In this document: positions 1-64,000 of the stretch, one piece after another
How positions within the stretch are numbered: position 1 is the first letter of the stretch
Layout: each line of letters opens with the position of its first letter
Source: a bacterium
GTDB taxonomy: Bacteria; Cyanobacteriota; Vampirovibrionia; Gastranaerophilales; JBAXKC01
Reading direction: 5' to 3'
Length of the DNA stretch: 64,000 nucleotides
NCBI GenBank assembly: GCA_037137535.1
Contig: JBAXKC010000006.1
Span: 1 to 64,000 of the forward strand
Translations under genes and position numbers: made by a program
The notes under the pieces: model-generated
Told to the model about the DNA's origin: nothing
Seen by the model: only the letters and a program-made list of their open reading frames with translations
Databases searched by the model: none

Positions 1-25
1 TCCGTTTCTACTATACATTTTCTCG

Positions 26-873
26 GAGGTTTACACAAAATTATTTATGGATTCAATTCGTCTAAGCATCAAATGCAACATTGATATGTAAATCTTATTT
101 TCATGACTGATAATTGTAATCTTTAGAGTTTATTCGATAGTTGTTTAGCCAGGCAAAAGTTCTTTTAACTATCCAACGGAAAGGTGAAATTTCAAACGTT
201 TTTGACATATGGCTTACAATTAGTAACATCCAATTGAACCAATGTCTTGTATACTCAATAAGTTTGCCTGAATAGCCTTTATCTGTAAAAATCAGCTTTA
301 ATCTTGGTATTTTATCTTTCTTTTTCCAAAACATAAGTTTTGCAGCAACACTATCATGGAAATTGGATTCATGAATGATTACTGAGTGAATAAAACCAAG
401 TGTATCAATAAGTAAATGCTTTTTACGTCCTTTGATTTTCTTGCCGCCATCAAAACCTTTTTCTGTTTTTGCAAGTGTTGTTTTTACTGATTGACTATCA
501 ATTATGCACACAGAAGGGTTTTCGTCTTTCATTTTTTTTACGAGCTAAACCCATAATATTATTATGCATATTTTCCCAAGTTCCATCCAATGACCATTTT
601 CTAAAATAATCAAAGACTGTTTTACAAGGAGAAAATCCTTTTGCAGTTCATTGGCAACCTGCTCTCATTCTGTACATTATGGCATTGATAATATCTCTCA
701 TGTCGTGTTTACGAGTACGCCCACCAGCTTTTGTTGGTGGAATATATTCTTTTAAAATTTGCCATTCTTTGTTTGTTAAATCACTCGGATATGCTTTATT
801 CATTGTAATTGAGCCTATACTTACATACTCGACAACAATATGACATATTTTTAATTGGTTTTCAGACAGCTTC
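26..873 (-). mobile_element. Decayed IS5-family (IS1031-like) insertion sequence, about 850 bp
   Basis: Transposase remnant inside. Candidate terminal inverted repeats GAAGCTGTCTGAAAA (minus strand, 859-873) and a degenerate GAGGTTTACACAAAA (26-40, only 9/15 match). Confidence 0.7.
31..803 (-). pseudogene. IS5-family transposase pseudogene
   Basis: Reads MNKAYPSDLTNKEWQ...RAGCQ then an in-frame TGA at 648-650 and a frameshift at the A8 run (532-539). It continues as IIDSQSVKT...GGKKIKGRKKH..DTLG..DKGY..RWIVKRTFAWL (ORF 101-532). A second frameshift precedes the IYISMLHLMLRRI tail ending at TAA 31-33. Confidence 0.9.
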
Positions 874-969
874 TATAAGGCTATAAGCTTTTGGGGTATG
901 AAATCAACTCTTAACTTTTATAAAATAGTGAATATTGTTTAATAAATTCTTTGAAAGTAGAGATTTTCT

Positions 970-1686
970 ATGAAGAAAAAGCTTGATCAGAAACAAGAGA
1001 TTAATGAGAAGAAAAAACAGCTAATTGAATTAACTACCAGGTTTTGTGATGAAAAACTTGATGAAGAATATAAGAATTTGTCAAAAAAACTTATTGAAAA
1101 AATGTCCAGAAAAAGACAGGTCTCTTTTTTATCAGGAAGAATAGAAATTTGGGCTGCTGCAATTATTTATGCTGTTGGTAGCGTTAATTTTCTATTTGAT
1201 AAAAGTACCAAACCTTATGTAAGAGGTGATGAAATAAGCTCCTATTTTTGCACGAGTAGTAGTACCGTTTCTCAGAAAGCCAAAATTATACGTGATATGT
1301 TTCATATAGATCGTTTTAGTACAGAATTTTTGACCGAAACAAGAATGAAAAGTTATGAGGAAATTTTTAAACCATTTGCTGATTTGATGATGTTGGAAAT
1401 TTCAGAATGGAGGCAGAACATGGGAAAAATAGAAGAAATCACTGAAAACCTCAATCCTTTATTGGATGAACTTATTATAGAAATGAAAAAGCAAAAAATG
1501 TCTTGCATTAAAGCACTTAATACAAAGGGATATGAAGTTATTATAAAAAAGCAAAATTATAAAATGCCAGATTTTCCACCACCAAAATGTTCAGAGTGTG
1601 GATATCAGATGGACTATAATGATTGGGACGAAGAGGAGTGTCATACATATTTTTGTCCAGAGTGTGGCGAACCAGTTGAAATATAA
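970..1686 (+). CDS. DUF6398-like protein with C-terminal zinc ribbon
   Basis: RKRQVSFLSGRIEIWAAAIIYAVGSVNFLFDKS resembles DUF6398; C-terminal CSECG...CPECG. Confidence 0.65.
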   Translation: MKKKLDQKQEINEKKKQLIELTTRFCDEKLDEEYKNLSKKLIEKMSRKRQVSFLSGRIEIWAAAIIYAVGSVNFLFDKSTKPYVRGDEISSYFCTSSSTVSQKAKIIRDMFHIDRFSTEFLTETRMKSYEEIFKPFADLMMLEISEWRQNMGKIEEITENLNPLLDELIIEMKKQKMSCIKALNTKGYEVIIKKQNYKMPDFPPPKCSECGYQMDYNDWDEEECHTYFCPECGEPVEI

Positions 1687-1749
1687 AATGATAGTATTAA
1701 TCTTTTAAATTTTTCTCAAAATACTTTGTCACTTTATAGCTATACATAC

Positions 1750-1782
1750 AAAAAGTCCTTTGACATATTAGCCAAAGGACTT
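1750..1782 (-). terminator. Intrinsic terminator after tRNA-Gln
   Basis: AAGTCCTTTG/CAAAGGACTT stem with T-run on the minus strand. Confidence 0.7.
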
Positions 1783-1797
1783 AATTGTTCTATAGAG

Positions 1798-1869
1798 CTG
1801 GGGCGAAAGGATTCGAACCTCTGAATGCCGGTACCAAAAACCGGAGCCTTACCGCTTGGCGACGCCCCA
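1798..1869 (-). tRNA. tRNA-Gln (anticodon TTG), CCA not encoded
   Basis: Minus strand TGGGGCGTCGCCAAGCGGTAAGGCTCCGGTTTTTGGTACCGGCATTCAGAGGTTCGAATCCTTTCGCCCCAG; anticodon arm CCGGT-TTTTGGT-ACCGG, T-loop GTTCGAATC. Confidence 0.96.
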
Positions 1870-1947
1870 TCATTTGATTGCTTGCGTCTATATGATTATT
1901 ATATTAAAACCTTATAATAAATGTCAAGTATAAAATGATAATTTTTT

Positions 1948-1982
1948 AAAAAAAATTGCCCGCATAATTTAATGCGGGCAAA
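1948..1982 (-). terminator. Intrinsic terminator of ychF
   Basis: TTGCCCGCAT/ATGCGGGCAA stem, T-run on the minus strand. Confidence 0.8.
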
Positions 1983-1988
1983 ACTTAA

Positions 1989-3086
1989 TTATACTGCGAA
2001 TCTAAAGTGAACGATATCACCGTCTTGCATAACATATTCTTTGCCTTCAAGTCTTGTAACGCCTTTTTCTTTTGCGGCGTTATGTGATCCTGCTGCAATA
2101 AAATCATCATAACCTGTAACTTCTGCCCTAATAAAGCCTTTTTCCATATCGGAATGGATTACACCTGCTGCTTGAGGAGCTTTATCACCTGCAAGAATGG
2201 TCCATGCTCTAACTTCTTTTTCTCCGGCTGTAAAATATGTTCTTAATCCTAAAAGATCATAAGCACTTTTAATCATTCTTTCGATTCCTGAGCCTTGAAC
2301 ACCTAGATCATTTAAATAATCTCTAGCTTCTTCAGGAGAAAGTTCTGAAAGTTCTGCTTCAATTTGAGCACTGATTACAACTACTTTTGAGTTTCTTGCT
2401 TTTGCATATTCATTGACAAGCTCTACATATTTATTAGTTCCTGCTGCCATTTCATCTTCTGAAATATTAGCCGCATAAATAACAGGCTTTGTACTTATAA
2501 GCTGTGATTGTTTAACAAAAGGAATTTCTTCCTCACTAAAATCATCATAAGAAAATGGTTTGCTATCGCCTAGAATTTCATATACTTTTTCAAGCACTTT
2601 ATCTTCTAATTGCGCAGCTTTATCACCTGACTTAGACTGCTTTCTTAATCTATCTCTTCTTTTTTCAATACTTGCCATATCAGCTAGAGCCAATTCGGTA
2701 TTTATTGTTTCTATATCATCAATTGGATCAATTTTTCCGCTTACATGAACTGTATTTTCATCTTCAAAACATCTTACAACGTGAATAATTGCATCAACTT
2801 CACGAATATGTCCTAAAAATTGATTTCCTAAACCTTCGCCTTTGCTTGCTCCTCTTACTAAGCCTGCAATGTCAACGAATTCAAATGCGGTTGGAATTAC
2901 TTTTTGTGTTTTTACAATGTCTTGTAGTTTATAAGCACGCTCATCAGGTACGCTTACAACGCCAACATTTGGTTCTATGGTGCAAAATGGGTAATTTGCA
3001 GATTCTGCCTTACGTGTTGATGTCAACGCATTAAAAAGAGTTGATTTTCCTACATTTGGCAATCCCACTATTCCAGCTCTAAGCAC
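1989..3086 (-). CDS. ychF: Redox-regulated ribosome-binding ATPase YchF
   Basis: GIVGLPNVGKSTLFNAL, ANYPFCTIEPN, DIAGLVRGAS, C-terminal TGS domain (LEGKEYVMQDGD); GTG start. Confidence 0.97.
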   Translation of the reverse strand: MLRAGIVGLPNVGKSTLFNALTSTRKAESANYPFCTIEPNVGVVSVPDERAYKLQDIVKTQKVIPTAFEFVDIAGLVRGASKGEGLGNQFLGHIREVDAIIHVVRCFEDENTVHVSGKIDPIDDIETINTELALADMASIEKRRDRLRKQSKSGDKAAQLEDKVLEKVYEILGDSKPFSYDDFSEEEIPFVKQSQLISTKPVIYAANISEDEMAAGTNKYVELVNEYAKARNSKVVVISAQIEAELSELSPEEARDYLNDLGVQGSGIERMIKSAYDLLGLRTYFTAGEKEVRAWTILAGDKAPQAAGVIHSDMEKGFIRAEVTGYDDFIAAGSHNAAKEKGVTRLEGKEYVMQDGDIVHFRFAV

Positions 3087-3211
3087 TTTTATTTCCTTTC
3101 TGAATGTTTTTTAAAATTTAACTAAAATCTTTATACCATAAAAAGAGCTGAAAACCTTTAAAAACTTGAATTTATATGAAATATACTACAATTGTTTAAT
3201 CCTAATTATTA

Positions 3212-3233
3212 ATTTAGTTCTTAAGAACTAAAT
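3212..3233. promoter_or_regulatory. Perfect 22-bp palindrome, candidate operator
   Basis: ATTTAGTTCTTAAGAACTAAAT between the divergent ychF and kinase genes. Confidence 0.5.
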
Positions 3234-3292
3234 ATTAAAGCACTTTAAATGTTATTCTTTAGATAAGTAGTTTTAAAAATCAGGTAGATTAA

Positions 3293-4984
3293 ATGTTAAA
3301 ATTTTCAAGATACTTTTTTATTATCTTTTTAATTATGACGATTACCCCTTTGTTATTGATGTTTTGCTGGCATGGATATCAAATAGAACAAGATATGCAT
3401 AAAAAAGAGGACGGATTTTTTAATATTGGATTTAAACAATTAGAATATGCTACAAATGATTATTTGAAAATCCAGGAAGAAAACACACAAAGAATTATTG
3501 ATAATTTACCCAAAAAACTTATTAATCTTAATCAATATAAAAATATATTTGATGCTGATAATGCCTATTTAATAACATCTGATAATAAAATTATAGGGAC
3601 GTCAAAACCGCCATTAATATTAAACAAGCTAAAATATCAAAATACGCGTAAAATAATCGGCTCATACGAATTATTAACTGATAATAAAAACGAAATTGTT
3701 ACGGTTATCGACGTGCCATTTAATCAGGATAAATATAAAAGACTTATACTTATTGATAAAATTAATTTCAATAAATTATATCCTCATGGACCTTTTAATC
3801 TTGAAGTTTATTCAGGCTCAAAAATAGAATCAAATAAACTTATTACAACGATAAAAGATCCCTTTTTAATGCCTCCCAGATCACCATTCAAAAATCCTCC
3901 TTTTGGGCATGAATTTGATAAAATGCCACTAAATCCCCCACCAATAAAAAATATTCCTAGTAAAAAATTAAATATAAAAGACCGTTCTGGAAATACAATT
4001 GCATTGTTATTATTAAAAATGCAAATAATTCAACCACCTATGAATTCGCCATTAAGCTCAATAAGTTTAATAATACTTCTAGGGGGAGCGGTATTTAGTT
4101 TATTATCAGGTTTCTATATAAAACAAAATTTCGTAAATCCTTTTTTACTTATTTCAACAGCTTCAAAAAAAGTCCAAGAAGGCGATTTGTCATTTCAACT
4201 AACATCTAACGTGAAACATAAAGATATTTCTGAAACGATAAAAAGATTTAACAGCATGATTGAAGAATTAAAAGAAAAGCAAGAATTAAGAGTTAGTTTC
4301 ATCACAAATCTCACTCATGATTTAAAAACACCTTTAATCGCTCAAGAAAGGGCTATTGAGCTCATTATAAAAGAATTTGAAAAATTAAATCTTACTGAAC
4401 AACTAAAACTTGCGAAAGGGATAGATAAAAACAATAAACATCTATTAAGAATGGTCAGTTTGTTATTAGAATCATATCACTTTGATTCTAATAACATAAA
4501 TTTAAAAATAACAAATATAAATTTGCATAATTTGATAGAACAATGTTTTGAACAATTAAATTCGTTAGCATCCACTAAAAATATAAATCTCAAAAATAAT
4601 GTTCCTAACGATATAATTTTACAAGCAGATATTAATTCAATAAAAAGAGTGTGTTTAAATATAATGGCTAATGCAATAGATAATATACAAAATAACAAAG
4701 ACGTTAAAATAACTGCAATGAATCAAAATACTAATATTAAAATAATTATTGAAGATAACGGACATGGGATTTCCCCCAAAGACTTAAATTTCTTGTTTGA
4801 CCGATATTATACGGGAAAAAGTGATGAGCGAAAAATAGGCTCAGGTCTTGGACTTTATGTATGCAAACAACTTGTAGAACTTCACAAGGGAAGCATATCA
4901 GTTGAAAGCGAAATTAATAACTTTACTAGGTTTACTATTATTTTGCCCTCAAATTCTAATATCACCATGGAGAAACAATCATGA
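3293..4984 (+). CDS. Membrane sensor histidine kinase (2 TM, HAMP, HisKA, HATPase_c)
   Basis: H-box THDLKTPL, N-box NIMANAI, DNGHGI, GSGLGL; Pro-rich periplasmic segment. Confidence 0.92.
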   Translation: MLKFSRYFFIIFLIMTITPLLLMFCWHGYQIEQDMHKKEDGFFNIGFKQLEYATNDYLKIQEENTQRIIDNLPKKLINLNQYKNIFDADNAYLITSDNKIIGTSKPPLILNKLKYQNTRKIIGSYELLTDNKNEIVTVIDVPFNQDKYKRLILIDKINFNKLYPHGPFNLEVYSGSKIESNKLITTIKDPFLMPPRSPFKNPPFGHEFDKMPLNPPPIKNIPSKKLNIKDRSGNTIALLLLKMQIIQPPMNSPLSSISLIILLGGAVFSLLSGFYIKQNFVNPFLLISTASKKVQEGDLSFQLTSNVKHKDISETIKRFNSMIEELKEKQELRVSFITNLTHDLKTPLIAQERAIELIIKEFEKLNLTEQLKLAKGIDKNNKHLLRMVSLLLESYHFDSNNINLKITNINLHNLIEQCFEQLNSLASTKNINLKNNVPNDIILQADINSIKRVCLNIMANAIDNIQNNKDVKITAMNQNTNIKIIIEDNGHGISPKDLNFLFDRYYTGKSDERKIGSGLGLYVCKQLVELHKGSISVESEINNFTRFTIILPSNSNITMEKQS

Positions 4985-5646
4985 ATATAAACATTCTTTT
5001 AGCGGAAGATCACGAATTAACAAGACAGGGTATTGCTTATGGCCTTAATAAATATGAAAATCTAAATATAATTGCAGAAGCCGAAAATGGACAGCAGGCT
5101 ATTGAGCTGGCTGAACAGTATAAACCAGATTTAATAATAATGGATATTGTAATGCCTATTATCAATGGAATAGAGGCATCAAAAATAATAAAATCAAAGC
5201 TACCTGATACAAAAATTTTAATGCTTACTTCTCATAACGAGAAAGAAAAAGTTTTAACTGCTTTTAATGCAGGTGCAAACGCCTATTGCATGAAAAATAT
5301 AAAAATTGAAAGACTTGCACTAATTATTGAAATGGTAAACGAAGGAGCAGTTTGGCTTGATCCACATATTGCTTCATATGTCTTAGAAATTAATGCACTA
5401 AATATTAAAGAAAATAAAAGTGAAAGTTTAGTATCTCAACAAAAATATAACGATTTTAATTTAACACAGAGAGAAAAAGAAATATTAAAACTGGTGGCAG
5501 AAGGATTAACAAATAAAGATATTGCAGAACAGTTAACTTTGTCACTTTATACGGTCAAAAATCATGTAAGTAATCTCATTCAAAAGTTAGCCGTAGATGA
5601 TAGAACACAAGCAGCTATTTTAGCTTTGAATGAAAGAATTATTTAA
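4981..5646 (+). CDS. NarL/FixJ-family response regulator
   Basis: AEDHELTR, MDIVMP receiver; LTQREKEILKLVAEGLTNKDIA...TVKNHVSN LuxR HTH; ATGA overlap with the kinase. Confidence 0.93.
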   Translation: MNINILLAEDHELTRQGIAYGLNKYENLNIIAEAENGQQAIELAEQYKPDLIIMDIVMPIINGIEASKIIKSKLPDTKILMLTSHNEKEKVLTAFNAGANAYCMKNIKIERLALIIEMVNEGAVWLDPHIASYVLEINALNIKENKSESLVSQQKYNDFNLTQREKEILKLVAEGLTNKDIAEQLTLSLYTVKNHVSNLIQKLAVDDRTQAAILALNERII

Positions 5647-5770
5647 AAATACTTTTGTAAATTAATATTATCATTGATTTAGCTCTTAATTAACATAATT
5701 AATTAGTTAAAATTATGCTAATCTAACCTATTTTTTGATAATTTAATTTTAAAAAACACTACTCAAGCGG

Positions 5771-5933
5771 TTTGCTTCTGTTCTCAAGAATTATTTTGTG
5801 TAAAATAACTCAAAGAGTAATAAAAGAAGCCCTAAGCGGTCAGAGGTTCAATTTTTTTGTTTTTGAGTTATTTTCATTTTCAAAAAATAAAAAGAAAGTC
5901 GATGGCTTCAAACATCGAAATCATTGAGTAATT
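5771..5933. repeat. Dispersed intergenic repeat, copy 1
   Basis: Shares TTTGCTTC, AAGAATTATTTTGT and AAATCATTGAGTAATT in the same order with 58453-58504. Internal 13-bp inverted repeat AAAATAACTCAAA (5802-5814)/TTTGAGTTATTTT (5862-5874). Confidence 0.55.
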
Positions 5934-5990
5934 CCTGATTTTAGTAGGAATAGAAATAACTTAAGAATGATATTTTCTAAATTATTCCCT

Positions 5991-6572
5991 TTATAAAATA
6001 TTTATTCCAAATTCTTTTAAAATAACTGATAATCGTTGAATGGATAAGCCTACAATATTAAAATAACATCCGTTAATTGAGCTTACGAATAGTGCGCCAT
6101 AGGCTTGAATTCCGTATGATCCGGCTTTATCCATCGGTTCGCCTGTTTTTATATAGTTATTTATTTCTTCATCAGTCAATGCCTTGAATGTAACTTTACT
6201 GGTTACAGCTTCTGATTTCATTTTGTTTTCAATTGTGTCAAAAACAGCTATAGCGGTTACGACTTCATGAGTGCGTCCACTAAGTTGTCTGAGCATCTTA
6301 AAGGCGTCCTTTTTGTCAACAGGCTTACCTAGTATTTGATTGTCGATAATTACGACAGTATCCGCTCCAATAATTATTGATGGTGTATTTGTTTTTTTTA
6401 TAACATCTTTTACTTTTTCTTCGGCTAAGGTAATTATTAATTCATTTGAAAAAGCTTTATTCTCAATATCTTCTTCAAAATCTGACTTAATTACTTCAAA
6501 ATCCAGCCCTAAAGAACTTAACAGTTCTCTTCTTCTTGGCGAACCCGATGCCAGAATAATTTTCTTGTTCAT
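5991..6572 (-). CDS. maf: Maf-family nucleotide pyrophosphatase (YhdE type)
   Basis: IILASGSPRRRELL, IGADTVV, LGKP, LSGRTHEVVT, DKAGSYGIQ. Confidence 0.95.
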   Translation of the reverse strand: MNKKIILASGSPRRRELLSSLGLDFEVIKSDFEEDIENKAFSNELIITLAEEKVKDVIKKTNTPSIIIGADTVVIIDNQILGKPVDKKDAFKMLRQLSGRTHEVVTAIAVFDTIENKMKSEAVTSKVTFKALTDEEINNYIKTGEPMDKAGSYGIQAYGALFVSSINGCYFNIVGLSIQRLSVILKEFGINIL

Positions 6573-6583
6573 TTTGTACTCCG

Positions 6584-6628
6584 AAAAAAAACTACTGCCT
6601 TAAAATTAACATAAGGCAGTAGTTTTTT
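6584..6628. terminator. Bidirectional intrinsic terminator
   Basis: AAAAAACTACTGCCTTA/TAAGGCAGTAGTTTTTT. Confidence 0.85.
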
Positions 6629-6646
6629 AAATATTTAAGCTTTTTC

Positions 6647-6892
6647 TCAGATAGGATTTACAGCCCTATTCGGATTAGATGCAAGTTTAGATTTGAATTT
6701 TTGTTCAATTTCTCTAATTTTATCTTTTACACCTTTTGCATGCACCATTGCCATTTGTTGTTGTGCATATCCGTTTGTAATTTCCCAATACCTTGATTGA
6801 GATATGTGTTGAACGTCTTCTACCTTATTTGCTTTAAGGTTTGCGTATTTTTCAACTAAAAGCCTGTCAATGTAGTCTTGTGCTCCGATCAT
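6647..6892 (-). CDS. Hypothetical protein (about 81 aa)
   Basis: ORF with GAGAGGA RBS before ATG at 6892 (track start 6901 is a TTG); followed by a strong terminator. Confidence 0.7.
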   Translation of the reverse strand: MIGAQDYIDRLLVEKYANLKANKVEDVQHISQSRYWEITNGYAQQQMAMVHAKGVKDKIREIEQKFKSKLASNPNRAVNPI

Positions 6893-7260
6893 AATTTCCA
6901 ATCCTCTCTATATATCCCCAACCTCTAAAGGTTCATATATATATAAAAATAATCAACAGTCTTTTATTGCCATGTTTTTAACTATTGTTAAGTTTTTTTA
7001 ATAAAGTAACGGCGGATAAATCAACTTAAAGTTTTTAAAAATTAATAAATTTTCTTATTGATCTCTTATTTTTAATTATAAATTTTAGGTATAGTCAAAT
7101 ATAGCAAGATAAAATTATAATTAATTTTCAAAGTAAAATTTTTGGCTTTATACTAATGTTAGAAAATTGTCTTTTGTTTTTGTTAAGATAAAAATATTCT
7201 TAACAGCTAACAAGCTATTTTGCTATAATTTTAATGTTAAGAGGAAGAGGAGTCTGAACA

Positions 7261-7722
7261 ATGAATAACCTTAAAAAATTATTTGCTTCATTCGTTTTTG
7301 TTGCGGTTACTATGTTTGTCGGTATGGCAGCTAATGCTGATACAATTGGTGTTGTTGATCTTGATAAGATTTTAGCTAATTATACAAAAGCGCAAAGTGT
7401 ATCTGCTGATTTACAAGTAAAAGAAGCAGAATTACAAAAATTTATTGCTGATGCTCAAAAACAATTAAAAACAGCAGCTACACCTTTAGAAAAGAAAAAT
7501 CTTGAAGACAAATTAACACAAGATTTTCAGACAAAAGGTCAATCTTTCAAAGATGAACAGGCTAAACAATGGAAAATGATTGAAGATACAGTTTATAGTT
7601 CAATTCAAACTGTTGCTAAATCTAAAAAAATTGATGTAGTTATTAATGAATCATCTGTTTTAATGGGCGGAATTGACATTACTGATGACGTAACCGCTTA
7701 TTTGAACAAACAATCTAAGTAA
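7261..7722 (+). CDS. skp: OmpH/Skp periplasmic chaperone
   Basis: Signal peptide ending ANA, IGVVDLDKIL, coiled coil, VLMGGIDITDDV; strong GAGGAG RBS. Confidence 0.88.
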   Translation: MNNLKKLFASFVFVAVTMFVGMAANADTIGVVDLDKILANYTKAQSVSADLQVKEAELQKFIADAQKQLKTAATPLEKKNLEDKLTQDFQTKGQSFKDEQAKQWKMIEDTVYSSIQTVAKSKKIDVVINESSVLMGGIDITDDVTAYLNKQSK

Positions 7723-7767
7723 ATAAAATATTATTCTAAAACAGCATAATATTTTAATAGATATATT

Positions 7768-7804
7768 AAATGCTCTGATAAATTAATTATCAGAGCATTT
7801 TTTT
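7768..7804. terminator. Intrinsic terminator between convergent genes
   Basis: AAATGCTCTGATAA/TTATCAGAGCATTT followed by T-run. Confidence 0.8.
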
Positions 7805-7821
7805 AAGTATAGAAATAATAT

Positions 7822-9444
7822 CTATTTTTTTATTAATTTTTCAGCTAAAGAAGATTTTGGCTTTTCTTCTACATTTGCTTCAACCTTAATTCTTCCGTCA
7901 GGCTTTAATTCAAATTCTTTGCCGTTAAATTTCTTTTGAATGAATTCTATAGCTGCATCAGGTTTATCCCAGCTGATTTCTTCAAGAACTTTTTTATCTT
8001 TTAATGAAGAATAGCCTTCTTTTCCTTTAAATAAGAATTCGTCATATACAGCTGTAATTTTGTTATTAGGGTTTGGATTATTTACGTCAATCGGTGTAAG
8101 ACTGCCGTCTGCATTAACTAATGAAACATCTTTTATTTCTTTAAACATATTTACAGTGTATTTCAAGCCGGAAACTTGCATTAATCCAGGTCTGCAATCA
8201 GGATCAATTATTGATTGTGCTGAAACTTTCAGAGAATCAATAAGGTCTTTTTCAGAGATTTCTACTTTGTACAGCTTATTTTTAAATGGTGACAGTTCTT
8301 GAATATTTCTGTTTGTAACAGCTCCTTTTTCAAGCATTCCACGAATATTTCGACTGTTAATAAGAGCAACTTGTGCACCTGACTTCATTCTCATTCCATC
8401 TGTCATAAGATTTGTGAGAGGGTTTTCAGTTCTGTTAATATTTTGAGGATCACAAGTTTCTTTTATCGTTCCGATATTTATAGACTTGCCTAGATATTTG
8501 TCTTTTAGTGCATCGATAGCAGGATCTTTCGGGAATTCTTTAGATTGAAGTAATACGTTATTTGCAGATTTAATTATTCCATCTTTATCAAATTCTGCAT
8601 TTAATATACCGACATTTTCTCCGTCTTTGCCTGTTTGCAGAACTAATACAGGTTCGCCTGATTTAGATTCTACTATGTTCTTATCGCCCTCAAGTCCTTC
8701 CACTTTTGTATGCGAATGTCCGCCGACAATAATGTCTACTCCACTTAGCATCGCCGCTAATTTAAGGTCATTTTCATAACCGATATGAGAAGTTAGAATT
8801 ATTTTATTTATTCCTTTTTTCTGGAATTTATCAATTTCTTCTTGGAGTTTAACTGCTGTTTTTTCAAGATCCATTACCTTTACGCCTTCAAGAAGTTTTT
8901 TGTCGGAAAGTCTTTTTTCGATATCTACAGGCACAGCACCAATAATACCGTAGCTATGTCCGTTTTGTGTTATAACATCAGACTCTACAAGTTTTTTGCT
9001 GTTAAAAGCTTCCTGTAGTGGTTTATTTCCATTTAAATTCAAATTAGATGCAATGAATTTAAATTTTGCTTTGCTTATGTGTTTAGCAAGTGCGCTTACT
9101 CCGCAATCAAATTCATGGTTGCCTAAAACTGAATAGTCAATTCCTATCATATTAAGAAATTCAACCATTATGTTATTTTTAGATTCTTCTTGTCCGATTT
9201 TTATATCGCCACCGGAAAGTTTTAAAGTATCTACGCTTTTATCATTTTGATAAGCTTTTGAAAAGCAGTCAGAAGCATATTTAATTTTATCAAGCTTTGA
9301 CATTTGTCCATGTATATCATTTATGTAAAAAATAGCTGTTTTGACATCTGTATCAGATGTATTTGTATTATTCGCCTGAACCTTTTTTTCATAAAGGTTT
9401 TGCGTTTTATATACAGGTTGATTTTGTATCTGAGAGTTAATCAA
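7822..9444 (-). CDS. 5'-nucleotidase / UDP-sugar hydrolase family metallophosphoesterase
   Basis: NDIHG, LSGGD, LGNHEFD, SHIG, GGHSH plus C-terminal 5_nucleotid_C-like domain. Start reassigned to TTG at 9444 (AGAGGA RBS 8 nt upstream); track start is 9471. No signal peptide. Confidence 0.88.
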   Translation of the reverse strand: MINSQIQNQPVYKTQNLYEKKVQANNTNTSDTDVKTAIFYINDIHGQMSKLDKIKYASDCFSKAYQNDKSVDTLKLSGGDIKIGQEESKNNIMVEFLNMIGIDYSVLGNHEFDCGVSALAKHISKAKFKFIASNLNLNGNKPLQEAFNSKKLVESDVITQNGHSYGIIGAVPVDIEKRLSDKKLLEGVKVMDLEKTAVKLQEEIDKFQKKGINKIILTSHIGYENDLKLAAMLSGVDIIVGGHSHTKVEGLEGDKNIVESKSGEPVLVLQTGKDGENVGILNAEFDKDGIIKSANNVLLQSKEFPKDPAIDALKDKYLGKSINIGTIKETCDPQNINRTENPLTNLMTDGMRMKSGAQVALINSRNIRGMLEKGAVTNRNIQELSPFKNKLYKVEISEKDLIDSLKVSAQSIIDPDCRPGLMQVSGLKYTVNMFKEIKDVSLVNADGSLTPIDVNNPNPNNKITAVYDEFLFKGKEGYSSLKDKKVLEEISWDKPDAAIEFIQKKFNGKEFELKPDGRIKVEANVEEKPKSSLAEKLIKK

Positions 9445-9628
9445 TTTATTTTTCCTCTCTAAACTTTTCATGTATATAAAGTCAAAAAAACAATTTTATT
9501 GATAGTATTTCTGAAATATTGAGATTTTCTTTTACAATGCTTAAAATACGTTAAATGTAGGATAAAAATAATACAAATAATAAACGATAATTAAAGATAG
9601 CTAAAATTAATTAAGCAGTAGTTGGGGA

Positions 9629-10423
9629 ATGAGAAAAAATTTAATTTTATTAGTATTTATTTTCTTTATGATAACTTCTTCTGCAATGGCACAAGAAGTT
9701 CCTCCTATTATTATTTTTCCTGTTGATGTTCAAACAATGGGATCAAGCTACAATATTTATCCAAATACTTTAAACTTAATTTCTGGTGATATTTATAATG
9801 CCTTCGCAAAAAAAGGTATAAGCGTTGAATACCCTTTGGAGACGGACAAAAAAATCAATAATTTATTATTAGTTAGTCATTATAATAGATTATTACAGGA
9901 TTTTAAGAATTATCAACTTGTGAATTATCAAGAGTGTAGACTTTTAGCTCAAAAAATAGGAGCTTCTAAAGTTATACTTGTCTCTGGCGGGTATGATGCA
10001 CAGGGGAATATTTTAAAAGAAAGACATTTGCTGGGATATTTTGATTGGTTAACTTATAAAGATTTTACTTCAACTTATAAACTTAATATAACAGTAACTC
10101 TGATTGATCCATACGGTGAAAAAGTAATCAGCGAAAAGAATTTCTCAAAAGAAATCCCTGCTGATAACTTTGCATCGCCTTCTCAGTATTTTGGTGAAAA
10201 TGTTGTACCTATAAAAGAGATTAAAACTTTTTCAAATACAATTGCCTATAGAACTGTATTTGATTACAAGAATGTTTCAACTAAATCTAAAGTAACTAAA
10301 ATTAATACCACGGATGGGTATATGACCACGGATGGTCATTTTAATTCTATGCTTAATTCCTTTGATACTGTTATTCAGAAGAAAAGAGATAATTTTAAAA
10401 CTTGGGTTATGGAAAATTTTTAA
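9629..10423 (+). CDS. Hypothetical exported protein
   Basis: Sec-type signal peptide ending AMA; no family recognised. Confidence 0.75.
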   Translation: MRKNLILLVFIFFMITSSAMAQEVPPIIIFPVDVQTMGSSYNIYPNTLNLISGDIYNAFAKKGISVEYPLETDKKINNLLLVSHYNRLLQDFKNYQLVNYQECRLLAQKIGASKVILVSGGYDAQGNILKERHLLGYFDWLTYKDFTSTYKLNITVTLIDPYGEKVISEKNFSKEIPADNFASPSQYFGENVVPIKEIKTFSNTIAYRTVFDYKNVSTKSKVTKINTTDGYMTTDGHFNSMLNSFDTVIQKKRDNFKTWVMENF

Positions 10424-10473
10424 GAATCTACTTTGATAAAATGCCTATTAATAGACATAGTATTTCTGGTTAA

Positions 10474-10517
10474 ATATTAAAACATTAAAATAAATTAATA
10501 TTTTAATGTTTTAATAT
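10474..10517. repeat. Perfect 19-bp AT-rich inverted repeat
   Basis: ATATTAAAACATTAAAATA-AATTAA-TATTTTAATGTTTTAATAT. Confidence 0.7.
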
Positions 10518-10580
10518 CAATAATTTCCTCTTTTAAACTTAATATATTAGTATTCAGTTTTATTAAAGGGATTTATATTA

Positions 10581-11444
10581 ATGGAAATAAAATCTAATAT
10601 TGTAAATTCTTATAATAAACATTTAAGTGAATCTAAAAAAAATATCAGTTTTCAAGGAATAAAGGCTACATCTGCTTTAGCTTTGCCAATAATTGGATCG
10701 GTAGGTTATCAGACTTATAGAGATTATAAAAATGCTCCAAAAGAAGAGAAGGCTATAATTCTTAAAAAAAGTGCATTAATGCTTGTGGTAACAGGTGGAG
10801 TTACTTTATTGACTGGAAAGATTGGACAATCGTTATTAACTAATAAAAATTTGACTGGTAATATTAAAAATATACTTAAATCTATGCCAATTCCTGAGAG
10901 TAAAACAAATATCAGTAAAAAAATATTTACTAAAGATGGAATTAAGTACACAAAAGATATTCTTGAGGATTTAAGTTTTTCTATAGGTGGAATTATTGCA
11001 GGTATTGTCGGCGGTCAAGCCATCGAGAAAGCTTGTCCGATTAAAAAGAATAATATAAATTTTGCAAAATTAGATCCTGATTTAGAATTTTTATCAAATG
11101 CTGAAAATAGCTGGGATGGAACAGCAAAAGGATATACTTTTAACGGTGTTAAATTTGCAAGTAAATTCAATGCTCCAATGGCAACATTAGCAGGATATTC
11201 AATAGCTAAGCAAGATGGTATGAAAAATAAAATTAAAGCCTCTGTTTATGAAGTTGTTGCAAATATAGCAATTCCAACAATGTTTATTCTTCCTACTTCA
11301 ATGTTAGTTAAAAATCTTTCTAAGACAAAACAGTTTATTGTAATACTTCCTGTTGCTCTTATGAGTTATTTTACAGGTGGAATTATCGGTACTAAGGTGA
11401 ATGATAAACTTTTTAAAGATAAAGTCCAAGCAAAAACAAAATAG
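10581..11444 (+). CDS. Hypothetical membrane protein with N-terminal ISFQG motif
   Basis: Several Gly/Ala-rich hydrophobic helices; hydrophilic N-terminus ending KKNISFQG. Confidence 0.75.
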   Translation: MEIKSNIVNSYNKHLSESKKNISFQGIKATSALALPIIGSVGYQTYRDYKNAPKEEKAIILKKSALMLVVTGGVTLLTGKIGQSLLTNKNLTGNIKNILKSMPIPESKTNISKKIFTKDGIKYTKDILEDLSFSIGGIIAGIVGGQAIEKACPIKKNNINFAKLDPDLEFLSNAENSWDGTAKGYTFNGVKFASKFNAPMATLAGYSIAKQDGMKNKIKASVYEVVANIAIPTMFILPTSMLVKNLSKTKQFIVILPVALMSYFTGGIIGTKVNDKLFKDKVQAKTK

Positions 11445-11543
11445 ATTTTTTAGTTGCTGATTATCTGTTGTAATGGTTGTAAGCTTGATTTACAATCATT
11501 CTTGTATTTAAAATCCAATAAACATCAATAACGGAGAACAATA

Positions 11544-14500
11544 ATGCCCCAACTCACCAGAGGCCATGCAGGAAGTGGTAAGACTCAAAAATTAATAGAA
11601 GATGTTTATGGATTATTAGAAACCATAAGTCCCTATCAAGTATTGGTTTTAGCTCTTACTCCCAGCCAAAAGCAAGAGTTGATAACCTTAAACCATAATA
11701 AAAAGAGTTCAAAATATCTCAATATTTGGTCGGTTGATGAATTATATAAATATATTCTGAAAAAATCTCCTTTGCATTTGGAGAGTAAAACCTTGTCGGA
11801 TTCTCTTGCGATAAATATAATTGGGGCTATTTGTAAGAGTGAATTTATTCAAAATAATGCTCTTAACAGTTTGACTAAGTCTAATGCTTTCTTTAGAGAG
11901 TTATATAACCTTTTTGGGTTGTTTAAAAACAATGAAATAGCCTGTGAAGAGATAGATAAAGCCGTTGATGAAGCAGATATAACAAATACGGACAAAATTA
12001 GACTTCGCATAATCTCAACCGTTTTTAAACGTTATAATGAAACATTAAAGCAATTTAATTATCTTGATTATAGAGATTCAGTTATAGCTTCTATTAAGGC
12101 ACTTGAAGAGAATAAAATTCTTTTAGATACATTGAAATCAAGGTTTAGCCATATTTTTATAGACGGTTTTGAAGATATAACTTATTTACAGTTCAAGTTG
12201 ATAAAATTAATAACTAATCCAGAAAATTTTAATATTTACGGTGACGAATTTTCAAGAATACAGGAATTTAGAGGAGCGTGGAAAGATAGTTTAATTCTTG
12301 ATTCACTGAAAGAACATTTTGGTGATATTAAAGTTACTAATTTAGAATCAGCTCAAAGAAATGCTGAAATATTGCAAAGAGCAATTTGCCTTGTTAAAAA
12401 ATATAATAATGAAGAACAAAATCATGAGTTTGAAAAAGCTGAAAGTATTAAATATATTGAGTTTGAAGATATTCAAGCCGAGGTCTCATACATTGCAGAT
12501 GAGATTTTAGATAAAATCAAAAATGAAAGCCTTAATTTCTCTGATTTTTCGATTTTAATAAGAGATTATGAGTCTAAACAAAAATTTATCGATCTTTTTA
12601 AAACGTACGGTATTCCAATAAATAGCGAATTATACAATGAAGATTATCAGAATTTTAGATTAAAACTTACAAGGTATCTCAATGTATGTAATATTTGTGA
12701 AAAGCTCGGAATTAAAGAGTTTTCGCAAGAGAGTTTTGCTGAAATAAACATAAATTCACGAGCAGAACTTGAATTTATGTTTTCTGAATTAAATTTTTAT
12801 ATTGAAAATATTATATCTGAAGTATTAAAAGACCATTACGCAAAAGACCGCTTTCTAAATATTCTTGAGGAATTTAAAAAGCCATCTTTGGTGAATGTGA
12901 TATATGAAAACATTAGTATTCTAAAAGAAGATGATAAAAAAACTATTTTAGATGAATTTGCAGATTTGAATAAAATTTATCAGAATTATAAAGAAAATAA
13001 ATTTTTTGAACTTGTAGTTTTTGTGGCAAAAAAAGAACGTGAATTACTTAATAATGTTGAATTTAATACTATTTTTAGTAAACTTTTAACAAAAATAAAT
13101 GAATTATGTGATATGTATTCAAACGTAATAAAACAACGAGTGGATTTTAATACGATTAATGAGCTAATAAATTTATCATTTGAAGAACAATCTGATATGC
13201 AAAACTCTGTAAATCTTTTGACTTTCTTTAAAACAGGCGGTTTAGAGTTTGAATACGTTTATATTCCTTGTCTTACAGAAAATAATTTCCCTAAGAAATC
13301 TAAATCAACATATTTTATTTCGCCTGATGCAAATGAAAAACTTTCTACTTTGCTTAGAAAGTCAAATATAAACTTCAAAAATCTTATAGAGCTTGATGAA
13401 GAGGGAATTGAAGAAGAATCAAGGCTTTTTTATCTTGGAATGACAAGAGCAAAAACAAAATTACTTATTTCTACGCATAAATATGAGGAAAAAAAACAGG
13501 TTCAGCCGTCAATTTTCTTTCAAATGCTTGTAGATAAAGATAATAAAAATTTTATTCAGTATGAAGCCGACAACGTCAAAAATATTGATAGTTTTAATTT
13601 TAATACGCAAGAAACAGAAAAAATTGAAAAATTAAAGGTAATTGACGAAAATGAGATTTTAAAACTTAATCCTTCCTCAATTGGGAATTTTCTGTCTTGT
13701 CCCAGAAAATTTTATTATAAAAATTTATTGAACTTAAAAGAAAAAAGTAATTTTTCAGCAAGTTATGGCTCGATTGTTCATGCGGTTTTAGAAGTTTTTA
13801 ATAATAGCTGTCTTGATAAATATAATAAAGAAAACCTGTTAAAACTCACTGATGTTTTATTTGAGAGTAAAAATAAACCTGAATCTGCAATTAATATTGG
13901 ATTTAAAGAAAGAGATATCGAACTTATAACAGCTTCGGAGGATTTAAATCTTGCTGAAATGAAAGCGAATTTTTATGATGCTGTTGATAACTTAGAATTA
14001 AACAATTTTTTTAATGAAATTCCTGAAAAAATATTTACTGAAAAAGGTTTTGAATATACTCTTGAAGAGCTTAAAAATGTTTTATTTGACGGAAGAGTTG
14101 ACGCAATTTATAAATATGACGAATCTTATTGCGTTTTTGATTATAAAACAGGAAAAAACAAGAAAAAACCTCTTAGTTATTATTTGAGTGATTATGGTGT
14201 GAATTTTGAGGGTGATTATAAACAATATAAGGGAGTTTTTAACGAAAAAAACATTGCTTCATATGAATATCAAATTCCTCTATATTATCTCGCCTGCCAA
14301 AATTCTAAAGAACTTGAATCCTTTAAAGATAAGGTCGAAGTGCTGGGGTTAAAATATATCCGCCCAATCACCAAAGATGACGGATATAAAGAAGATTTGA
14401 TAACTTCCTCTGAAATTGAAACGCGTAGAGAAAAACTTATTAATAATCTTAAAGAAACTGTTGTTGATAAAATAAGAACAGAAGCAGAGTTTAAAAAAAT

Positions 14501-14582
14501 AGATACAGGCTGGAATTGCGCTAACTGTTCATTTGGTTTTCTATGCGATAAAGAAGAGGGCAATGATGAAGACGAAGAATAA
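11544..14582 (+). CDS. AddB/AdnA-like subunit: degenerate UvrD motor plus PD-(D/E)XK nuclease with Fe-S cysteines
   Basis: GHAGSGKT, IDGFED, GGLEFEYVYIP, EESRLFYLGMTRAK; GRVD..FDYKTG..YQIPLY; SCPRK + CANCSFGFLC. Confidence 0.85.
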   Translation: MPQLTRGHAGSGKTQKLIEDVYGLLETISPYQVLVLALTPSQKQELITLNHNKKSSKYLNIWSVDELYKYILKKSPLHLESKTLSDSLAINIIGAICKSEFIQNNALNSLTKSNAFFRELYNLFGLFKNNEIACEEIDKAVDEADITNTDKIRLRIISTVFKRYNETLKQFNYLDYRDSVIASIKALEENKILLDTLKSRFSHIFIDGFEDITYLQFKLIKLITNPENFNIYGDEFSRIQEFRGAWKDSLILDSLKEHFGDIKVTNLESAQRNAEILQRAICLVKKYNNEEQNHEFEKAESIKYIEFEDIQAEVSYIADEILDKIKNESLNFSDFSILIRDYESKQKFIDLFKTYGIPINSELYNEDYQNFRLKLTRYLNVCNICEKLGIKEFSQESFAEININSRAELEFMFSELNFYIENIISEVLKDHYAKDRFLNILEEFKKPSLVNVIYENISILKEDDKKTILDEFADLNKIYQNYKENKFFELVVFVAKKERELLNNVEFNTIFSKLLTKINELCDMYSNVIKQRVDFNTINELINLSFEEQSDMQNSVNLLTFFKTGGLEFEYVYIPCLTENNFPKKSKSTYFISPDANEKLSTLLRKSNINFKNLIELDEEGIEEESRLFYLGMTRAKTKLLISTHKYEEKKQVQPSIFFQMLVDKDNKNFIQYEADNVKNIDSFNFNTQETEKIEKLKVIDENEILKLNPSSIGNFLSCPRKFYYKNLLNLKEKSNFSASYGSIVHAVLEVFNNSCLDKYNKENLLKLTDVLFESKNKPESAINIGFKERDIELITASEDLNLAEMKANFYDAVDNLELNNFFNEIPEKIFTEKGFEYTLEELKNVLFDGRVDAIYKYDESYCVFDYKTGKNKKKPLSYYLSDYGVNFEGDYKQYKGVFNEKNIASYEYQIPLYYLACQNSKELESFKDKVEVLGLKYIRPITKDDGYKEDLITSSEIETRREKLINNLKETVVDKIRTEAEFKKIDTGWNCANCSFGFLCDKEEGNDEDEE

Positions 14583-17500
14583 AATCGACATAACCGAAGG
14601 ATTAAATGAACAACAGAAACAAGCTGTTTTAAATCCGATTAATCATTGCACAAAAATAGTTGCAGGAGCAGGAACAGGCAAAACTAAGATTATATCTAAG
14701 CGATTCGTTAAACTTGTTAATGATTTGATTGATGAAAACATTGAAAATCCTGCTACAAGGCTTCTTGTAATAACTTTTACAGACAAAGCCGCTAATGAAA
14801 TGAAAGGGCGGATTGTTCAAGAGCTAAAAGGCAATAATATCGATTGTTTGGGGCAAGATTTATGGATTTCTACTTTTCATAGTTTTTGTAGCAGAATTTT
14901 AAGAAAACATTCCATTGAGGTCAATCTTTCGCCATCTCTAAAAATGGGCGAAGAAAAACAGCTAAAAGATATATTTGACAATATTATAAAGAAAATCAAA
15001 TATGATGAAGTCAATACAATTGAGGGCTTTGAAGAAACAGCTACATCATTAGATTTGACAACAGAGCTTTTAAGCATTAATAGCATTAATAAACTCAGTA
15101 AAATTAATGATTTAGATATTATATTTGATGATATTTTTTCTGTAATTAAAAAGATAAAATCACTTGGTATTGAGGCAAAAGAATTTCTTGAAAAGTCGAC
15201 AATATCAATAAAAAACTATTCACAAACAATAAAAACACTTCCATTCCATTTAGAGTCTAAAGATGATTTTATAATTGAATGGGAAAAGCACTTAAATGCA
15301 TATTCAGACGATTTTTGCCAATTTGAAAACTATATAATGAATGCAAAAGGCAAAGAAGAAGATAAGGGCGCTTTTCAAGCTATTGCCGCTGCAAAACTGA
15401 TTTTAGACAAGCAGGGTAAATCTAAAGCAGCTTTTTGGGTTGAAGCAGCTGCTTTTCCTCAAAATATTGACAAAATAGAAGAAATTGAGCTTCATTTTAC
15501 TAAAATTGTTGCATTAATTTATGCTGTTTATCAAAAGGAGCTTGAAAAACTTGATTTAGTTGATTTTGACGATCTTATAAATAAAACTATTCAAATATTA
15601 AAGCAAAATGAAGTAATCAGATTATATTATCAGAAATTGTTTAAACATCTTATTATAGATGAGTTTCAAGATACTAACGGCTCTCAGCTCGAGCTAATAA
15701 AACTTTTGATTGATAATAATGAAGCTAATGTTACTTTTGTAGGTGATAGAAAGCAGTCTATATATGGGTTTCGATTTGCTCAAATGGAAAATCTTGAAGT
15801 TTTACATAATCATGTCGAGAAAAAATACAAAAAGAAATATCCTGAAATAAAACTTATTACAAATTATCGCTCAACACCGCATGTTTTAGATGCGGTAAAC
15901 CATGTAACGACAGATGCTCTTACTCTTGACGAAAAACTATTTGAAAATCCTTATAAAACCTATGATTTGAAAAATAAACACGTTAAAACTACTACATTAA
16001 GTGGTTTTGATGATGCCCAAAGTCATAAGACAGCTGAAGCAAAATATATTGCAAGTGAAATTATAAGACTTAAAAAAGAAGAAACTGCAAAATTCAAAGA
16101 TATTGCAATACTTGTTAAATCTCACTCGCAGGCTGAAATAATCGAAAAACAACTCACAGAAGCAGGTATTCCTTCAATTAAAAAAGTAAACACAGGCTTT
16201 TTTCTCAATCCTATAATTAGAAATGTCACAGCATTACTAAGATTGGCAAAAAATATTCGTGATGAGATTGCTTTAACAAGGATTTTAAATATAAATCTCT
16301 CTGATAGAGAATTATATAAACTAAAAATTGAAGCAGATAAAGAAGTCCTTAAAACAAAAGAGTTTAATGAACTTAGAAAACTTAATTTAGCTGAAAAACT
16401 GACCTATATTAAAGAAAGTGATCTTCTTAGTTATCTTAATATAGATGAAAATACTAAATCTTACTTAAATGTGATTTTTGAAACGCTTATTGCAATTACC
16501 AAGCAAAAAAACACCTTATCACTTTTGCAGATTTATTATAAATTGATAAATGAAATTAAACCTTATCATAACCTTATGGGGGTTGAGCAGTACAGGGCAG
16601 AGCTTAATTTAAGGATTTTTGAGAAGATAATTGCTGATTTTATGCAAGGTGAAAACTATGTAAGTATAAGCAGTTTCCTTGAATATATTGATAAAATAAA
16701 AGATGATAGAAGTTTTGAGTTGCCTATTCTAGCAGTTAAAGATATTGATGCTGTTCAGATTATAACTGTTCACGCCAGTAAGGGGCTTGAGTTTTCTTAT
16801 ACCTTTGTAACCAGTATTTCCACAAGTTCAAAAGGCGGAAGTGATTCAGCAACTGTTTCTTTTGATCTTCAATATGGAAACAAACCCGGATTTGGAATAA
16901 TTGTACATAAATTTGAAGGAAAGCCAACACCAAAAGCACTTTTATATAAAGAAATATGGAAAAAACCTAGAGAAAAAAATGAAGCGCTTAGATTGTTTTA
17001 TGTTGCAGTAAGTAGAGCAGAGAAGTATCTGAATATTTTAAATTTTGAACCTTATAAAACCTCAAAACCTGCTGAATATACAATAAATTTTCCTATGACT
17101 ATATTAAATGAAAAAATTGATAGTGAAGAAATTATTATTGAGAAGCAAGAGTTAAATCACTATTCACTTGCAGAAGCTACTAAAATTATTGATGCTAAGG
17201 TTGAAATTCCAATAATTAATCAGACTGATTATAAAATGAGTTTCAGTCAGATATATGCGTTTAACCATTGCTCAAATAAATATTTATTTAAATATAAATA
17301 CAGATATCCCGAATATGCTGTTGAAAAAGAATCTTCTGTTATTGGAAGTATCGTTCATAATTTAATTTATAGCAGTTATCTTAATAATAAAGTCTTTAAA
17401 CAATCGGATATTCCTGATTTTTTATCGGGTCTTTCACCTAATAGCAAAGATTTAACAAGAATAAACAGTTTATATTCTTCATTTTTAAACTCTGATTATT

Positions 17501-17937
17501 CTCCCGAAAAATTAGCTGCAAAAGAAATATTTCCTGAACGAAGTTTTAATTTTACTCATGTCGTTAAAGGTAAAAATATTGAATTTACAGGAGATATAGA
17601 TCTTTTAATTAAACATTTGGATAATACATATTCAATTATTGATTTTAAAACCAATAAAAATATAGAAAAGTCGCTTTTTGATTATTATAAACAGCTTTAT
17701 TTGTATAAAATGGCTTTAATTAATGAGGGCTTAAAAATTAATGAGTTGAAAATTATTAATCTCACAGAAGATAAAACTAAAATTTTCGAGCCAAAAGATA
17801 AAGAATTAATTCAAGTTAAAACTGTTTTTGAGGAAGAAATAAATAACATTATTAATTTATCCTGCAATCCGTTATGTCTAAAGAAAGATAATGACGAAAA
17901 ATGTTATGATTGCGGCTATAGTTATTTATGCCCTTGA
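14563..17937 (+). CDS. AddA/AdnB-like ATP-dependent UvrD-type helicase plus PD-(D/E)XK nuclease
   Basis: AGAGTGKT, ITFTDKAANEM, STFHSFC, IDEFQDTN, VGDRKQSIYGFR, TVHASKGLEF, LFYVAVSRAE; GDIDL..IDFKT..QLYLY; HCSNK + CYDCGYSYLC. Start at ATG 14563 after AAGAGGG. Confidence 0.9.
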   Translation: MMKTKNKIDITEGLNEQQKQAVLNPINHCTKIVAGAGTGKTKIISKRFVKLVNDLIDENIENPATRLLVITFTDKAANEMKGRIVQELKGNNIDCLGQDLWISTFHSFCSRILRKHSIEVNLSPSLKMGEEKQLKDIFDNIIKKIKYDEVNTIEGFEETATSLDLTTELLSINSINKLSKINDLDIIFDDIFSVIKKIKSLGIEAKEFLEKSTISIKNYSQTIKTLPFHLESKDDFIIEWEKHLNAYSDDFCQFENYIMNAKGKEEDKGAFQAIAAAKLILDKQGKSKAAFWVEAAAFPQNIDKIEEIELHFTKIVALIYAVYQKELEKLDLVDFDDLINKTIQILKQNEVIRLYYQKLFKHLIIDEFQDTNGSQLELIKLLIDNNEANVTFVGDRKQSIYGFRFAQMENLEVLHNHVEKKYKKKYPEIKLITNYRSTPHVLDAVNHVTTDALTLDEKLFENPYKTYDLKNKHVKTTTLSGFDDAQSHKTAEAKYIASEIIRLKKEETAKFKDIAILVKSHSQAEIIEKQLTEAGIPSIKKVNTGFFLNPIIRNVTALLRLAKNIRDEIALTRILNINLSDRELYKLKIEADKEVLKTKEFNELRKLNLAEKLTYIKESDLLSYLNIDENTKSYLNVIFETLIAITKQKNTLSLLQIYYKLINEIKPYHNLMGVEQYRAELNLRIFEKIIADFMQGENYVSISSFLEYIDKIKDDRSFELPILAVKDIDAVQIITVHASKGLEFSYTFVTSISTSSKGGSDSATVSFDLQYGNKPGFGIIVHKFEGKPTPKALLYKEIWKKPREKNEALRLFYVAVSRAEKYLNILNFEPYKTSKPAEYTINFPMTILNEKIDSEEIIIEKQELNHYSLAEATKIIDAKVEIPIINQTDYKMSFSQIYAFNHCSNKYLFKYKYRYPEYAVEKESSVIGSIVHNLIYSSYLNNKVFKQSDIPDFLSGLSPNSKDLTRINSLYSSFLNSDYSPEKLAAKEIFPERSFNFTHVVKGKNIEFTGDIDLLIKHLDNTYSIIDFKTNKNIEKSLFDYYKQLYLYKMALINEGLKINELKIINLTEDKTKIFEPKDKELIQVKTVFEEEINNIINLSCNPLCLKKDNDEKCYDCGYSYLCP

Positions 17938-17938
17938 T

Positions 17939-18409
17939 TTATTTAAGAAATTCGTCAAAAGTTTTTTCGGGATTGATTTTAAACCCGCAATAATCAGGTA
18001 ATTGAACTCCCCACTTGACTTTATAATGAGGGTATTTTCTGCACATTTTTAATCTGTTCTTATAATCTGTACAAAGTCCGTCTTTGCCTATTAAATTACA
18101 GGCAAATATAAAATTACCTTGTTCGTCCTTATCGACAATATTAAAGCGTTTATATTTCGGAAAAAACTTTTTCATTAACTTGAAATCATCTTCTTCGTAA
18201 GTGTCAAAGCTATACATTCGTCTGCAACATTCACCACATTTTTTACAATTGCCCGTAATTGAGTAATTGACTTTTTGTGGCACAAATAACGACCAAAGTT
18301 CATAGTAAAAAACTTTGAAGCTATCTATTATTTTTTTGAAAATAAAACTTAATATATTCATAAAATTTACAAAACTATAATTATCCTTTAAAATAAGAGC
18401 TATTCTCAA
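17939..18409 (-). CDS. YkgJ/FliB-like cysteine-cluster protein
   Basis: CKKCGECC...CNLI..CTDYKNRLKMCRKYP; start uncertain. Confidence 0.8.
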   Translation of the reverse strand: MRIALILKDNYSFVNFMNILSFIFKKIIDSFKVFYYELWSLFVPQKVNYSITGNCKKCGECCRRMYSFDTYEEDDFKLMKKFFPKYKRFNIVDKDEQGNFIFACNLIGKDGLCTDYKNRLKMCRKYPHYKVKWGVQLPDYCGFKINPEKTFDEFLK

Positions 18410-18528
18410 AAAAACCTTATAATATATATTGTATCAAAAGTCATCTACATCATTTAATGGATGAAACAATACTAAAGTTTTAAATATTATTATTATACCA
18501 ACATTTTAAAATTGGAGTTGTTTTTATA

Positions 18529-19092
18529 GTGAGAGCAAAAATATTATCAATTTTCTTGATAGTCTTATCAGTAGTTAGCCTTATATTTAACTTCCAAAAT
18601 GTGGCCAATGCACAAAAAACGCTTATTGGTCCGACTTTGGGCGGTATTTCATCAGGTTATGGAATGAGAGTTCATCCTATATCAGGACATTCAAAATTTC
18701 ACTATGGAATAGATATTGCATCTCCATACGGTTCACCAATTTATGCGCTACAAGAAGGTATAGTTACTTTTGCAGGTGAAAGTGGCGGTTATGGTACTTG
18801 TATAAGAATCGATCATTTTTATCAGGATGTGCCTCAAATACCTAGAGTTGAAATTACATACGGGCATAATTCTGTAAACTTTGTAAAAAGAGGTGATTAT
18901 GTCAGGCCCGGCATGGTTGTCGGGCTTGTAGGCTCAACAGGTAATTCAACAGGACCGCATTTGCATTTTGAAGTCAAATATAAAGGAAGTACTTTAGATC
19001 CTATTGAATATTTAACAAAACTCCCGTCTTATCTTGACTATGTCGCTCAAGTAAGAGCAAGTAGGTCAAATGGATATTCCAGATATAGATAA
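18529..19092 (+). CDS. M23-family peptidoglycan endopeptidase
   Basis: HYGIDIA, YGHNS, GSTGNSTGPHLHFEV; signal peptide. Confidence 0.92.
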   Translation: MRAKILSIFLIVLSVVSLIFNFQNVANAQKTLIGPTLGGISSGYGMRVHPISGHSKFHYGIDIASPYGSPIYALQEGIVTFAGESGGYGTCIRIDHFYQDVPQIPRVEITYGHNSVNFVKRGDYVRPGMVVGLVGSTGNSTGPHLHFEVKYKGSTLDPIEYLTKLPSYLDYVAQVRASRSNGYSRYR

Positions 19093-19110
19093 TTGATGAA
19101 TTATTATAAT

Positions 19111-19144
19111 AACCGCCTTGCTTACTTTGAAAAGGCGGTTTTTT
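19111..19144 (+). terminator. Intrinsic terminator
   Basis: AACCGCCTT/AAGGCGGTT followed by T-run. Confidence 0.8.
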
Positions 19145-19197
19145 AGTGCTATATTAAAGTAGAAAATGCTAAGCTTAATATATAACTGAGGTTTAAA

Positions 19198-21315
19198 ATG
19201 CATAAATCATCACAAAAAGGAAACGTATTAGTTGCAATGGTCATTATAATTGCGTTTCTACTTGCTTCAATGGCCGCAGCCGCTTTTTATTTTAATTCTC
19301 TTCCTCCTATTTCACAGTTGAAAAATTATCAGCCTACTTTTATGTCTGAAATAGTTTCAAGTGATGGAAAAGTTATTAAAACCTTCGGCGCATTAAAGTA
19401 TAAAAAGACTACGATTGATGAAATTCCTGTCAACTTAAAAGAAGCTATTATAGCAACTGAAGACAAGAATTTTTATCATCATATCGGATTTGATCCTTTA
19501 GCCCTTGTAAGATCAACCCTTTCAAACCTTAGAGCAGGGCATGTTGTTCAAGGTGCCAGTACAATCACTCAACAGCTTGCCAGAATATTGTTTTTATCAA
19601 CAGAAAAAACAATGGATAGAAAAGTAAAAGAGCTTATAATCGCTTACAGGCTAGAAAAATCTTTACCGAAAGATAAAATTCTTGAAATGTACTTGAATAA
19701 TGTATATTTGGGTGAAGGAGCTTATGGAGTAGCTTCAGCATCAGATATTTATTTCAATAAAAGTGCAGAAAAGCTTAACTTGGCTGAATGTGCTTTGATT
19801 GCAGGTTTACCTCAGGCTCCGTCTGTATATTCTCCTTTCCAGAATATGGATTTGGCAAAACAAAGAAGGCATCAAGTTCTTGAGCGTATGGTGAAAATGA
19901 ACTTTATTACAGAAGCTCAAGCAGAAGAAGCAAATAATGCACCTGTTCACTTGAGTCAAAATCATAGACCTTCTGCAATTAATAGAGCTCCTTATTTCGC
20001 AGATTATGCGATGAAAGAGCTTAGAGATGAAATTGGAATAACCGAACAAGAAATAATTCAGGGTGGTTATAAGATTTTCACTACCTTAGATTATAAAGCA
20101 CAATTAGAAGCTCAAAAAAGTATAAGAGATAATCTTTCTAAATGGGGATTAACAAGACATTCAGATGAAGCCTCATTTGTTTCTCTTGATTCAGCTACAG
20201 GAAAAATTCTTGCGTACTTAGGCGGAAAAGATTATGACATAAGCCAATATGACAGAGCTTCTCAATCAATAAGACAGCCTGGTTCAGCGTTTAAAGTTCT
20301 TGTTTACATTACTGCAATCGAAAGAGGGTTAAAGCCTGATTCACTATATGACGACAGACCTTTAACCATAGGCAATTGGTCGCCACACAATTATAGCCAT
20401 AGATACAGAGGTAAAATAAAATTATCTGATGCACTTGCATTTTCTTCAAACGTTGTTGCCGTAAGACTTATAACTGATCTTGGCGTTGATAGCGTAATCA
20501 GCATGGCTAGAAGACTTGGATTAACAACACCGATTGCAACTGATCCTACTATTGCATTAGGTTCAAGTGGTGTTAAAAATATAGAGATGACTACTGCGTA
20601 TGGAGTTCTTGCAAATGGTGGAATAAGAGTAAAACCTCACGCTATTGAAAGAATTGAAACCGCTAACGGACAGGTAATATATGAAGCATCTAATGTCGGA
20701 GAAAGAGTTTTAAGTCCTGAAACCGTATCCCAAGTTGTACAAATGATGAAAGGTGTCATGAAAAAAGGTACAGCCAGATCAGCCAATCTTGGAAGACCTT
20801 GTGCCGGTAAAACAGGCACGACAGATAGTTATAAAGATGCATGGTTTATAGGATTTACTCCTGAAGTTGTTACAGGTGTATGGGTTGGAAATGATAATAA
20901 TGCCCAACATCATGGATTAACAGGGGGGACTGCTCCTGCTGCTATATGGAAAGAATACATGACTTCAGTTATGGCAAATAAACCTGTTACTGACTTCACA
21001 AATCCTGGAGTTCCTATAACTGCTAATAACAAGGTTCAGCAAGACACTTCAATGCAGGATTTACAGAATTTTGAAAATAGTAACCCAGCTGAAAGTGTTC
21101 CTGCTAATTCAGTTAATCCTGAAACAGTTGATGTGAATAATGCTGATGTAAATGAAAATTACAATAATAACTCCTCTCAAGGCAGCAGTGCTCCAGTTCC
21201 ACAGGCTAGACCTCAGCAGACAAAAACGATTCAGCAACCTAAAGTCCAATATAATCAGCCTAGCACTACTGTTGGGCCACCAGTTCCCGAGAGTACAGAC
21301 AATTCGGAAAACTAA
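19198..21315 (+). CDS. Class A penicillin-binding protein (PBP1A family)
   Basis: GT motifs EDKNFYHHIG, GASTITQQL, RKVKE, YLN, RRHQVL; TP motifs SAFK, SSN, KTG; disordered N/Q/P tail. Confidence 0.95.
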   Translation: MHKSSQKGNVLVAMVIIIAFLLASMAAAAFYFNSLPPISQLKNYQPTFMSEIVSSDGKVIKTFGALKYKKTTIDEIPVNLKEAIIATEDKNFYHHIGFDPLALVRSTLSNLRAGHVVQGASTITQQLARILFLSTEKTMDRKVKELIIAYRLEKSLPKDKILEMYLNNVYLGEGAYGVASASDIYFNKSAEKLNLAECALIAGLPQAPSVYSPFQNMDLAKQRRHQVLERMVKMNFITEAQAEEANNAPVHLSQNHRPSAINRAPYFADYAMKELRDEIGITEQEIIQGGYKIFTTLDYKAQLEAQKSIRDNLSKWGLTRHSDEASFVSLDSATGKILAYLGGKDYDISQYDRASQSIRQPGSAFKVLVYITAIERGLKPDSLYDDRPLTIGNWSPHNYSHRYRGKIKLSDALAFSSNVVAVRLITDLGVDSVISMARRLGLTTPIATDPTIALGSSGVKNIEMTTAYGVLANGGIRVKPHAIERIETANGQVIYEASNVGERVLSPETVSQVVQMMKGVMKKGTARSANLGRPCAGKTGTTDSYKDAWFIGFTPEVVTGVWVGNDNNAQHHGLTGGTAPAAIWKEYMTSVMANKPVTDFTNPGVPITANNKVQQDTSMQDLQNFENSNPAESVPANSVNPETVDVNNADVNENYNNNSSQGSSAPVPQARPQQTKTIQQPKVQYNQPSTTVGPPVPESTDNSEN

Positions 21316-21330
21316 AACAATACATAATAA

Positions 21331-21360
21331 AATAAAGCGGGATGTAAGTCCCGCTTTATT
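21331..21360. terminator. Hairpin between convergent genes
   Basis: AATAAAGCGGGA/TCCCGCTTTATT. Confidence 0.8.
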
Positions 21361-21377
21361 CGTTATAAGAAAAAAAT

Positions 21378-21647
21378 TTAATTGTTTGCGTTTTCAGATT
21401 CTTTTGCAATAGCTTCCTGTACTTTTTTTAATAGATCATCTCCTTTTTTTTGAATTTCATCCATTACATCAGAAGCCTTTGCTTGTAAATCTTTTAAAGA
21501 TGACTCTGTATTTGCTTTAACATCGCCGGATGTTTTTGCTATCAGGTCTCTAGTTTCTTCACCTGATCTCGGTGCAAGAATTACACCAAAAACACCGCCT
21601 ACTAATCCACCAATTACGAAACCTGCTAAGAATTTTCCTACTGACAT
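21378..21647 (-). CDS. YtxH-domain protein
   Basis: FLAGFVIGGLVGGVFGVILAPRSGEETR. Confidence 0.88.
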   Translation of the reverse strand: MSVGKFLAGFVIGGLVGGVFGVILAPRSGEETRDLIAKTSGDVKANTESSLKDLQAKASDVMDEIQKKGDDLLKKVQEAIAKESENANN

Positions 21648-21670
21648 AGTATACTCCTTATATTTATGTA

Positions 21671-22066
21671 TTACTTAGACTTTCTTCTATTTTCTAATAA
21701 AACTTTAAAGCCTGCTAATAGTCCTTCTTTCAAACTAGAAGCTACAACTTTTGCTTTATTTGCAATATTCTCAGCTGAATCTGAAACGGCATTTAAGCTG
21801 GTGCTGAACGCACTATTTATTTTATTTACATTTCCGTCCATGCTGAGTGTTACTGAATTTATATTTGCCAGTGTATATTTTAATTCTTTTAATGTCGGTT
21901 CAATTTCCTTCTTGAATAAGGTTGTTAATACTTGCAGTGACTTTGCAAGATTTGAAAGATCCATTAATAGTTTTACTAAAAAAACTGAAATAAATATTAG
22001 CATTACTATTGTTGTATATATCATAAACTCTAGCGGTTGCTGAATATTTTGTGATAAATTTTCCAC
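21671..22066 (-). CDS. DUF948/YtxG-like membrane-anchored coiled-coil protein
   Basis: N-terminal TM then KEIEPTLKELKYTLANINSVT; lies between two YtxH genes. Confidence 0.65.
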   Translation of the reverse strand: MENLSQNIQQPLEFMIYTTIVMLIFISVFLVKLLMDLSNLAKSLQVLTTLFKKEIEPTLKELKYTLANINSVTLSMDGNVNKINSAFSTSLNAVSDSAENIANKAKVVASSLKEGLLAGFKVLLENRRKSK

Positions 22067-22078
22067 AGAATTTTTCTC

Positions 22079-22396
22079 CTAGACACTATAATCTGATTCA
22101 AGCTCTTCTTTTCTTTTAGCCGCAGCTAATTTAGCAGCCTTAATAGCATTATTTATTTTGCCAAACTGACTTTCAAAGCTATATTTAAGTTTTACAATCA
22201 TTTCTTTACTTTTGGCTTCTGTTGTTCTATATTCTTCAGGCATATCATCTACAAATCTGTTTAAAGTAGCTTTAAGCTCTTGCCTGACTTCTTCTCCTGA
22301 TTTTGGAGTGGTCAAAAGTGCTGCTACGGCTCCAGCTGCTACGCCCGCTAATAAACCAATACCGAATACTACCGCACAGTCAGAAGATTTTGACAT
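22079..22396 (-). CDS. YtxH-domain protein
   Basis: GIGLLAGVAAGAVAALLTTPKSGEEVR; ATG at 22396 after GGAGG (track start 22426). Confidence 0.82.
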   Translation of the reverse strand: MSKSSDCAVVFGIGLLAGVAAGAVAALLTTPKSGEEVRQELKATLNRFVDDMPEEYRTTEAKSKEMIVKLKYSFESQFGKINNAIKAAKLAAAKRKEELESDYSV

Positions 22397-22458
22397 TTTT
22401 ACCTCCAATCTAAAAAAAACTCTCAACTGATTAACATTTTGTTACAATAATAAATATA

Positions 22459-22860
22459 TCACAACGAATTGATTATTGTAGTCATTATTCTTTTTCTATA
22501 GTTCCATAGCTTTGAAACGAGAGAAAAAACGACAAATTTATTTTTAATTAGGCCCCCGCCTTTAAATTTCCATTTAATTATTGCTGAAACAATTACACCT
22601 GCCAGATAACCTAATTCTTGTGAATCTAACGGTTTTATTTTGAATTTATCATCGATTTCATCATTTAAAACAGATAAATTCTTTCTAAACTCAATCATTT
22701 TATAAGGCATTTCGTATAATAATTCATCAACAAGTTCTTGTTTTTCCTGAACCCATTTACTTGCTTTAAATATTGAGTAAATTATAAGATAGAAAACAGC
22801 AACTTCTATAAAAATAGCTATTATAATATGATTGTGTGTAATCATAAGTAACGAAATCAA
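22459..22860 (-). CDS. Hypothetical membrane protein
   Basis: ORF with N-terminal TM segment; co-oriented with the ytxH genes. Confidence 0.65.
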   Translation of the reverse strand: MISLLMITHNHIIIAIFIEVAVFYLIIYSIFKASKWVQEKQELVDELLYEMPYKMIEFRKNLSVLNDEIDDKFKIKPLDSQELGYLAGVIVSAIIKWKFKGGGLIKNKFVVFSLVSKLWNYRKRIMTTIINSL

Positions 22861-23072
22861 CCCTTTCTTGACATACTTTTGTTTTTTAAAATTTATTATA
22901 ACATATAAAATTCAAATGAGTTTAAATCTTAAGGTAAAAATGATTTTAAAAAAATTACCTGATTATACTAATTTTAGATATAATAAATATGGTCAACATA
23001 GCTAAAGGCTTTAATAACAATAAAATTAAACTTGCACACCTGATGAATATAATTTATAAATGGCAGATAAAA

Positions 23073-24458
23073 ATGAACAAAAAAATCGTTTACAAAACTT
23101 CAATATTAATGACAAAATTATCAGATTTAATTTTAAAAACAATTAATCCTGCAGGCGGAACAAGCCTTCCCGGTATGGTTGCAAGAAAAATATCTCCTGA
23201 TATTTTATCTTATCTTGTTTCTCAGCGAAAAAAAGAATTAATCAGCATTACAGGCACTAACGGTAAAACTACTACATCGGGTTTTATTGCTTCAATTATT
23301 AAAAATAACGGATTTACACTTGCTCATAACAGAAAAGGAGCAAATATGCTGAATGGCATTACTGCGGCAATTGTAAAAGAAAGTTCGTTAAATGCTACTC
23401 TTGATGTTGATTATTGCTTATTAGAATCTGATGAGGCTTATCTGCCCAAACTTACCAATGAAATTAAGCCTGATATTATACTGGTAACAAATTTATTTAG
23501 GGATCAACTTGATAGATACGGTGAGCTTGACACGACAGCAAAAAAAATACGTGAAGCAATAAATAATACTTCATCTGCAAAGCGGTTTAAACTTCTATTG
23601 AATGCAGATGACCCTATTGTTAGTAATATTACGCCTGATGATAAGAATATAAATAAAATTTATTATGGTCTTGAGGAAGTAATAATCAAAAATAGCAATG
23701 AAGAAGTTGAATCTCCTAAAGAAATTGCAAGTTGTGCTTGCGGTCAAAAGTTTCAATATGAAAAGATTTTTTATGGACATTTAGGTTTTTATTATTGTAG
23801 TTGCGGTATTAAAAGACCTTTACCTCATATAAAAGCTAAGGCTGTTGTTGACACTGATTGTTCAACTTTAGACATATCAACGGAAAGTGGAGAAGTATTT
23901 TCTGTTAAAATTGATATGCCTGGTCTTTACAATATTTATAATGCATTGGGAGCTATTGCCACTGCGTTAGAGCTGGGTATAGCTCCCAATGACATTGCTA
24001 AAGGTTTAAGCAGTTATGATACTGTTTTTGGAAGAGCTGAAAATATCAGCTTAAATGGAAAACAGGCTATTATTCAGCTTATTAAAAACCCTATCGGAGC
24101 AACAGAAGTACTCAGAACCGTAAATATTGACCCAAATTCAAGACTTTTAATTATAATCAATGATAATTATGCTGATGGGCGAGATGTTTCATGGCTGTGG
24201 GATGCTAATTTTGAGCTTTTAAGTAATCATGTCAATGAAATAGTGGTTAGCGGAGTAAGGGCTTCAGATATGGCTGTAAGGCTCAAATATGCGGGTATTG
24301 ATCCAGATAGAATAAAAGTAATTGAAAATATGGATAAAGCTTTGGATTATTCCGTAAAAGTGACTAATAACGATGAAAAACTTTATATTTTACCTACTTA
24401 CACTGCATTATTAAAACTTCAGGGAATTCTAAGAAAATATAATAAAAAGTCTTTCTAA
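23073..24458 (+). CDS. murT: MurT-like Mur ligase (lipid II amidation subunit, DUF1727)
   Basis: GGTSLPG, TGTNGKTTT, GANMLNG, TNLFRDQLDRYGE, LIKNPIG, NDNYADGRDVSWLWD, LPTYTAL; start uncertain (track 22989). Confidence 0.88.
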   Translation: MNKKIVYKTSILMTKLSDLILKTINPAGGTSLPGMVARKISPDILSYLVSQRKKELISITGTNGKTTTSGFIASIIKNNGFTLAHNRKGANMLNGITAAIVKESSLNATLDVDYCLLESDEAYLPKLTNEIKPDIILVTNLFRDQLDRYGELDTTAKKIREAINNTSSAKRFKLLLNADDPIVSNITPDDKNINKIYYGLEEVIIKNSNEEVESPKEIASCACGQKFQYEKIFYGHLGFYYCSCGIKRPLPHIKAKAVVDTDCSTLDISTESGEVFSVKIDMPGLYNIYNALGAIATALELGIAPNDIAKGLSSYDTVFGRAENISLNGKQAIIQLIKNPIGATEVLRTVNIDPNSRLLIIINDNYADGRDVSWLWDANFELLSNHVNEIVVSGVRASDMAVRLKYAGIDPDRIKVIENMDKALDYSVKVTNNDEKLYILPTYTALLKLQGILRKYNKKSF

Positions 24459-24472
24459 AAGAAAGACTTTTT
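24444..24472. terminator. Bidirectional terminator overlapping the murT stop
   Basis: AAAAAGTCTTTC-TAAAA-GAAAGACTTTTT. Confidence 0.7.
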
Positions 24473-24494
24473 AAAAAGAATTAAAGTTTGCTGT

Positions 24495-26120
24495 TTAATA
24501 TGCGGTTACATCTTGAATAATATAGCAATCATCTTGATTAAATTCAGCTACGCAGTTTTTGCCGTTTCTTTTTGCAAAATATAATGCTTTATCAGCTTTA
24601 GAAATAATTTCTTCTTGAGTATTTGCATCATCAGGAAAAGATGAGATACCAACACTTATTGTTGGTCTGACGATGCTGCCGTCTTTTGTCGTTACAGCAA
24701 TTTCTTCAATATGATGTCTTAATCTTTCAGCAATTTTTCTTGAACTTTCTTTTGCCGTTTCAGGTAAGATAATTGCGAATTCTTCACCACCATATCTGCA
24801 AGCCATGTCAATTTTCCTAACAGTTCTTAATATGACCTGTGAAGTCTGTCTGAGGACTTCATCGCCAACTTGATGTCCATAAGTATCATTTATGTTTTTA
24901 AAATTGTCTATATCCATCATGAGCAGGCTTACTTTGTGTCTATACCTGTTAGAACGACGAATTTCGTTATCTAATAAATAATGGAAATGTCTGTATATAA
25001 ATAATTTTGTAAGACCATCAGTAGTTGCAAGCTCATAAAGTTGAGCATTATTAATAGCTATAGCTGCCTGATTTGCTAAAGCGCCCATAAAATCAAGATC
25101 ATCTTGATTAAAGAATTTTCCATCCTGTTTATTGGTAATGTTTATTACTCCGATAACTTCTTCTTTAACTATTAAAGGAATACAAAGAATAGAATCTACT
25201 TTTGATTCGGTTGATTGTTTAAATCTAGGGTCATCAGAACCTAAATTTGTAATAATAGCTCTTTTTGATTGAAATACATTTCCTGCAATTCCTTCGCCGA
25301 TTTTAATTCTTGTACATTCAAAGATGCCTTCATTAATTTTCTCTTCAACTTCTTTATCGGGAATTCCATAAACAACCTTGACGGCTAAATCTTCCGTTGT
25401 AGCATCATATAGCATTAAAGAGCCTTTTTGCGCTCCTATATTCTGTACTGCTTTGCCAAGAATAATTTTTAACAGTTTTTTTAAATCATCAATAAAGTTC
25501 ATCGCTTGACCGATGTTGTAGAGAATAGAAATATTGTGAAGTGTTTTTTGTAGTTCGGTCGTTTGAGATTCACGAGCTTCATGTTGTTTATGTTTCCATA
25601 AAGGGCTTGAAATCTGACTTGATGCCTTTTTGATAAAGCTTATATCTTCTTCTGTATATCTCTCAGATTGATTTTTTCTTCCTAATGTAAGAATGGCAAT
25701 GACTTCACCTTCTTGAACAAAAGGAACCCATAACATTGAGTGAAGATCGTTTAATTTATTTCTTTCAAAAAACTGATTATAAATATTTTTTTCTTCCTCA
25801 TCAATAACTAGAAAAGGAATTCCATTCTCTATAATTTGCCAAATACCTTCACCCTTATTGATAAATTCAAATGAGCAAAAATCACTTAGGTTTTCATCAC
25901 AAAGAACTTTAAATTTATCTCCATCAGGAGCAAAAAAGGCAACGCCTTGCGGATCATAATGTAATTTTATGAACTTAATGAATTTTTCAGCTAAAGTGTA
26001 AAAACTATCTGTGCTGTTAATTAGATTATTAACTTCAAATAGTTTGTTCAATTCAAAGACTTCTCTTTTAAGTTTTATAAAATTTTGAAAAAAACTTTCA
26101 CTTGATAAAGGATCCGACAT
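24495..26120 (-). CDS. GAF-GAF-GGDEF diguanylate cyclase
   Basis: DIDNFKNINDTYGHQVGD, I-site RKID, RYGGEEF; two GAF-like domains (GEGIAG, NKQDGKFFNQDD). Confidence 0.93.
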   Translation of the reverse strand: MSDPLSSESFFQNFIKLKREVFELNKLFEVNNLINSTDSFYTLAEKFIKFIKLHYDPQGVAFFAPDGDKFKVLCDENLSDFCSFEFINKGEGIWQIIENGIPFLVIDEEEKNIYNQFFERNKLNDLHSMLWVPFVQEGEVIAILTLGRKNQSERYTEEDISFIKKASSQISSPLWKHKQHEARESQTTELQKTLHNISILYNIGQAMNFIDDLKKLLKIILGKAVQNIGAQKGSLMLYDATTEDLAVKVVYGIPDKEVEEKINEGIFECTRIKIGEGIAGNVFQSKRAIITNLGSDDPRFKQSTESKVDSILCIPLIVKEEVIGVINITNKQDGKFFNQDDLDFMGALANQAAIAINNAQLYELATTDGLTKLFIYRHFHYLLDNEIRRSNRYRHKVSLLMMDIDNFKNINDTYGHQVGDEVLRQTSQVILRTVRKIDMACRYGGEEFAIILPETAKESSRKIAERLRHHIEEIAVTTKDGSIVRPTISVGISSFPDDANTQEEIISKADKALYFAKRNGKNCVAEFNQDDCYIIQDVTAY

Positions 26121-26278
26121 TTCTCTTCCTAATTCTTGCCCTAAAAATCGTTACTTTTTGATTATAAATAATTATATCCTAAATGTCTATTTTAAACTAA
26201 AATAGGAGATTATTATGTAGAGATATAGTCTAATTATATGATATTTTAAGAATTATAGAATAAAGTTTAGGTGGATTT

Positions 26279-27409
26279 ATGATGAATTTTGAAGAAATAA
26301 GAGAACATTTTCCTGTATGCCGTAACTTGATTTACTTTGATAACGCAGCTGTTGCTCCAATTCATACATTAAGCATTAAATATGCTGATGATTATTTAGA
26401 TCATTTTTTAAATTACGGATTTAGAGATTATGATACATGGTTCAATAAATACGAAGAAATAAGAGAAGGTCTTGGAAAATTTATAGGAGCTAAAAAATCT
26501 GAAATAGCTTTTATAAAAAATACTTCTGCGGGGATTTCTGTTTTTGCAAATGGTGTGGACTTTAAAGATGGCGATAATGTTATAATTCCAAATATTGAAT
26601 ACCCTGCAAATGTTTATCCATGGTTAAATCTAGCATCCAAAGGTGTTAAAACTAAGTTTTTAAAAGCTGATAACGGTTACATTGATCTTAATGCATTAAG
26701 TGCACTTATTGACTGTAATACACGAGTTCTTTCAATCAGTTGGATAGAATTTGTAAATGGATTTAAAAATGATTTAAAAGCTATATCAGAACTTTGCATG
26801 CAAAAATCTTTAGAGTATGGAAGAAAAATTTACTTTTGTGTAGATGCTATTCAAGGCTTAGGGGCTTTTGATATTGATGTAAAGGCTTTAAATATTGACT
26901 TTTTAGCGGCTGACGGACACAAATGGTTTTTAGCTCTTGAAGGAGCAGGATTTTTATATTGTTCTGAAGACATAATTGATGAAATTAAACCTGCATCTGT
27001 GGGCTGGAAAAGTGTTGAAAATCCTTTGGATTTTACTGATATTAATTTTACTCTTCAAAAGACAGCTAATAAATTTGAAGAAGGTACTTTAAATGTTGTT
27101 GGTATTCTTTCACTTGGTGCAAGTTTAGATCTTTTTAATTCAATAGGCATAAAGAATATTGAGGATAGAATACTCTCTCTAAGTAATTATGCAGTTGAAA
27201 AAATCTCTCAAAAAGCTGAATTGAAAAGTTATCGGCAAGAAAAGCATCGTTCGGGAATCATATCATTTGTTACAAAAGATATTGAGAAAGATTTCTTAAA
27301 GCTGCTTGCAAACAAAGTACAGCTATCAAAACGAGGCGAGATGTTAAGAATTTCTCCGCACTTCTATAATACTCATGAGGAAATTGATAGATTTGTGGAT
27401 ATGCTTTAA
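26279..27409 (+). CDS. PLP-dependent aminotransferase class V fold protein
   Basis: YFDNAA, DAIQGLG, GHKW (PLP Lys), FEEGTLN, RISPHFYN; no desulfurase catalytic Cys loop. Confidence 0.88.
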   Translation: MMNFEEIREHFPVCRNLIYFDNAAVAPIHTLSIKYADDYLDHFLNYGFRDYDTWFNKYEEIREGLGKFIGAKKSEIAFIKNTSAGISVFANGVDFKDGDNVIIPNIEYPANVYPWLNLASKGVKTKFLKADNGYIDLNALSALIDCNTRVLSISWIEFVNGFKNDLKAISELCMQKSLEYGRKIYFCVDAIQGLGAFDIDVKALNIDFLAADGHKWFLALEGAGFLYCSEDIIDEIKPASVGWKSVENPLDFTDINFTLQKTANKFEEGTLNVVGILSLGASLDLFNSIGIKNIEDRILSLSNYAVEKISQKAELKSYRQEKHRSGIISFVTKDIEKDFLKLLANKVQLSKRGEMLRISPHFYNTHEEIDRFVDML

Positions 27410-27457
27410 GTTTTATACATCAAAAGAGCTACCCCTTTAGTTATGCTATTGTCAATA

Positions 27458-27597
27458 TCGAAGTATGCTTTTGGATAGGACGATTGGGGAATACGTCCAT
27501 GAGAATGAATTTGGTTTTATATAGTCAGTGCATATTCCACTCTCACTCATAAACTGTTTTCTTAAAGATCGGATTTACTTTTCTGGTCTTTTTTTTT
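27458..27597 (+). ncRNA. Candidate structured leader or small RNA upstream of the nitrogenase-like operon
   Basis: Locally GC-richer, hairpins GGACG/CGTCC and ATGAG/CTCAT, ends in an intrinsic terminator; family not recognised. Confidence 0.35.
27564..27597 (+). terminator. Intrinsic terminator upstream of the nitrogenase-like operon
   Basis: AAAGATCGGA/TCTGGTCTTT stem with G-U pairs and a long T-run. Confidence 0.75.
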
Positions 27598-27657
27598 ATC
27601 TTTAAATAAGTATGATAATTCTTTTAACTAAAAAATTAAAATAAATATTGAGTCATT

Positions 27658-28242
27658 ATGGAAAATAACTATCTAAAAATAAATATTGTTGATGTAAATG
27701 AAATAATTTTAAGTTTACAAACTAATAAAAATGACTTTATAAAAAATCACATTAAACATACTAAAATTAAAAATATTGAATTTACTGTTAATAACTGTGT
27801 TTATGGGCAAGAAGTTATTTCATTTTGCTGTTTTATTAAAATACCTGTTTGGGAATTAAAATTGAGAGAACTGCTAAAGCCATTTCAACTGATAGATTTA
27901 GGTAATCAAATATTTGAAATAAAGTTTAACGATAAACACGTTAGTTATTTAAAATATCAGAAAAATTTTGGTATATATATTTTTAATGGACGACCTGATC
28001 TCTTTTCAAAAATGAAAAAAGAGAACTTTATTAATATAAATTATTTTGAAGAAACATTTCAAAATACCATTAATTTTGTGGAATTATTTTTAAATCTGAT
28101 ATATAAAGATAATATTCATTCTAAATTAGAAATAATGCCCTCAGCTAATAGAAAAAAAACAGAAACATTGGAATATAAAAAAACAAAAGAACTTCCTGAA
28201 TCACTAAAACGCTTTTATAAAAGAATTGGACACAATCAATGA
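27658..28242 (+). CDS. Hypothetical protein, first gene of nitrogenase-like operon (possibly degenerate LplA/LipB fold)
   Basis: ATGA overlap with the nifH-like gene; fold guess is weak. Confidence 0.7.
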   Translation: MENNYLKINIVDVNEIILSLQTNKNDFIKNHIKHTKIKNIEFTVNNCVYGQEVISFCCFIKIPVWELKLRELLKPFQLIDLGNQIFEIKFNDKHVSYLKYQKNFGIYIFNGRPDLFSKMKKENFININYFEETFQNTINFVELFLNLIYKDNIHSKLEIMPSANRKKTETLEYKKTKELPESLKRFYKRIGHNQ

Positions 28243-29084
28243 GCAAAAAAATCAGACAAATAGCTATATACGGAAAAGGCGGCATCGGAAAATCAACCAC
28301 TTCTTCAAATTTAACTGCTGCGATTAGCTATATGAATTTCAACCTTGCTCAAGTCGGTTGTGACCCTAAATCTGATTCTGTTAATTCACTTGTAAAGGGT
28401 GAATTTATAAAGACTGTTTCAGATTTAGTTAGAGATTATGGAGAAAGTGAAGAAACTTTATTAGAGTCAGTAAGGCAAGGTTTTAATAATATTTCTTGTA
28501 TTGAATCAGGCGGACCAGAACCGGGACAAGGATGTGCAGGCAGAGGTGTTTTAGTTGCGCTGAATTTAATTGAAAAATATAAAATTTATAAAAAATTCAA
28601 TATAGATTTTGTTGTATATGACGTACTTGGGGATATTGTCTGTGGTGGCTTTGCTCAGCCTGTAAGGCAAGGTTTTGCTGAAGAGATATACATTGTGACC
28701 AGCGGTGAATATATGTCGCTTTATGCGGCTAATAATATTGCTAAAAGTATTAAATCCTTTGCTGAAAGTGGATTGAATTCCAGACTTTGCGGAATAATTG
28801 CAAACTTGAAAAATACTGAAAACGAAAAAGATACTATTGAAGAATTCTCAAAAAAACTTAATGTTCCTGTTATACATTATGTTCCACGTTCTAAATTGGT
28901 ACAGGATGCAGAATTTCAAGGAATGACAGTTATTGAGGCTTTTCCTGACTCAGAACAGGCTGAACAATACTTTGAATTGGCTCATAATATAATAAATAAT
29001 ACAGTTAAAAACATTCCAACTCCTTTAAATAAAGAGGAATTGCTTAATTTAACACAAAAATATAGGCAAAATTATGTCAGATAA
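28239..29084 (+). CDS. nifH: Nitrogenase iron protein-like ATPase (NifH/BchL family, divergent group IV-like)
   Basis: YGKGGIGKSTT, GCDPKSDS, ESGGPEPGQGCAGRG, YDVLGDIVCGGFA, TSGEYMSLYAANNI; both [4Fe-4S] Cys kept. Confidence 0.92.
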   Translation: MSKKIRQIAIYGKGGIGKSTTSSNLTAAISYMNFNLAQVGCDPKSDSVNSLVKGEFIKTVSDLVRDYGESEETLLESVRQGFNNISCIESGGPEPGQGCAGRGVLVALNLIEKYKIYKKFNIDFVVYDVLGDIVCGGFAQPVRQGFAEEIYIVTSGEYMSLYAANNIAKSIKSFAESGLNSRLCGIIANLKNTENEKDTIEEFSKKLNVPVIHYVPRSKLVQDAEFQGMTVIEAFPDSEQAEQYFELAHNIINNTVKNIPTPLNKEELLNLTQKYRQNYVR

Positions 29085-30561
29085 AATAAAAACGAAATAT
29101 AATTGGGTAAAAGTTTCTGAAATGTATGACGAAACTCCTAATCTTAACTCCAATTATGCTAAAAATTGCACACATAAAGGCTATGAGGGTTTGTGGTGTA
29201 AACTAATTAAAGCAGTAACCTCTTATGGAATGACCAACGACTGCGTAGCGGTAATCCATGGGCCTACTAACTGTGCCTGGGCTGTTAGGAATTTCTGTTC
29301 TACCAATTATAGCCTATATTACGGTAATTCTTTCTTGCATATGCCTACAACTGCTTTGAATAACAGTTCAATAGTAAATGGCGCTGAAAAAGAACTTATA
29401 GACACTCTAATTGAGGTGGATAAAACTTATAAACCTCAACACATAGCAGTTTTTGATACTTGTTCTACCTCTTTAATAGGCGATAATATTCAAAATTGTA
29501 TTAACGAAGCTCAATTAAAATGTGCGGCTAAAATTAATTTTATTGAGGGAGCAGGGTTTTCTTCACCTCCATTAGGGCAATCTATTCAGGAAACTGCTGT
29601 AAAATACGGTGAAATCATGGAAAAACCTGTGCACATAATTCCTAAATCCGTTAATATTCTTGGACAATACAAAGAGGGGCATTGCAATAAAAAAAAGAAA
29701 AAAAGGGGTAAATATCCCGATGATGCTCAAGAGTTAGTGAGATATATCGAGGCATTAGGGCTTAATATTCATAGAGTTCTGATATCAGGCGATTATGAAT
29801 ATATTAAAACAGCACCAGAGGCTTTAGTAAATGTGATAAGTTGCCCAACATGGGGACTACCACTTGCTAAGACAATGAAAGACATGTTTGATACTCCTTA
29901 TTTGCCGCATTCTGTTCCGACAGGCATTGAGTCAACTTGCAGGTGGATAAGGGATTTGGCCTATTTTACGGATACGGTTGATGAAGCTGAAATTCTTATA
30001 AATAAAGAATTAGAGCTACTTAATTTGATTTTTGAAAAAGCAAAAACTCTTGTAAATGGAAAAACAGCCCTCATTGAATGTGGAAGAAATTCTATGACAG
30101 CCTTTGCAAGGCCGATGGCATTGGCAAGATTTCTTCAAGAGCTTGGAATGAAGCCGTATTTGTTCGGATTGCATCCGTTTGAGCTTAAAGCTAAAGGCAT
30201 TGACCTTGATTATTTCTTGTGGGATGGCTTTAATCCTATGATTTTAAGCGATCCGTATCATTATCAAAATCCCACTAATATTGCTAATGTGATAAAAGAT
30301 CTTGAATTAAAAGAAGAAGATTATGTCTATTTTTCACAAGATGTTTTTCCTATGGCAAAATCGGGAGAGTTTGACCCGTCCTCAAATGCTAAGGTTGAAG
30401 TAAGTGTTCATTTAAGAAGAGTTTTTAATTCGCCCGGTAGAGGTGTCGGTTTTAAGGGAGCTGAAGCACTTTGTCAGAATATTATAGAGTCGGTTTTAAT
30501 GGCATCAAGAAAAACAAAACCAACTCTTTATGGTAGAGTTCACGGTGAATTTTATGATTAA
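29074..30561 (+). CDS. Nitrogenase component 1-like protein, alpha (NifD/NifE/BchY-like)
   Basis: LWC..., IHGPTNC, DTCSTSLIGD, SVNILG, ISCP, PTGIESTCRWIR, GFKGA. Confidence 0.88.
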   Translation: MSDKIKTKYNWVKVSEMYDETPNLNSNYAKNCTHKGYEGLWCKLIKAVTSYGMTNDCVAVIHGPTNCAWAVRNFCSTNYSLYYGNSFLHMPTTALNNSSIVNGAEKELIDTLIEVDKTYKPQHIAVFDTCSTSLIGDNIQNCINEAQLKCAAKINFIEGAGFSSPPLGQSIQETAVKYGEIMEKPVHIIPKSVNILGQYKEGHCNKKKKKRGKYPDDAQELVRYIEALGLNIHRVLISGDYEYIKTAPEALVNVISCPTWGLPLAKTMKDMFDTPYLPHSVPTGIESTCRWIRDLAYFTDTVDEAEILINKELELLNLIFEKAKTLVNGKTALIECGRNSMTAFARPMALARFLQELGMKPYLFGLHPFELKAKGIDLDYFLWDGFNPMILSDPYHYQNPTNIANVIKDLELKEEDYVYFSQDVFPMAKSGEFDPSSNAKVEVSVHLRRVFNSPGRGVGFKGAEALCQNIIESVLMASRKTKPTLYGRVHGEFYD

Positions 30562-31954
30562 GAATAATTTTAAAGACTTAATGCAACCCGGAAGTTTTAT
30601 AGGAGCAACTTTAACTGCTTCGGGTATTAAAAACGCCATTATAATTTTTCATGGGATTGCAGGCTGTAATATCGAGGCAATACATTTCAGATCAGACCAG
30701 ATTCCGGGTGGGCATTATGTTCCTATAATACCGACAGGTTTAAACCAGACAGATTGCCTTTATGGGGGCTATGAAAAACTTATTACCACTTTGAGGGATA
30801 CTTTAAATTCTTCTATAAAACGAGGGCGACCACCAGAAGTTGTATTTATTTTTACAAGCGATGCTACTTCGATAATAGGTGATGATATAGAACGAGCCGC
30901 TAATGTTATAGAAGCTGAAACAAGTATTAAAACTATAGCAATTGATTGTCCCGGATTTGCAGGCGGAACAGCTCATGGTTGCGATATTACGGCTGAGGCT
31001 ATTTTTGAAAAATTCTTATACGAAAATAATTCTGAATTAAAGGATAAAAATGGAATTAACATAGTTTTCCCATATTTAATGGGTTCAAAAAACTGGGTTA
31101 ATGACCATGATGAAATTGTAAGACTTCTTGAAGCCTGTGATGTTAAAGTAAATACAGTTTTATCAAGAAATTTAAAGATAAAAGAATTAGACAAATTTTT
31201 TAATTCTAAAGCAAATTACAATCCTTCCTCAGAGAATATCCCTTCTCTGGAAAAATATTCAGAAACTTATGACATAAAAACCATTAATAACAGCATACCT
31301 TTGCCTATTGGTATAGCAAATACCGAAGAATGGCTTGTATATATGGCAAAAAATTATGGAAATTTCGAAAAAGCTAAAGAAATTTTAAAGCAGGATGCAG
31401 ATTTTATAAATTCTCAACTTAGATATAACTATAATTTCAGCTGGATAAGCACGTTAATGCATGGAAAATATTGTTCAATTTTAGCTCATGCTAATTTTGC
31501 GGCATCACTAGCCAGATGTTTATATTGGGATTTTGGGATAATTACTAAAGTTATCGGTATTGTTGCAGAAACTCAACAGGCAATAGATAATGCTTTAGAG
31601 CTTTTAGAGCCACTTAAAGAGTTTTTTGATATGGAAATCCTTATTAATCCGACTTATCATGAATATGGTCAAATGATGACTTCTAAAAACGTTGATTTTT
31701 CTATTGGGGCAATTCAAGATAAACCTTTATCTTTGGGATTAAAAGTGCCTCATTTATCTCTTGGTGGATATTACTTTTATAATCAATATAATTTTATTCC
31801 TTATCCAAATATGGGAATAAGAGGAGTATTAGGAATTATTACAGAACTATCAAGAGTTTTAGAAGATGCTTTTTATTTAAAAGATATGTTGTCTGAATAT
31901 TCATACAAGGGCAGGGAGGAAAATATTGAAAGCAGCTGTTCTACACCAAAATAA
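30554..31954 (+). CDS. Nitrogenase component 1-like protein, beta (NifK/NifN/BchZ-like)
   Basis: FIGA, FHGIAGC, YGGYEKL, TSDATSIIGDDI, CPGFAG, PIGIANTEEWL, PNMGIRG; start at ATG 30554 overlapping the upstream stop (track 30530). Confidence 0.87.
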   Translation: MIKNNFKDLMQPGSFIGATLTASGIKNAIIIFHGIAGCNIEAIHFRSDQIPGGHYVPIIPTGLNQTDCLYGGYEKLITTLRDTLNSSIKRGRPPEVVFIFTSDATSIIGDDIERAANVIEAETSIKTIAIDCPGFAGGTAHGCDITAEAIFEKFLYENNSELKDKNGINIVFPYLMGSKNWVNDHDEIVRLLEACDVKVNTVLSRNLKIKELDKFFNSKANYNPSSENIPSLEKYSETYDIKTINNSIPLPIGIANTEEWLVYMAKNYGNFEKAKEILKQDADFINSQLRYNYNFSWISTLMHGKYCSILAHANFAASLARCLYWDFGIITKVIGIVAETQQAIDNALELLEPLKEFFDMEILINPTYHEYGQMMTSKNVDFSIGAIQDKPLSLGLKVPHLSLGGYYFYNQYNFIPYPNMGIRGVLGIITELSRVLEDAFYLKDMLSEYSYKGREENIESSCSTPK

Positions 31955-32948
31955 TAATTTTTTAACGATAGAAGAAGTCGAGCTTCCTCTAATTAATGAT
32001 GATGAAATTCTTGTAAAAGTAATCGCATGTGGTGTTTGCCATACAGATTTGCACTATATAGATCATGGAGTGGATACTTTTCAATCAAAGCCTGTTATTT
32101 TAGGGCATGAAATATCTGGAATAGTTGAAGATAGTAAATCAGAGTATTTTGAAATTGGTGATAAAGTCTTATTACCTGCTGTTTACACCTGTGGAGAATG
32201 TTCATTCTGCTTGAAAGGAAGAGAAAACCTATGTAAAAACTTTACTATGCTTGGTAATTCTATCAATGGAGGCTTTGCCGAATATATTAAAGTAAAAGCA
32301 AAAGATTCTATAAAACTTCCTGATTCTATGCTTTTAGAGGAAAGTTGCATCATTGCAGATGCTGTTTCAACCCCATATTATGCAGTTGTACACAGAGCTA
32401 AAGTTGCAAAATATGAAAATGTTTTAATAGTAGGTTGTGGTGGTGTTGGAATAAATGCTGTTCAAATTGCTTCAATGCTTGGGGCAAATGTAATAGCGTG
32501 TGATATTAATGATAATAAGCTGAAAATTGCCAAAGAATTAGGTGCAAAACATACAGTGAACTTGGCAAAAGATGATTTAAAAACGTTCTTAAAAGATAAT
32601 AAAATTACTATAAATAAAGCGTTTGAAATAATCGGGCAGCCCAAAACGATTGAGCTGGCTTATAAAATGTTAGGAGTTGGCGGAAAACTTTGTATAATTG
32701 GCTATACTAATCAAAATATCAATATAAATCCTGCTAAAATTATGTTCTATGAGCAAGAAATAATTGGCTCATGCGGATGTCCTCCACGAATATATCCTGA
32801 AATTATTGAATTGGTTGAAAAAGGTAAATTAAATCTATCAAAAGTGATAAATAATAAATACTCTCTGGATGCTGTTAATAAAGCTTTTGACGAGCTAAGA
32901 AGCGGAAAGATTCTGCGTAATATCATCTTGCCTAATAGTAAAATATAG
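31926..32948 (+). CDS. Zn-dependent medium-chain dehydrogenase, Had/BamQ-like
   Basis: CGVCHTD, LGHEISG, CGECSFC..C, ADAVSTPY, GCGGVG, GSCGCPPRIYP; TTG start with AGGGAGGA RBS. Confidence 0.9.
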   Translation: MKAAVLHQNNNFLTIEEVELPLINDDEILVKVIACGVCHTDLHYIDHGVDTFQSKPVILGHEISGIVEDSKSEYFEIGDKVLLPAVYTCGECSFCLKGRENLCKNFTMLGNSINGGFAEYIKVKAKDSIKLPDSMLLEESCIIADAVSTPYYAVVHRAKVAKYENVLIVGCGGVGINAVQIASMLGANVIACDINDNKLKIAKELGAKHTVNLAKDDLKTFLKDNKITINKAFEIIGQPKTIELAYKMLGVGGKLCIIGYTNQNININPAKIMFYEQEIIGSCGCPPRIYPEIIELVEKGKLNLSKVINNKYSLDAVNKAFDELRSGKILRNIILPNSKI

Positions 32949-33067
32949 TCTTTAGCCAGAAATATATTACTCTATCTGATAAGCTACTGGCTAATTTGAA
33001 ATTTAAGATATATCTGAAAAAATATTGTTGGCTCAAACTATGAGCATTAAATATTTTAGAGGGTGAA

Positions 33068-33787
33068 ATGGTAGAAGTATTAGATAAATCGATTGCAAGC
33101 ATGTTAATTAATTCAGAAATTCAAATTATAGATTGTCGGATTGAATTTATTACTTATCTAAAACAAATTTTTATAAAAAACTTAGCTAGGGCTGTTGATT
33201 GGAATAAAATTTTTGATTTTAGTCTTAATTTTCTCTTGAAAATGAACTTAATTTCTATAAAAGTTAAAAATATAGAAAATTTAAGTTTTGCTCAGGCTAA
33301 ATATCCGGATATTTATTATTGCCTACAAGGAAGAACTTTAGATTTAATAATAAGTTATATTTTATCAAAACATGTTATTTGCTCTCAGATGATGTTGAAT
33401 TTTGATAGTAAAAAAGAACTTAATGAAGCAAATAATTTATATTCTTGCATAGAATTTCTTAGAAGAAATAAAGGTTCTGTATGGGTTGGTATTGATAAAA
33501 AACCTACTGATAAAATAGCAGAAGCTTATTCTTATGGTGATAATATGTCGTATATTTGCTCAAATCTAAGCGGAATAAATATATTACCGATTTCTCATAA
33601 ATTTAAAATAAGTAAAAAAATTGAGATATATTTTGAAGTTGGTAAACCAATAATATTAGGCTCAAATGATTTCAATGAAGAAGAACTGTCTGCTATATTT
33701 GAACAAGAAATTAAATCATTAGCCAATCAACAAAAAGAACAAATTATTAATAATGATTTTAGCGGTTATGATTATTCTTTAATATAA
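33068..33787 (+). CDS. Hypothetical protein, possibly degenerate PlsC-like acyltransferase fold
   Basis: VKNIENL, GINILPIS and IYFEVGKPI recall LPLAT structural segments; HxxxxD and FPEGTR are absent. Confidence 0.55.
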   Translation: MVEVLDKSIASMLINSEIQIIDCRIEFITYLKQIFIKNLARAVDWNKIFDFSLNFLLKMNLISIKVKNIENLSFAQAKYPDIYYCLQGRTLDLIISYILSKHVICSQMMLNFDSKKELNEANNLYSCIEFLRRNKGSVWVGIDKKPTDKIAEAYSYGDNMSYICSNLSGINILPISHKFKISKKIEIYFEVGKPIILGSNDFNEEELSAIFEQEIKSLANQQKEQIINNDFSGYDYSLI

Positions 33788-33796
33788 TTTCTTCAT

Positions 33797-33841
33797 AAAA
33801 AAGAGTTTTGCCATTTTCTTTTATGCAAAACTCTTTTTTTT
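33797..33841. terminator. Bidirectional terminator
   Basis: AAAAAAGAGTTTTGC/GCAAAACTCTTTTTT. Confidence 0.85.
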
Positions 33842-33861
33842 ATAAAATTAAATATGTTTAT

Positions 33862-34395
33862 TTAATAATCTGAATTAGAAACGTAATCTTCTTCATCTTT
33901 AAGACTGGATAAATCATCTTGATAGATTGCTTCAAATCCGTCAGGTAACATATCTTCATCTGGCCAAACAGTTGTATCATCAAAAATACATTCAGTTAAA
34001 TTTTGAGTGGTACTTAGATCACTACTTGAAATGTCTGCACTTGAAAGGTCAGCACCGCTGAAGTCAGCTTCTTCAAATTCACATTTTTGAAGAATTGTGC
34101 TCATAAATTTAATTCCGTTAAGAATTGAATTAGTAAAATCACAATTTTTCATTGTAGTACCGGTTAAATCTATAGAGGTTAAATCACTGCCGATAAATTT
34201 TACATTTTTAACATACATATCTGTAAAATCCGAACCAGTTAAATCGCAGTTGCTTAAATCAGCATCTTTCAACTCACATCCTCTAAAATCAAGTTCTGTA
34301 AGGTCTAACAAATCAGATACATCGTTAGGTCTTACTTTGTTGAACTCATCAATTGAGCCATTTCTTAAGAGTTGAAATAAATCATCTTTCTTCAT
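33862..34395 (-). CDS. Pentapeptide repeat protein
   Basis: ADLSN CDLTG SDFTD ... ADFSG ADLSS ADISS SDLST. Confidence 0.92.
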   Translation of the reverse strand: MKKDDLFQLLRNGSIDEFNKVRPNDVSDLLDLTELDFRGCELKDADLSNCDLTGSDFTDMYVKNVKFIGSDLTSIDLTGTTMKNCDFTNSILNGIKFMSTILQKCEFEEADFSGADLSSADISSSDLSTTQNLTECIFDDTTVWPDEDMLPDGFEAIYQDDLSSLKDEEDYVSNSDY

Positions 34396-34405
34396 AAAAA
34401 ACCTC

Positions 34406-35038
34406 TTAAATTAAAATATTCATTTGCATCGCTAGGAGTACAGCCTGTGTTCTATTTGAAACGTTTAATTTTTTGAAAATGCTGTTCAGGTGAGTTTTGA
34501 CAGTCACCTCTCTTACAAAGAGTTTATCAGCTATGTCTTGATTGTTTGCACCCTGAGCAACCATTTTTAAAACTTCTTTTTCTCTTGTTGTAAGCGGTGC
34601 AATTGGCTCATTTGTAGTGAATGGAAGGTTTAACGCTTTTGATTGTGTTTGTTTACTGTTCCAGTTTGATCTTCTTAAAAGAGCTTCTACTCTAGCCAAT
34701 AGATTTGGTAACGCAAACGGTTTGACTATATAGTCATCAGCTCCAAATTTCAAGCCTGAAATTTGTTTTTGTTCACTATCTATTGCCGTAAGCATAATGA
34801 TAGGAATATCTTCAATTTCTTTAGTATTTCTTATTGCCTTTAATGTTTCCCAGCCGTCCATATTTGGCATCATAACATCAAGAATTATCATATCAATACT
34901 ATTATTTGGTGCTGATATGATTTTTAGTGCCTGCAATCCATCAGTAGCAACTACAATTTCGTAACCGTACATCGGAAGCACATCGCTTAGGTATTTTGGA
35001 TTATCATCTACAATTAAAATTTTAGCTATGGAAGACAT
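34406..35038 (-). CDS. Response regulator with LuxR-type HTH
   Basis: IVDD, LDVMMP, GADDYIVKPF receiver; LTTREKEVL...TVKTHLNSIFKKL. Confidence 0.92.
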   Translation of the reverse strand: MSSIAKILIVDDNPKYLSDVLPMYGYEIVVATDGLQALKIISAPNNSIDMIILDVMMPNMDGWETLKAIRNTKEIEDIPIIMLTAIDSEQKQISGLKFGADDYIVKPFALPNLLARVEALLRRSNWNSKQTQSKALNLPFTTNEPIAPLTTREKEVLKMVAQGANNQDIADKLFVREVTVKTHLNSIFKKLNVSNRTQAVLLAMQMNILI

Positions 35039-35104
35039 TTAATACTATCCTAATGTTATATAAAACTACGCTACCAAATATTATAGCAGGATTTGAATAA
35101 ATTG

Positions 35105-35806
35105 TTAAACTATACCATCTTTTAATGCTTTTATTGCAGCTTGAGTCCTGTCATCAACAGATAGCTTTTGAAGTATATTACAAACATGAGCTTTTGCGGT
35201 ATGTATACTTACAAAAAGTTTTTCTGCTATCTCTGCATTACTAAAGCCATCAACAATAAGTTTAAGAACTTCTAATTCTCTTTCTGTCAACTGGATTTTT
35301 TCAGAAGGTTCTTCATCTAAAGCATTTTCAGTTGTTTTATTTCCTCCTATTTCCACCGATGTTAAACACTTACCACTTTTTATTGATTTTAAAACTACAT
35401 CTGCAATAGCAGGATCTAACCATGCTGCACCATCATAAACTGATTCTATTACATGAAGAAGTCTGTCAGGTTCTATATCTTTCAGGCAATATGCATTAGC
35501 ACCTGCTGTCAATGCTGTCCATACTTCGCTTTCATTGTTGTGAGAGGTAAGAATAATGACTTTTGTTTTAGTGTCATTATTCTTAATTTCTTTTGTCGCC
35601 TGAATACCGTTTATTCCCGGTAAGCCAAGATCCATAAGGATAATATCAGGTTTTATTTCTTTAGCTAATTGAACACCTGTTTCACCATCTTCAGCTTCAT
35701 AAATATTTGTAATATTGCCTAATGATTCTAGTGCAGTTTTAAGCCCAAACCTTGTTAGGGTATGGTCTTCTATGATTAATACGCGTATGTTTTTAATTTT
35801 ATTCAA
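35105..35806 (-). CDS. NarL/FixJ-family response regulator
   Basis: IEDHTLTR, MDLGLP, GANAYCLKD, LTERELEVL...TAKAHV; paralogue of 4981-5646. Confidence 0.92.
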   Translation of the reverse strand: MNKIKNIRVLIIEDHTLTRFGLKTALESLGNITNIYEAEDGETGVQLAKEIKPDIILMDLGLPGINGIQATKEIKNNDTKTKVIILTSHNNESEVWTALTAGANAYCLKDIEPDRLLHVIESVYDGAAWLDPAIADVVLKSIKSGKCLTSVEIGGNKTTENALDEEPSEKIQLTERELEVLKLIVDGFSNAEIAEKLFVSIHTAKAHVCNILQKLSVDDRTQAAIKALKDGIV

Positions 35807-36070
35807 TCTGTCATCCTATGTACATAAAATAATACCTGATCTGTCTATTTTATTTTAATTGATTTATGGCAATCTATCAATTGTAAATGTGTTTTAAATT
35901 TACATTTTTACAGATAAATAATAAGTTTGCAGATTATTTATGAGGCTATAGTCTACAAGTTGTAGTGCTTAAATATAAATTTATAAAGCTATCCATTTTT
36001 TATAATTTTCAGTTTTATTTTAATTTAATTTGAAAGATTGTTTTTTTATTGAAAATAAACGTAATTTTGC

Positions 36071-36095
36071 TGTGATTTTTATTAAAAAAATCACA
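36071..36095. promoter_or_regulatory. 10-bp inverted repeat, candidate operator
   Basis: TGTGATTTTT-ATTAA-AAAAATCACA in a 550-bp divergent intergenic region. Confidence 0.35.
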
Positions 36096-36360
36096 TATAG
36101 CCAATTGTGGAATGTTCTTTCAAAATTTTACGATTAATATAATTACTGAAATTCATAATCATTTAGAATAAATATAGTCGCTATAAAATATTTGGCAGTA
36201 ATTAATATTAAATTAATAAATATTTACAAAAAAAATAACTTTTTAACTATTCATTTTTTTTATATTTGGTTTTTATGCACATGGATATTTTGAATGAGTT
36301 AGAAAAACACACAAAGTTACTTTGTACTAGTCTATGTTACAAAGAGAAGGAGACCTTTAA

Positions 36361-36516
36361 ATGATCACATTGAAAAAAAGAGAAACTGAAAGAGAAACAT
36401 TACGTAATTCAGACGAATTTGAAAAGTATTTAAAGGAACAACGTTCAAAGACAACCTGCAATGGTATGGAATTGGCTCCATTCAGCTGGTACATGAAGGC
36501 ATTAGGCTTATCATAA
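36361..36516 (+). CDS. Unannotated small protein (51 aa)
   Basis: AAGGAGA RBS; MITLKKRETERETLRNSDEFEKYLKEQRSKTTCNGMELAPFSWYMKALGLS; terminator directly after. Confidence 0.75.
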   Translation: MITLKKRETERETLRNSDEFEKYLKEQRSKTTCNGMELAPFSWYMKALGLS

Positions 36517-36531
36517 CTTCTAAATAAAATT

Positions 36532-36572
36532 AAAAAAAATGACTCTGTTTTTAATACAGAGTCATTTTTTTT
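36532..36572. terminator. Bidirectional terminator
   Basis: AAAAAAAATGACTCTGT/ACAGAGTCATTTTTTTT. Confidence 0.88.
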
Positions 36573-36573
36573 G

Positions 36574-38355
36574 TTACTTCTTTTTTAATTTACTTATGAA
36601 AATTGGTTCTTTGCTTTTCTTTTTTTGAAGCGTTTTATGGTTTTTGATCAGATAATCAATCATTATTTTAAATTCTTTAGTATGAACTTCTTCAAAAATT
36701 AATTTATTCAAATCAATTTCATTAAGTTTTTTTATTATATTTAATCTGTATTCGTCTTCATTGATTAGCTTTAAAATTAAATTTATATATTCTTCGTCAT
36801 TATGAGTTATTAATTCTTCTAATCCTAAAATTCTTAATAAAGATGAAGCTGATCTGTTGAAAAACTTTTTCCCTTCATATGCAACCAAGGGTTTTCTCAG
36901 ATAAACCATATCTACAGCTGTATTGTATCCTCCATAAGGGTAGGAATCAATTGATATATCGGATTCTTCAATTAATGACATATAGGTATTATAGTTTACA
37001 TTGCGGATAAGCTCAAAATTTTCTATGCCTAATACTGAAGCAATTTCATTTTTAAGAGGAATAAAGCAATTATATCTGGTGGGACCTGATGCGCCATAAA
37101 TACGGAATAATACTTTTTTCTCTGATTTGTCTATAATTTTCTTTAAATTTTGCAGCATAGGATAATTTATTTTCATAGCACCCCATGAGCAGGAGATTAT
37201 AAATTTATCAGTCTTGTTTTGAATATTTTTAATTTCATATTGAGGAAGTGCGGGCGGAGATGCATTTCCCGGCAGAAGAACAAGTCTTTCAGCATAATTT
37301 TCTTCAGCAAGTTCAGCAAATTCTACTTCTTCTCCACCGATGAAATAATCTATTTCAGATCCGTAAGTGCTGACTGGATGACCATAGCCTGCAATTTGTA
37401 TCGGAGCTATCCTTAGATTTGAAAGATAGATACTTTCCGCTCCTAGTCCAATATCAGGGTAATAAATTAGCATATAATCATTGTCTATAACAGCACTTAA
37501 ATCTAATTTTCCATTAATAAATTTTATGTTTTTTACTTCATTGAACAAACCTTTCTCTATTTCGGGATAAGGCTCTCCTGTATTGATAAGAGTAAGCTCA
37601 TAATTATCTTTCAATGATTCTACAAATCCGTAACACGTCCTGTATATTGAGGATCTTGCATTCCATCTTTTTGTTATTACTGCAATTTTCTTTTTATTAT
37701 GTGAATTATTTATTGTCAGGTTTTTAAACATAGTTTTAATCAGTTCATTAATTTTGCCTTTGATTTTTTTATCAAGTCCGTCGCCATAATAAGAGCTTAT
37801 TTGATAGGCAACATGTATTTGATAATGCATGGGGACAAATCTTTCATCAATGTTTTTTAAATGATAAATAAAATTGTCATACATTAATTCATTTACATAT
37901 CCGCCTATAAAAAAGTAAGCAAGATACCAGCGTAAACCAAATTCGATGTTTGCATCAAAAAGTTCTTTAATATTTATTCTAATAGTATTTCGTGCAGAAT
38001 ATAAAATTAATATTTTTAAATAATTATTTGGTTGGTTTTGTAAAATTTCTATATAAGTATCTGTATTTTTAAGGCGAGTCATTGCCACTAAATTAGATAT
38101 AACCATATTTAAGTCTATAAGTGTTCTAGCATAATCCACTCTTACAATATAGTCAGGCTTAGTGAAAAAATACATTAAATTTTCGACAAATATATTTATA
38201 AAGTAATAAGAAGAATCATCCATTTTAAAAAGAGTATTGTTTTTGTAATAGACGAGTACTTCTATAAATTTTTGAGTTATTTGGTCATAATTTTTATTCA
38301 AATATAACTTCATTAACTCGTCAGAATTAAAACTTCCCACTTTTGAAATATTCAT
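36574..38355 (-). CDS. HMW1C/SPINDLY-like (GT41) protein glycosyltransferase
   Basis: YPDIGL..SNLRIAPIQIAGYGHPVST, MKINY, DSYPYGGYNTAVD, helical N-terminus. Confidence 0.8.
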   Translation of the reverse strand: MNISKVGSFNSDELMKLYLNKNYDQITQKFIEVLVYYKNNTLFKMDDSSYYFINIFVENLMYFFTKPDYIVRVDYARTLIDLNMVISNLVAMTRLKNTDTYIEILQNQPNNYLKILILYSARNTIRINIKELFDANIEFGLRWYLAYFFIGGYVNELMYDNFIYHLKNIDERFVPMHYQIHVAYQISSYYGDGLDKKIKGKINELIKTMFKNLTINNSHNKKKIAVITKRWNARSSIYRTCYGFVESLKDNYELTLINTGEPYPEIEKGLFNEVKNIKFINGKLDLSAVIDNDYMLIYYPDIGLGAESIYLSNLRIAPIQIAGYGHPVSTYGSEIDYFIGGEEVEFAELAEENYAERLVLLPGNASPPALPQYEIKNIQNKTDKFIISCSWGAMKINYPMLQNLKKIIDKSEKKVLFRIYGASGPTRYNCFIPLKNEIASVLGIENFELIRNVNYNTYMSLIEESDISIDSYPYGGYNTAVDMVYLRKPLVAYEGKKFFNRSASSLLRILGLEELITHNDEEYINLILKLINEDEYRLNIIKKLNEIDLNKLIFEEVHTKEFKIMIDYLIKNHKTLQKKKSKEPIFISKLKKK

Positions 38356-38446
38356 TCGTTATTCCTAAAAAGCTATTCTCTCATTGTGATAACCGCATTA
38401 TATACTTCTATTCAAAATAACGCTAATAATATTTACTTATATAAGT

Positions 38447-38483
38447 AAACAGGACGATATTTTTTCGCCCTGTTTATTTTTTA
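38447..38483. terminator. Terminator-like hairpin
   Basis: TAAACAGG.CGA/TCG.CCTGTTTA followed by T-run. Confidence 0.55.
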
Positions 38484-38497
38484 TCTTTCAATAAGAA

Positions 38498-39325
38498 TTA
38501 TAATTTATAAAAGTTTTTAATTCTATCAGTAATCATTTTTAGCCCGTCTTTAAAGTTGTCTTTTGCCTCTTCATTTTGCTTCGGTATAAATGTATTTTCA
38601 GGATAGTCCTCAATACAAACTTTAGGTGAATTTGGTTTTATGTAACTTGAATTTTCAATTTCAGGAGGAGTAGGATCGCAATCCAAACTATTTCTTTCTT
38701 GTTTTGTTTTGATAATTTTATCTAAAACTTCATCATTGAAAGTAGCATCATGTTTCTGATAAATATCAATAAATGATGGTCTGTTTTGTCCTTTTGTCGG
38801 CTTAGTCGTTAAATTCATTAAATCATCAAATGAAATACCGGGATGAGCGTTACCTTCTTTATCAATACCTGTTCCATCTTTTTCATAAGGACAAGCAGAA
38901 GATAAAAGATTAAAAGTGTCTTTTTCTAAAATTTGTTTCATATGAGGAGGTTTTGCCATTAAGTCTGCTTTTAGCTGATCTATTCTTGTCTTAACAAGAG
39001 TAAGTTCATAATTGAGCTTTCCAATTTTAGAAAGGTTTATTTCATCCTCTGACTTTGCTTCTTCTTTTGCAATTTTAGCTTCTAGTTCTTTTTTCTCATT
39101 TTTTTTAGCTTTTAATTCTTTTTCTCTTTCGATATTTTGTGCTTTTACAGGATCAAAGGAATCCTGATACTTTTCAAGTTCTTTGCGCGTTATTTTACCG
39201 TCAAGTTTTCTTTCTTGTCCTTCAGAAAGACCTAGTGTCTGGAAATTATCGCTCATGTTTGTGAATACACCTCTTAAGGTGTATGTGTGATTTAATAAAT
39301 TTGTCATTTGACCCCCACTATTCAT
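38498..39325 (-). CDS. Hypothetical coiled-coil protein with EF-hand-like segments
   Basis: DGKITRKEL and GISFDDL flank a K/E-rich coiled coil. Confidence 0.7.
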   Translation of the reverse strand: MNSGGQMTNLLNHTYTLRGVFTNMSDNFQTLGLSEGQERKLDGKITRKELEKYQDSFDPVKAQNIEREKELKAKKNEKKELEAKIAKEEAKSEDEINLSKIGKLNYELTLVKTRIDQLKADLMAKPPHMKQILEKDTFNLLSSACPYEKDGTGIDKEGNAHPGISFDDLMNLTTKPTKGQNRPSFIDIYQKHDATFNDEVLDKIIKTKQERNSLDCDPTPPEIENSSYIKPNSPKVCIEDYPENTFIPKQNEEAKDNFKDGLKMITDRIKNFYKL

Positions 39326-39402
39326 AATTATTTGGTTTTATCCAAAAGTATATCTATTTAAAATCCAAATATGATAATAGTGAATAATATTTGGATTGAA
39401 TT

Positions 39403-40041
39403 TTAATATTTCTTAATTTTATCCATAATGTTTTGATAATCGGGAATGTCTAAAATAATCCATTCATATAACATTCTTATTTCTTTAAAGTCAACTTCGG
39501 TAAAAGCTTTAATTAATGAAGAGTAACTGACGTCATAGGCTTTAGGCATTGTTTTATACTCAAGTTCTTTAATTTTTTTATTAGAAAATCCACTTGTTTC
39601 ATAATCCCAAATATTTGCATAATTCAAATTTAAGTTAATGCAATATGGCAAATTTTCTTTTCCCAGTGATGTGTCTATTGAAATTAAACCGTAGGTTCTA
39701 CATAAAATGGGGCGATATTCATATATAGTACAGCTATTTTCTTTATTAAAAGGGCAAGTATATGCAAAATCATGGATATTACTATTATTTTTGATGAAAA
39801 TTTGTCTGTTTTTATAGATTTCCCAAACTTTTTCATTTAACTCTTTAATATCTTCTTTTGAGAATAAAAGATTAATTCCTTTTTTAATATAGTCATATTC
39901 TATGTTTGATATTGGGTAATAAGCGTTTGAACAGCAGTATCCGCACCCTATTTTACATTTAATGTAATCTTTTTGCTCTTTAAAATATGAATTTAATTTA
40001 TTTGTGATTTCATTAAGCTGTAATTCGTATGTTTTTAACAT
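39403..40041 (-). CDS. YkgJ-family cysteine-cluster protein
   Basis: CKIGCGYCC, CPF...CTIYEYRPILCRTYG. Confidence 0.88.
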   Translation of the reverse strand: MLKTYELQLNEITNKLNSYFKEQKDYIKCKIGCGYCCSNAYYPISNIEYDYIKKGINLLFSKEDIKELNEKVWEIYKNRQIFIKNNSNIHDFAYTCPFNKENSCTIYEYRPILCRTYGLISIDTSLGKENLPYCINLNLNYANIWDYETSGFSNKKIKELEYKTMPKAYDVSYSSLIKAFTEVDFKEIRMLYEWIILDIPDYQNIMDKIKKY

Positions 40042-40109
40042 TAAGACCTTTAATATATTTAAACCTGTTAGCTATTATTTACTTATACAATAAATAAAAC
40101 TCTTTTTTA

Positions 40110-40652
40110 TTAAAAATATAGCGATTCAGCTAATTTATTTAAAATTTTCATTTTTTCTTCTTGCTCTCTATCTTCTAAAAGCATGTTTATAGCATTTTTA
40201 TAATCAAGTTTAGATGCTTTTTCTTCATCTAAAATTTGTTCATTAATATTATATTTTTTGCATAATTGTTTAAAATAATAAATTTGTCTGTTTGTTGCTT
40301 TGTCTTTAGACATTTTAAATTCTTGAACTTTTTTTCTCTGTATTTTGGCATAATCTTTTTGTTTTTGAATTAATGGAGCTAATTTTTCTTTCTGAGTGAA
40401 TTTATATTTATTTTCATAAATATATTTTTTACTATCAGCTAAAAAGTTTTCTTCATTTATAAATGCTTCAATCCATGGCATACGAGAACAGTTAATTTCA
40501 AGATAGTAACTTTCTTCTTCAATAAGATTATCTAAAATTTCTTCAGTAGATAAAGTATAGTTTTTCTTTGTGAAAATTTGAATGTGTTTACAAAATTCAG
40601 ATTTTTGGTGACTGGTAAGATAATTGAATATTTTGGACTTTACGCTGAACAT
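40110..40652 (-). CDS. Hypothetical protein
   Basis: 180-aa ORF abutting the upstream small ORF; ATNRQIYY segment. Confidence 0.7.
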   Translation of the reverse strand: MFSVKSKIFNYLTSHQKSEFCKHIQIFTKKNYTLSTEEILDNLIEEESYYLEINCSRMPWIEAFINEENFLADSKKYIYENKYKFTQKEKLAPLIQKQKDYAKIQRKKVQEFKMSKDKATNRQIYYFKQLCKKYNINEQILDEEKASKLDYKNAINMLLEDREQEEKMKILNKLAESLYF

Positions 40653-40859
40653 TTAGAATAAATCTTCAGGTCTGAAGCTGGAAGTATAATCATCATTTTT
40701 GTTTTTTATTTCAGTATGAACAAATTTCGCCAATCTTGTTTTGATTGGATTTGAATGATTAAAAGAAAAGTTTTTAAATGAGTTATTAAGCTCTTCTTTT
40801 TCTTTTAATTCTTTATTTTTTGAGAAATCCGCAAAAATTATTTTATCTTTATTATTCAT
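40653..40859 (-). CDS. Hypothetical small protein
   Basis: 68-aa ORF whose stop abuts the next start codon. Confidence 0.6.
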   Translation of the reverse strand: MNNKDKIIFADFSKNKELKEKEELNNSFKNFSFNHSNPIKTRLAKFVHTEIKNKNDDYTSSFRPEDLF

Positions 40860-41021
40860 TAATTATTTATCCATCTGACTTTATTTAATATTTTATACCG
40901 TACTCGTTAAAATTAGTACCCCCTATATATATAAAGTATTGAAGAAAATTTTTTTTGCCTGTTAATTTTTTTTGAAATAATATTATTTCTATTAACAATA
41001 AAATTCACGCTGTTTTGGAGT

Positions 41022-42119
41022 ATGAAATTGAGCTTAAATAATAAAAAAATTCTTATATCGGGTTACTATGGTTTTAATAATTTTGGCGATGACGCCATTT
41101 TGCACGTTATTATTGAAGATATAAAGAAAAATATTCCCGAAGCTGATATTACTGTTTTATCGGCAACACCACAAAGAACAGAAGCTGTATACGGAGTTAA
41201 AGCAGTAAATCGCTTTGACTTAAAGAAAGTTTTTTCTGCCATTAAATATACTGATGTGTTTGTGAGTGGCGGTGGCAGTCTTTTGCAGGATATTACAAGC
41301 TTTAAAAGTCTGGTTTATTATTTAGGTCTGATTTTTACCGCCAAAATGTTAACTAAAAAGGTTTTCATATATGCTCAAGGCATTGGCCCAATAGATAGCA
41401 AAATAGGAAGAGTTTTAACACATTTTGTTCTTAAAAGAGCAGATGTTGTTACCGTAAGGGATAATGACAGTAAAAACTTCCTTGATTACCTTGATGTTAA
41501 TGCAGATGTAACAGCTGATCCTGTTTGGAAAGCGTTAAATCCAGATTCTTTTGATTTTGAAAAATTCGGAATTAAACAAGATAAAATTAAAGTAGGCGTT
41601 CAGTTAAGAAACTGGAAAACACTTGATGATAAAGCTACAGAGCTGTTAGCTAAAGCTGTTAATAAAACCTTTGGCGATATGTCCTATCAGATAGTTTTAC
41701 TATCTTTGCAAGATTCCCAGGATTTAGCTGTTTCTAAGTTGTTTGAATCTAAATTAAAAGTTTTAAATCCTGTAATTGACACAAAAATAGTTTCAAATTT
41801 ATCAGTACTGGACGGATTAGCAGTAATTTCACAAATGGATTTCATGGCAGCAGTAAGATTTCACGCTGCATTATGTGCTATGAAGTTTAATATACCTACC
41901 TTTTGCATTTCTTATGATCCTAAAGTCTCTACATTAGCCGAAGAAGCAGGAGCTCCATGGGCATCAATCAATAAATTAAACTTGGAAGAAATTGAAGCTA
42001 AGCTAGAAGATCTTTCGATTAATAAAAGTTTACATGAGGAAAGATTAAGACTTTTCTCAAATAAGAAGCAGCAATTGGCAAATAAAAATGTTGATTTTCT
42101 TATGAACATGTTAAAATAA
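41022..42119 (+). CDS. csaB: Polysaccharide pyruvyl transferase CsaB
   Basis: ISGYYGFNNFGDDAIL, SGGGSLLQDITS, AQGIGP, TVRD, TADP, RFHA, ISYDPKV. Confidence 0.92.
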   Translation: MKLSLNNKKILISGYYGFNNFGDDAILHVIIEDIKKNIPEADITVLSATPQRTEAVYGVKAVNRFDLKKVFSAIKYTDVFVSGGGSLLQDITSFKSLVYYLGLIFTAKMLTKKVFIYAQGIGPIDSKIGRVLTHFVLKRADVVTVRDNDSKNFLDYLDVNADVTADPVWKALNPDSFDFEKFGIKQDKIKVGVQLRNWKTLDDKATELLAKAVNKTFGDMSYQIVLLSLQDSQDLAVSKLFESKLKVLNPVIDTKIVSNLSVLDGLAVISQMDFMAAVRFHAALCAMKFNIPTFCISYDPKVSTLAEEAGAPWASINKLNLEEIEAKLEDLSINKSLHEERLRLFSNKKQQLANKNVDFLMNMLK

Positions 42120-42151
42120 TATTAAAATTTATTACATTTCTTGTACTCAGG

Positions 42152-42931
42152 GTGGGAGATATTGTGAACAATAATGAAACCATAAATACTGAAAGAGCCT
42201 TAATTCTTGGTTATCCTGTTGATTTGGTAAATATGGAGCAGGCTTTAAATATTGTAGAAAACTGGAAAAATACTTCCAGCGGTGGGCAAGTTGTTACAAT
42301 AAACCCTGAAATGATAATGTTTGGCGAGCAAAACCTTGAATTGTCCGATATTTTAAAAAGTGCTGACCTGATAATACCTGATGGTGCAGGAATTATAACC
42401 TCTTTAAAAAAATTAAACATTCATAATATAAAAAGATTACCTGGGATCGAATTGTCTGAAGAAATCATTAAAACAGGTGCTGAAAAAGGTTATAAATTTG
42501 CATTTTTAGGAGCAGGACCAAAAGTTGCAGAAGATGCATCTATTTGTTTATGTCAAAAATATTCAGGTTTGAACTTTGTATATATACGAGACGGTTATTT
42601 TACCGATAACGATGAACAGTCTATTATCGATGAAATCAAACAAGCCGCTCCGGATGTTCTGTTTGTTGCACTTGGTGTACCTAAGCAAGAACTTTTTATA
42701 AAAAAATACAGAAATGAATTAAAATCTGTAATAATGATAGGAGTTGGCGGAAGTTTTGATGTTTGGTCAGGACGAATAAACAGAGCTCCTTTGATTTATA
42801 GAAAGTTAGGACTTGAATGGTTTTATAGGCTGATATGTCAGCCATCACGATTTAGCAGAATGTTCCCGACTATACCTTTGTTTTTTATAAAAGTGTTTTT
42901 GGACAAGAAAAATACAAGAAAAGAGAGTTAA
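42152..42931 (+). CDS. tagA: WecG/TagA/CpsF N-acetylmannosaminyltransferase
   Basis: VTINPE, PDGAG, RLPGIEL, LFVALGVPKQE, GVGGSFDV, GLEWFYRL. Confidence 0.9.
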   Translation: MGDIVNNNETINTERALILGYPVDLVNMEQALNIVENWKNTSSGGQVVTINPEMIMFGEQNLELSDILKSADLIIPDGAGIITSLKKLNIHNIKRLPGIELSEEIIKTGAEKGYKFAFLGAGPKVAEDASICLCQKYSGLNFVYIRDGYFTDNDEQSIIDEIKQAAPDVLFVALGVPKQELFIKKYRNELKSVIMIGVGGSFDVWSGRINRAPLIYRKLGLEWFYRLICQPSRFSRMFPTIPLFFIKVFLDKKNTRKES

Positions 42932-42933
42932 AA

Positions 42934-43791
42934 ATGTCAGAATTCGTATCGCTAAGCAATGAAGAATTGAATGAATTAGCTGCAAGAGCTAAAAATGTCA
43001 GACAAAACATTATGAAAATGGTGTCAAATTCAAAATCAGGTCATATCGGCGGCTCAATGTCCTCTGCCGATATTATTACTACACTTTATTTTAAACACAT
43101 GAGACATTATCCTGACTGGAAAAATAATGCAGATTGGGATAAAAGAGACAGATTTGTTTTATCTAAAGGTCATGCTTCACCTGTATTGTACTCTGTGCTT
43201 GCAGAATGTGGTTATATTCCTCAAGAACAATTAATGACTTTTAGAAAATTACATACAAAACTTCAAGGGCATCCTGCTTATGGCTATATCCCTGGTGTTG
43301 AAGCGACCACAGGCTCTTTAGGGCAAGGTCTTTCAATTGCTAACGGTATTGCTTTAGCATTAAAACTGGATAATTCAAAATCAAGAGTTTATGCTCTAAC
43401 AGGTGACGGAGAATTGCAGGAAGGTCAAATCTGGGAAGCTGCAATGACTTCTGCTCACTATAACCTCGGAAATTTAACAGTTATTGTTGATAGAAATACA
43501 CTCCAAATTGATGGTTGCACAGAAAAAGTAATGGGGGTTGATCCTGTTGATCAAAAATTTAAAGCTTTCGGTTGGGAAGTTTTAACAATTGACGGACATG
43601 ATTTGAATCAGATTTTTGTAGCTTTGAAACAAGCTGAAAAAATCGGAAATGAAAAACAAAAACCTGTTGCTATCGTAGCTAAAACTGTTAAGGGCAAAGG
43701 CGTTTCCTTTATGGAAAATAACAGCGGCTGGCATGGTAAAGCTCCAAACGAGAGCGAATTTGTTGCAGCTATGGAAGAATTGTCTAAATAA
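42934..43791 (+). CDS. Transketolase, N-terminal (ThDP-binding) subunit
   Basis: SGHIGGS, RDRFVLSKGH, LQGHP, TTGSLGQG, GDGELQEG, HGKAP. Confidence 0.93.
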   Translation: MSEFVSLSNEELNELAARAKNVRQNIMKMVSNSKSGHIGGSMSSADIITTLYFKHMRHYPDWKNNADWDKRDRFVLSKGHASPVLYSVLAECGYIPQEQLMTFRKLHTKLQGHPAYGYIPGVEATTGSLGQGLSIANGIALALKLDNSKSRVYALTGDGELQEGQIWEAAMTSAHYNLGNLTVIVDRNTLQIDGCTEKVMGVDPVDQKFKAFGWEVLTIDGHDLNQIFVALKQAEKIGNEKQKPVAIVAKTVKGKGVSFMENNSGWHGKAPNESEFVAAMEELSK

Positions 43792-43804
43792 GGAGTATAG
43801 AGAG

Positions 43805-44764
43805 ATGTTAGTTGATAAATCAAAATTAAGTTCGTTAAGAGGCATTTATGGGGAAACTCTTGTTGAACTAGGTGCTGAAAATAAAGATATAGTTGTGTTA
43901 GATGCAGATTTATCCTGCTCAACACAAACCTGTAAGTTTGCAAAAGCTTACCCTGAAAGGTTTTTTAACATCGGAATAGCTGAACAAGATTTAGTCGGAA
44001 CCGCTGCGGGATTTGCGGCCGCTGGTAAAATTCCTTTTTTAAGCACATTTGCTATTTTTGCATCAGGAAGAGCATGGGATCAAGTAAGAAACGGAATTGC
44101 ATACCCGAAATTTAACGTTAAAATTGTTGGTACACATGGCGGAATTACTGTAGGAGAAGATGGTGCAACCCACCAAGCTCTTGAAGATATAAGCCTTATG
44201 CGTTCTATTCCAAACATGACCGTTATTGTGCCTTCTGACGCAAGAGAAGTAAGAGCTGCTATCAAGTTTGCGGCTGAATATGAAGGACCTATGTATATAA
44301 GACTGCCTAGAGGCAATTGTCATGATATTTTTGATGAATCATATTCATTTGAATATCCAAAAGCTCAAGTTTTGACCGAGGGAATTGATGTTACAATCGT
44401 TTCTAACGGTGAAACAATGTATGAAGCGGTTGCTTGCGCTGAAAAACTTTCCCAGAAAGGTATTTTAGCTGAAGTAATCAATGTTCCTGTTGTAAAACCT
44501 TTAGATGAAGAAACAATTCTGAAAAGCGTAAGAAAAACAGGTGCAATTGCTGTCATAGAAAACCATTCCATTATCGGTGGACTGGGTAGTGCCGTATCAG
44601 AGTGTTTAAGCGAAAATTATCCTGCGTTTGTAAAACGTATCGGTACTCGTGATACATTCGGGCAAAGTGGTAAGGATACTGAGCTTTTAGCTGAGTATGG
44701 ACTTACTGCCGATAAATTTATTGACGATATTTATAGGTTAATCGAGAGAAAAAACGGAATATAG
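43805..44764 (+). CDS. Transketolase, C-terminal subunit
   Basis: DADLSCST, GIAEQ, GEDGATHQ, ENHSIIGGLG; ATG 43805 after AAGGAG (track 43733). Confidence 0.93.
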   Translation: MLVDKSKLSSLRGIYGETLVELGAENKDIVVLDADLSCSTQTCKFAKAYPERFFNIGIAEQDLVGTAAGFAAAGKIPFLSTFAIFASGRAWDQVRNGIAYPKFNVKIVGTHGGITVGEDGATHQALEDISLMRSIPNMTVIVPSDAREVRAAIKFAAEYEGPMYIRLPRGNCHDIFDESYSFEYPKAQVLTEGIDVTIVSNGETMYEAVACAEKLSQKGILAEVINVPVVKPLDEETILKSVRKTGAIAVIENHSIIGGLGSAVSECLSENYPAFVKRIGTRDTFGQSGKDTELLAEYGLTADKFIDDIYRLIERKNGI

Positions 44765-45439
44765 ATGATTAGGCTCAAAAACGTAACTAAAAGCTATGGC
44801 GATTTAGTCGCTGTAAATGATATGGATCTCCATATTAAGGTAGGAGATTTTGTTTTCCTTGTCGGTCAAAGTGGTGCTGGAAAGTCAACTTTGATGAGAC
44901 TTATTTATAGAGAAGAGATTGCTGACGAAGGTCAGGTATTAATTGGCGGCGTTGACGTTTCCCACATTAAGCATTCTCAAGTTCCAAGACTGAGAAGATG
45001 TATGGGAATAGTCTTTCAAGACTTTAAACTTCTGCCTAAGCAAACAGCTCATGATAATGTCGCTTATGTTATAAGAGCATTGGGAATGAGTTCAAGTGAA
45101 ATCGACAGAAGAGTTAAAGGTGCTTTAAAGGTTGTTGGTCTTGCTGATAAAGAGTTTTCATATCCGAATGAATTATCAGGCGGAGAACAGCAAAGAATTG
45201 GTATTGCTAGAGCAATCGTCAATGGTCCGCCTTTATTAATAGCTGATGAACCTACAGGAAACCTTGATCCTCAAAATTCATTTGAAATTATGGAAATTTT
45301 GGAGCAAATTAACCAAAGAGGTACAACTGTCGTGGTTTCTACTCATGATGAAGCAATAGTAAATCATTATAAAAAAAGAGTAGTAAAACTTGAAAAAGGC
45401 AGAATAATCAGTGACGTTTACTCAGGAACATACCAGTAG
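44765..45439 (+). CDS. ftsE: Cell division ABC ATPase FtsE
   Basis: GQSGAGKST, VFQDFKLL, LSGGEQQR, ADEPTGNLDP; next to ftsX. Confidence 0.94.
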   Translation: MIRLKNVTKSYGDLVAVNDMDLHIKVGDFVFLVGQSGAGKSTLMRLIYREEIADEGQVLIGGVDVSHIKHSQVPRLRRCMGIVFQDFKLLPKQTAHDNVAYVIRALGMSSSEIDRRVKGALKVVGLADKEFSYPNELSGGEQQRIGIARAIVNGPPLLIADEPTGNLDPQNSFEIMEILEQINQRGTTVVVSTHDEAIVNHYKKRVVKLEKGRIISDVYSGTYQ

Positions 45440-45450
45440 AGGGTTTGGGA

Positions 45451-46332
45451 ATGCTATTTATTATACCTTTAAGCATAATGACGGAATTTAGAATTATAAA
45501 CAGACTAATTTGTGAAACTTATAAAGGTTTAACAAGAACGGGTCTGATGAATGTAATTATCATTGGTACAATGGCTGCGATATTAAGTATTTTTGGCTGT
45601 TTATTTCATACAAGTCTCGGAATTTCAAATTTTGTTCAAAATTTGGGTTCTGAAATGCAAATATCAGCATATTTAAAGGATGGAGCCTCTGCGGATAAAG
45701 TTTCAAAAAATATAGTCAATGATATTGCCTATATTAAAGAAGTTAGAATTATTCCAAAAGAAAAAGCCTGGGATGATTTAAAAAAACAGATGGATGTTCC
45801 TAGCATTACTAATCCTTTGCCTGATACTTTACGTATTAAAGTAACTGATAATAAACATATTGATATGGTTGTTGCTAGAATTAAAGCTATGCGTGGTGTT
45901 GAGAGTATTCAATATGCTCAGCAGTTAGCTAGAAAAATTCAGACGATTGCTGATATTACAAAAATTGCAGCTCTTGTAATACTTGTATGTCTTGGAAGTT
46001 TGACACTTTTTATTATAAGCAATACAATTCAGCTTGTTATTCAAGCGAGAAAACAGGAAATTGAAATTCTTAGAATGATGGGTGTAAGCAACTGGTATAT
46101 AAAATCACCTTATATTTTACAGGGGGCATTTTATGGACTGACAGGAGCATTGATTTCATTAATACCTTTATATGTTGCTCAAAACTATCTAAATCAGTTC
46201 TTCAATTTTTTTCAGGTCGGAGCAGGTACGTCAGTAAATTCTGATATTGTAGTATTTACCCTCTTGATGATGGGTGTTCTGGTTGGGTCAGGCGGAAGTA
46301 TTATTTCTGTCAGAAAATATCTTAAAGTATAA
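45451..46332 (+). CDS. ftsX: Cell division permease FtsX
   Basis: 4-TM layout, NPLPD, ISNTIQL..RKQEIEILRMMG..YIKSPY; start uncertain (45445/45451/45478). Confidence 0.92.
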   Translation: MLFIIPLSIMTEFRIINRLICETYKGLTRTGLMNVIIIGTMAAILSIFGCLFHTSLGISNFVQNLGSEMQISAYLKDGASADKVSKNIVNDIAYIKEVRIIPKEKAWDDLKKQMDVPSITNPLPDTLRIKVTDNKHIDMVVARIKAMRGVESIQYAQQLARKIQTIADITKIAALVILVCLGSLTLFIISNTIQLVIQARKQEIEILRMMGVSNWYIKSPYILQGAFYGLTGALISLIPLYVAQNYLNQFFNFFQVGAGTSVNSDIVVFTLLMMGVLVGSGGSIISVRKYLKV

Positions 46333-46340
46333 TATGACTT

Positions 46341-46367
46341 AAAATGTCCTTTTTATAAGGGCATTTT
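46341..46367 (+). terminator. Intrinsic terminator
   Basis: AAAATGTCCTT/AAGGGCATTTT. Confidence 0.65.
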
Positions 46368-46428
46368 AAATAGTTATTGAGCTTCTTTAAATTTAATTTA
46401 TATTATTTCCAAATCGGAGGCAGTTTTC

Positions 46429-48201
46429 ATGAATAGTAAAAATAATGTTGCAAAAAAGTTTATGGCTTCCGCTTTGGTTATATCAGCTTTTTTTTCAATG
46501 AATACTCAATCTTTTGCTTCAAATATAAGTATTTTAAACAATAAAAAACAGGCTTATGTCGAAATTACAAAAGTAATTTATGATAAATCAATTTATACTC
46601 CTTATAAGATTGAATTGCTAAGACGATTTGCAGTTTTAAATGGAATAAATATAAATTCTGATAATCAAGAGCCGCATGATGTCAGTATTCAAAATGATAA
46701 GTCTTTAAAGGATATAGAAGATTTCAAAAAATTTGAAAATAGTTACTTAAATAAAAAAATTAATAATAAAACTTATTTTTCTTGTTTAATTAAAGAACTT
46801 TCTCATTCAGAAGATCAATCTATGAAAGATTTTGCAGGAAATATTTTAGAAACAGTTAAAGCGGATGATTATTTTTCACTTTTTGAATCATTGTTAAACT
46901 CTGATAAAGTGGAACAAAGAATAATAGCTATTAAAGGACTTTCAAGGATTGGCGATGATAAATCTCTTAATTTACTTATAGAAAGATATAAAAAAGCTGA
47001 TTTTGCAGAAAAGAAAGAATTAACCTTTTATATTGGAAAATTCAAGAATAAAAAAGCTGTTTTATTTTGTGAAAATGCTATTAAATCAGAGGCTAAGCCT
47101 GAATTATTAATTAATTTATATGTAAATATGATTAATTATGGTAAAAGCGACTATTTGGCATATTATAGAGTGAAATTATATGATAAGGATTATAATACAT
47201 CTAAATATGCACTTTTAAAATTAAATGATGTTGTGCCTGATATTGATTTTAAGTATCTTAAACAATTGATGTATCTTAATGATGGTGTTTCTAGGCTTGC
47301 TATAACTTCTTATTTTGAAAAAAGATTAAATAATAGTGCATATAAACCTTATAATTCTGAAATAATTCAGCAATTAGCTAAATATGCTTCCGATAATGCA
47401 GTTATATTAAAAATAGCTGCTGTTAAAGATCTTTCGCTTACAAATAATCCTGAAGTATGCAATGTTTTAAGACCTTTACTTAAAGATCCTCAATTAGGCG
47501 ATACGATTATAAATATAATTCTTTCATCAAAAAATCCTGCTCTTCTACCTTTGATTAAAGATATTGCAAAGATTGATAATGAAATAGTTAAGTTTTATTC
47601 AGCTCTTTCACTTTTAGATGTAGATAATAATATTTCTTTAGAATTGTTTACTCAACTTTCAAAAGACAGTGAAAGTGATAATATTCGTTTAGTTTCTACT
47701 TATATATTAGATAAATTATCCAGCCCGAGTTTACCTCCATTTAGTAAAAATACAAAATTATTTATTAATTATGTAAAAAACTTTGAAAATACAGATGATT
47801 TACTAGATATAATTTATGAAACAATTAATAATGTAAAAATTGATAATTTTAACATTAAAACCCGTCTTGCAAGCAGATCAGCGCAGTTTTTGCCATATAC
47901 TATTTCATCTGCTGAAATATCAAGTTACTTAAATTCCGATGATAACTGGATAAAACTTAATGCGGCTTTAAATCTTATTAAAAGAGGTGATAAATCTGCG
48001 TTAAACACAGTCAGAGATATTATAAAGCAGAATAAAGACCCAAAAGTCCTTTCTGCTGCCATTGAAATTATTGGTGATTATGGAGATATGTCTGATATTG
48101 AAAATCTTTCTAAAACTATGAATAATGCTTCTTACGCTAGAATAAGAGGCAATTCGGCACTTGCTATTTTAGAGATTACAAAACGAGTTAATTTGGATTA
48201 G
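46429..48201 (+). CDS. Exported HEAT-repeat protein
   Basis: Signal peptide ending SFA; repeats such as QRIIAIKGLSRIGD, IKLNAALNLIKRGD, VLSAAIEIIGDYGD. Confidence 0.78.
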   Translation: MNSKNNVAKKFMASALVISAFFSMNTQSFASNISILNNKKQAYVEITKVIYDKSIYTPYKIELLRRFAVLNGININSDNQEPHDVSIQNDKSLKDIEDFKKFENSYLNKKINNKTYFSCLIKELSHSEDQSMKDFAGNILETVKADDYFSLFESLLNSDKVEQRIIAIKGLSRIGDDKSLNLLIERYKKADFAEKKELTFYIGKFKNKKAVLFCENAIKSEAKPELLINLYVNMINYGKSDYLAYYRVKLYDKDYNTSKYALLKLNDVVPDIDFKYLKQLMYLNDGVSRLAITSYFEKRLNNSAYKPYNSEIIQQLAKYASDNAVILKIAAVKDLSLTNNPEVCNVLRPLLKDPQLGDTIINIILSSKNPALLPLIKDIAKIDNEIVKFYSALSLLDVDNNISLELFTQLSKDSESDNIRLVSTYILDKLSSPSLPPFSKNTKLFINYVKNFENTDDLLDIIYETINNVKIDNFNIKTRLASRSAQFLPYTISSAEISSYLNSDDNWIKLNAALNLIKRGDKSALNTVRDIIKQNKDPKVLSAAIEIIGDYGDMSDIENLSKTMNNASYARIRGNSALAILEITKRVNLD

Positions 48202-48246
48202 ATTGAGTTATAGAGTATTATTATAATCAGTTCTGCTTTTTCAGTT

Positions 48247-48675
48247 TTATTTATTTAATATCCAATCAGGTAAAATTGCATTTGGTGTATTTTCTTTTAT
48301 ACTAGAAACAAAGTTTTTAATTATAATTTCAGGAATTTTTTTTATTTCTTCAATATTTAAAATTGTTTCTGTTTTAAATTCATCTCTTTTAAAATTTGTA
48401 TTTGAATCTATATCGTAAATCTTCTTTCTTTTTTCGGAAATTACTAAGCTATCACCATGATTGGTAACAGCAAGTACACTAATCCCTTTTTTATTACTAA
48501 CTAAAACTTTGTCATCATCACCAATAGGAATTCCATTTAAATCAATTGTAGTTTGAGCAATTAAAGCTTGATCTTCTTCTTGAGAAGTTTGTTTTAAACA
48601 AACAACCTCCTTTGTTCGTAAATTTGTTTCACGTTGAATACCTTTAAAAGATAAATTTAAACTATTTATTAGCAT
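48247..48675 (-). CDS. Hypothetical protein with N-terminal LSFKG motif
   Basis: AAGGAG RBS before ATG at 48675 (MLINSLNLSFKG); track start 48813 lies inside a terminator. Confidence 0.75.
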   Translation of the reverse strand: MLINSLNLSFKGIQRETNLRTKEVVCLKQTSQEEDQALIAQTTIDLNGIPIGDDDKVLVSNKKGISVLAVTNHGDSLVISEKRKKIYDIDSNTNFKRDEFKTETILNIEEIKKIPEIIIKNFVSSIKENTPNAILPDWILNK

Positions 48676-48800
48676 AATCAATTCTCCTTTTTTAAAGTAT
48701 CTAATAAACTTAAAAAAAATAAACTTTAATTGCTTTTTTATCATTAATATTAAAATTTCTGAATGAATTATCCTTAGTTCATGTTGACAATGTTTTAATA

Positions 48801-48842
48801 AAAAAAAGCCCACCTGATTACATGAAAAAGGTGGGCTATTTT
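48801..48842 (-). terminator. Terminator of the glutaredoxin gene
   Basis: AGCCCACCT/AGGTGGGCT with T-run on the minus strand. Confidence 0.8.
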
Positions 48843-48856
48843 ATATTATTTTTATC

Positions 48857-49114
48857 TTATTTAAGTAATTCTTCTACTTTTCCTGCTTTATCCAATTTTT
48901 CTAAATCAGACCAACCGCCAATAAGTTTTCCGTTTATAAATATTTGAGGAACAGTTCTGCCTACGCCATTTGTGGCTTCGCTTACTATTTCTCTCATATT
49001 TCTTTCTTCGGTTAAATCTATATCGGTATATTTAATGCCTTTTTCATCAAAATATTTTTTTGCTTTTTTACAATAAGGGCAATAGTCAACTGTATACATT
49101 TTTATCTCTGCCAT
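48857..49114 (-). CDS. grxC: Glutaredoxin 3
   Basis: CPYC, TVPQIFI, IGGWSD; GGAG RBS before ATG 49114. Confidence 0.92.
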   Translation of the reverse strand: MAEIKMYTVDYCPYCKKAKKYFDEKGIKYTDIDLTEERNMREIVSEATNGVGRTVPQIFINGKLIGGWSDLEKLDKAGKVEELLK

Positions 49115-49316
49115 AGGTTTCTCCAATATTTTTTAATGTTCTTGTTAAATTGTATGTAAAAAGTTAAATATATTAAATTACTCATATGTATAATCTTTGT
49201 GGTTCTTGATTCTTTAAAAATATATATAATTAAAAATTTGAATTCAAGGCAATATTCAAATCTATAATGTTTTTATAAATATACTAAAGATGTAAAATCG
49301 TATGGGGTACTAAAAT

Positions 49317-51008
49317 ATGTTAAACTCAAGACTAAATGCTATGAGTATCAATTCTCAATCAAACTTAAAAATTAATCAGAAACGTGATAATAAAATTGCA
49401 TTATCCAGTAATCTCACTAATAAAGGCGATGAAGTTTCTTTTAGCGGCATAAATAAAAAAGCAGCTAAATCTTTTACTCAAAAATTGGGAGAATTAATTA
49501 ATGATAAGCTTGCTGCTCTTGCAGAAAGTTTATCATTAATATCAAAGACAACAGGTAAAAAACTTTCAATAAAAAACACAGGTATAGAAGAAATAAAACG
49601 AACTATACATGGGGGTTATGTTCTTGATAACACTCCTAAAGTTATTCTTTACAAAGATAAAGATGCTACAAATTTATTAAAGAAACTCACTCATTTTAAA
49701 AAAGATACTCAAATTTTAAACTACGAAGGTGGAGAAATTAGAGTAACAATAGGAAAAGAAAGCATGCTTCTTTCCAAAAAAGGTGCAATACAAATTGGTG
49801 CAGGAACAAAAGATGTTAAGATCGAAGTTTTAAAAGGAAATCCTGTTGTTGTTACAACAGGCGATAAACTTCCTGCTTGGTATAGCCCTTATAAGTCTTG
49901 TGAAAGACATGTAGCTAAATTCGATGAGCAAATTGTCGCTAATAGATATCATTATACAGGTTATATTAGTAAGGGACATTTCTCAGCTGAGGATTTAGAA
50001 AAAATGCTTCAAAATGGTATTGCAGAAGCTACTGATAATCCAAAGTTTGTAAAATTTAAAGAATTTGAAACTCCTGAAAAGATAGAGCTTGCATTAAAAA
50101 ATGCTGAAGTTAAAGATAGTAATATTAGCGGCATTATTACTCAATGGAGTAATTCAAAACAACGTATGCTTTCAGGTTTGAATTTAGGAACATTTAGTAT
50201 AAAAAATGATCTAGCAGGACTATCAGAAAATTCCCTTCAAGCTTTAAAGGAAAATGGAATATTTGTTCAAAATTTACCCGAGATAAATACAGATACGCTT
50301 ACTTGGGCAAAATTTCATACAAAGGATGAACTTACACAGCTTATGAATAAATCCGGTATTGTAGATAAAGATCAAAAAATAATTTTAAATACTTATGATA
50401 AAACATATAAAGCAGGTTATGACTTTTCAGGTCTTGCTTTTGAACCTCAAAACGGAAAGCCTGTCACTGTATATGAAGATGAATTCAGAATAATAGTACC
50501 TAATCAAAAGAAAACAGAATGGATATTAAACTCTACTGTTTGGCCGGGAAAAGAAAGAACTGGTTTTGTTACAGGTGAATCATGGGTAAATTATTCCCGA
50601 CCTGACGGAAAAACGGGCTTATTCCCAAGAGGTGCTGAACAATTACATATACATCCGGATGATGAGTTCGGAAGTCAATCAGAAATTTATCTTGTTCAAG
50701 GAAAAGCTCCGGCATCATTATCCGTTTTTCCTAATGGTGAAATGCAACATGTTGTAATGGAAAATGGTGATATGGTAAAAGTTAATCCTATGTTGGCTCA
50801 TCAAGTTTCTGCAGAAGCTGGAGATGGTGAATATAGACACTCTTTATTTCAAACAAGATGTGCTTTTCATCAAACATACGATGGTTTAGGTGAACCTTTA
50901 CCTACTTTTAAAGTTAATAAAAATGCTGAAGATTATGGGACAACCGCTGAGGCTATAATTCAAGGTGGTATTGATGCTATTAATAATCTAAAGAATAAAT
51001 CTGAATAA
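49317..51008 (+). CDS. Hypothetical protein with N-terminal VSFSG motif and C-terminal cupin-like domain
   Basis: LHIHP...SEIYLVQG and GDMVKVNPMLAH match the two cupin motifs. Confidence 0.7.
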   Translation: MLNSRLNAMSINSQSNLKINQKRDNKIALSSNLTNKGDEVSFSGINKKAAKSFTQKLGELINDKLAALAESLSLISKTTGKKLSIKNTGIEEIKRTIHGGYVLDNTPKVILYKDKDATNLLKKLTHFKKDTQILNYEGGEIRVTIGKESMLLSKKGAIQIGAGTKDVKIEVLKGNPVVVTTGDKLPAWYSPYKSCERHVAKFDEQIVANRYHYTGYISKGHFSAEDLEKMLQNGIAEATDNPKFVKFKEFETPEKIELALKNAEVKDSNISGIITQWSNSKQRMLSGLNLGTFSIKNDLAGLSENSLQALKENGIFVQNLPEINTDTLTWAKFHTKDELTQLMNKSGIVDKDQKIILNTYDKTYKAGYDFSGLAFEPQNGKPVTVYEDEFRIIVPNQKKTEWILNSTVWPGKERTGFVTGESWVNYSRPDGKTGLFPRGAEQLHIHPDDEFGSQSEIYLVQGKAPASLSVFPNGEMQHVVMENGDMVKVNPMLAHQVSAEAGDGEYRHSLFQTRCAFHQTYDGLGEPLPTFKVNKNAEDYGTTAEAIIQGGIDAINNLKNKSE

Positions 51009-51051
51009 TTTTTAGAATTATATATTGATAAAATCATTATTAATTCAACAA

Positions 51052-51093
51052 ATAATCCTGCCAAGTTACGTTAAGTTCCTTGTCAGGATTATT
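51052..51093. terminator. Hairpin between convergent genes
   Basis: AATAATCCTG.CAAG/CTTG.CAGGATTATT. Confidence 0.65.
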
Positions 51094-51144
51094 GTATTTA
51101 AAATCATATGGTAATACAGCACTTAATAAAACATTATGCTTTGC

Positions 51145-51606
51145 TTATGTTAAGCCAACACCTAATTGCATATTTATATCATCTACTGTGAATTGAAGTA
51201 ATATAATCATAGGAGCTGAAACTTTAATTGTTCCATTTTTACCAAAGATAAGCGTTGGGGGCGATATATCCAGTCCATTAACACCAATTTGAGATAAATT
51301 AGTACAAGCGTTAGCACAAACAATATTACTCATTTCGGCTAGGGCACTTTGCGAAATTTCATCAAATTCGTTAACTTCCATTCCCATCATCATTTTAGAT
51401 GCAAATTTTTTTGCTGAATCAACGTCCATTAAAAAAACAATAGATCCCTTTAGTTGCCCAATAACACCAATATTAATAACTACACCGGGATTTTGTATAA
51501 ATGACCCCGAGGCCTTTACTCCTGTTTTAGTTATTGATTCAAAACCTAGTTGCGGAATAACCGACAACATTGCATCTACAACTGCATTTATATTATTTAC
51601 ATCCAT
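51145..51606 (-). CDS. cheX: Chemotaxis phosphatase CheX
   Basis: IGVIGQLKGSIV, SALAEMSNIV (ExxN), DISPPTL. Confidence 0.88.
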   Translation of the reverse strand: MDVNNINAVVDAMLSVIPQLGFESITKTGVKASGSFIQNPGVVINIGVIGQLKGSIVFLMDVDSAKKFASKMMMGMEVNEFDEISQSALAEMSNIVCANACTNLSQIGVNGLDISPPTLIFGKNGTIKVSAPMIILLQFTVDDINMQLGVGLT

Positions 51607-52457
51607 AAAATTGAACCCTTTTGAAATCCATAACTCAATTCAATATCACCAAAATTAGTTTTTGCTATTATAGCATGAGTTTCTACCTGAGGATGAACGA
51701 CTTCTGTTGAAGGTCCGCAGAAAATACTTGGAGGTGAAACTCTTAAACTTAACGACTTTTCTTTTTTATTAAGCATTGAGCAGGCGATACCGCCAATAAT
51801 ATTAGCAAATTCTGAAAACATTGAAATTATTTCATCATTATTTTTAGCCGGTCTTTTTAAAATAACTTCAGTCATTTTAGAAGCTGTTTCAAGAGAAGTA
51901 TCCATTACGATTATTCCTGAATACATTCCTATTACACCGATTACAACAGTAATTCCTCTTGACATATTTACTTTAGCTAATTTTTTATCTTCGTCAGATA
52001 TTTCAGCAGTTGTTTTTGTTAGTCTTGTAATATTTTGAGATAAAGCTTCTCTAAAAACAGTTGAACTCCAAGAGCTTAATTTGTCGTATATAGTATCAGG
52101 CGTTAAGATTTTATTGATAATATCAACTAAACTTTCTTCTTCCGCAGGTTTTTGAAGATACCCCGAAAAGCCAAGATGTTTTGCTTTTAAAATGGTTTCT
52201 TCATCTTTCATAGAGCTTATTAATAATATTTTTGCAGTTTTATCCTGTAATAATATTTCTTTTCCACATTCAAAACCATCTTTACCAGGCATTGCTATAT
52301 CCATAGTAACAAGATCAGGCTTACAATTATTGTATGTTTCCATTAATCCATCAAAAGACTCTGCCTCGCCAACTACTTCATGTCCATTTTCTTCAAGAGT
52401 TCCAGCCAGAATTGTCCTCGAAAATGCTGAATCATCAACAATCATAACTTTTGCCAT
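51597..52457 (-). CDS. CheY-like receiver fused to CheX domain
   Basis: IVDDSAFSR, TMDIAMP, QKP; then IGVIG, SEFANIIGG, VSPPS. Confidence 0.88.
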   Translation of the reverse strand: MAKVMIVDDSAFSRTILAGTLEENGHEVVGEAESFDGLMETYNNCKPDLVTMDIAMPGKDGFECGKEILLQDKTAKILLISSMKDEETILKAKHLGFSGYLQKPAEEESLVDIINKILTPDTIYDKLSSWSSTVFREALSQNITRLTKTTAEISDEDKKLAKVNMSRGITVVIGVIGMYSGIIVMDTSLETASKMTEVILKRPAKNNDEIISMFSEFANIIGGIACSMLNKKEKSLSLRVSPPSIFCGPSTEVVHPQVETHAIIAKTNFGDIELSYGFQKGSILWM

Positions 52458-52625
52458 ACTAATTATACCTCAACTTTATAAGTACAAACAAATTATAGCA
52501 ATAATTTCAGAATAAATAAAGTTCTAAATTATATTTGAATTAATAAATTATAAAAATAATATAAATATATATAAATATATATTGCTCTTGACTTTTGTAT
52601 TTTAATTTATAGTTGACTATAAAGT

Positions 52626-52958
52626 CTAGCTAAAACTTTTGATTAAATCTTCAAGTTGGTATTTATGTAAAAATCCTGTAATGGTATTTATTGTTTTTCT
52701 ATTCTTTACCAATAAGAAGGTTGGAATTGAGTTTATTTTATATTCAGAGGATTTAATCGGATTTTCATTAGTATTTACAGTTACAAATCTAACTTTTTCT
52801 TTATATTTTAAAAATAATTCTTTATAAAGTGGTATCTCATTTCTGCAATATCCGCAATTTTTTGAATAAAAGAATACAATAACAGGCAGAGTTGATCTTT
52901 TTACTTCCTGTTCAAAAGTATTATCTGTAGCTTCAATAATTTCTATCATATTTGTCAC
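52626..52958 (-). CDS. Thioredoxin-family protein
   Basis: FEQEV..PVIVFFY..CGYC..SIPTF. Confidence 0.85.
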   Translation of the reverse strand: MTNMIEIIEATDNTFEQEVKRSTLPVIVFFYSKNCGYCRNEIPLYKELFLKYKEKVRFVTVNTNENPIKSSEYKINSIPTFLLVKNRKTINTITGFLHKYQLEDLIKSFS

Positions 52959-53070
52959 CTATAAAAGAAGTTATATTCAAATAACAGTATATAATATTTT
53001 TTATCCTATTGGCTATTAACATTAATGCTTATATTTGATAAGATTTAAGTTCGAAATAAAAGAGGTAAAT

Positions 53071-53655
53071 ATGATTAAATTAAATAAGAATATCTGGATA
53101 TTATCTGTTTTTCTGATTTTTATAACTACAATTACTTCCGCATATTCTATTTTAGATAACTTTTATTCCAATACTCCCGATAAAACATTAGTTACAAAAC
53201 AACTAGGGGATTTTTCAGTTTTACCGAAAAATTATAAGTTAATAAAATATGTAAATTTGTTTGGAGTGTCGGCTGTCTTTGCTGAAAATAATCAAAATAA
53301 ACAAAAGATAGGAATAATAAATCCTGGTTCGTTTCTCGTTGTTTCTAAACAAAATATTGAAAATAATATTATTGATCAACAATTAAATAATTTGAATTCA
53401 CAAATTCCTTTTCAGCTTGTAAATCTTCAAAATCTAAATATTATAAAAAAGGGATCTTTTAATGTAAATCAACAAAAAGTTCCTTATATAAAAATAAATG
53501 TTCAGCTTGCTGGTTTTGTGAATTGCAAAATAGAAGGTATTTTGGGCGTGATTGAAGCAAAAAACAAGAAAAATAATTTTATTTTTGCGGTAAATAATCC
53601 AGGTGAATATAATCAAAACATGACTGAATCTTTTATTAAATCTACAGCTAAATAG
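53071..53655 (+). CDS. Hypothetical exported protein
   Basis: GAGG RBS before ATG 53071; N-terminal hydrophobic segment. Confidence 0.7.
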   Translation: MIKLNKNIWILSVFLIFITTITSAYSILDNFYSNTPDKTLVTKQLGDFSVLPKNYKLIKYVNLFGVSAVFAENNQNKQKIGIINPGSFLVVSKQNIENNIIDQQLNNLNSQIPFQLVNLQNLNIIKKGSFNVNQQKVPYIKINVQLAGFVNCKIEGILGVIEAKNKKNNFIFAVNNPGEYNQNMTESFIKSTAK

Positions 53656-53683
53656 TTATAATGTAATTCAATATAGTAGTATA

Positions 53684-54124
53684 TTATTTATTTTGTTTTG
53701 TATTAAGAAACTCCGCAAAGTCTTTATCTAATCCTATTAAATGATTATGTAACCATTCAAACATAGTGGAGCATAAATGTATTGCAAATACTCGAGTTAA
53801 TTCTTTCTTAGGAGAATCATTAAACTCAAGATAATAATAATTATATCTTATTTTTTCATACACGTTTTTAAAATTAGCATGGGCAGCTTGATGATTATTA
53901 ATATCTTTAAAGTTATATAATTTCATATAACTTTCTTCTGTGTTGAAATGGTTATTTATATAAGTATCAAGTTTTTCTATTAATTCGATTATGATGGCTC
54001 TGTCCATGTCTTCTTCTATGGCATCGTATAAATCATTGACTGATTGCACAACATCTTTATGTTGCTCGTCAATCTCTTTTACGCCTAAACAAAGCATATC
54101 ACTCCACACAATTTTATTATTCAT
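53684..54124 (-). CDS. Bacteriohemerythrin
   Basis: W...GVKEIDEQH, HFNTEE, HQAAH, WLHNHLIGLD. Confidence 0.92.
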   Translation of the reverse strand: MNNKIVWSDMLCLGVKEIDEQHKDVVQSVNDLYDAIEEDMDRAIIIELIEKLDTYINNHFNTEESYMKLYNFKDINNHQAAHANFKNVYEKIRYNYYYLEFNDSPKKELTRVFAIHLCSTMFEWLHNHLIGLDKDFAEFLNTKQNK

Positions 54125-54340
54125 TTTAACCCTTTTAACTTGATCGCCACTAATTAGTAGTATTTTATCAAATATATCGTTTTATATGTACTTTTACATT
54201 GATTAATTTTTAATTTTAATTATACACTTTAACCATTATATAAAATAAATAATCTGATATTAATGTCCAATTGGCTGATACTACTGTGGGACAAAGAAGT
54301 AAAAATAAATAGTATTAATAAATATTTAAGAGGTAAACAA

Positions 54341-54817
54341 ATGACTTCTTATGAAATACTACCTGAAAAATTAGCCGATTCTATTTCAAATTGGAAGGAT
54401 AAAAAAGGCAGTTTAATCATGATTTTACATGATGTTCAGGATTTTTACGGTTATGTTCCAAAAAATCTATGTTTTACACTGGCTAAAACTCTTAAAATTC
54501 CTCTTGCCAGAATTTATGAAGTTTTAACGTTTTATAACTATTTTAGGCTTAAAAAACCTGCAAAAAATAAAATTTCAATTTGTATGGGTACGGCATGTTA
54601 TTTAAAAGGTGCTCCTCTCCTTCTTGAAACAATAAAAGAACAATTAAAGATTAACGAAGGTCAAATAACTGCAGATGGACAATTTGGATTAGAAAATGTC
54701 CGATGTGTCGGCTGTTGCGGCTTATCTCCTGTTGTTGCCGTAAACGGTAAAATTTATGGAAAACTTGATAAAGTAAAAATATTAAATATATTAAATGAAT
54801 ATAAAAAGGAAGGGTAA
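54341..54817 (+). CDS. hydC: [FeFe]-hydrogenase subunit gamma (NuoE-like [2Fe-2S])
   Basis: CMGTACYLKG, RCVGCCGLSP; GAGG RBS before ATG 54341. Confidence 0.9.
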   Translation: MTSYEILPEKLADSISNWKDKKGSLIMILHDVQDFYGYVPKNLCFTLAKTLKIPLARIYEVLTFYNYFRLKKPAKNKISICMGTACYLKGAPLLLETIKEQLKINEGQITADGQFGLENVRCVGCCGLSPVVAVNGKIYGKLDKVKILNILNEYKKEG

Positions 54818-54822
54818 GCTGC

Positions 54823-56616
54823 ATGCCAAAATTAACAAAAAACTTTCCTGATAAATATATTGAAAATAATGAACAGGATTTTATAAAAGTCGGAATGAGT
54901 AGTTGTGGTATTGCGGCCGGTGCTGATGAAATATATGAGGCTTTACTAAATAAGGTAAAAGAAGAAAACCTTCCGATTGAAATTAAAAAATGCGGTTGCC
55001 TTGGAATGTGTTATGCAGAACCGATTATAGAGGTTAAAACAGGTAATACTCCTTCAGTTAAATATAGAAATCTGGATGTTGAAAAATCTCTAAATATCCT
55101 TGAAAATACAGTATTAAATAAAGAATATGATAAAAACCTTTTAATAAAAGAAAATGGCAAACAGAAAAAAGTTGTTCTTCAACATTGCGGAATAATTGAT
55201 CCTGAAAATATCGAAGATTATCTTTCGATAAAAGGTTATCAATCTTTAAGAAAAGTTCTTTTTGAACTTGGGGCAGATAAAACGCTTGAAGAAGTTAAAA
55301 AAAGTGGTTTAAGAGGTCGTGGTGGAGCAGGTTATCCTACATGGCAAAAATGGACCGTAGCAAAAGAAATTAAGACAGCCGAAAATAAATTTATAATCTG
55401 TAACGGTGATGAAGGTGATCCCGGTGCTTATATGGATAGAAGTATGCTTGAGGGTGATCCGCATTCTGTGATTGAAGGACTTATGATTGCAGGTTATACA
55501 ATAGGAGCTTCTAAAGGTATTTTTTACATTAGAGCAGAATATCCTCTTGCCGTAGAACGTGTTCAAAAAGCATTAGATCAATGTTATGAATATGGATTAC
55601 TCGGAGAAAATATTCTTGAATCAGGTTTTAAATTTGATGTTGAAATAAGACTTGGCGCAGGGGCGTTTGTTTGCGGCGAAGAAACAGCTCTTATTGCTTC
55701 AATAGAAGGTAAAAGAGGTTATCCACGTCCACGTCCTCCTTTTCCTGCAACTCAAGGCTTGTGGGATATGCCTACAATTATAAATAACGTTGAAACGCTC
55801 TCTAATCTTCCTTATCTGATTTCTAACGGAGGAGGATTTTTTGCTCAAATCGGAACTGAAAAATCAAAAGGAACTAAAGTTTTTGCCTTAACAGGAAAAG
55901 TAAAAAAGCCAGGGCTTGCAGAAGTCCCAATGGGCACAACATTAAGAGATATTATTTATGCTATCGGCGGCGGGATAAGCAAAGATAAAGAATTTAAGGC
56001 AGTACAAACAGGCGGACCATCAGGTGGTCTTATTCCTAAAGAGCTTTTAGATACAGAGGTCAGCTATGAAAGTCTTGTAGAACTTGGCTCAATTATGGGG
56101 TCAGGCGGGATGATTATTATGGATGAAGATGATTGCGTTGTCGATATTGCAAAATTCTTTATTGAATTTTCCGTTGATGAATCCTGTGGGAAATGCGCAC
56201 CTTGTAGAATTGGCAGCACTCAATTATTAAAAATCTTAGAACGTATTTCTGACGGAAAAGGCAAGCTTGAAGATTTAGATAAATTGAAAAAAATTTCTAT
56301 TGCAATGCAAAAGGCTTCACTTTGTGGACTTGGACAAACAGCTCCTAAACCCGTACTTTCAACATTAAGATACTTTGAAGAGGAGTATATTGAGCATATT
56401 ACAGCTAAAAAATGTAGAGCCGGTCAATGTGTTGCTTTAAAAAAATATTCAGTTGATCAACATCATTGCGTGAAATGTGGAGCTTGCTTCAAAGAATGTC
56501 CTGTATCAGCTATTAAAGGAAACAGGCAGGAAGGTTATGAAGTTATTTCCGAGAAGTGCATAAAATGCGGTAAATGTTATGACGCTTGTAAGTTTGATGC
56601 GATAAAAAGGAATTAA
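54823..56616 (+). CDS. hydB: [FeFe]-hydrogenase subunit beta (NuoF-like, FMN/NADH)
   Basis: N-terminal thioredoxin-like 2Fe-2S domain, SGLRGRGGAG, DEGDPGAYMD, GGPSGG, SCGKCAPCR, C-terminal 2x[4Fe-4S]. Confidence 0.92.
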   Translation: MPKLTKNFPDKYIENNEQDFIKVGMSSCGIAAGADEIYEALLNKVKEENLPIEIKKCGCLGMCYAEPIIEVKTGNTPSVKYRNLDVEKSLNILENTVLNKEYDKNLLIKENGKQKKVVLQHCGIIDPENIEDYLSIKGYQSLRKVLFELGADKTLEEVKKSGLRGRGGAGYPTWQKWTVAKEIKTAENKFIICNGDEGDPGAYMDRSMLEGDPHSVIEGLMIAGYTIGASKGIFYIRAEYPLAVERVQKALDQCYEYGLLGENILESGFKFDVEIRLGAGAFVCGEETALIASIEGKRGYPRPRPPFPATQGLWDMPTIINNVETLSNLPYLISNGGGFFAQIGTEKSKGTKVFALTGKVKKPGLAEVPMGTTLRDIIYAIGGGISKDKEFKAVQTGGPSGGLIPKELLDTEVSYESLVELGSIMGSGGMIIMDEDDCVVDIAKFFIEFSVDESCGKCAPCRIGSTQLLKILERISDGKGKLEDLDKLKKISIAMQKASLCGLGQTAPKPVLSTLRYFEEEYIEHITAKKCRAGQCVALKKYSVDQHHCVKCGACFKECPVSAIKGNRQEGYEVISEKCIKCGKCYDACKFDAIKRN

Positions 56617-56619
56617 TAA

Positions 56620-58392
56620 ATGATAAATGCAAATATCAACGGAATAAATATACAGGTTGAAGAAGGTACAACAATTCTTGAAGCGGCAAAGCTTGCAAAT
56701 ATAAAAATACCGTCATTATGTAAACATAGTGACCTTGACGCCACAGCAGCCTGTGGAATTTGTGTTGTTAAAGTTAAAGGTGTTGAGCGAATGATAAGAT
56801 CTTGCTGTACCGCTTTAACTGAAGGAATGGAAATTTTAACACATACCCCTGAAGTAATCGATATAAGAAAAACTGTTTTAGAATTAATTCTTTCAAACCA
56901 CCCTAACAGCTGTCTGACATGCGGAAGAAATCAAAACTGTGAGCTTCAATCACTTGCCGCAGAATTTGGAATAAAAGAGGAAGAGTTTGGCAAAATATTA
57001 AAAGATTTTGAAATTGATGACTCAATAAAAACAATCGTATTAGAGCCTAATAAATGTATTAAATGCGAACGATGTATTCAGGCATGCCAGAATATGCAGA
57101 ATGTTTGGGCTTTATCTTTCGTTGATAGAGGTATAAAAACAAGAATAGCACCTGCTGCTGATTTCAAACTAAGTGAATCGCCTTGCGTAAGCTGTGGTCA
57201 ATGTGCCGCTCATTGCCCTGTCGGTGCTATTTATGAATATGATGAAACGGCTAAAGTGTGGGATGCTCTTAATGATAGTTCAAAATATTGCGTTGTTCAG
57301 ATAGCTCCTGCCGTAAGAGTTGCTATTGGGGAATCTTTCGGGATACAAAGCGGTGAGGTTGTTACTAAAAAACTATATACATTATTAAGAAGAATGGGGT
57401 TTGAAGCTGTTTTTGATACTAATTTCGGGGCTGATATCACTATAATTGAAGAATCTACTGAATTTGTAAAAAGGCTGACGTCAAAAAACTCTGTATTACC
57501 TTTAATTACAAGTTGTTGCCCTGCGTGGGTTGATTTTATGGAAAAATTTCATTCTGATATGATTCCTAACTTCTCAACATGTAAATCTCCTCATGAAATG
57601 CTTGCAACACTTGCTAAAACATACTATCCGCAACAAGCAAATATTAATCCTTCCAATATATTTATGGTTTCTATTATGCCCTGTATCGCCAAAAAGTTTG
57701 AAATTCACAGAAGTCAGGATATGTATGCTTCAGGCTATCAGGATGTTGATGTATCCATTACCACAAGGGAATTAGTAAGAATGATAAAGCAGACAGGTCT
57801 TGATTTTGCTTCACTTCCCGAAAGCGAAGCAGATTCTCTCCTTGCTGATTACTCCGGAGGTGGCACAATATTTGGAAATACGGGCGGAGTTATGGAAGCA
57901 GCTCTAAGAACCGTTAATTATTATGTAACAGGTGAAAACCTTGCAAATCTTGAACTTAATGAAGTAAGAGGTTTAAAAGGTGTTAAAGAAGCTGAAATTA
58001 AGGTTGGTGAATATAATGTTAAAATTGCAGTTGCACATGGATTAAGTAATGTTGAATATGTTGTAAATAAAATAAGAAAAGCAAAAGAAAATGGCGAAGA
58101 ACCTCCATATCACTTTGTAGAAGTTATGGCATGCCCTGGTGGTTGTATAGGTGGTGGTGGACAGCCAAGAAATGTTAATAATGAAGTAAGGTTGCTGAGA
58201 GCAAAAGGGCTTTATATCGATGATAAAAATCGTAAATTCAGAAATTGCCACGAAAATCCACAAATTCATAAGCTTTATGATGAATTTTTAGGTAAAGCAG
58301 GCGGAGAAAAAAGTCATGAATTACTCCATCTCTATTATCAGCAAAGAGAGCCTTATATAGATTATCGAGAAACAGATAATCTCAATGATTGA
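56620..58392 (+). CDS. hydA: [FeFe]-hydrogenase catalytic subunit (group A3)
   Basis: H-cluster motifs TSCCPAW, MPCIAKKFE, EVMACPGGCIGGGGQP; N-terminal 2Fe-2S, HxxxCxxC and 2x[4Fe-4S]. Confidence 0.95.
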   Translation: MINANINGINIQVEEGTTILEAAKLANIKIPSLCKHSDLDATAACGICVVKVKGVERMIRSCCTALTEGMEILTHTPEVIDIRKTVLELILSNHPNSCLTCGRNQNCELQSLAAEFGIKEEEFGKILKDFEIDDSIKTIVLEPNKCIKCERCIQACQNMQNVWALSFVDRGIKTRIAPAADFKLSESPCVSCGQCAAHCPVGAIYEYDETAKVWDALNDSSKYCVVQIAPAVRVAIGESFGIQSGEVVTKKLYTLLRRMGFEAVFDTNFGADITIIEESTEFVKRLTSKNSVLPLITSCCPAWVDFMEKFHSDMIPNFSTCKSPHEMLATLAKTYYPQQANINPSNIFMVSIMPCIAKKFEIHRSQDMYASGYQDVDVSITTRELVRMIKQTGLDFASLPESEADSLLADYSGGGTIFGNTGGVMEAALRTVNYYVTGENLANLELNEVRGLKGVKEAEIKVGEYNVKIAVAHGLSNVEYVVNKIRKAKENGEEPPYHFVEVMACPGGCIGGGGQPRNVNNEVRLLRAKGLYIDDKNRKFRNCHENPQIHKLYDEFLGKAGGEKSHELLHLYYQQREPYIDYRETDNLND

Positions 58393-58420
58393 CTTTTATA
58401 ACAATCCAACTTATTTTATG

Positions 58421-58466
58421 ATAAAAGAAGCAAAAAGGCTCACTATAAGCTATTTGCTTCTTTTAT
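58421..58466. terminator. Terminator-like hairpin after hydA
   Basis: ATAAAAGAAGCAAA/TTTGCTTCTTTTAT perfect 14-bp arms. Confidence 0.75.
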
Positions 58467-58580
58467 TAAGAATTATTTTGTTTTGAGTAAATCATTGAGT
58501 AATTAACTAATTTTAATAAAGATAAAAAGAAGTTCAGTATTACGTTTTTATAAGGCATAAAGTGAATCAGCTTCAATCGA
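58421..58580. repeat. Dispersed intergenic repeat, copy 2
   Basis: Exact blocks shared with 5771-5933 (AAGAATTATTTTGT, AAATCATTGAGTAATT, ATAAAAGAAGC). Confidence 0.55.
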
Positions 58581-58586
58581 TTTACT

Positions 58587-59501
58587 TTATGCAGGCATTT
58601 TAAAAAGCCATGCAAAAACTACATTCATGGTGAATTTTGTTATTTTAAAGTAATTTAACAGTATTGTAGGATCTAAGATTATACATTTAACTAAATATTT
58701 AAAAGTTTTATCGCTTACTCTTTTATTATCTTTATAAAAATGTCTTGCAGCTTGATTATAGTAAATCATTGCATAAGCTTTATTTTTTAAATATTCGTAT
58801 TCTTTATTATTTCTAAAAAAATTATATAAAATTTTCTCATGAGTTTTACGCTCAAAATCAAAATCAATTGTTCTTGTAATACTGTTTTTGGAGGTTAACC
58901 GTTTAGTTAATGGTCTATCAACGCATTTAACCTTAGTTTTAGGGTAAATTTTTAGCCATAAATCCCAGTCTTCTCCAATCCTTAGATTTTGGTCAAACCC
59001 TCCTGTTTCTAATAATAGATCTTTTTTTACTAAAACAGTACTTGGGAAAGCAATATTATTAAAAGGATCGGTAAGTAGTGTTACTAAATATTTTGTTGAT
59101 TCTCTTTCTTTAAAGCTAATCAATTTCGATTCTTTACCTTGAGGCTCTAGAATAAATGATCCGTAAAGCATGCCTGCATTTGCTTCAGACAATAGCTGTA
59201 AACTGATTTCAAGTTTATTTGGCATATAAATATCATCCGCATCTAAAAAAGCGATATATTCACCGCTTGCTATATCTATTGCCGTATTTCTAGCCTTTGA
59301 AGGTCCTGAATTTTGTTGATATATATATTTGACTCTTTTATCTTTAAATGCTTGAACAATTTCTCTTGTATTATCTGTTGAACCATCATCCACAATGATT
59401 ATTTCAAAATTTTGATATGTTTGATTTAATACAGAGTCGATAGCTTTTCCTATATTTTTTTCTTCATTATAAGCTGGTATAACTACGCTAATCATTTTCA
59501 T
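58587..59501 (-). CDS. Glycosyltransferase family 2
   Basis: SVVIPAYN, VDDGSTD, ARN, FLDADD, GEDWDLW. Confidence 0.93.
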   Translation of the reverse strand: MKMISVVIPAYNEEKNIGKAIDSVLNQTYQNFEIIIVDDGSTDNTREIVQAFKDKRVKYIYQQNSGPSKARNTAIDIASGEYIAFLDADDIYMPNKLEISLQLLSEANAGMLYGSFILEPQGKESKLISFKERESTKYLVTLLTDPFNNIAFPSTVLVKKDLLLETGGFDQNLRIGEDWDLWLKIYPKTKVKCVDRPLTKRLTSKNSITRTIDFDFERKTHEKILYNFFRNNKEYEYLKNKAYAMIYYNQAARHFYKDNKRVSDKTFKYLVKCIILDPTILLNYFKITKFTMNVVFAWLFKMPA

Positions 59502-59594
59502 AAATCGTTTCTTTATTTCAATTAAGTCATTTATTATTTAAGCCTAAATTATAAATTTATTAACCTATCTAAGTAACCTATAATTAAGGCTAAT

Positions 59595-59625
59595 AAAAAG
59601 AGCCGTAAGCGTTTACGACTCTTTT
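59595..59625 (-). terminator. Intrinsic terminator
   Basis: AAAAGAG.CGTAA/TTACG.CTCTTTT. Confidence 0.7.
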
Positions 59626-59643
59626 GTCAAATATTAAGCTATA

Positions 59644-60549
59644 TTATTTTAAAGCCCATTCATTATTAAACATAGGCTTATTATGAAGATTACATGTAAA
59701 ACAAGCGCTTGTTTCAAGAAAAGTCTTTGTCGCAGAATCTTTAAGAGTATTACCAACTTTTCCTCTCGGGTCATTAACCAGAGCAGGACAAGAGTAAACT
59801 CCTTTTGCAGTTACTACCCTTGAATATGCACAATCAAAACGACAAGTTGATTGATCGGCAAGAGTTTTTTCTGTTACAAATTCTTCGTCTTTATAGCCTT
59901 CATTATTTTTAGCATATTCACCAACTTTTAATGCCGGAATAATATTAACATTAAACTCTGCAGGCTCTAATCCACATTTGTTCAAAATACTTAAAAAGCC
60001 TTCCTTTAATTCTTCAACATCTTCATTCCATAAATTTACACAATTTATAATAGGATTAAATCCATAATTAATAAGATGTTGAATAGCGGCAACAGCTTTT
60101 TTAAAAGAGCCTTTTCCTCTTATATCATCATTCTTTTGCTCATTATAATGGTCAAGACTGATTTTAAATACAAGTTCATGTTCATTATTGTGTTCTTGTT
60201 CGATTTGTCTTAAAAAACGAGCTTTTTTGTCATTAATAAGAATTCCGTTTGAAAGTATAGTAACATTTGCTTTTTTAAGACAAAGTCTGATAATGCTGTT
60301 AATATCAGGATGTAAAAGAGGTTCTCCACCTGTAAGATAGATATAATCTAATTTATTACCTTCTATATCAGCTAAAGAGTTTTTGATTTTCTCCATCCCC
60401 AAAAAACTTTTAATTTTTGTTGTCGGTTGACAACCAAGATAACAATGTTTACATTTTAAATTACAGTTTACATCTGAGAGTTGGAACCATAAATTATTAA
60501 ACATTTTTAATTCAACGCACGGCGCTTTAAAACTCAATTGAGTTACCAT
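59644..60549 (-). CDS. Radical SAM protein
   Basis: CNLKCKHC, TGGEP, SNG, ISLD; extra C-terminal Cys (DCAYSR, SCP, CFTC). Confidence 0.9.
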   Translation of the reverse strand: MVTQLSFKAPCVELKMFNNLWFQLSDVNCNLKCKHCYLGCQPTTKIKSFLGMEKIKNSLADIEGNKLDYIYLTGGEPLLHPDINSIIRLCLKKANVTILSNGILINDKKARFLRQIEQEHNNEHELVFKISLDHYNEQKNDDIRGKGSFKKAVAAIQHLINYGFNPIINCVNLWNEDVEELKEGFLSILNKCGLEPAEFNVNIIPALKVGEYAKNNEGYKDEEFVTEKTLADQSTCRFDCAYSRVVTAKGVYSCPALVNDPRGKVGNTLKDSATKTFLETSACFTCNLHNKPMFNNEWALK

Positions 60550-60836
60550 TTCTTCAACCTCCTTGACTATATTAGTATTCTAGTAAAGACCATGCCCGTT
60601 TGGAAATAACACAACCGAGCTAATCACAAGCTATAACCATGAGATTAATATTCAAATCTCGTAATAATACAAATGATGTAGAAAACTTAAGCCTAAGACT
60701 TTTAAAAGCTTTAACAACGTTGATTTTTGGTCGGTCTTTTAAATAAAATTTTTTGAAATATAATTAAAGTATATGTAAAGATTCTTTTAACTGTAGTTAC
60801 TTAATACAACAGTTTTTTCAAAAGAAAGGTAGAGCT

Positions 60837-62906
60837 GTGGCTAAATATTTACTTGAGATCGGGACGGAAGAACTTCCTTATAAATTTGTTCCTACTGCCA
60901 TGGAGCAGCTTAAAGAACAGGTATCCAAGATACTAACTGAAAATAGAGTTACTTTTGGTGAAATTACAACCTATGGAACTCCGAGAAGACTTTCCTTAAT
61001 AATTGATAACATTTCGGAATCCCAACCTGACCTAACAAGAAAAATCAAAGGCCCACCTGCAAATGTTGCTTTTGACAAAGATAAAAACCTTACCCCTGCG
61101 GGTTTAGGCTTTGCTAAAAAACAAAATCTTTCTGCTGATATTCTCTTTATTGAAAAAAGCGGTGAAATAGAGTATGTCTTCGCAGAAATTAAAGAAGAGG
61201 GAAAACCTGTATCTGAAGTTTTATCACAGTTAATACCACAAGCAGTTTTAAGCCTTCAAGGTTCTCACTTTATGAGATGGGCTGATCTTGATATAAAATT
61301 CCAAAGACCTATCAGATGGATTGTTTCTTTACTTGATGAAAAAGAAGTAAAAATGCAGATCGGAAATGCAAAATCTGGTCGTATCTCAAGAGGGCATAGA
61401 TTTGCTCAATACAGTCAAGTTGAAATTAGCTCCGTTGACAGTTATTTAGAAGATTTATCAACTGTAAACGTAATCGTAAATCAGGACGAAAGAAAAAATA
61501 TAATAAGAAAACAAGTAAATGAAAAAGCTGAAGCAGTAGGCGGAAAAGCTTATATTGACGAACGTCTTTTAGATGAAGTTACTTATCTTGTTGAATATCC
61601 TGTTGCATTTTTAGGCGAATTTGAAGAAAAATATCTTGAAATACCTCAATCGGTTGTAACTACTGTTATGGCTGCTCATCAAAGATATTTCCCTGTATTT
61701 GCCCAAAATTCCGAAAATATTTTAAATTATTTTATTACGATCACAAATTATCTTGGTGATAATTTTGAAAATATTAAAAAAGGAAATGAGAGAGTTATCA
61801 AAGCCAGACTTGATGATGCTATTTTCTTCTGCGAAGAGGATAAAAAGAAAACTCTTGTTTCAAGAATTGAAGAATTAAAAGGTGTAACCTTTCAAAAAGG
61901 TCTTGGAACAATGTTTGATAAGACTGAAAGAATTAAAAAAATAGCCTGTGTTGCTGCTAAAAAACTTAATCTTGATGAAGCCTTGACTCAAAAAATCGAG
62001 AAAACAGCGTCATTATGTAAAGCAGACCTTGTAACCAGCCTTGTAAGAGAATTTACAGAGCTTCAAGGTATAATCGGCGGTGATTATGCTTTAAAAGAAG
62101 GTGAAGATTCACTTGTCGCAAATGGTGTAAGAGAACATTACCTTCCTATTTCTGTTGATAGCGGTCTTGCCAATTCTTTAACAGGTCAAATAGTTGGTAT
62201 TTCTGATAAAATTGATACTATTGTTGCAGTTTTCGCAATTGGAAAAGCTCCTACAGGTTCTGCTGATCCTTTAGCACTTAGAAGAGCAGCTCTTGGGATT
62301 ATTCAGACTGTTTTAGAAAAAGATATTAATTTGAATATTGCAGAATTAATAAATAACGCTATTGAACTTTTAACAGTTAAAATTCAAGATAAAAACAAAC
62401 TTTGTAGCGATATAAGTGAGTTTATAATTCAAAGATTTAGAGTTTACTTGAATGATAAATATAAATATGATGTTGTTGAAGCTGCTCTTTCCTCTCATAA
62501 TCCTCTTGAATGCCTTACTGATGTTTTAAAAAGAGCTGAAGTATTAACTAATCTGGTCAGTAGAGAAAATTATGCTTCATTCCATGAAGCAGCAAATCGT
62601 ATAATCAGAATTATTAAGGATAAAGAAGATTTACAACTTCCTAATGCAGAATTATTTGTTATTAATGAAGAAAAAGTTCTTTATGAGGCCATCAATAAAA
62701 TAAATGATGAGAAACTTGCTGATAATGGCGAATATACTCAACTAATTGCAGAGCTTGAAGCTTGTATTCCTGCTATTGATAAGTTCTTTGAGCATGTTCT
62801 TGTTATGGACGAAAATCTTGATATAAGACAAAATAGAATGAAACTTTTGACTTTTGCTAAGTTAAAGTTCCAAAAAATAGCAGATTTTAGCAAAATAGTT
62901 GCATAA
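60837..62906 (+). CDS. glyS: Glycine-tRNA ligase beta subunit
   Basis: LLEIGTEELP, GTPRRL, FQRPIRWIV, HQRYFP, GNERVIKARLDDA, EFTELQG, PTGSADPLALRR. Confidence 0.97.
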   Translation: MAKYLLEIGTEELPYKFVPTAMEQLKEQVSKILTENRVTFGEITTYGTPRRLSLIIDNISESQPDLTRKIKGPPANVAFDKDKNLTPAGLGFAKKQNLSADILFIEKSGEIEYVFAEIKEEGKPVSEVLSQLIPQAVLSLQGSHFMRWADLDIKFQRPIRWIVSLLDEKEVKMQIGNAKSGRISRGHRFAQYSQVEISSVDSYLEDLSTVNVIVNQDERKNIIRKQVNEKAEAVGGKAYIDERLLDEVTYLVEYPVAFLGEFEEKYLEIPQSVVTTVMAAHQRYFPVFAQNSENILNYFITITNYLGDNFENIKKGNERVIKARLDDAIFFCEEDKKKTLVSRIEELKGVTFQKGLGTMFDKTERIKKIACVAAKKLNLDEALTQKIEKTASLCKADLVTSLVREFTELQGIIGGDYALKEGEDSLVANGVREHYLPISVDSGLANSLTGQIVGISDKIDTIVAVFAIGKAPTGSADPLALRRAALGIIQTVLEKDINLNIAELINNAIELLTVKIQDKNKLCSDISEFIIQRFRVYLNDKYKYDVVEAALSSHNPLECLTDVLKRAEVLTNLVSRENYASFHEAANRIIRIIKDKEDLQLPNAELFVINEEKVLYEAINKINDEKLADNGEYTQLIAELEACIPAIDKFFEHVLVMDENLDIRQNRMKLLTFAKLKFQKIADFSKIVA

Positions 62907-64000
62907 TGAAATCATCAGAAGCTAATATTAAGCTCGAACTTCTCAATAAAGTTACAGAGTCTGATATAAAACTTCAAAAAATAAAAAGACAGATTATTAT
63001 TAATACTTTAATTAGTTTTATAATACTGTCTTTTATTTTTTCCCTTGTTTTAACTTGTTATATTTCGAGTAAATTAAAATATAAGCATTTAGATAAAGAA
63101 ATTTTTAATATTTTATACTCAAAAAATTTCTTAATTTATGATGAGAAAAATATTCCTGTTGCTGTTGGTAATAATAAAAATTATCAGATTTATCTTTCTC
63201 CCGAAGAAATTTCACCCTATTTAAAAAAAGAGATTGTCTTATTGCAGGATAAAAGTTTTTATCAGACTAAAGGCTTAAATTTATCTTATTTAATTAGTAA
63301 TGTTTTAAATCTTATGCATAACAAACCTATTGATAAGGAAACTATTTCAACAAAACTTGTTAAATCATTTCCTTCTGAATGCAAAAACATATTAAATAAA
63401 AAACTATTTCAAATTATTTATTCTTTAGACTTAGAACATAAGTTTTCTAAAGATCAAATAATAACAATTTATTTGAATAATATTAGTTTGAAAAATACAG
63501 GCAAAGGACTTGATGAAAATTCAAAACTTTATTTTGGAAAATTTGCGTCTGAGCTTAATCAAGAAGAAAGTGAACTTTTTGTTCTTATGCTTTTTGGCAA
63601 AGGACAACTTGAAAAAATAACACCTAGAGATAATATTTCTAAATATTCATATTTTATAGATTATTCAATCGCAGAAGCTAAAGATCTTACACATTGTTCA
63701 AATCTTAACGGACTAAAAATATATACTAAATTAAATAGAAAATTACAGATAAAAAGTGAAGATGTTATTAAAAAACGTTTAACTCAAATATCTATTAATA
63801 ATAAACAAACTCAATCAGCTGTTTTATTAACAGACACTAATAGTAGCTCAATTATTACAATAATAGGCGGAAAAGACTTTATCAAAGGCGATTTTAATAG
63901 AGCTTATCAATCAAAAAGAAACATAGGTTCAACTTTTAAGCCTATTATTTATCTTATTGCACTTGAGAAAGGACTAATAACACCAAAAACCATATTTAAA
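62906..64000 (+). CDS. Class A PBP-like protein with degenerate transglycosylase domain (partial, runs off the window)
   Basis: Open frame from ATG 62906 (TAATG coupling to glyS), absent from the ORF track. TM anchor, QDKSFY, KDQIITIYLN, then GGKDF...RNIGSTFK. Confidence 0.85.
   Translation, partial: MKSSEANIKLELLNKVTESDIKLQKIKRQIIINTLISFIILSFIFSLVLTCYISSKLKYKHLDKEIFNILYSKNFLIYDEKNIPVAVGNNKNYQIYLSPEEISPYLKKEIVLLQDKSFYQTKGLNLSYLISNVLNLMHNKPIDKETISTKLVKSFPSECKNILNKKLFQIIYSLDLEHKFSKDQIITIYLNNISLKNTGKGLDENSKLYFGKFASELNQEESELFVLMLFGKGQLEKITPRDNISKYSYFIDYSIAEAKDLTHCSNLNGLKIYTKLNRKLQIKSEDVIKKRLTQISINNKQTQSAVLLTDTNSSSIITIIGGKDFIKGDFNRAYQSKRNIGSTFKPIIYLIALEKGLITPKTIFK

Follow-up and report, generated by a model that had tools for sequence, protein, structure and literature searches.

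Within a 64,000-nucleotide stretch of DNA (the window) from a freshwater MAG of the Gastranaerophilales order, we found a nitrogenase-like H/D/K operon of an uncharacterised family, whose host carries a NifB-like gene elsewhere in its genome. Judging from the sequences, we favour, at a probability of about 0.5, a stand-alone, L-cluster-type ATP-dependent reductase, for which an organic, CoA-thioester-like substrate would be the preferred choice. The host genome (G000) is 100%-complete, and the host is a non-photosynthetic sister of Cyanobacteria, a supposition of the original prediction that was borne out.

Results

The operon and its flanks comprise the following features.

26279-27409, plus strand: SufS-family class-V aminotransferase/cysteine desulfurase; PF00266, 207.9 bits
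27564-27591, plus strand: terminator-like hairpin from the consensus scan; 10-bp stem, then a T-run
27658-28242, plus strand: X1, 194 aa; no match in Pfam or NCBIfam
28239-29084, plus strand: H, 281 aa; PF00142, 321.9 bits
29074-30561, plus strand: D, 495 aa; PF00148
30530-31954, plus strand: K, 474 aa; PF00148, 171 bits
31926-32948, plus strand: ADH, 340 aa; TTG start; ADH_N and ADH_zinc_N domains
33068-33787, plus strand: O6, 239 aa; the window copy is without a Pfam match
33797-33839 (approximate), no strand assigned: bidirectional intrinsic terminator from RNA folding

The six co-oriented ORFs lay at the coordinates claimed for them. The first five were joined by stop/start overlaps of 4 (X1/H), 11 (H/D), 32 (D/K) and 29 nt (K/ADH), and O6 followed ADH after a gap of 119 nt. 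The one strong terminator predicted after the sixth ORF proved to be real. Located between O6 and a convergent pentapeptide-repeat gene, with an A-run before its stem and a U-run after it, it folded with a dG of -19.9 kcal/mol (z -5.76), and 0/200 shuffles folded equally well; RNA folding picked it up, whereas a simple consensus scan did not. That scan returned no more terminator-like sites across the whole region than in shuffles, and hence the hairpin at 27564-27591 is a weak indication that the SufS-like gene is closed there and that the operon has its 5' boundary at this point. The SufS-like gene scored 180.8 bits with TIGR01979 sufS, below the cut-off of 475, and is likely a separate transcription unit; tblastn found a homologue beside H/D/K in 0/64 other loci. 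A Pfam scan of 55 ORFs in the window agreed with the reported lack of nifB, nifE, nifN, nifU, nifV, PII/NifI, bch/chl and cfb genes. The reported lack of nifS holds in the strict sense, although a SufS-family gene lies directly upstream of the operon.

H is predicted to be a complete NifH-type ATP-dependent reductase (Fe protein). In its alignment, the P-loop is present as GKGGIGKS and the two cluster Cys motifs as GCAGRG and VCGGF, and H scored 371.5 bits with TIGR01287 nifH (cut-off 394.35), 350.1 with CfbC (cut-off 402) and about 200 with BchL/BchX. It reached 286 bits with both the solved M. acetivorans NifH (6nzj) and MarH (9fmg_D). D and K lay far below every curated Nif/Vnf/Anf/NifEN/DPOR/COR/CfbD cut-off. 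The best curated models of D were nifE (109 bits, cut-off 505) and nifD (73.5 bits, cut-off 653.55), with 40.7 bits for CfbD (cut-off 268.4); among solved structures it matched NifE best (59 bits) and MarD with 39 bits. K scored 48.6 bits with nifK (cut-off 427.3), and its best solved match was MarD (62 bits), MarK giving 30 bits.

Our alignments revealed three D cysteines, C42, C67 and C130, that were invariant in 68/68 sequences, and one K cysteine, C46, that was invariant in 39/39, at the NifK-Cys95/NifN-Cys44 position. K has Gly at the NifK-Cys70 position and an invariant Asp111 at that of NifK-Cys153. By residue pattern, these three D and one K cysteines are those of a NifEN-type 3+1 bridging cluster and not of a P-cluster. 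D C257 falls in the column of the NifE, VnfE and VnfD cofactor Cys, the NifD-Cys275 equivalent, a site that we take to be NifE Cys250 in A. vinelandii numbering, and H446 is a candidate for the NifD-His442 equivalent. Thr21 of D occupies the column of Cys32 of the NifE reference, which the accessible part of the literature describes as the surface L-cluster Cys of the maturase. The C-terminal ~100 residues of D are distinct and conserved, and were matched by family members only. In a distant branch, clade B, the C257 position holds Thr in 19 sequences and Ser in 2, and clade B may work differently from the close family.

In order to place the subunits, we used a careful IQ-TREE analysis of 64 rows, with a small reference set and a rooting that is not established, in which the D family was monophyletic (support 100/100) and sister to a cyanobacterial VnfE-like clade (100/100), both lying outside a clade of NifD, VnfD and NifE (100/100). 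A second D tree had the same topology, with the ChlN and ChlB references elsewhere, and the K family was also monophyletic (100/100). Our literature searches returned no paper describing the D-family clade. A PF00148 search of G000 gave a single pair, accompanied by a single true NifH-type gene, and no nifEN, NifDK-type recipient or VnfDK remnant; the one H/D/K set is an orphan, as had been predicted. Because G000 is without a NifDK-type recipient, we do not regard D/K as a maturase. Among 401 sampled class genomes, D was present in three (G000, G401 and G406).

The lack of nifB, correct for the window, did not extend to the organism, since we found a NifB-like gene at G000:C15:3716-4489, unlinked to the operon. 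Its product, in which the motifs HPC, CxxxCxxC and HCxxCR(A/S)DA align with those of solved NifB 6y1x (203 bits), is without a NifX domain. NifB-like genes occurred in 3/401 class genomes, exactly the D-positive three, and in four of five additional HDK-bearing MAGs, none being found in the fifth (G629; completeness unknown); these counts represent two or three independent lineages only. Locus L077 of a relative is a run of adjoining genes, ECH-GNAT-H-NifB(+NifX domain)-NifX-like-D-K, and its NifB scored 370.4 bits, above the cut-off of 343.65. With the NifB-like gene sharing the distribution of D among the class genomes and lying in the operon in L077, we consider a complex NifB-derived cluster more probable for the enzyme than simple [4Fe-4S] chemistry.

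The dehydrogenase had been described as Had-like and as coupled to H/D/K, and each description stands in part. Its best NCBIfam model was TIGR03201 (6-hydroxycyclohex-1-ene-1-carbonyl-CoA dehydrogenase) at 268.8 bits, the next model giving 197, but this is below the cut-off of 338.65, and among solved proteins an ordinary ADH (193 bits) scored as well as Had (185 bits), so that the label is suggestive only. At E<=1e-60 the gene was found in all three HDK-positive class genomes but in only 3/398 of those without HDK, counts that again represent two or three independent lineages only. Adjacency was limited, however: among 13 evaluable close loci, K was followed by ADH in three, by an unrelated unknown gene of ~300 aa in eight and by another gene in two. 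The loci with ADH after K besides the window were L026, L030 and L032, and in the 48-50% relatives ADH is unlinked to HDK. Seven further D-bearing contigs equal the ADH-bearing ones in size and would be the same contigs.

No accessory gene was conserved across the whole D family, and X1 and O6, which had been counted as parts of the system, were not conserved in the neighbourhood survey; we regard them as lineage-specific additions. An X1 homologue appeared as a partial ORF in L029 only, its profile showed no similarity to other upstream or downstream accessory ORFs, and its Atlas model had a pLDDT of 0.50, with no match above 0.9. O6 followed ADH in the window, L030 and L032 only. Its homologues in the latter two (26-27% identity) matched PF01553 with 31.2 and 28.9 bits (cut-off 23), and its Atlas structure matched Melainabacteria LPLAT clusters with a TM of 0.68. 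O6 may thus be a divergent lysophospholipid (PlsC-type) acyltransferase-like protein, and its membership of the system is doubtful.

We further found genes of organic-acid metabolism around the operon, with clade B as the source of most of the CoA context. A dienoyl-CoA-hydratase-like crotonase lies in the operon in L077 and directly beside the NifB-like gene in G401; the best model of these linked crotonases was Dch, below cut-off, as were all matches to benzoyl-CoA-pathway models. Clade B loci have the order D-K-3-hydroxyacyl-CoA dehydrogenase-(NifH-NifH fusion)-aldehyde dehydrogenase, and a UbiD gene is near many of them. One of the loci in the family scan, L049 of clade B, also contains a PaaK-like ligase, and an ADP-forming acyl-CoA synthetase gene is found close by in L081. 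The recurrence of crotonases, CoA ligases, and aldehyde and hydroxyacyl-CoA dehydrogenases among these neighbours is a hint of a CoA-thioester substrate. As possible traces of a conventional benzoyl-CoA-type reductase, G000 also has one BcrAD_BadFG ATPase and weak HGD-D matches only. Its Oah/BadI/MenB-like crotonase was rejected as a pathway gene, such genes occurring in 116/371 class genomes regardless of HDK.

Discussion

In the reductase that we favour, a NifH-type dimer (H) would hydrolyse ATP and donate low-potential electrons to a bridging [4Fe-4S] cluster, held by the three D Cys and the one K Cys with the invariant Asp nearby. Electrons would then reach an L-cluster-like [8Fe-9S-C] cofactor made by NifB and bound within D by Cys257, and an organic substrate would probably be reduced or reductively cleaved; our preferred guess is a CoA-thioester or a hydroxy/oxo derivative of one. 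In G000, the co-transcribed Had-like Zn-dehydrogenase would take the neighbouring alcohol/ketone step. Such a scheme may be likened, as a functional analogy only, to class I (ATP-dependent) benzoyl-CoA reductase with Dch, Had and Oah, where an ATP-coupled low-potential reduction precedes a crotonase-type hydratase and a Zn-dehydrogenase; HDK is, however, not homologous to BcrABCD, and the Oah-like gene is not HDK-specific. The original prediction of an ATP-driven reductase for an organic substrate is in line with the orphan set, but did not include the probable NifB-derived cofactor, the NifB-like gene lying outside the window.

The closest labelled relative is cyanobacterial-type VnfE. D and K share with NifEN/VnfEN the sister position, the best matches to NifE, the ligand pattern, the cofactor-site Cys, a NifH-type partner protein and a probable NifB dependence, but differ in the low nifE score, the missing surface Cys, the distinct C-terminus, the lack of a NifDK/VnfDK cofactor recipient in G000, and operon partners that are dehydrogenases and crotonases instead of nif genes. 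A decaying or non-functional VnfEN-type maturase, left over after nitrogenase loss, would fit the sister relation, the patchy distribution and the several close loci where K is not adjacent to D, with D lacking K or H-D only (L024, L033/L067, L075). Yet the ligand Cys stay invariant across full-length D proteins in ~69 clusters (90% identity), the operon in the window has intact, translationally coupled ORFs, both families are ancient as well as monophyletic, and neither the maturase surface Cys nor a VnfDK remnant is present, which makes decay the least probable of the explanations considered. The set could also be a living NifEN-like 'proto-nitrogenase', with H, NifB and the VnfEN-sister pair weakly reducing N2 at the L-cluster, or else small unsaturated molecules (acetylene, CO, cyanide, azide), as is proposed for the nitrogenase ancestor. 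The accessible part of one account has L-cluster NifEN with NifH reducing N2 and proposes a NifEN-like ancient nitrogenase (PMC11168457), and that of another describes early-diverging VnfE clades near the nitrogenase/maturase root (Garcia et al., 2022). D is sister to a VnfE clade of that kind, and H, D/K and NifB without NifDK fit that architecture; the three-component layout, the near-canonical NifH, the Cys275-equivalent and the probable NifB requirement are likewise shared with NifHDK, VnfHDGK and AnfHDGK. Nevertheless, we hold this to be quite improbable: within the tree limits given above, D branches outside NifD, VnfD and NifE, K is without two P-cluster Cys, the nifD and nifK scores are low, and there is no nifEN in G000. 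PII/NifI, amtB, glnA and nifV were not seen beside the operon in any scanned locus, where the neighbours are organic-acid enzymes, a 3+1 Cys bridging cluster is of the less efficient type, and clade B keeps the operon despite the lost cofactor Cys.

An organosulfur C-S bond-cleaving enzyme of the Mar/Isr kind, which would release the sulfur of a thioether, sulfonate or thio-acyl compound and leave the carbon product to the dehydrogenases, appears unlikely, though more probable than the other alternatives. MarBHDK (Group IV-C) and Isr (Group IV-F; known to us by description only) are, as far as their accessible accounts go, stand-alone H/D/K systems outside nitrogen fixation, share the cofactor Cys equivalent to NifD-Cys275, and are the substrate-identified NFL systems with a NifB homologue, both cleaving C-S bonds; MarB is described there as without a NifX domain, like the G000 protein, and group IV genes as linked to sulfur metabolism. 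The H score to MarH, the SufS-family gene in the window, a thioredoxin gene convergent to the operon in seven close loci, and, in clade B, NMT1/SsuA-type ABC transporter genes a short way upstream of D (for the binding protein in 8 loci, for the ATPase in 10) point the same way. In contrast, D and K are remote from MarD and MarK, and the family has four of the six P-cluster Cys that Mar is described as keeping, K lacking two of its three. NifB is unlinked in G000, no sulfur-metabolism genes adjoin the operon, cysteine/methionine synthesis, sulfite reductase and methionine-salvage genes were not found in the subsets of loci scanned, and the SufS-like gene is peculiar to the window among the loci compared. 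Slightly less probable than the proto-nitrogenase is a simple [4Fe-4S] enzyme of the DPOR (BchLNB/ChlLNB), COR (BchXYZ), CfbCD or Group VI NflHDK kind, acting on a tetrapyrrole or other cofactor precursor while the NifB-like gene serves something else. These systems share ATP-dependent reduction of organic substrates and a single bridging [4Fe-4S] cluster, as D/K would have, and COR-type clusters also have the 3+1 Cys pattern. The invariant Asp of K resembles the Asp ligand of DPOR BchB in the accessible part of its description, and the operon is small and single-copy, as cofactor-biosynthesis genes are. However, H is NifH/CfbC-like and not BchL/X-like, ChlN/ChlB lie elsewhere in the tree, the CfbD score is low, D retains the cofactor-site C257, and no tetrapyrrole genes were found in the Pfam scan of the window. 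NifB, not needed in those systems, co-occurs exactly with D and sits in the operon with a NifX-like gene in L077; Group VI NflH is, in the accessible part of its account, sibling to group V, ~40% identical to NifH and without NifB.

Our preferred reading thus remains the L-cluster-type reductase. A NifEN/VnfEN-like reductase together with NifB outside nitrogenase points to an undescribed ATP-driven reductase.

Results

The operon at 27658-33787 comprises six ORFs in one orientation, the first five of which overlap by 4, 11, 32 and 29 nt.

Features of the operon and its surroundings
101-532 (- strand): DDE transposase fragment at the start of the window
27564-27591: terminator-like hairpin between a SufS-family gene (upstream) and the operon
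27658-33787: six-ORF operon, namely
ORF 1, X1: 194 aa, no family match
ORF 2, H: 281 aa, NifH-type (PF00142)
ORF 3, D: 495 aa, alpha subunit (PF00148)
ORF 4, K: 474 aa, beta subunit (PF00148)
ORF 5, ADH: 340 aa, Zn-dependent medium-chain dehydrogenase, TTG start
ORF 6, O6: 239 aa, 119 nt after ADH, PlsC-type acyltransferase-like protein
33797-33839 (approximate): closing hairpin
34406-35806 (- strand): two LuxR-type response regulators, convergent, just 3' of the operon
54263-58392: HydABC-type [FeFe] hydrogenase, three genes (NuoE-like, NuoF-like, [FeFe]-hydrogenase; Pfam scan)

The closing hairpin (dG -19.9 kcal/mol, z -5.76), with an A-run 5' and a U-run 3', was equalled by none of 200 shuffles. 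ORF coordinates, overlaps and hairpin fold bear out the original prediction of a co-oriented six-gene operon with a strong terminator. A Pfam scan of the 55 ORFs of the window found no nifB, nifE, nifN, nifU, nifV, PII, bch/chl or cfb gene, confirming that the window holds no nifB; the NifB-like gene of this genome is unlinked. The HydABC-type set is probably electron-bifurcating and fits a fermentative anaerobe, which could plausibly draw low-potential electrons from it or dispose of them there. In G401, another genome of the Vampirovibrionia with a D homologue, a crotonase-NifB-like pair is followed directly, on the same strand, by genes for a GAF-histidine kinase and a LuxR-type regulator (L112:4724-7233); these neighbours and the LuxR-type pair of the window may regulate the H, D and K set (HDK).

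We then compared H, D and K with curated models and solved enzymes.

Scores against curated models, in bits, with the cut-off of each model in brackets
H: nifH 371.5 (394.35), CfbC 350.1 (402), BchL 201.2 (345.15), BchX 198.6 (331.2)
D: nifE 109.2 (505.1), nifD 73.5 (653.55), VNFD 60.3 (823.1), ANFD 44.4 (873.8), CfbD 40.7 (268.4)
K: nifK 48.6 (427.3), nifN 37.9 (326.8)
D and K against DPOR/COR subunit models: at most 62.4, for D against BchB (490 or more)

H is nearly a NifH: it scores 286 bits against both solved NifH and MarH, but about 158 bits against ChlL. D falls short of close similarity to methylthio-alkane reductase (39.1 bits to MarD, 9fmg_A), and K gave 30.1 bits to MarK (9d9u_C/9fmg) and 62 bits to the Mar alpha chain (9fmg_A); published Mar homologues are about 52-65% identical among themselves. 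D and K also lie far below the cut-offs for the maturase subunits NifE and NifN. The genome of the window (G000), rated 100% complete, has only one PF00148 pair and one true NifH, and so lacks both nifEN and NifDK. A maturase would thus find no NifDK or VnfDK recipient in the same genome, and of the accessory set nifE, nifN and nifB there is one PF00148 pair and an unlinked NifB-like gene. CfbCD (Group IV-B) is recognised by a D-only architecture in a methanogen or ANME host with cfb genes, whereas here there is a K, and cfb genes are missing from the window. With D and K far below the curated cut-offs and a single PF00148 pair, the set remains, as originally proposed, an orphan outside Nif, Vnf, Anf, NifEN, CfbCD, DPOR and COR. 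None of the 104 nearest representatives outside the family reached any curated cut-off in an NCBIfam scan.

Phylogeny placed D in a clade of its own. In a careful IQ-TREE analysis (64 rows, 462 columns, LG+C20+F+G4; support as UFBoot/SH-aLRT; P0122 and P0131, with very long branches, left out), the D family was supported at 100/100. A cyanobacterial VnfE reference and three unnamed representatives formed another clade (100/99), and the two united at 100/100. NifD (a fragment), VnfD and NifE made up a separate clade at 100/100, with the D family outside it. The K family (100/100) attached weakly to VnfK/NifK/NifN (83/60). A quick tree of 82 rows, including ChlN and ChlB, gave the same picture, with ChlN and ChlB falling elsewhere. 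The tree references, all of Nif, Vnf or Chl type, came from one cyanobacterial genome and were labelled by curated scores, VnfE and VnfN by their place in vnfDG-K-E-N clusters. In these trees D does not nest in the NifD/VnfD/NifE clade; its separation from Mar and CfbD is judged by the low scores. Cyanobacterial matches to D at 31-32% identity, in 5 of 45 genomes of family f13, turned out to be VnfE within vnfDG-K-E-N clusters and were rejected as family members. In the cyanobacterial reference genome G260, nifD occurs in two pieces about 6 kb apart (C1:1951101-1951826 and 1958213-1958677; L095, L097), an arrangement which we take to resemble the excision elements of heterocyst-forming cyanobacteria.

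The ligand residues of D and K likewise point to a NifEN-type protein. C42, C67 and C130 of D, invariant in all 68 sequences (61 distinct), coincide with the three Cys that ligate the bridging cluster in NifE, VnfE, VnfD and ChlN. C257 falls on the cofactor Cys of NifE, VnfE and VnfD, the position of Cys275 in A. vinelandii NifD, and is present in 46 of the 68; the 22 exceptions (Thr 19, Ser 2, Phe 1) nearly all belong to clade B, the distant members of the family, in which D is about 37% identical. H446 accompanies C257 in 36 sequences, 10 have the Cys only, none the His only and 22 neither; the match of H446 to NifD His442 hinges on gap placement, for which MAFFT and hhalign give different results, the latter with low confidence in this region. 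In K, C46 alone of the P-cluster Cys is kept (39/39), at the position of NifK Cys95/NifN Cys44, and the other two positions are invariant Gly21 and Asp111 in the 39 sequences. A P-cluster has six Cys, three from each subunit; D offers three and K one, which as a residue pattern is the 3+1 arrangement of the NifEN-type bridging [4Fe-4S] cluster ('O-cluster'). From these ligands, D/K would be of the NifEN 'O-cluster' 3+1 type with, in addition, an internal cofactor Cys as in NifD. Residue numbers of A. vinelandii given for aligned D and K positions follow in part a 2026 review. The column of cyanobacterial NifE Cys32, which would correspond to A. vinelandii NifE Cys25 (NifD position 48), is Thr21 in D of the window and T, L, M or A across the D family, and D thus lacks the surface L-cluster Cys of a maturase. 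We infer that this N-terminal NifE Cys is the surface L-cluster ligand, a role described in Garcia et al. 2022 and PMC11168457.

Outside the window, the organism does have a NifB-like gene. G000 encodes a NifB-like radical-SAM protein of 258 aa on a contig other than that of the operon (C15:3716-4489), which scores 237.5-239.9 bits against TIGR01290 (cut-off 343.65; model positions 5-277), has no NifX domain and matches solved NifB 6y1x at 203 bits, its signature motifs falling into register. Among 401 genomes of the class (D at E<=1e-20, NifB-like at E<=1e-15), D and the NifB-like gene each occurred in three, the identical three (G000, G401 and G406), and neither was found in the other 398, including 0 of 188 in family f2 and 0 of 104 in family f45. 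Because G401 and G406 belong to one family, this co-occurrence counts as two or three independent lineages. A NifB-like gene was also found in four of five further HDK-bearing MAGs; the fifth, G629, for which completeness is not given, had no match. In one of the four, at locus L077, where D is 49% identical, the abutting genes run HTH regulator-crotonase-GNAT-H-NifB(+NifX-like domain)-NifX-like-D-K, and this NifB scores 370.4 bits, above the 343.65 cut-off. The L077 operon is the strongest evidence for a NifB-derived cluster in the D family, and co-occurrence and the L077 linkage are the grounds on which a NifB association of the family is suggested.

As for the host, G000 (2.95 Mb, 81 contigs) alone represents its family in the genome library, and its order-mates are genomes of 1.6-2.2 Mb in family f2. 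Close D homologues in named records belong to Melainabacteria, Gastranaerophilales, 'Cyanobacteria bacterium UBA9971/UBA9579' and Ca. Caenarcanum MAGs. Three D-bearing records are titled 'uncultured Gammaproteobacteria'; for one of them, L078, we deem the label unreliable because the identity of its D match and its gene order are the same as in G401:C4, which is placed in Vampirovibrionia. Operon DNA was detected in freshwater or lake metagenome runs, the type of all listed DNA datasets, one of which may be the source of the sequence; no RNA dataset was among those listed for the operon. A search of 5.8 billion proteins returned about 69 clusters of the D family at 38-81% identity, mostly from Vampirovibrionia; below this range scores drop abruptly, and what follows are ordinary nitrogenase-family proteins at 24-26% identity. 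In a 50%-identity library, 31 representatives matched D at E<=1e-30; about two dozen (E below about 1e-49) matched into the C-terminal ~100 residues, and weaker matches mostly ended near residue 400. Genome contigs scanned with D alone yielded no relatives, in contrast to a scan based on an alignment. The loci examined (46 metagenome, 16 named genome, 2 cut from G401/G406) were not de-replicated: several represent two assemblies of one organism. D occurs without K at the close loci L024 and L033/L067, and L075 has H-D only (D 57-62% identical; flanks of up to 9 kb); D may act as a homomer there, its K may be encoded elsewhere, or these loci may be decaying. In sum, the operon is real, and D of the window belongs firmly to a nitrogenase-like family that is uncharacterised, associated with NifB and centred on Vampirovibrionia.

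Coupling to the dehydrogenase held only in part. In the 13 evaluable close loci (D at least 55% identical, K adjacent, at least 1 kb beyond K), the gene after K was ADH in three (L026, L030, L032), c7 in eight and another gene in two. c7, a family-less protein of ~300-314 aa with no Pfam match (L021:5821-6765; homologues in L022, L023, L025, L034, L036, L069 and L071), has a convergent thioredoxin gene at seven of its eight loci, the eighth, L023, ending inside c7; weak paralogues occur in G000 on contigs C63 and C34. The 48-50% relatives G401, G406 and L077 have no ADH beside K, and in G401/G406 a different unknown ORF (255-287 aa) overlaps H upstream. O6 follows ADH solely in the window, L030 and L032. 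Profiles of X1, the G401/G406 ORF, c7 and O6 did not resemble one another (hhalign probability at most 1.1%), and an Atlas structure search with X1 gave no usable match. Seven D-bearing contigs of the protein collection equal in size ADH-bearing ones (ADH 59-77% identity), and would thereby be the same contigs. At E<=1e-60, all three HDK-bearing genomes of the sample of 401 (G000, G401, G406) have a close ADH homologue, against 3 of its 398 genomes without HDK. In G401/G406 the ADH is unlinked to HDK and follows a metallophosphoesterase gene; in the HDK-negative G522 it lies in a crotonase-ADH-thiolase-FadB cluster, from which the ADH family likely acts on acyl-CoA compounds. The apparent shared contigs, the genome co-occurrence and the G522 cluster argue for a real ADH-HDK link. 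Hence the predicted coupling finds support in ADH after K at 3 of 13 close loci and in co-occurrence, but not in the c7 or other genes at 10 of 13 nor in the unlinked ADH of G401/G406.

The Had-like label of ADH fared similarly. TIGR03201 (Had) is its best model by about 70 bits, but its 268.8 bits lie below the cut-off of 338.65, and a solved ordinary ADH scores much like solved Had (193 versus 185 bits). Had is recognised by score together with Dch/Oah company, and no crotonase lies adjacent to ADH in the window.

Acyl-CoA genes recur around the family. The crotonases in the L077 operon and directly beside the G401 NifB-like gene have cyclohexa-1,5-dienecarbonyl-CoA hydratase as best model, at 165 and 139 bits against a cut-off of 292.5. 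The clade B order is NMT1/SsuA-type ABC transporter-D-K-3-hydroxyacyl-CoA dehydrogenase-NifH-NifH fusion-aldehyde dehydrogenase, with a PaaK-like CoA ligase at one locus and UbiD-family genes near many, and at L081 an ADP-forming acyl-CoA synthetase lies two small genes after K. The tandem fusion, encoded after D-K-3-hydroxyacyl-CoA dehydrogenase, is 585-607 aa long with two PF00142 stretches (L040:9729-11486, L049:3772-5595; also L043, L044, L045, L048, L050 and L054) and amounts to a covalently linked Fe-protein 'dimer'. An Oah/BadI/MenB-like crotonase of G000 (C15:31776-32726) was rejected as HDK-linked, with orthologues at 55-69% identity in 116 of 371 class genomes (92 of 104 in f45). Of conventional benzoyl-CoA reductase components, G000 has one BcrAD_BadFG ATPase (168 bits) and HGD-D matches of at most 28.7 bits.

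Discussion

The core of the original prediction, an orphan ATP-driven reductase operon, stands with NifB added to it, while its dehydrogenase coupling holds only partially. In the mechanism that we propose, ATP-driven electrons would reach an L-cluster-like cofactor, bound at Cys257, by way of a NifEN-type cluster, a route suggested by residues, phylogeny and gene linkage.

What this cofactor would reduce is a matter of guesswork. CoA-thioester chemistry is our leading idea, drawn from the neighbouring genes described here, and a CoA-thioester or closely related organic acid as substrate is a guess at somewhat less than even odds; against it, every pathway-model match lies below cut-off, the window ADH matches solved ordinary ADHs as well as Had, the Oah/BadI/MenB-like crotonase is widespread with or without HDK, and clade B is without C257. 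The main rival reading is organosulfur cleavage, as in Mar. Mar has six P-cluster Cys and, in its operon, the NifB homologue MarB, which is needed for its L-like cluster; the D/K family, in contrast, has four Cys and a NifB-like gene that co-occurs with D, usually unlinked but in the operon at L077. Returning to CoA-thioesters, the full reading would make HDK a new class of nitrogenase-derived ATP-dependent CoA-thioester reductase, possibly dearomatising or acting on dienoyl-CoA, with a NifB-made Fe-S-carbide cluster on a NifEN-like scaffold, and feeding a Dch-like hydratase and a Had-like dehydrogenase. We give this whole a probability of roughly 15%. Searches of the literature on benzoyl-CoA, dearomatization and UbiD found no nitrogenase-like enzyme among the matches listed.

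The 2026 review places Nfa, CfbCD, Mar and Isr in Group IV and DPOR/COR in Group V, with Elusimicrobia Group VI of unknown function. Its NflH is described there as sibling to BchL/X of Group V, about 40% identical to NifH, without NifB and in a radical-SAM-rich tetrapyrrole context. Group VI, compared by description only, does not fit HDK, whose H is NifH-like and with which a NifB-like gene co-occurs. The Melainabacteria ACD20 nitrogenase was rejected as an HDK system, since Di Rienzi 2013 describes an ordinary nif cluster of group III that includes nifE/V/S/U/B. Among the papers listed on nitrogenase and nitrogenase-like genes of Melainabacteria, Vampirovibrionia and Gastranaerophilales, we found no description of the clade; their supplementary trees or lists might include it.

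Uncharacterised nitrogenase-like systems are called a main challenge in the 2026 review, and the D family is a well-defined case for this gap: a NifH-type reductase with NifEN-type ligands, probably NifB-dependent and without a nitrogenase partner. It adjoins the early-diverging VnfE lineage that is relevant to models of nitrogenase origin from a maturase-like, L-cluster protein. Garcia et al. [quoted passage not shown] As a present-day, stand-alone example of this general architecture, HDK combines NifH, NifB and a VnfEN-sister pair in the absence of NifDK, and its biochemistry could test what an L-cluster NifEN-like protein does alone.

Diazotroph surveys that rely loosely on nifH or nifB could count HDK-bearing organisms wrongly, H scoring so near the nifH cut-off (371.5 against 394.35). 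The literature treats these organisms as non-diazotrophic, and one study reports conserved nif clusters to be missing in Melainabacteria. If the CoA-thioester reading is true, it would widen the known chemistry of iron-sulfur-carbide cofactors, and the sister lineage of Cyanobacteria would have, in a stand-alone 'NifH + NifB + NifEN-like' enzyme that exists today, an example of what such scaffolds did outside nitrogen fixation.
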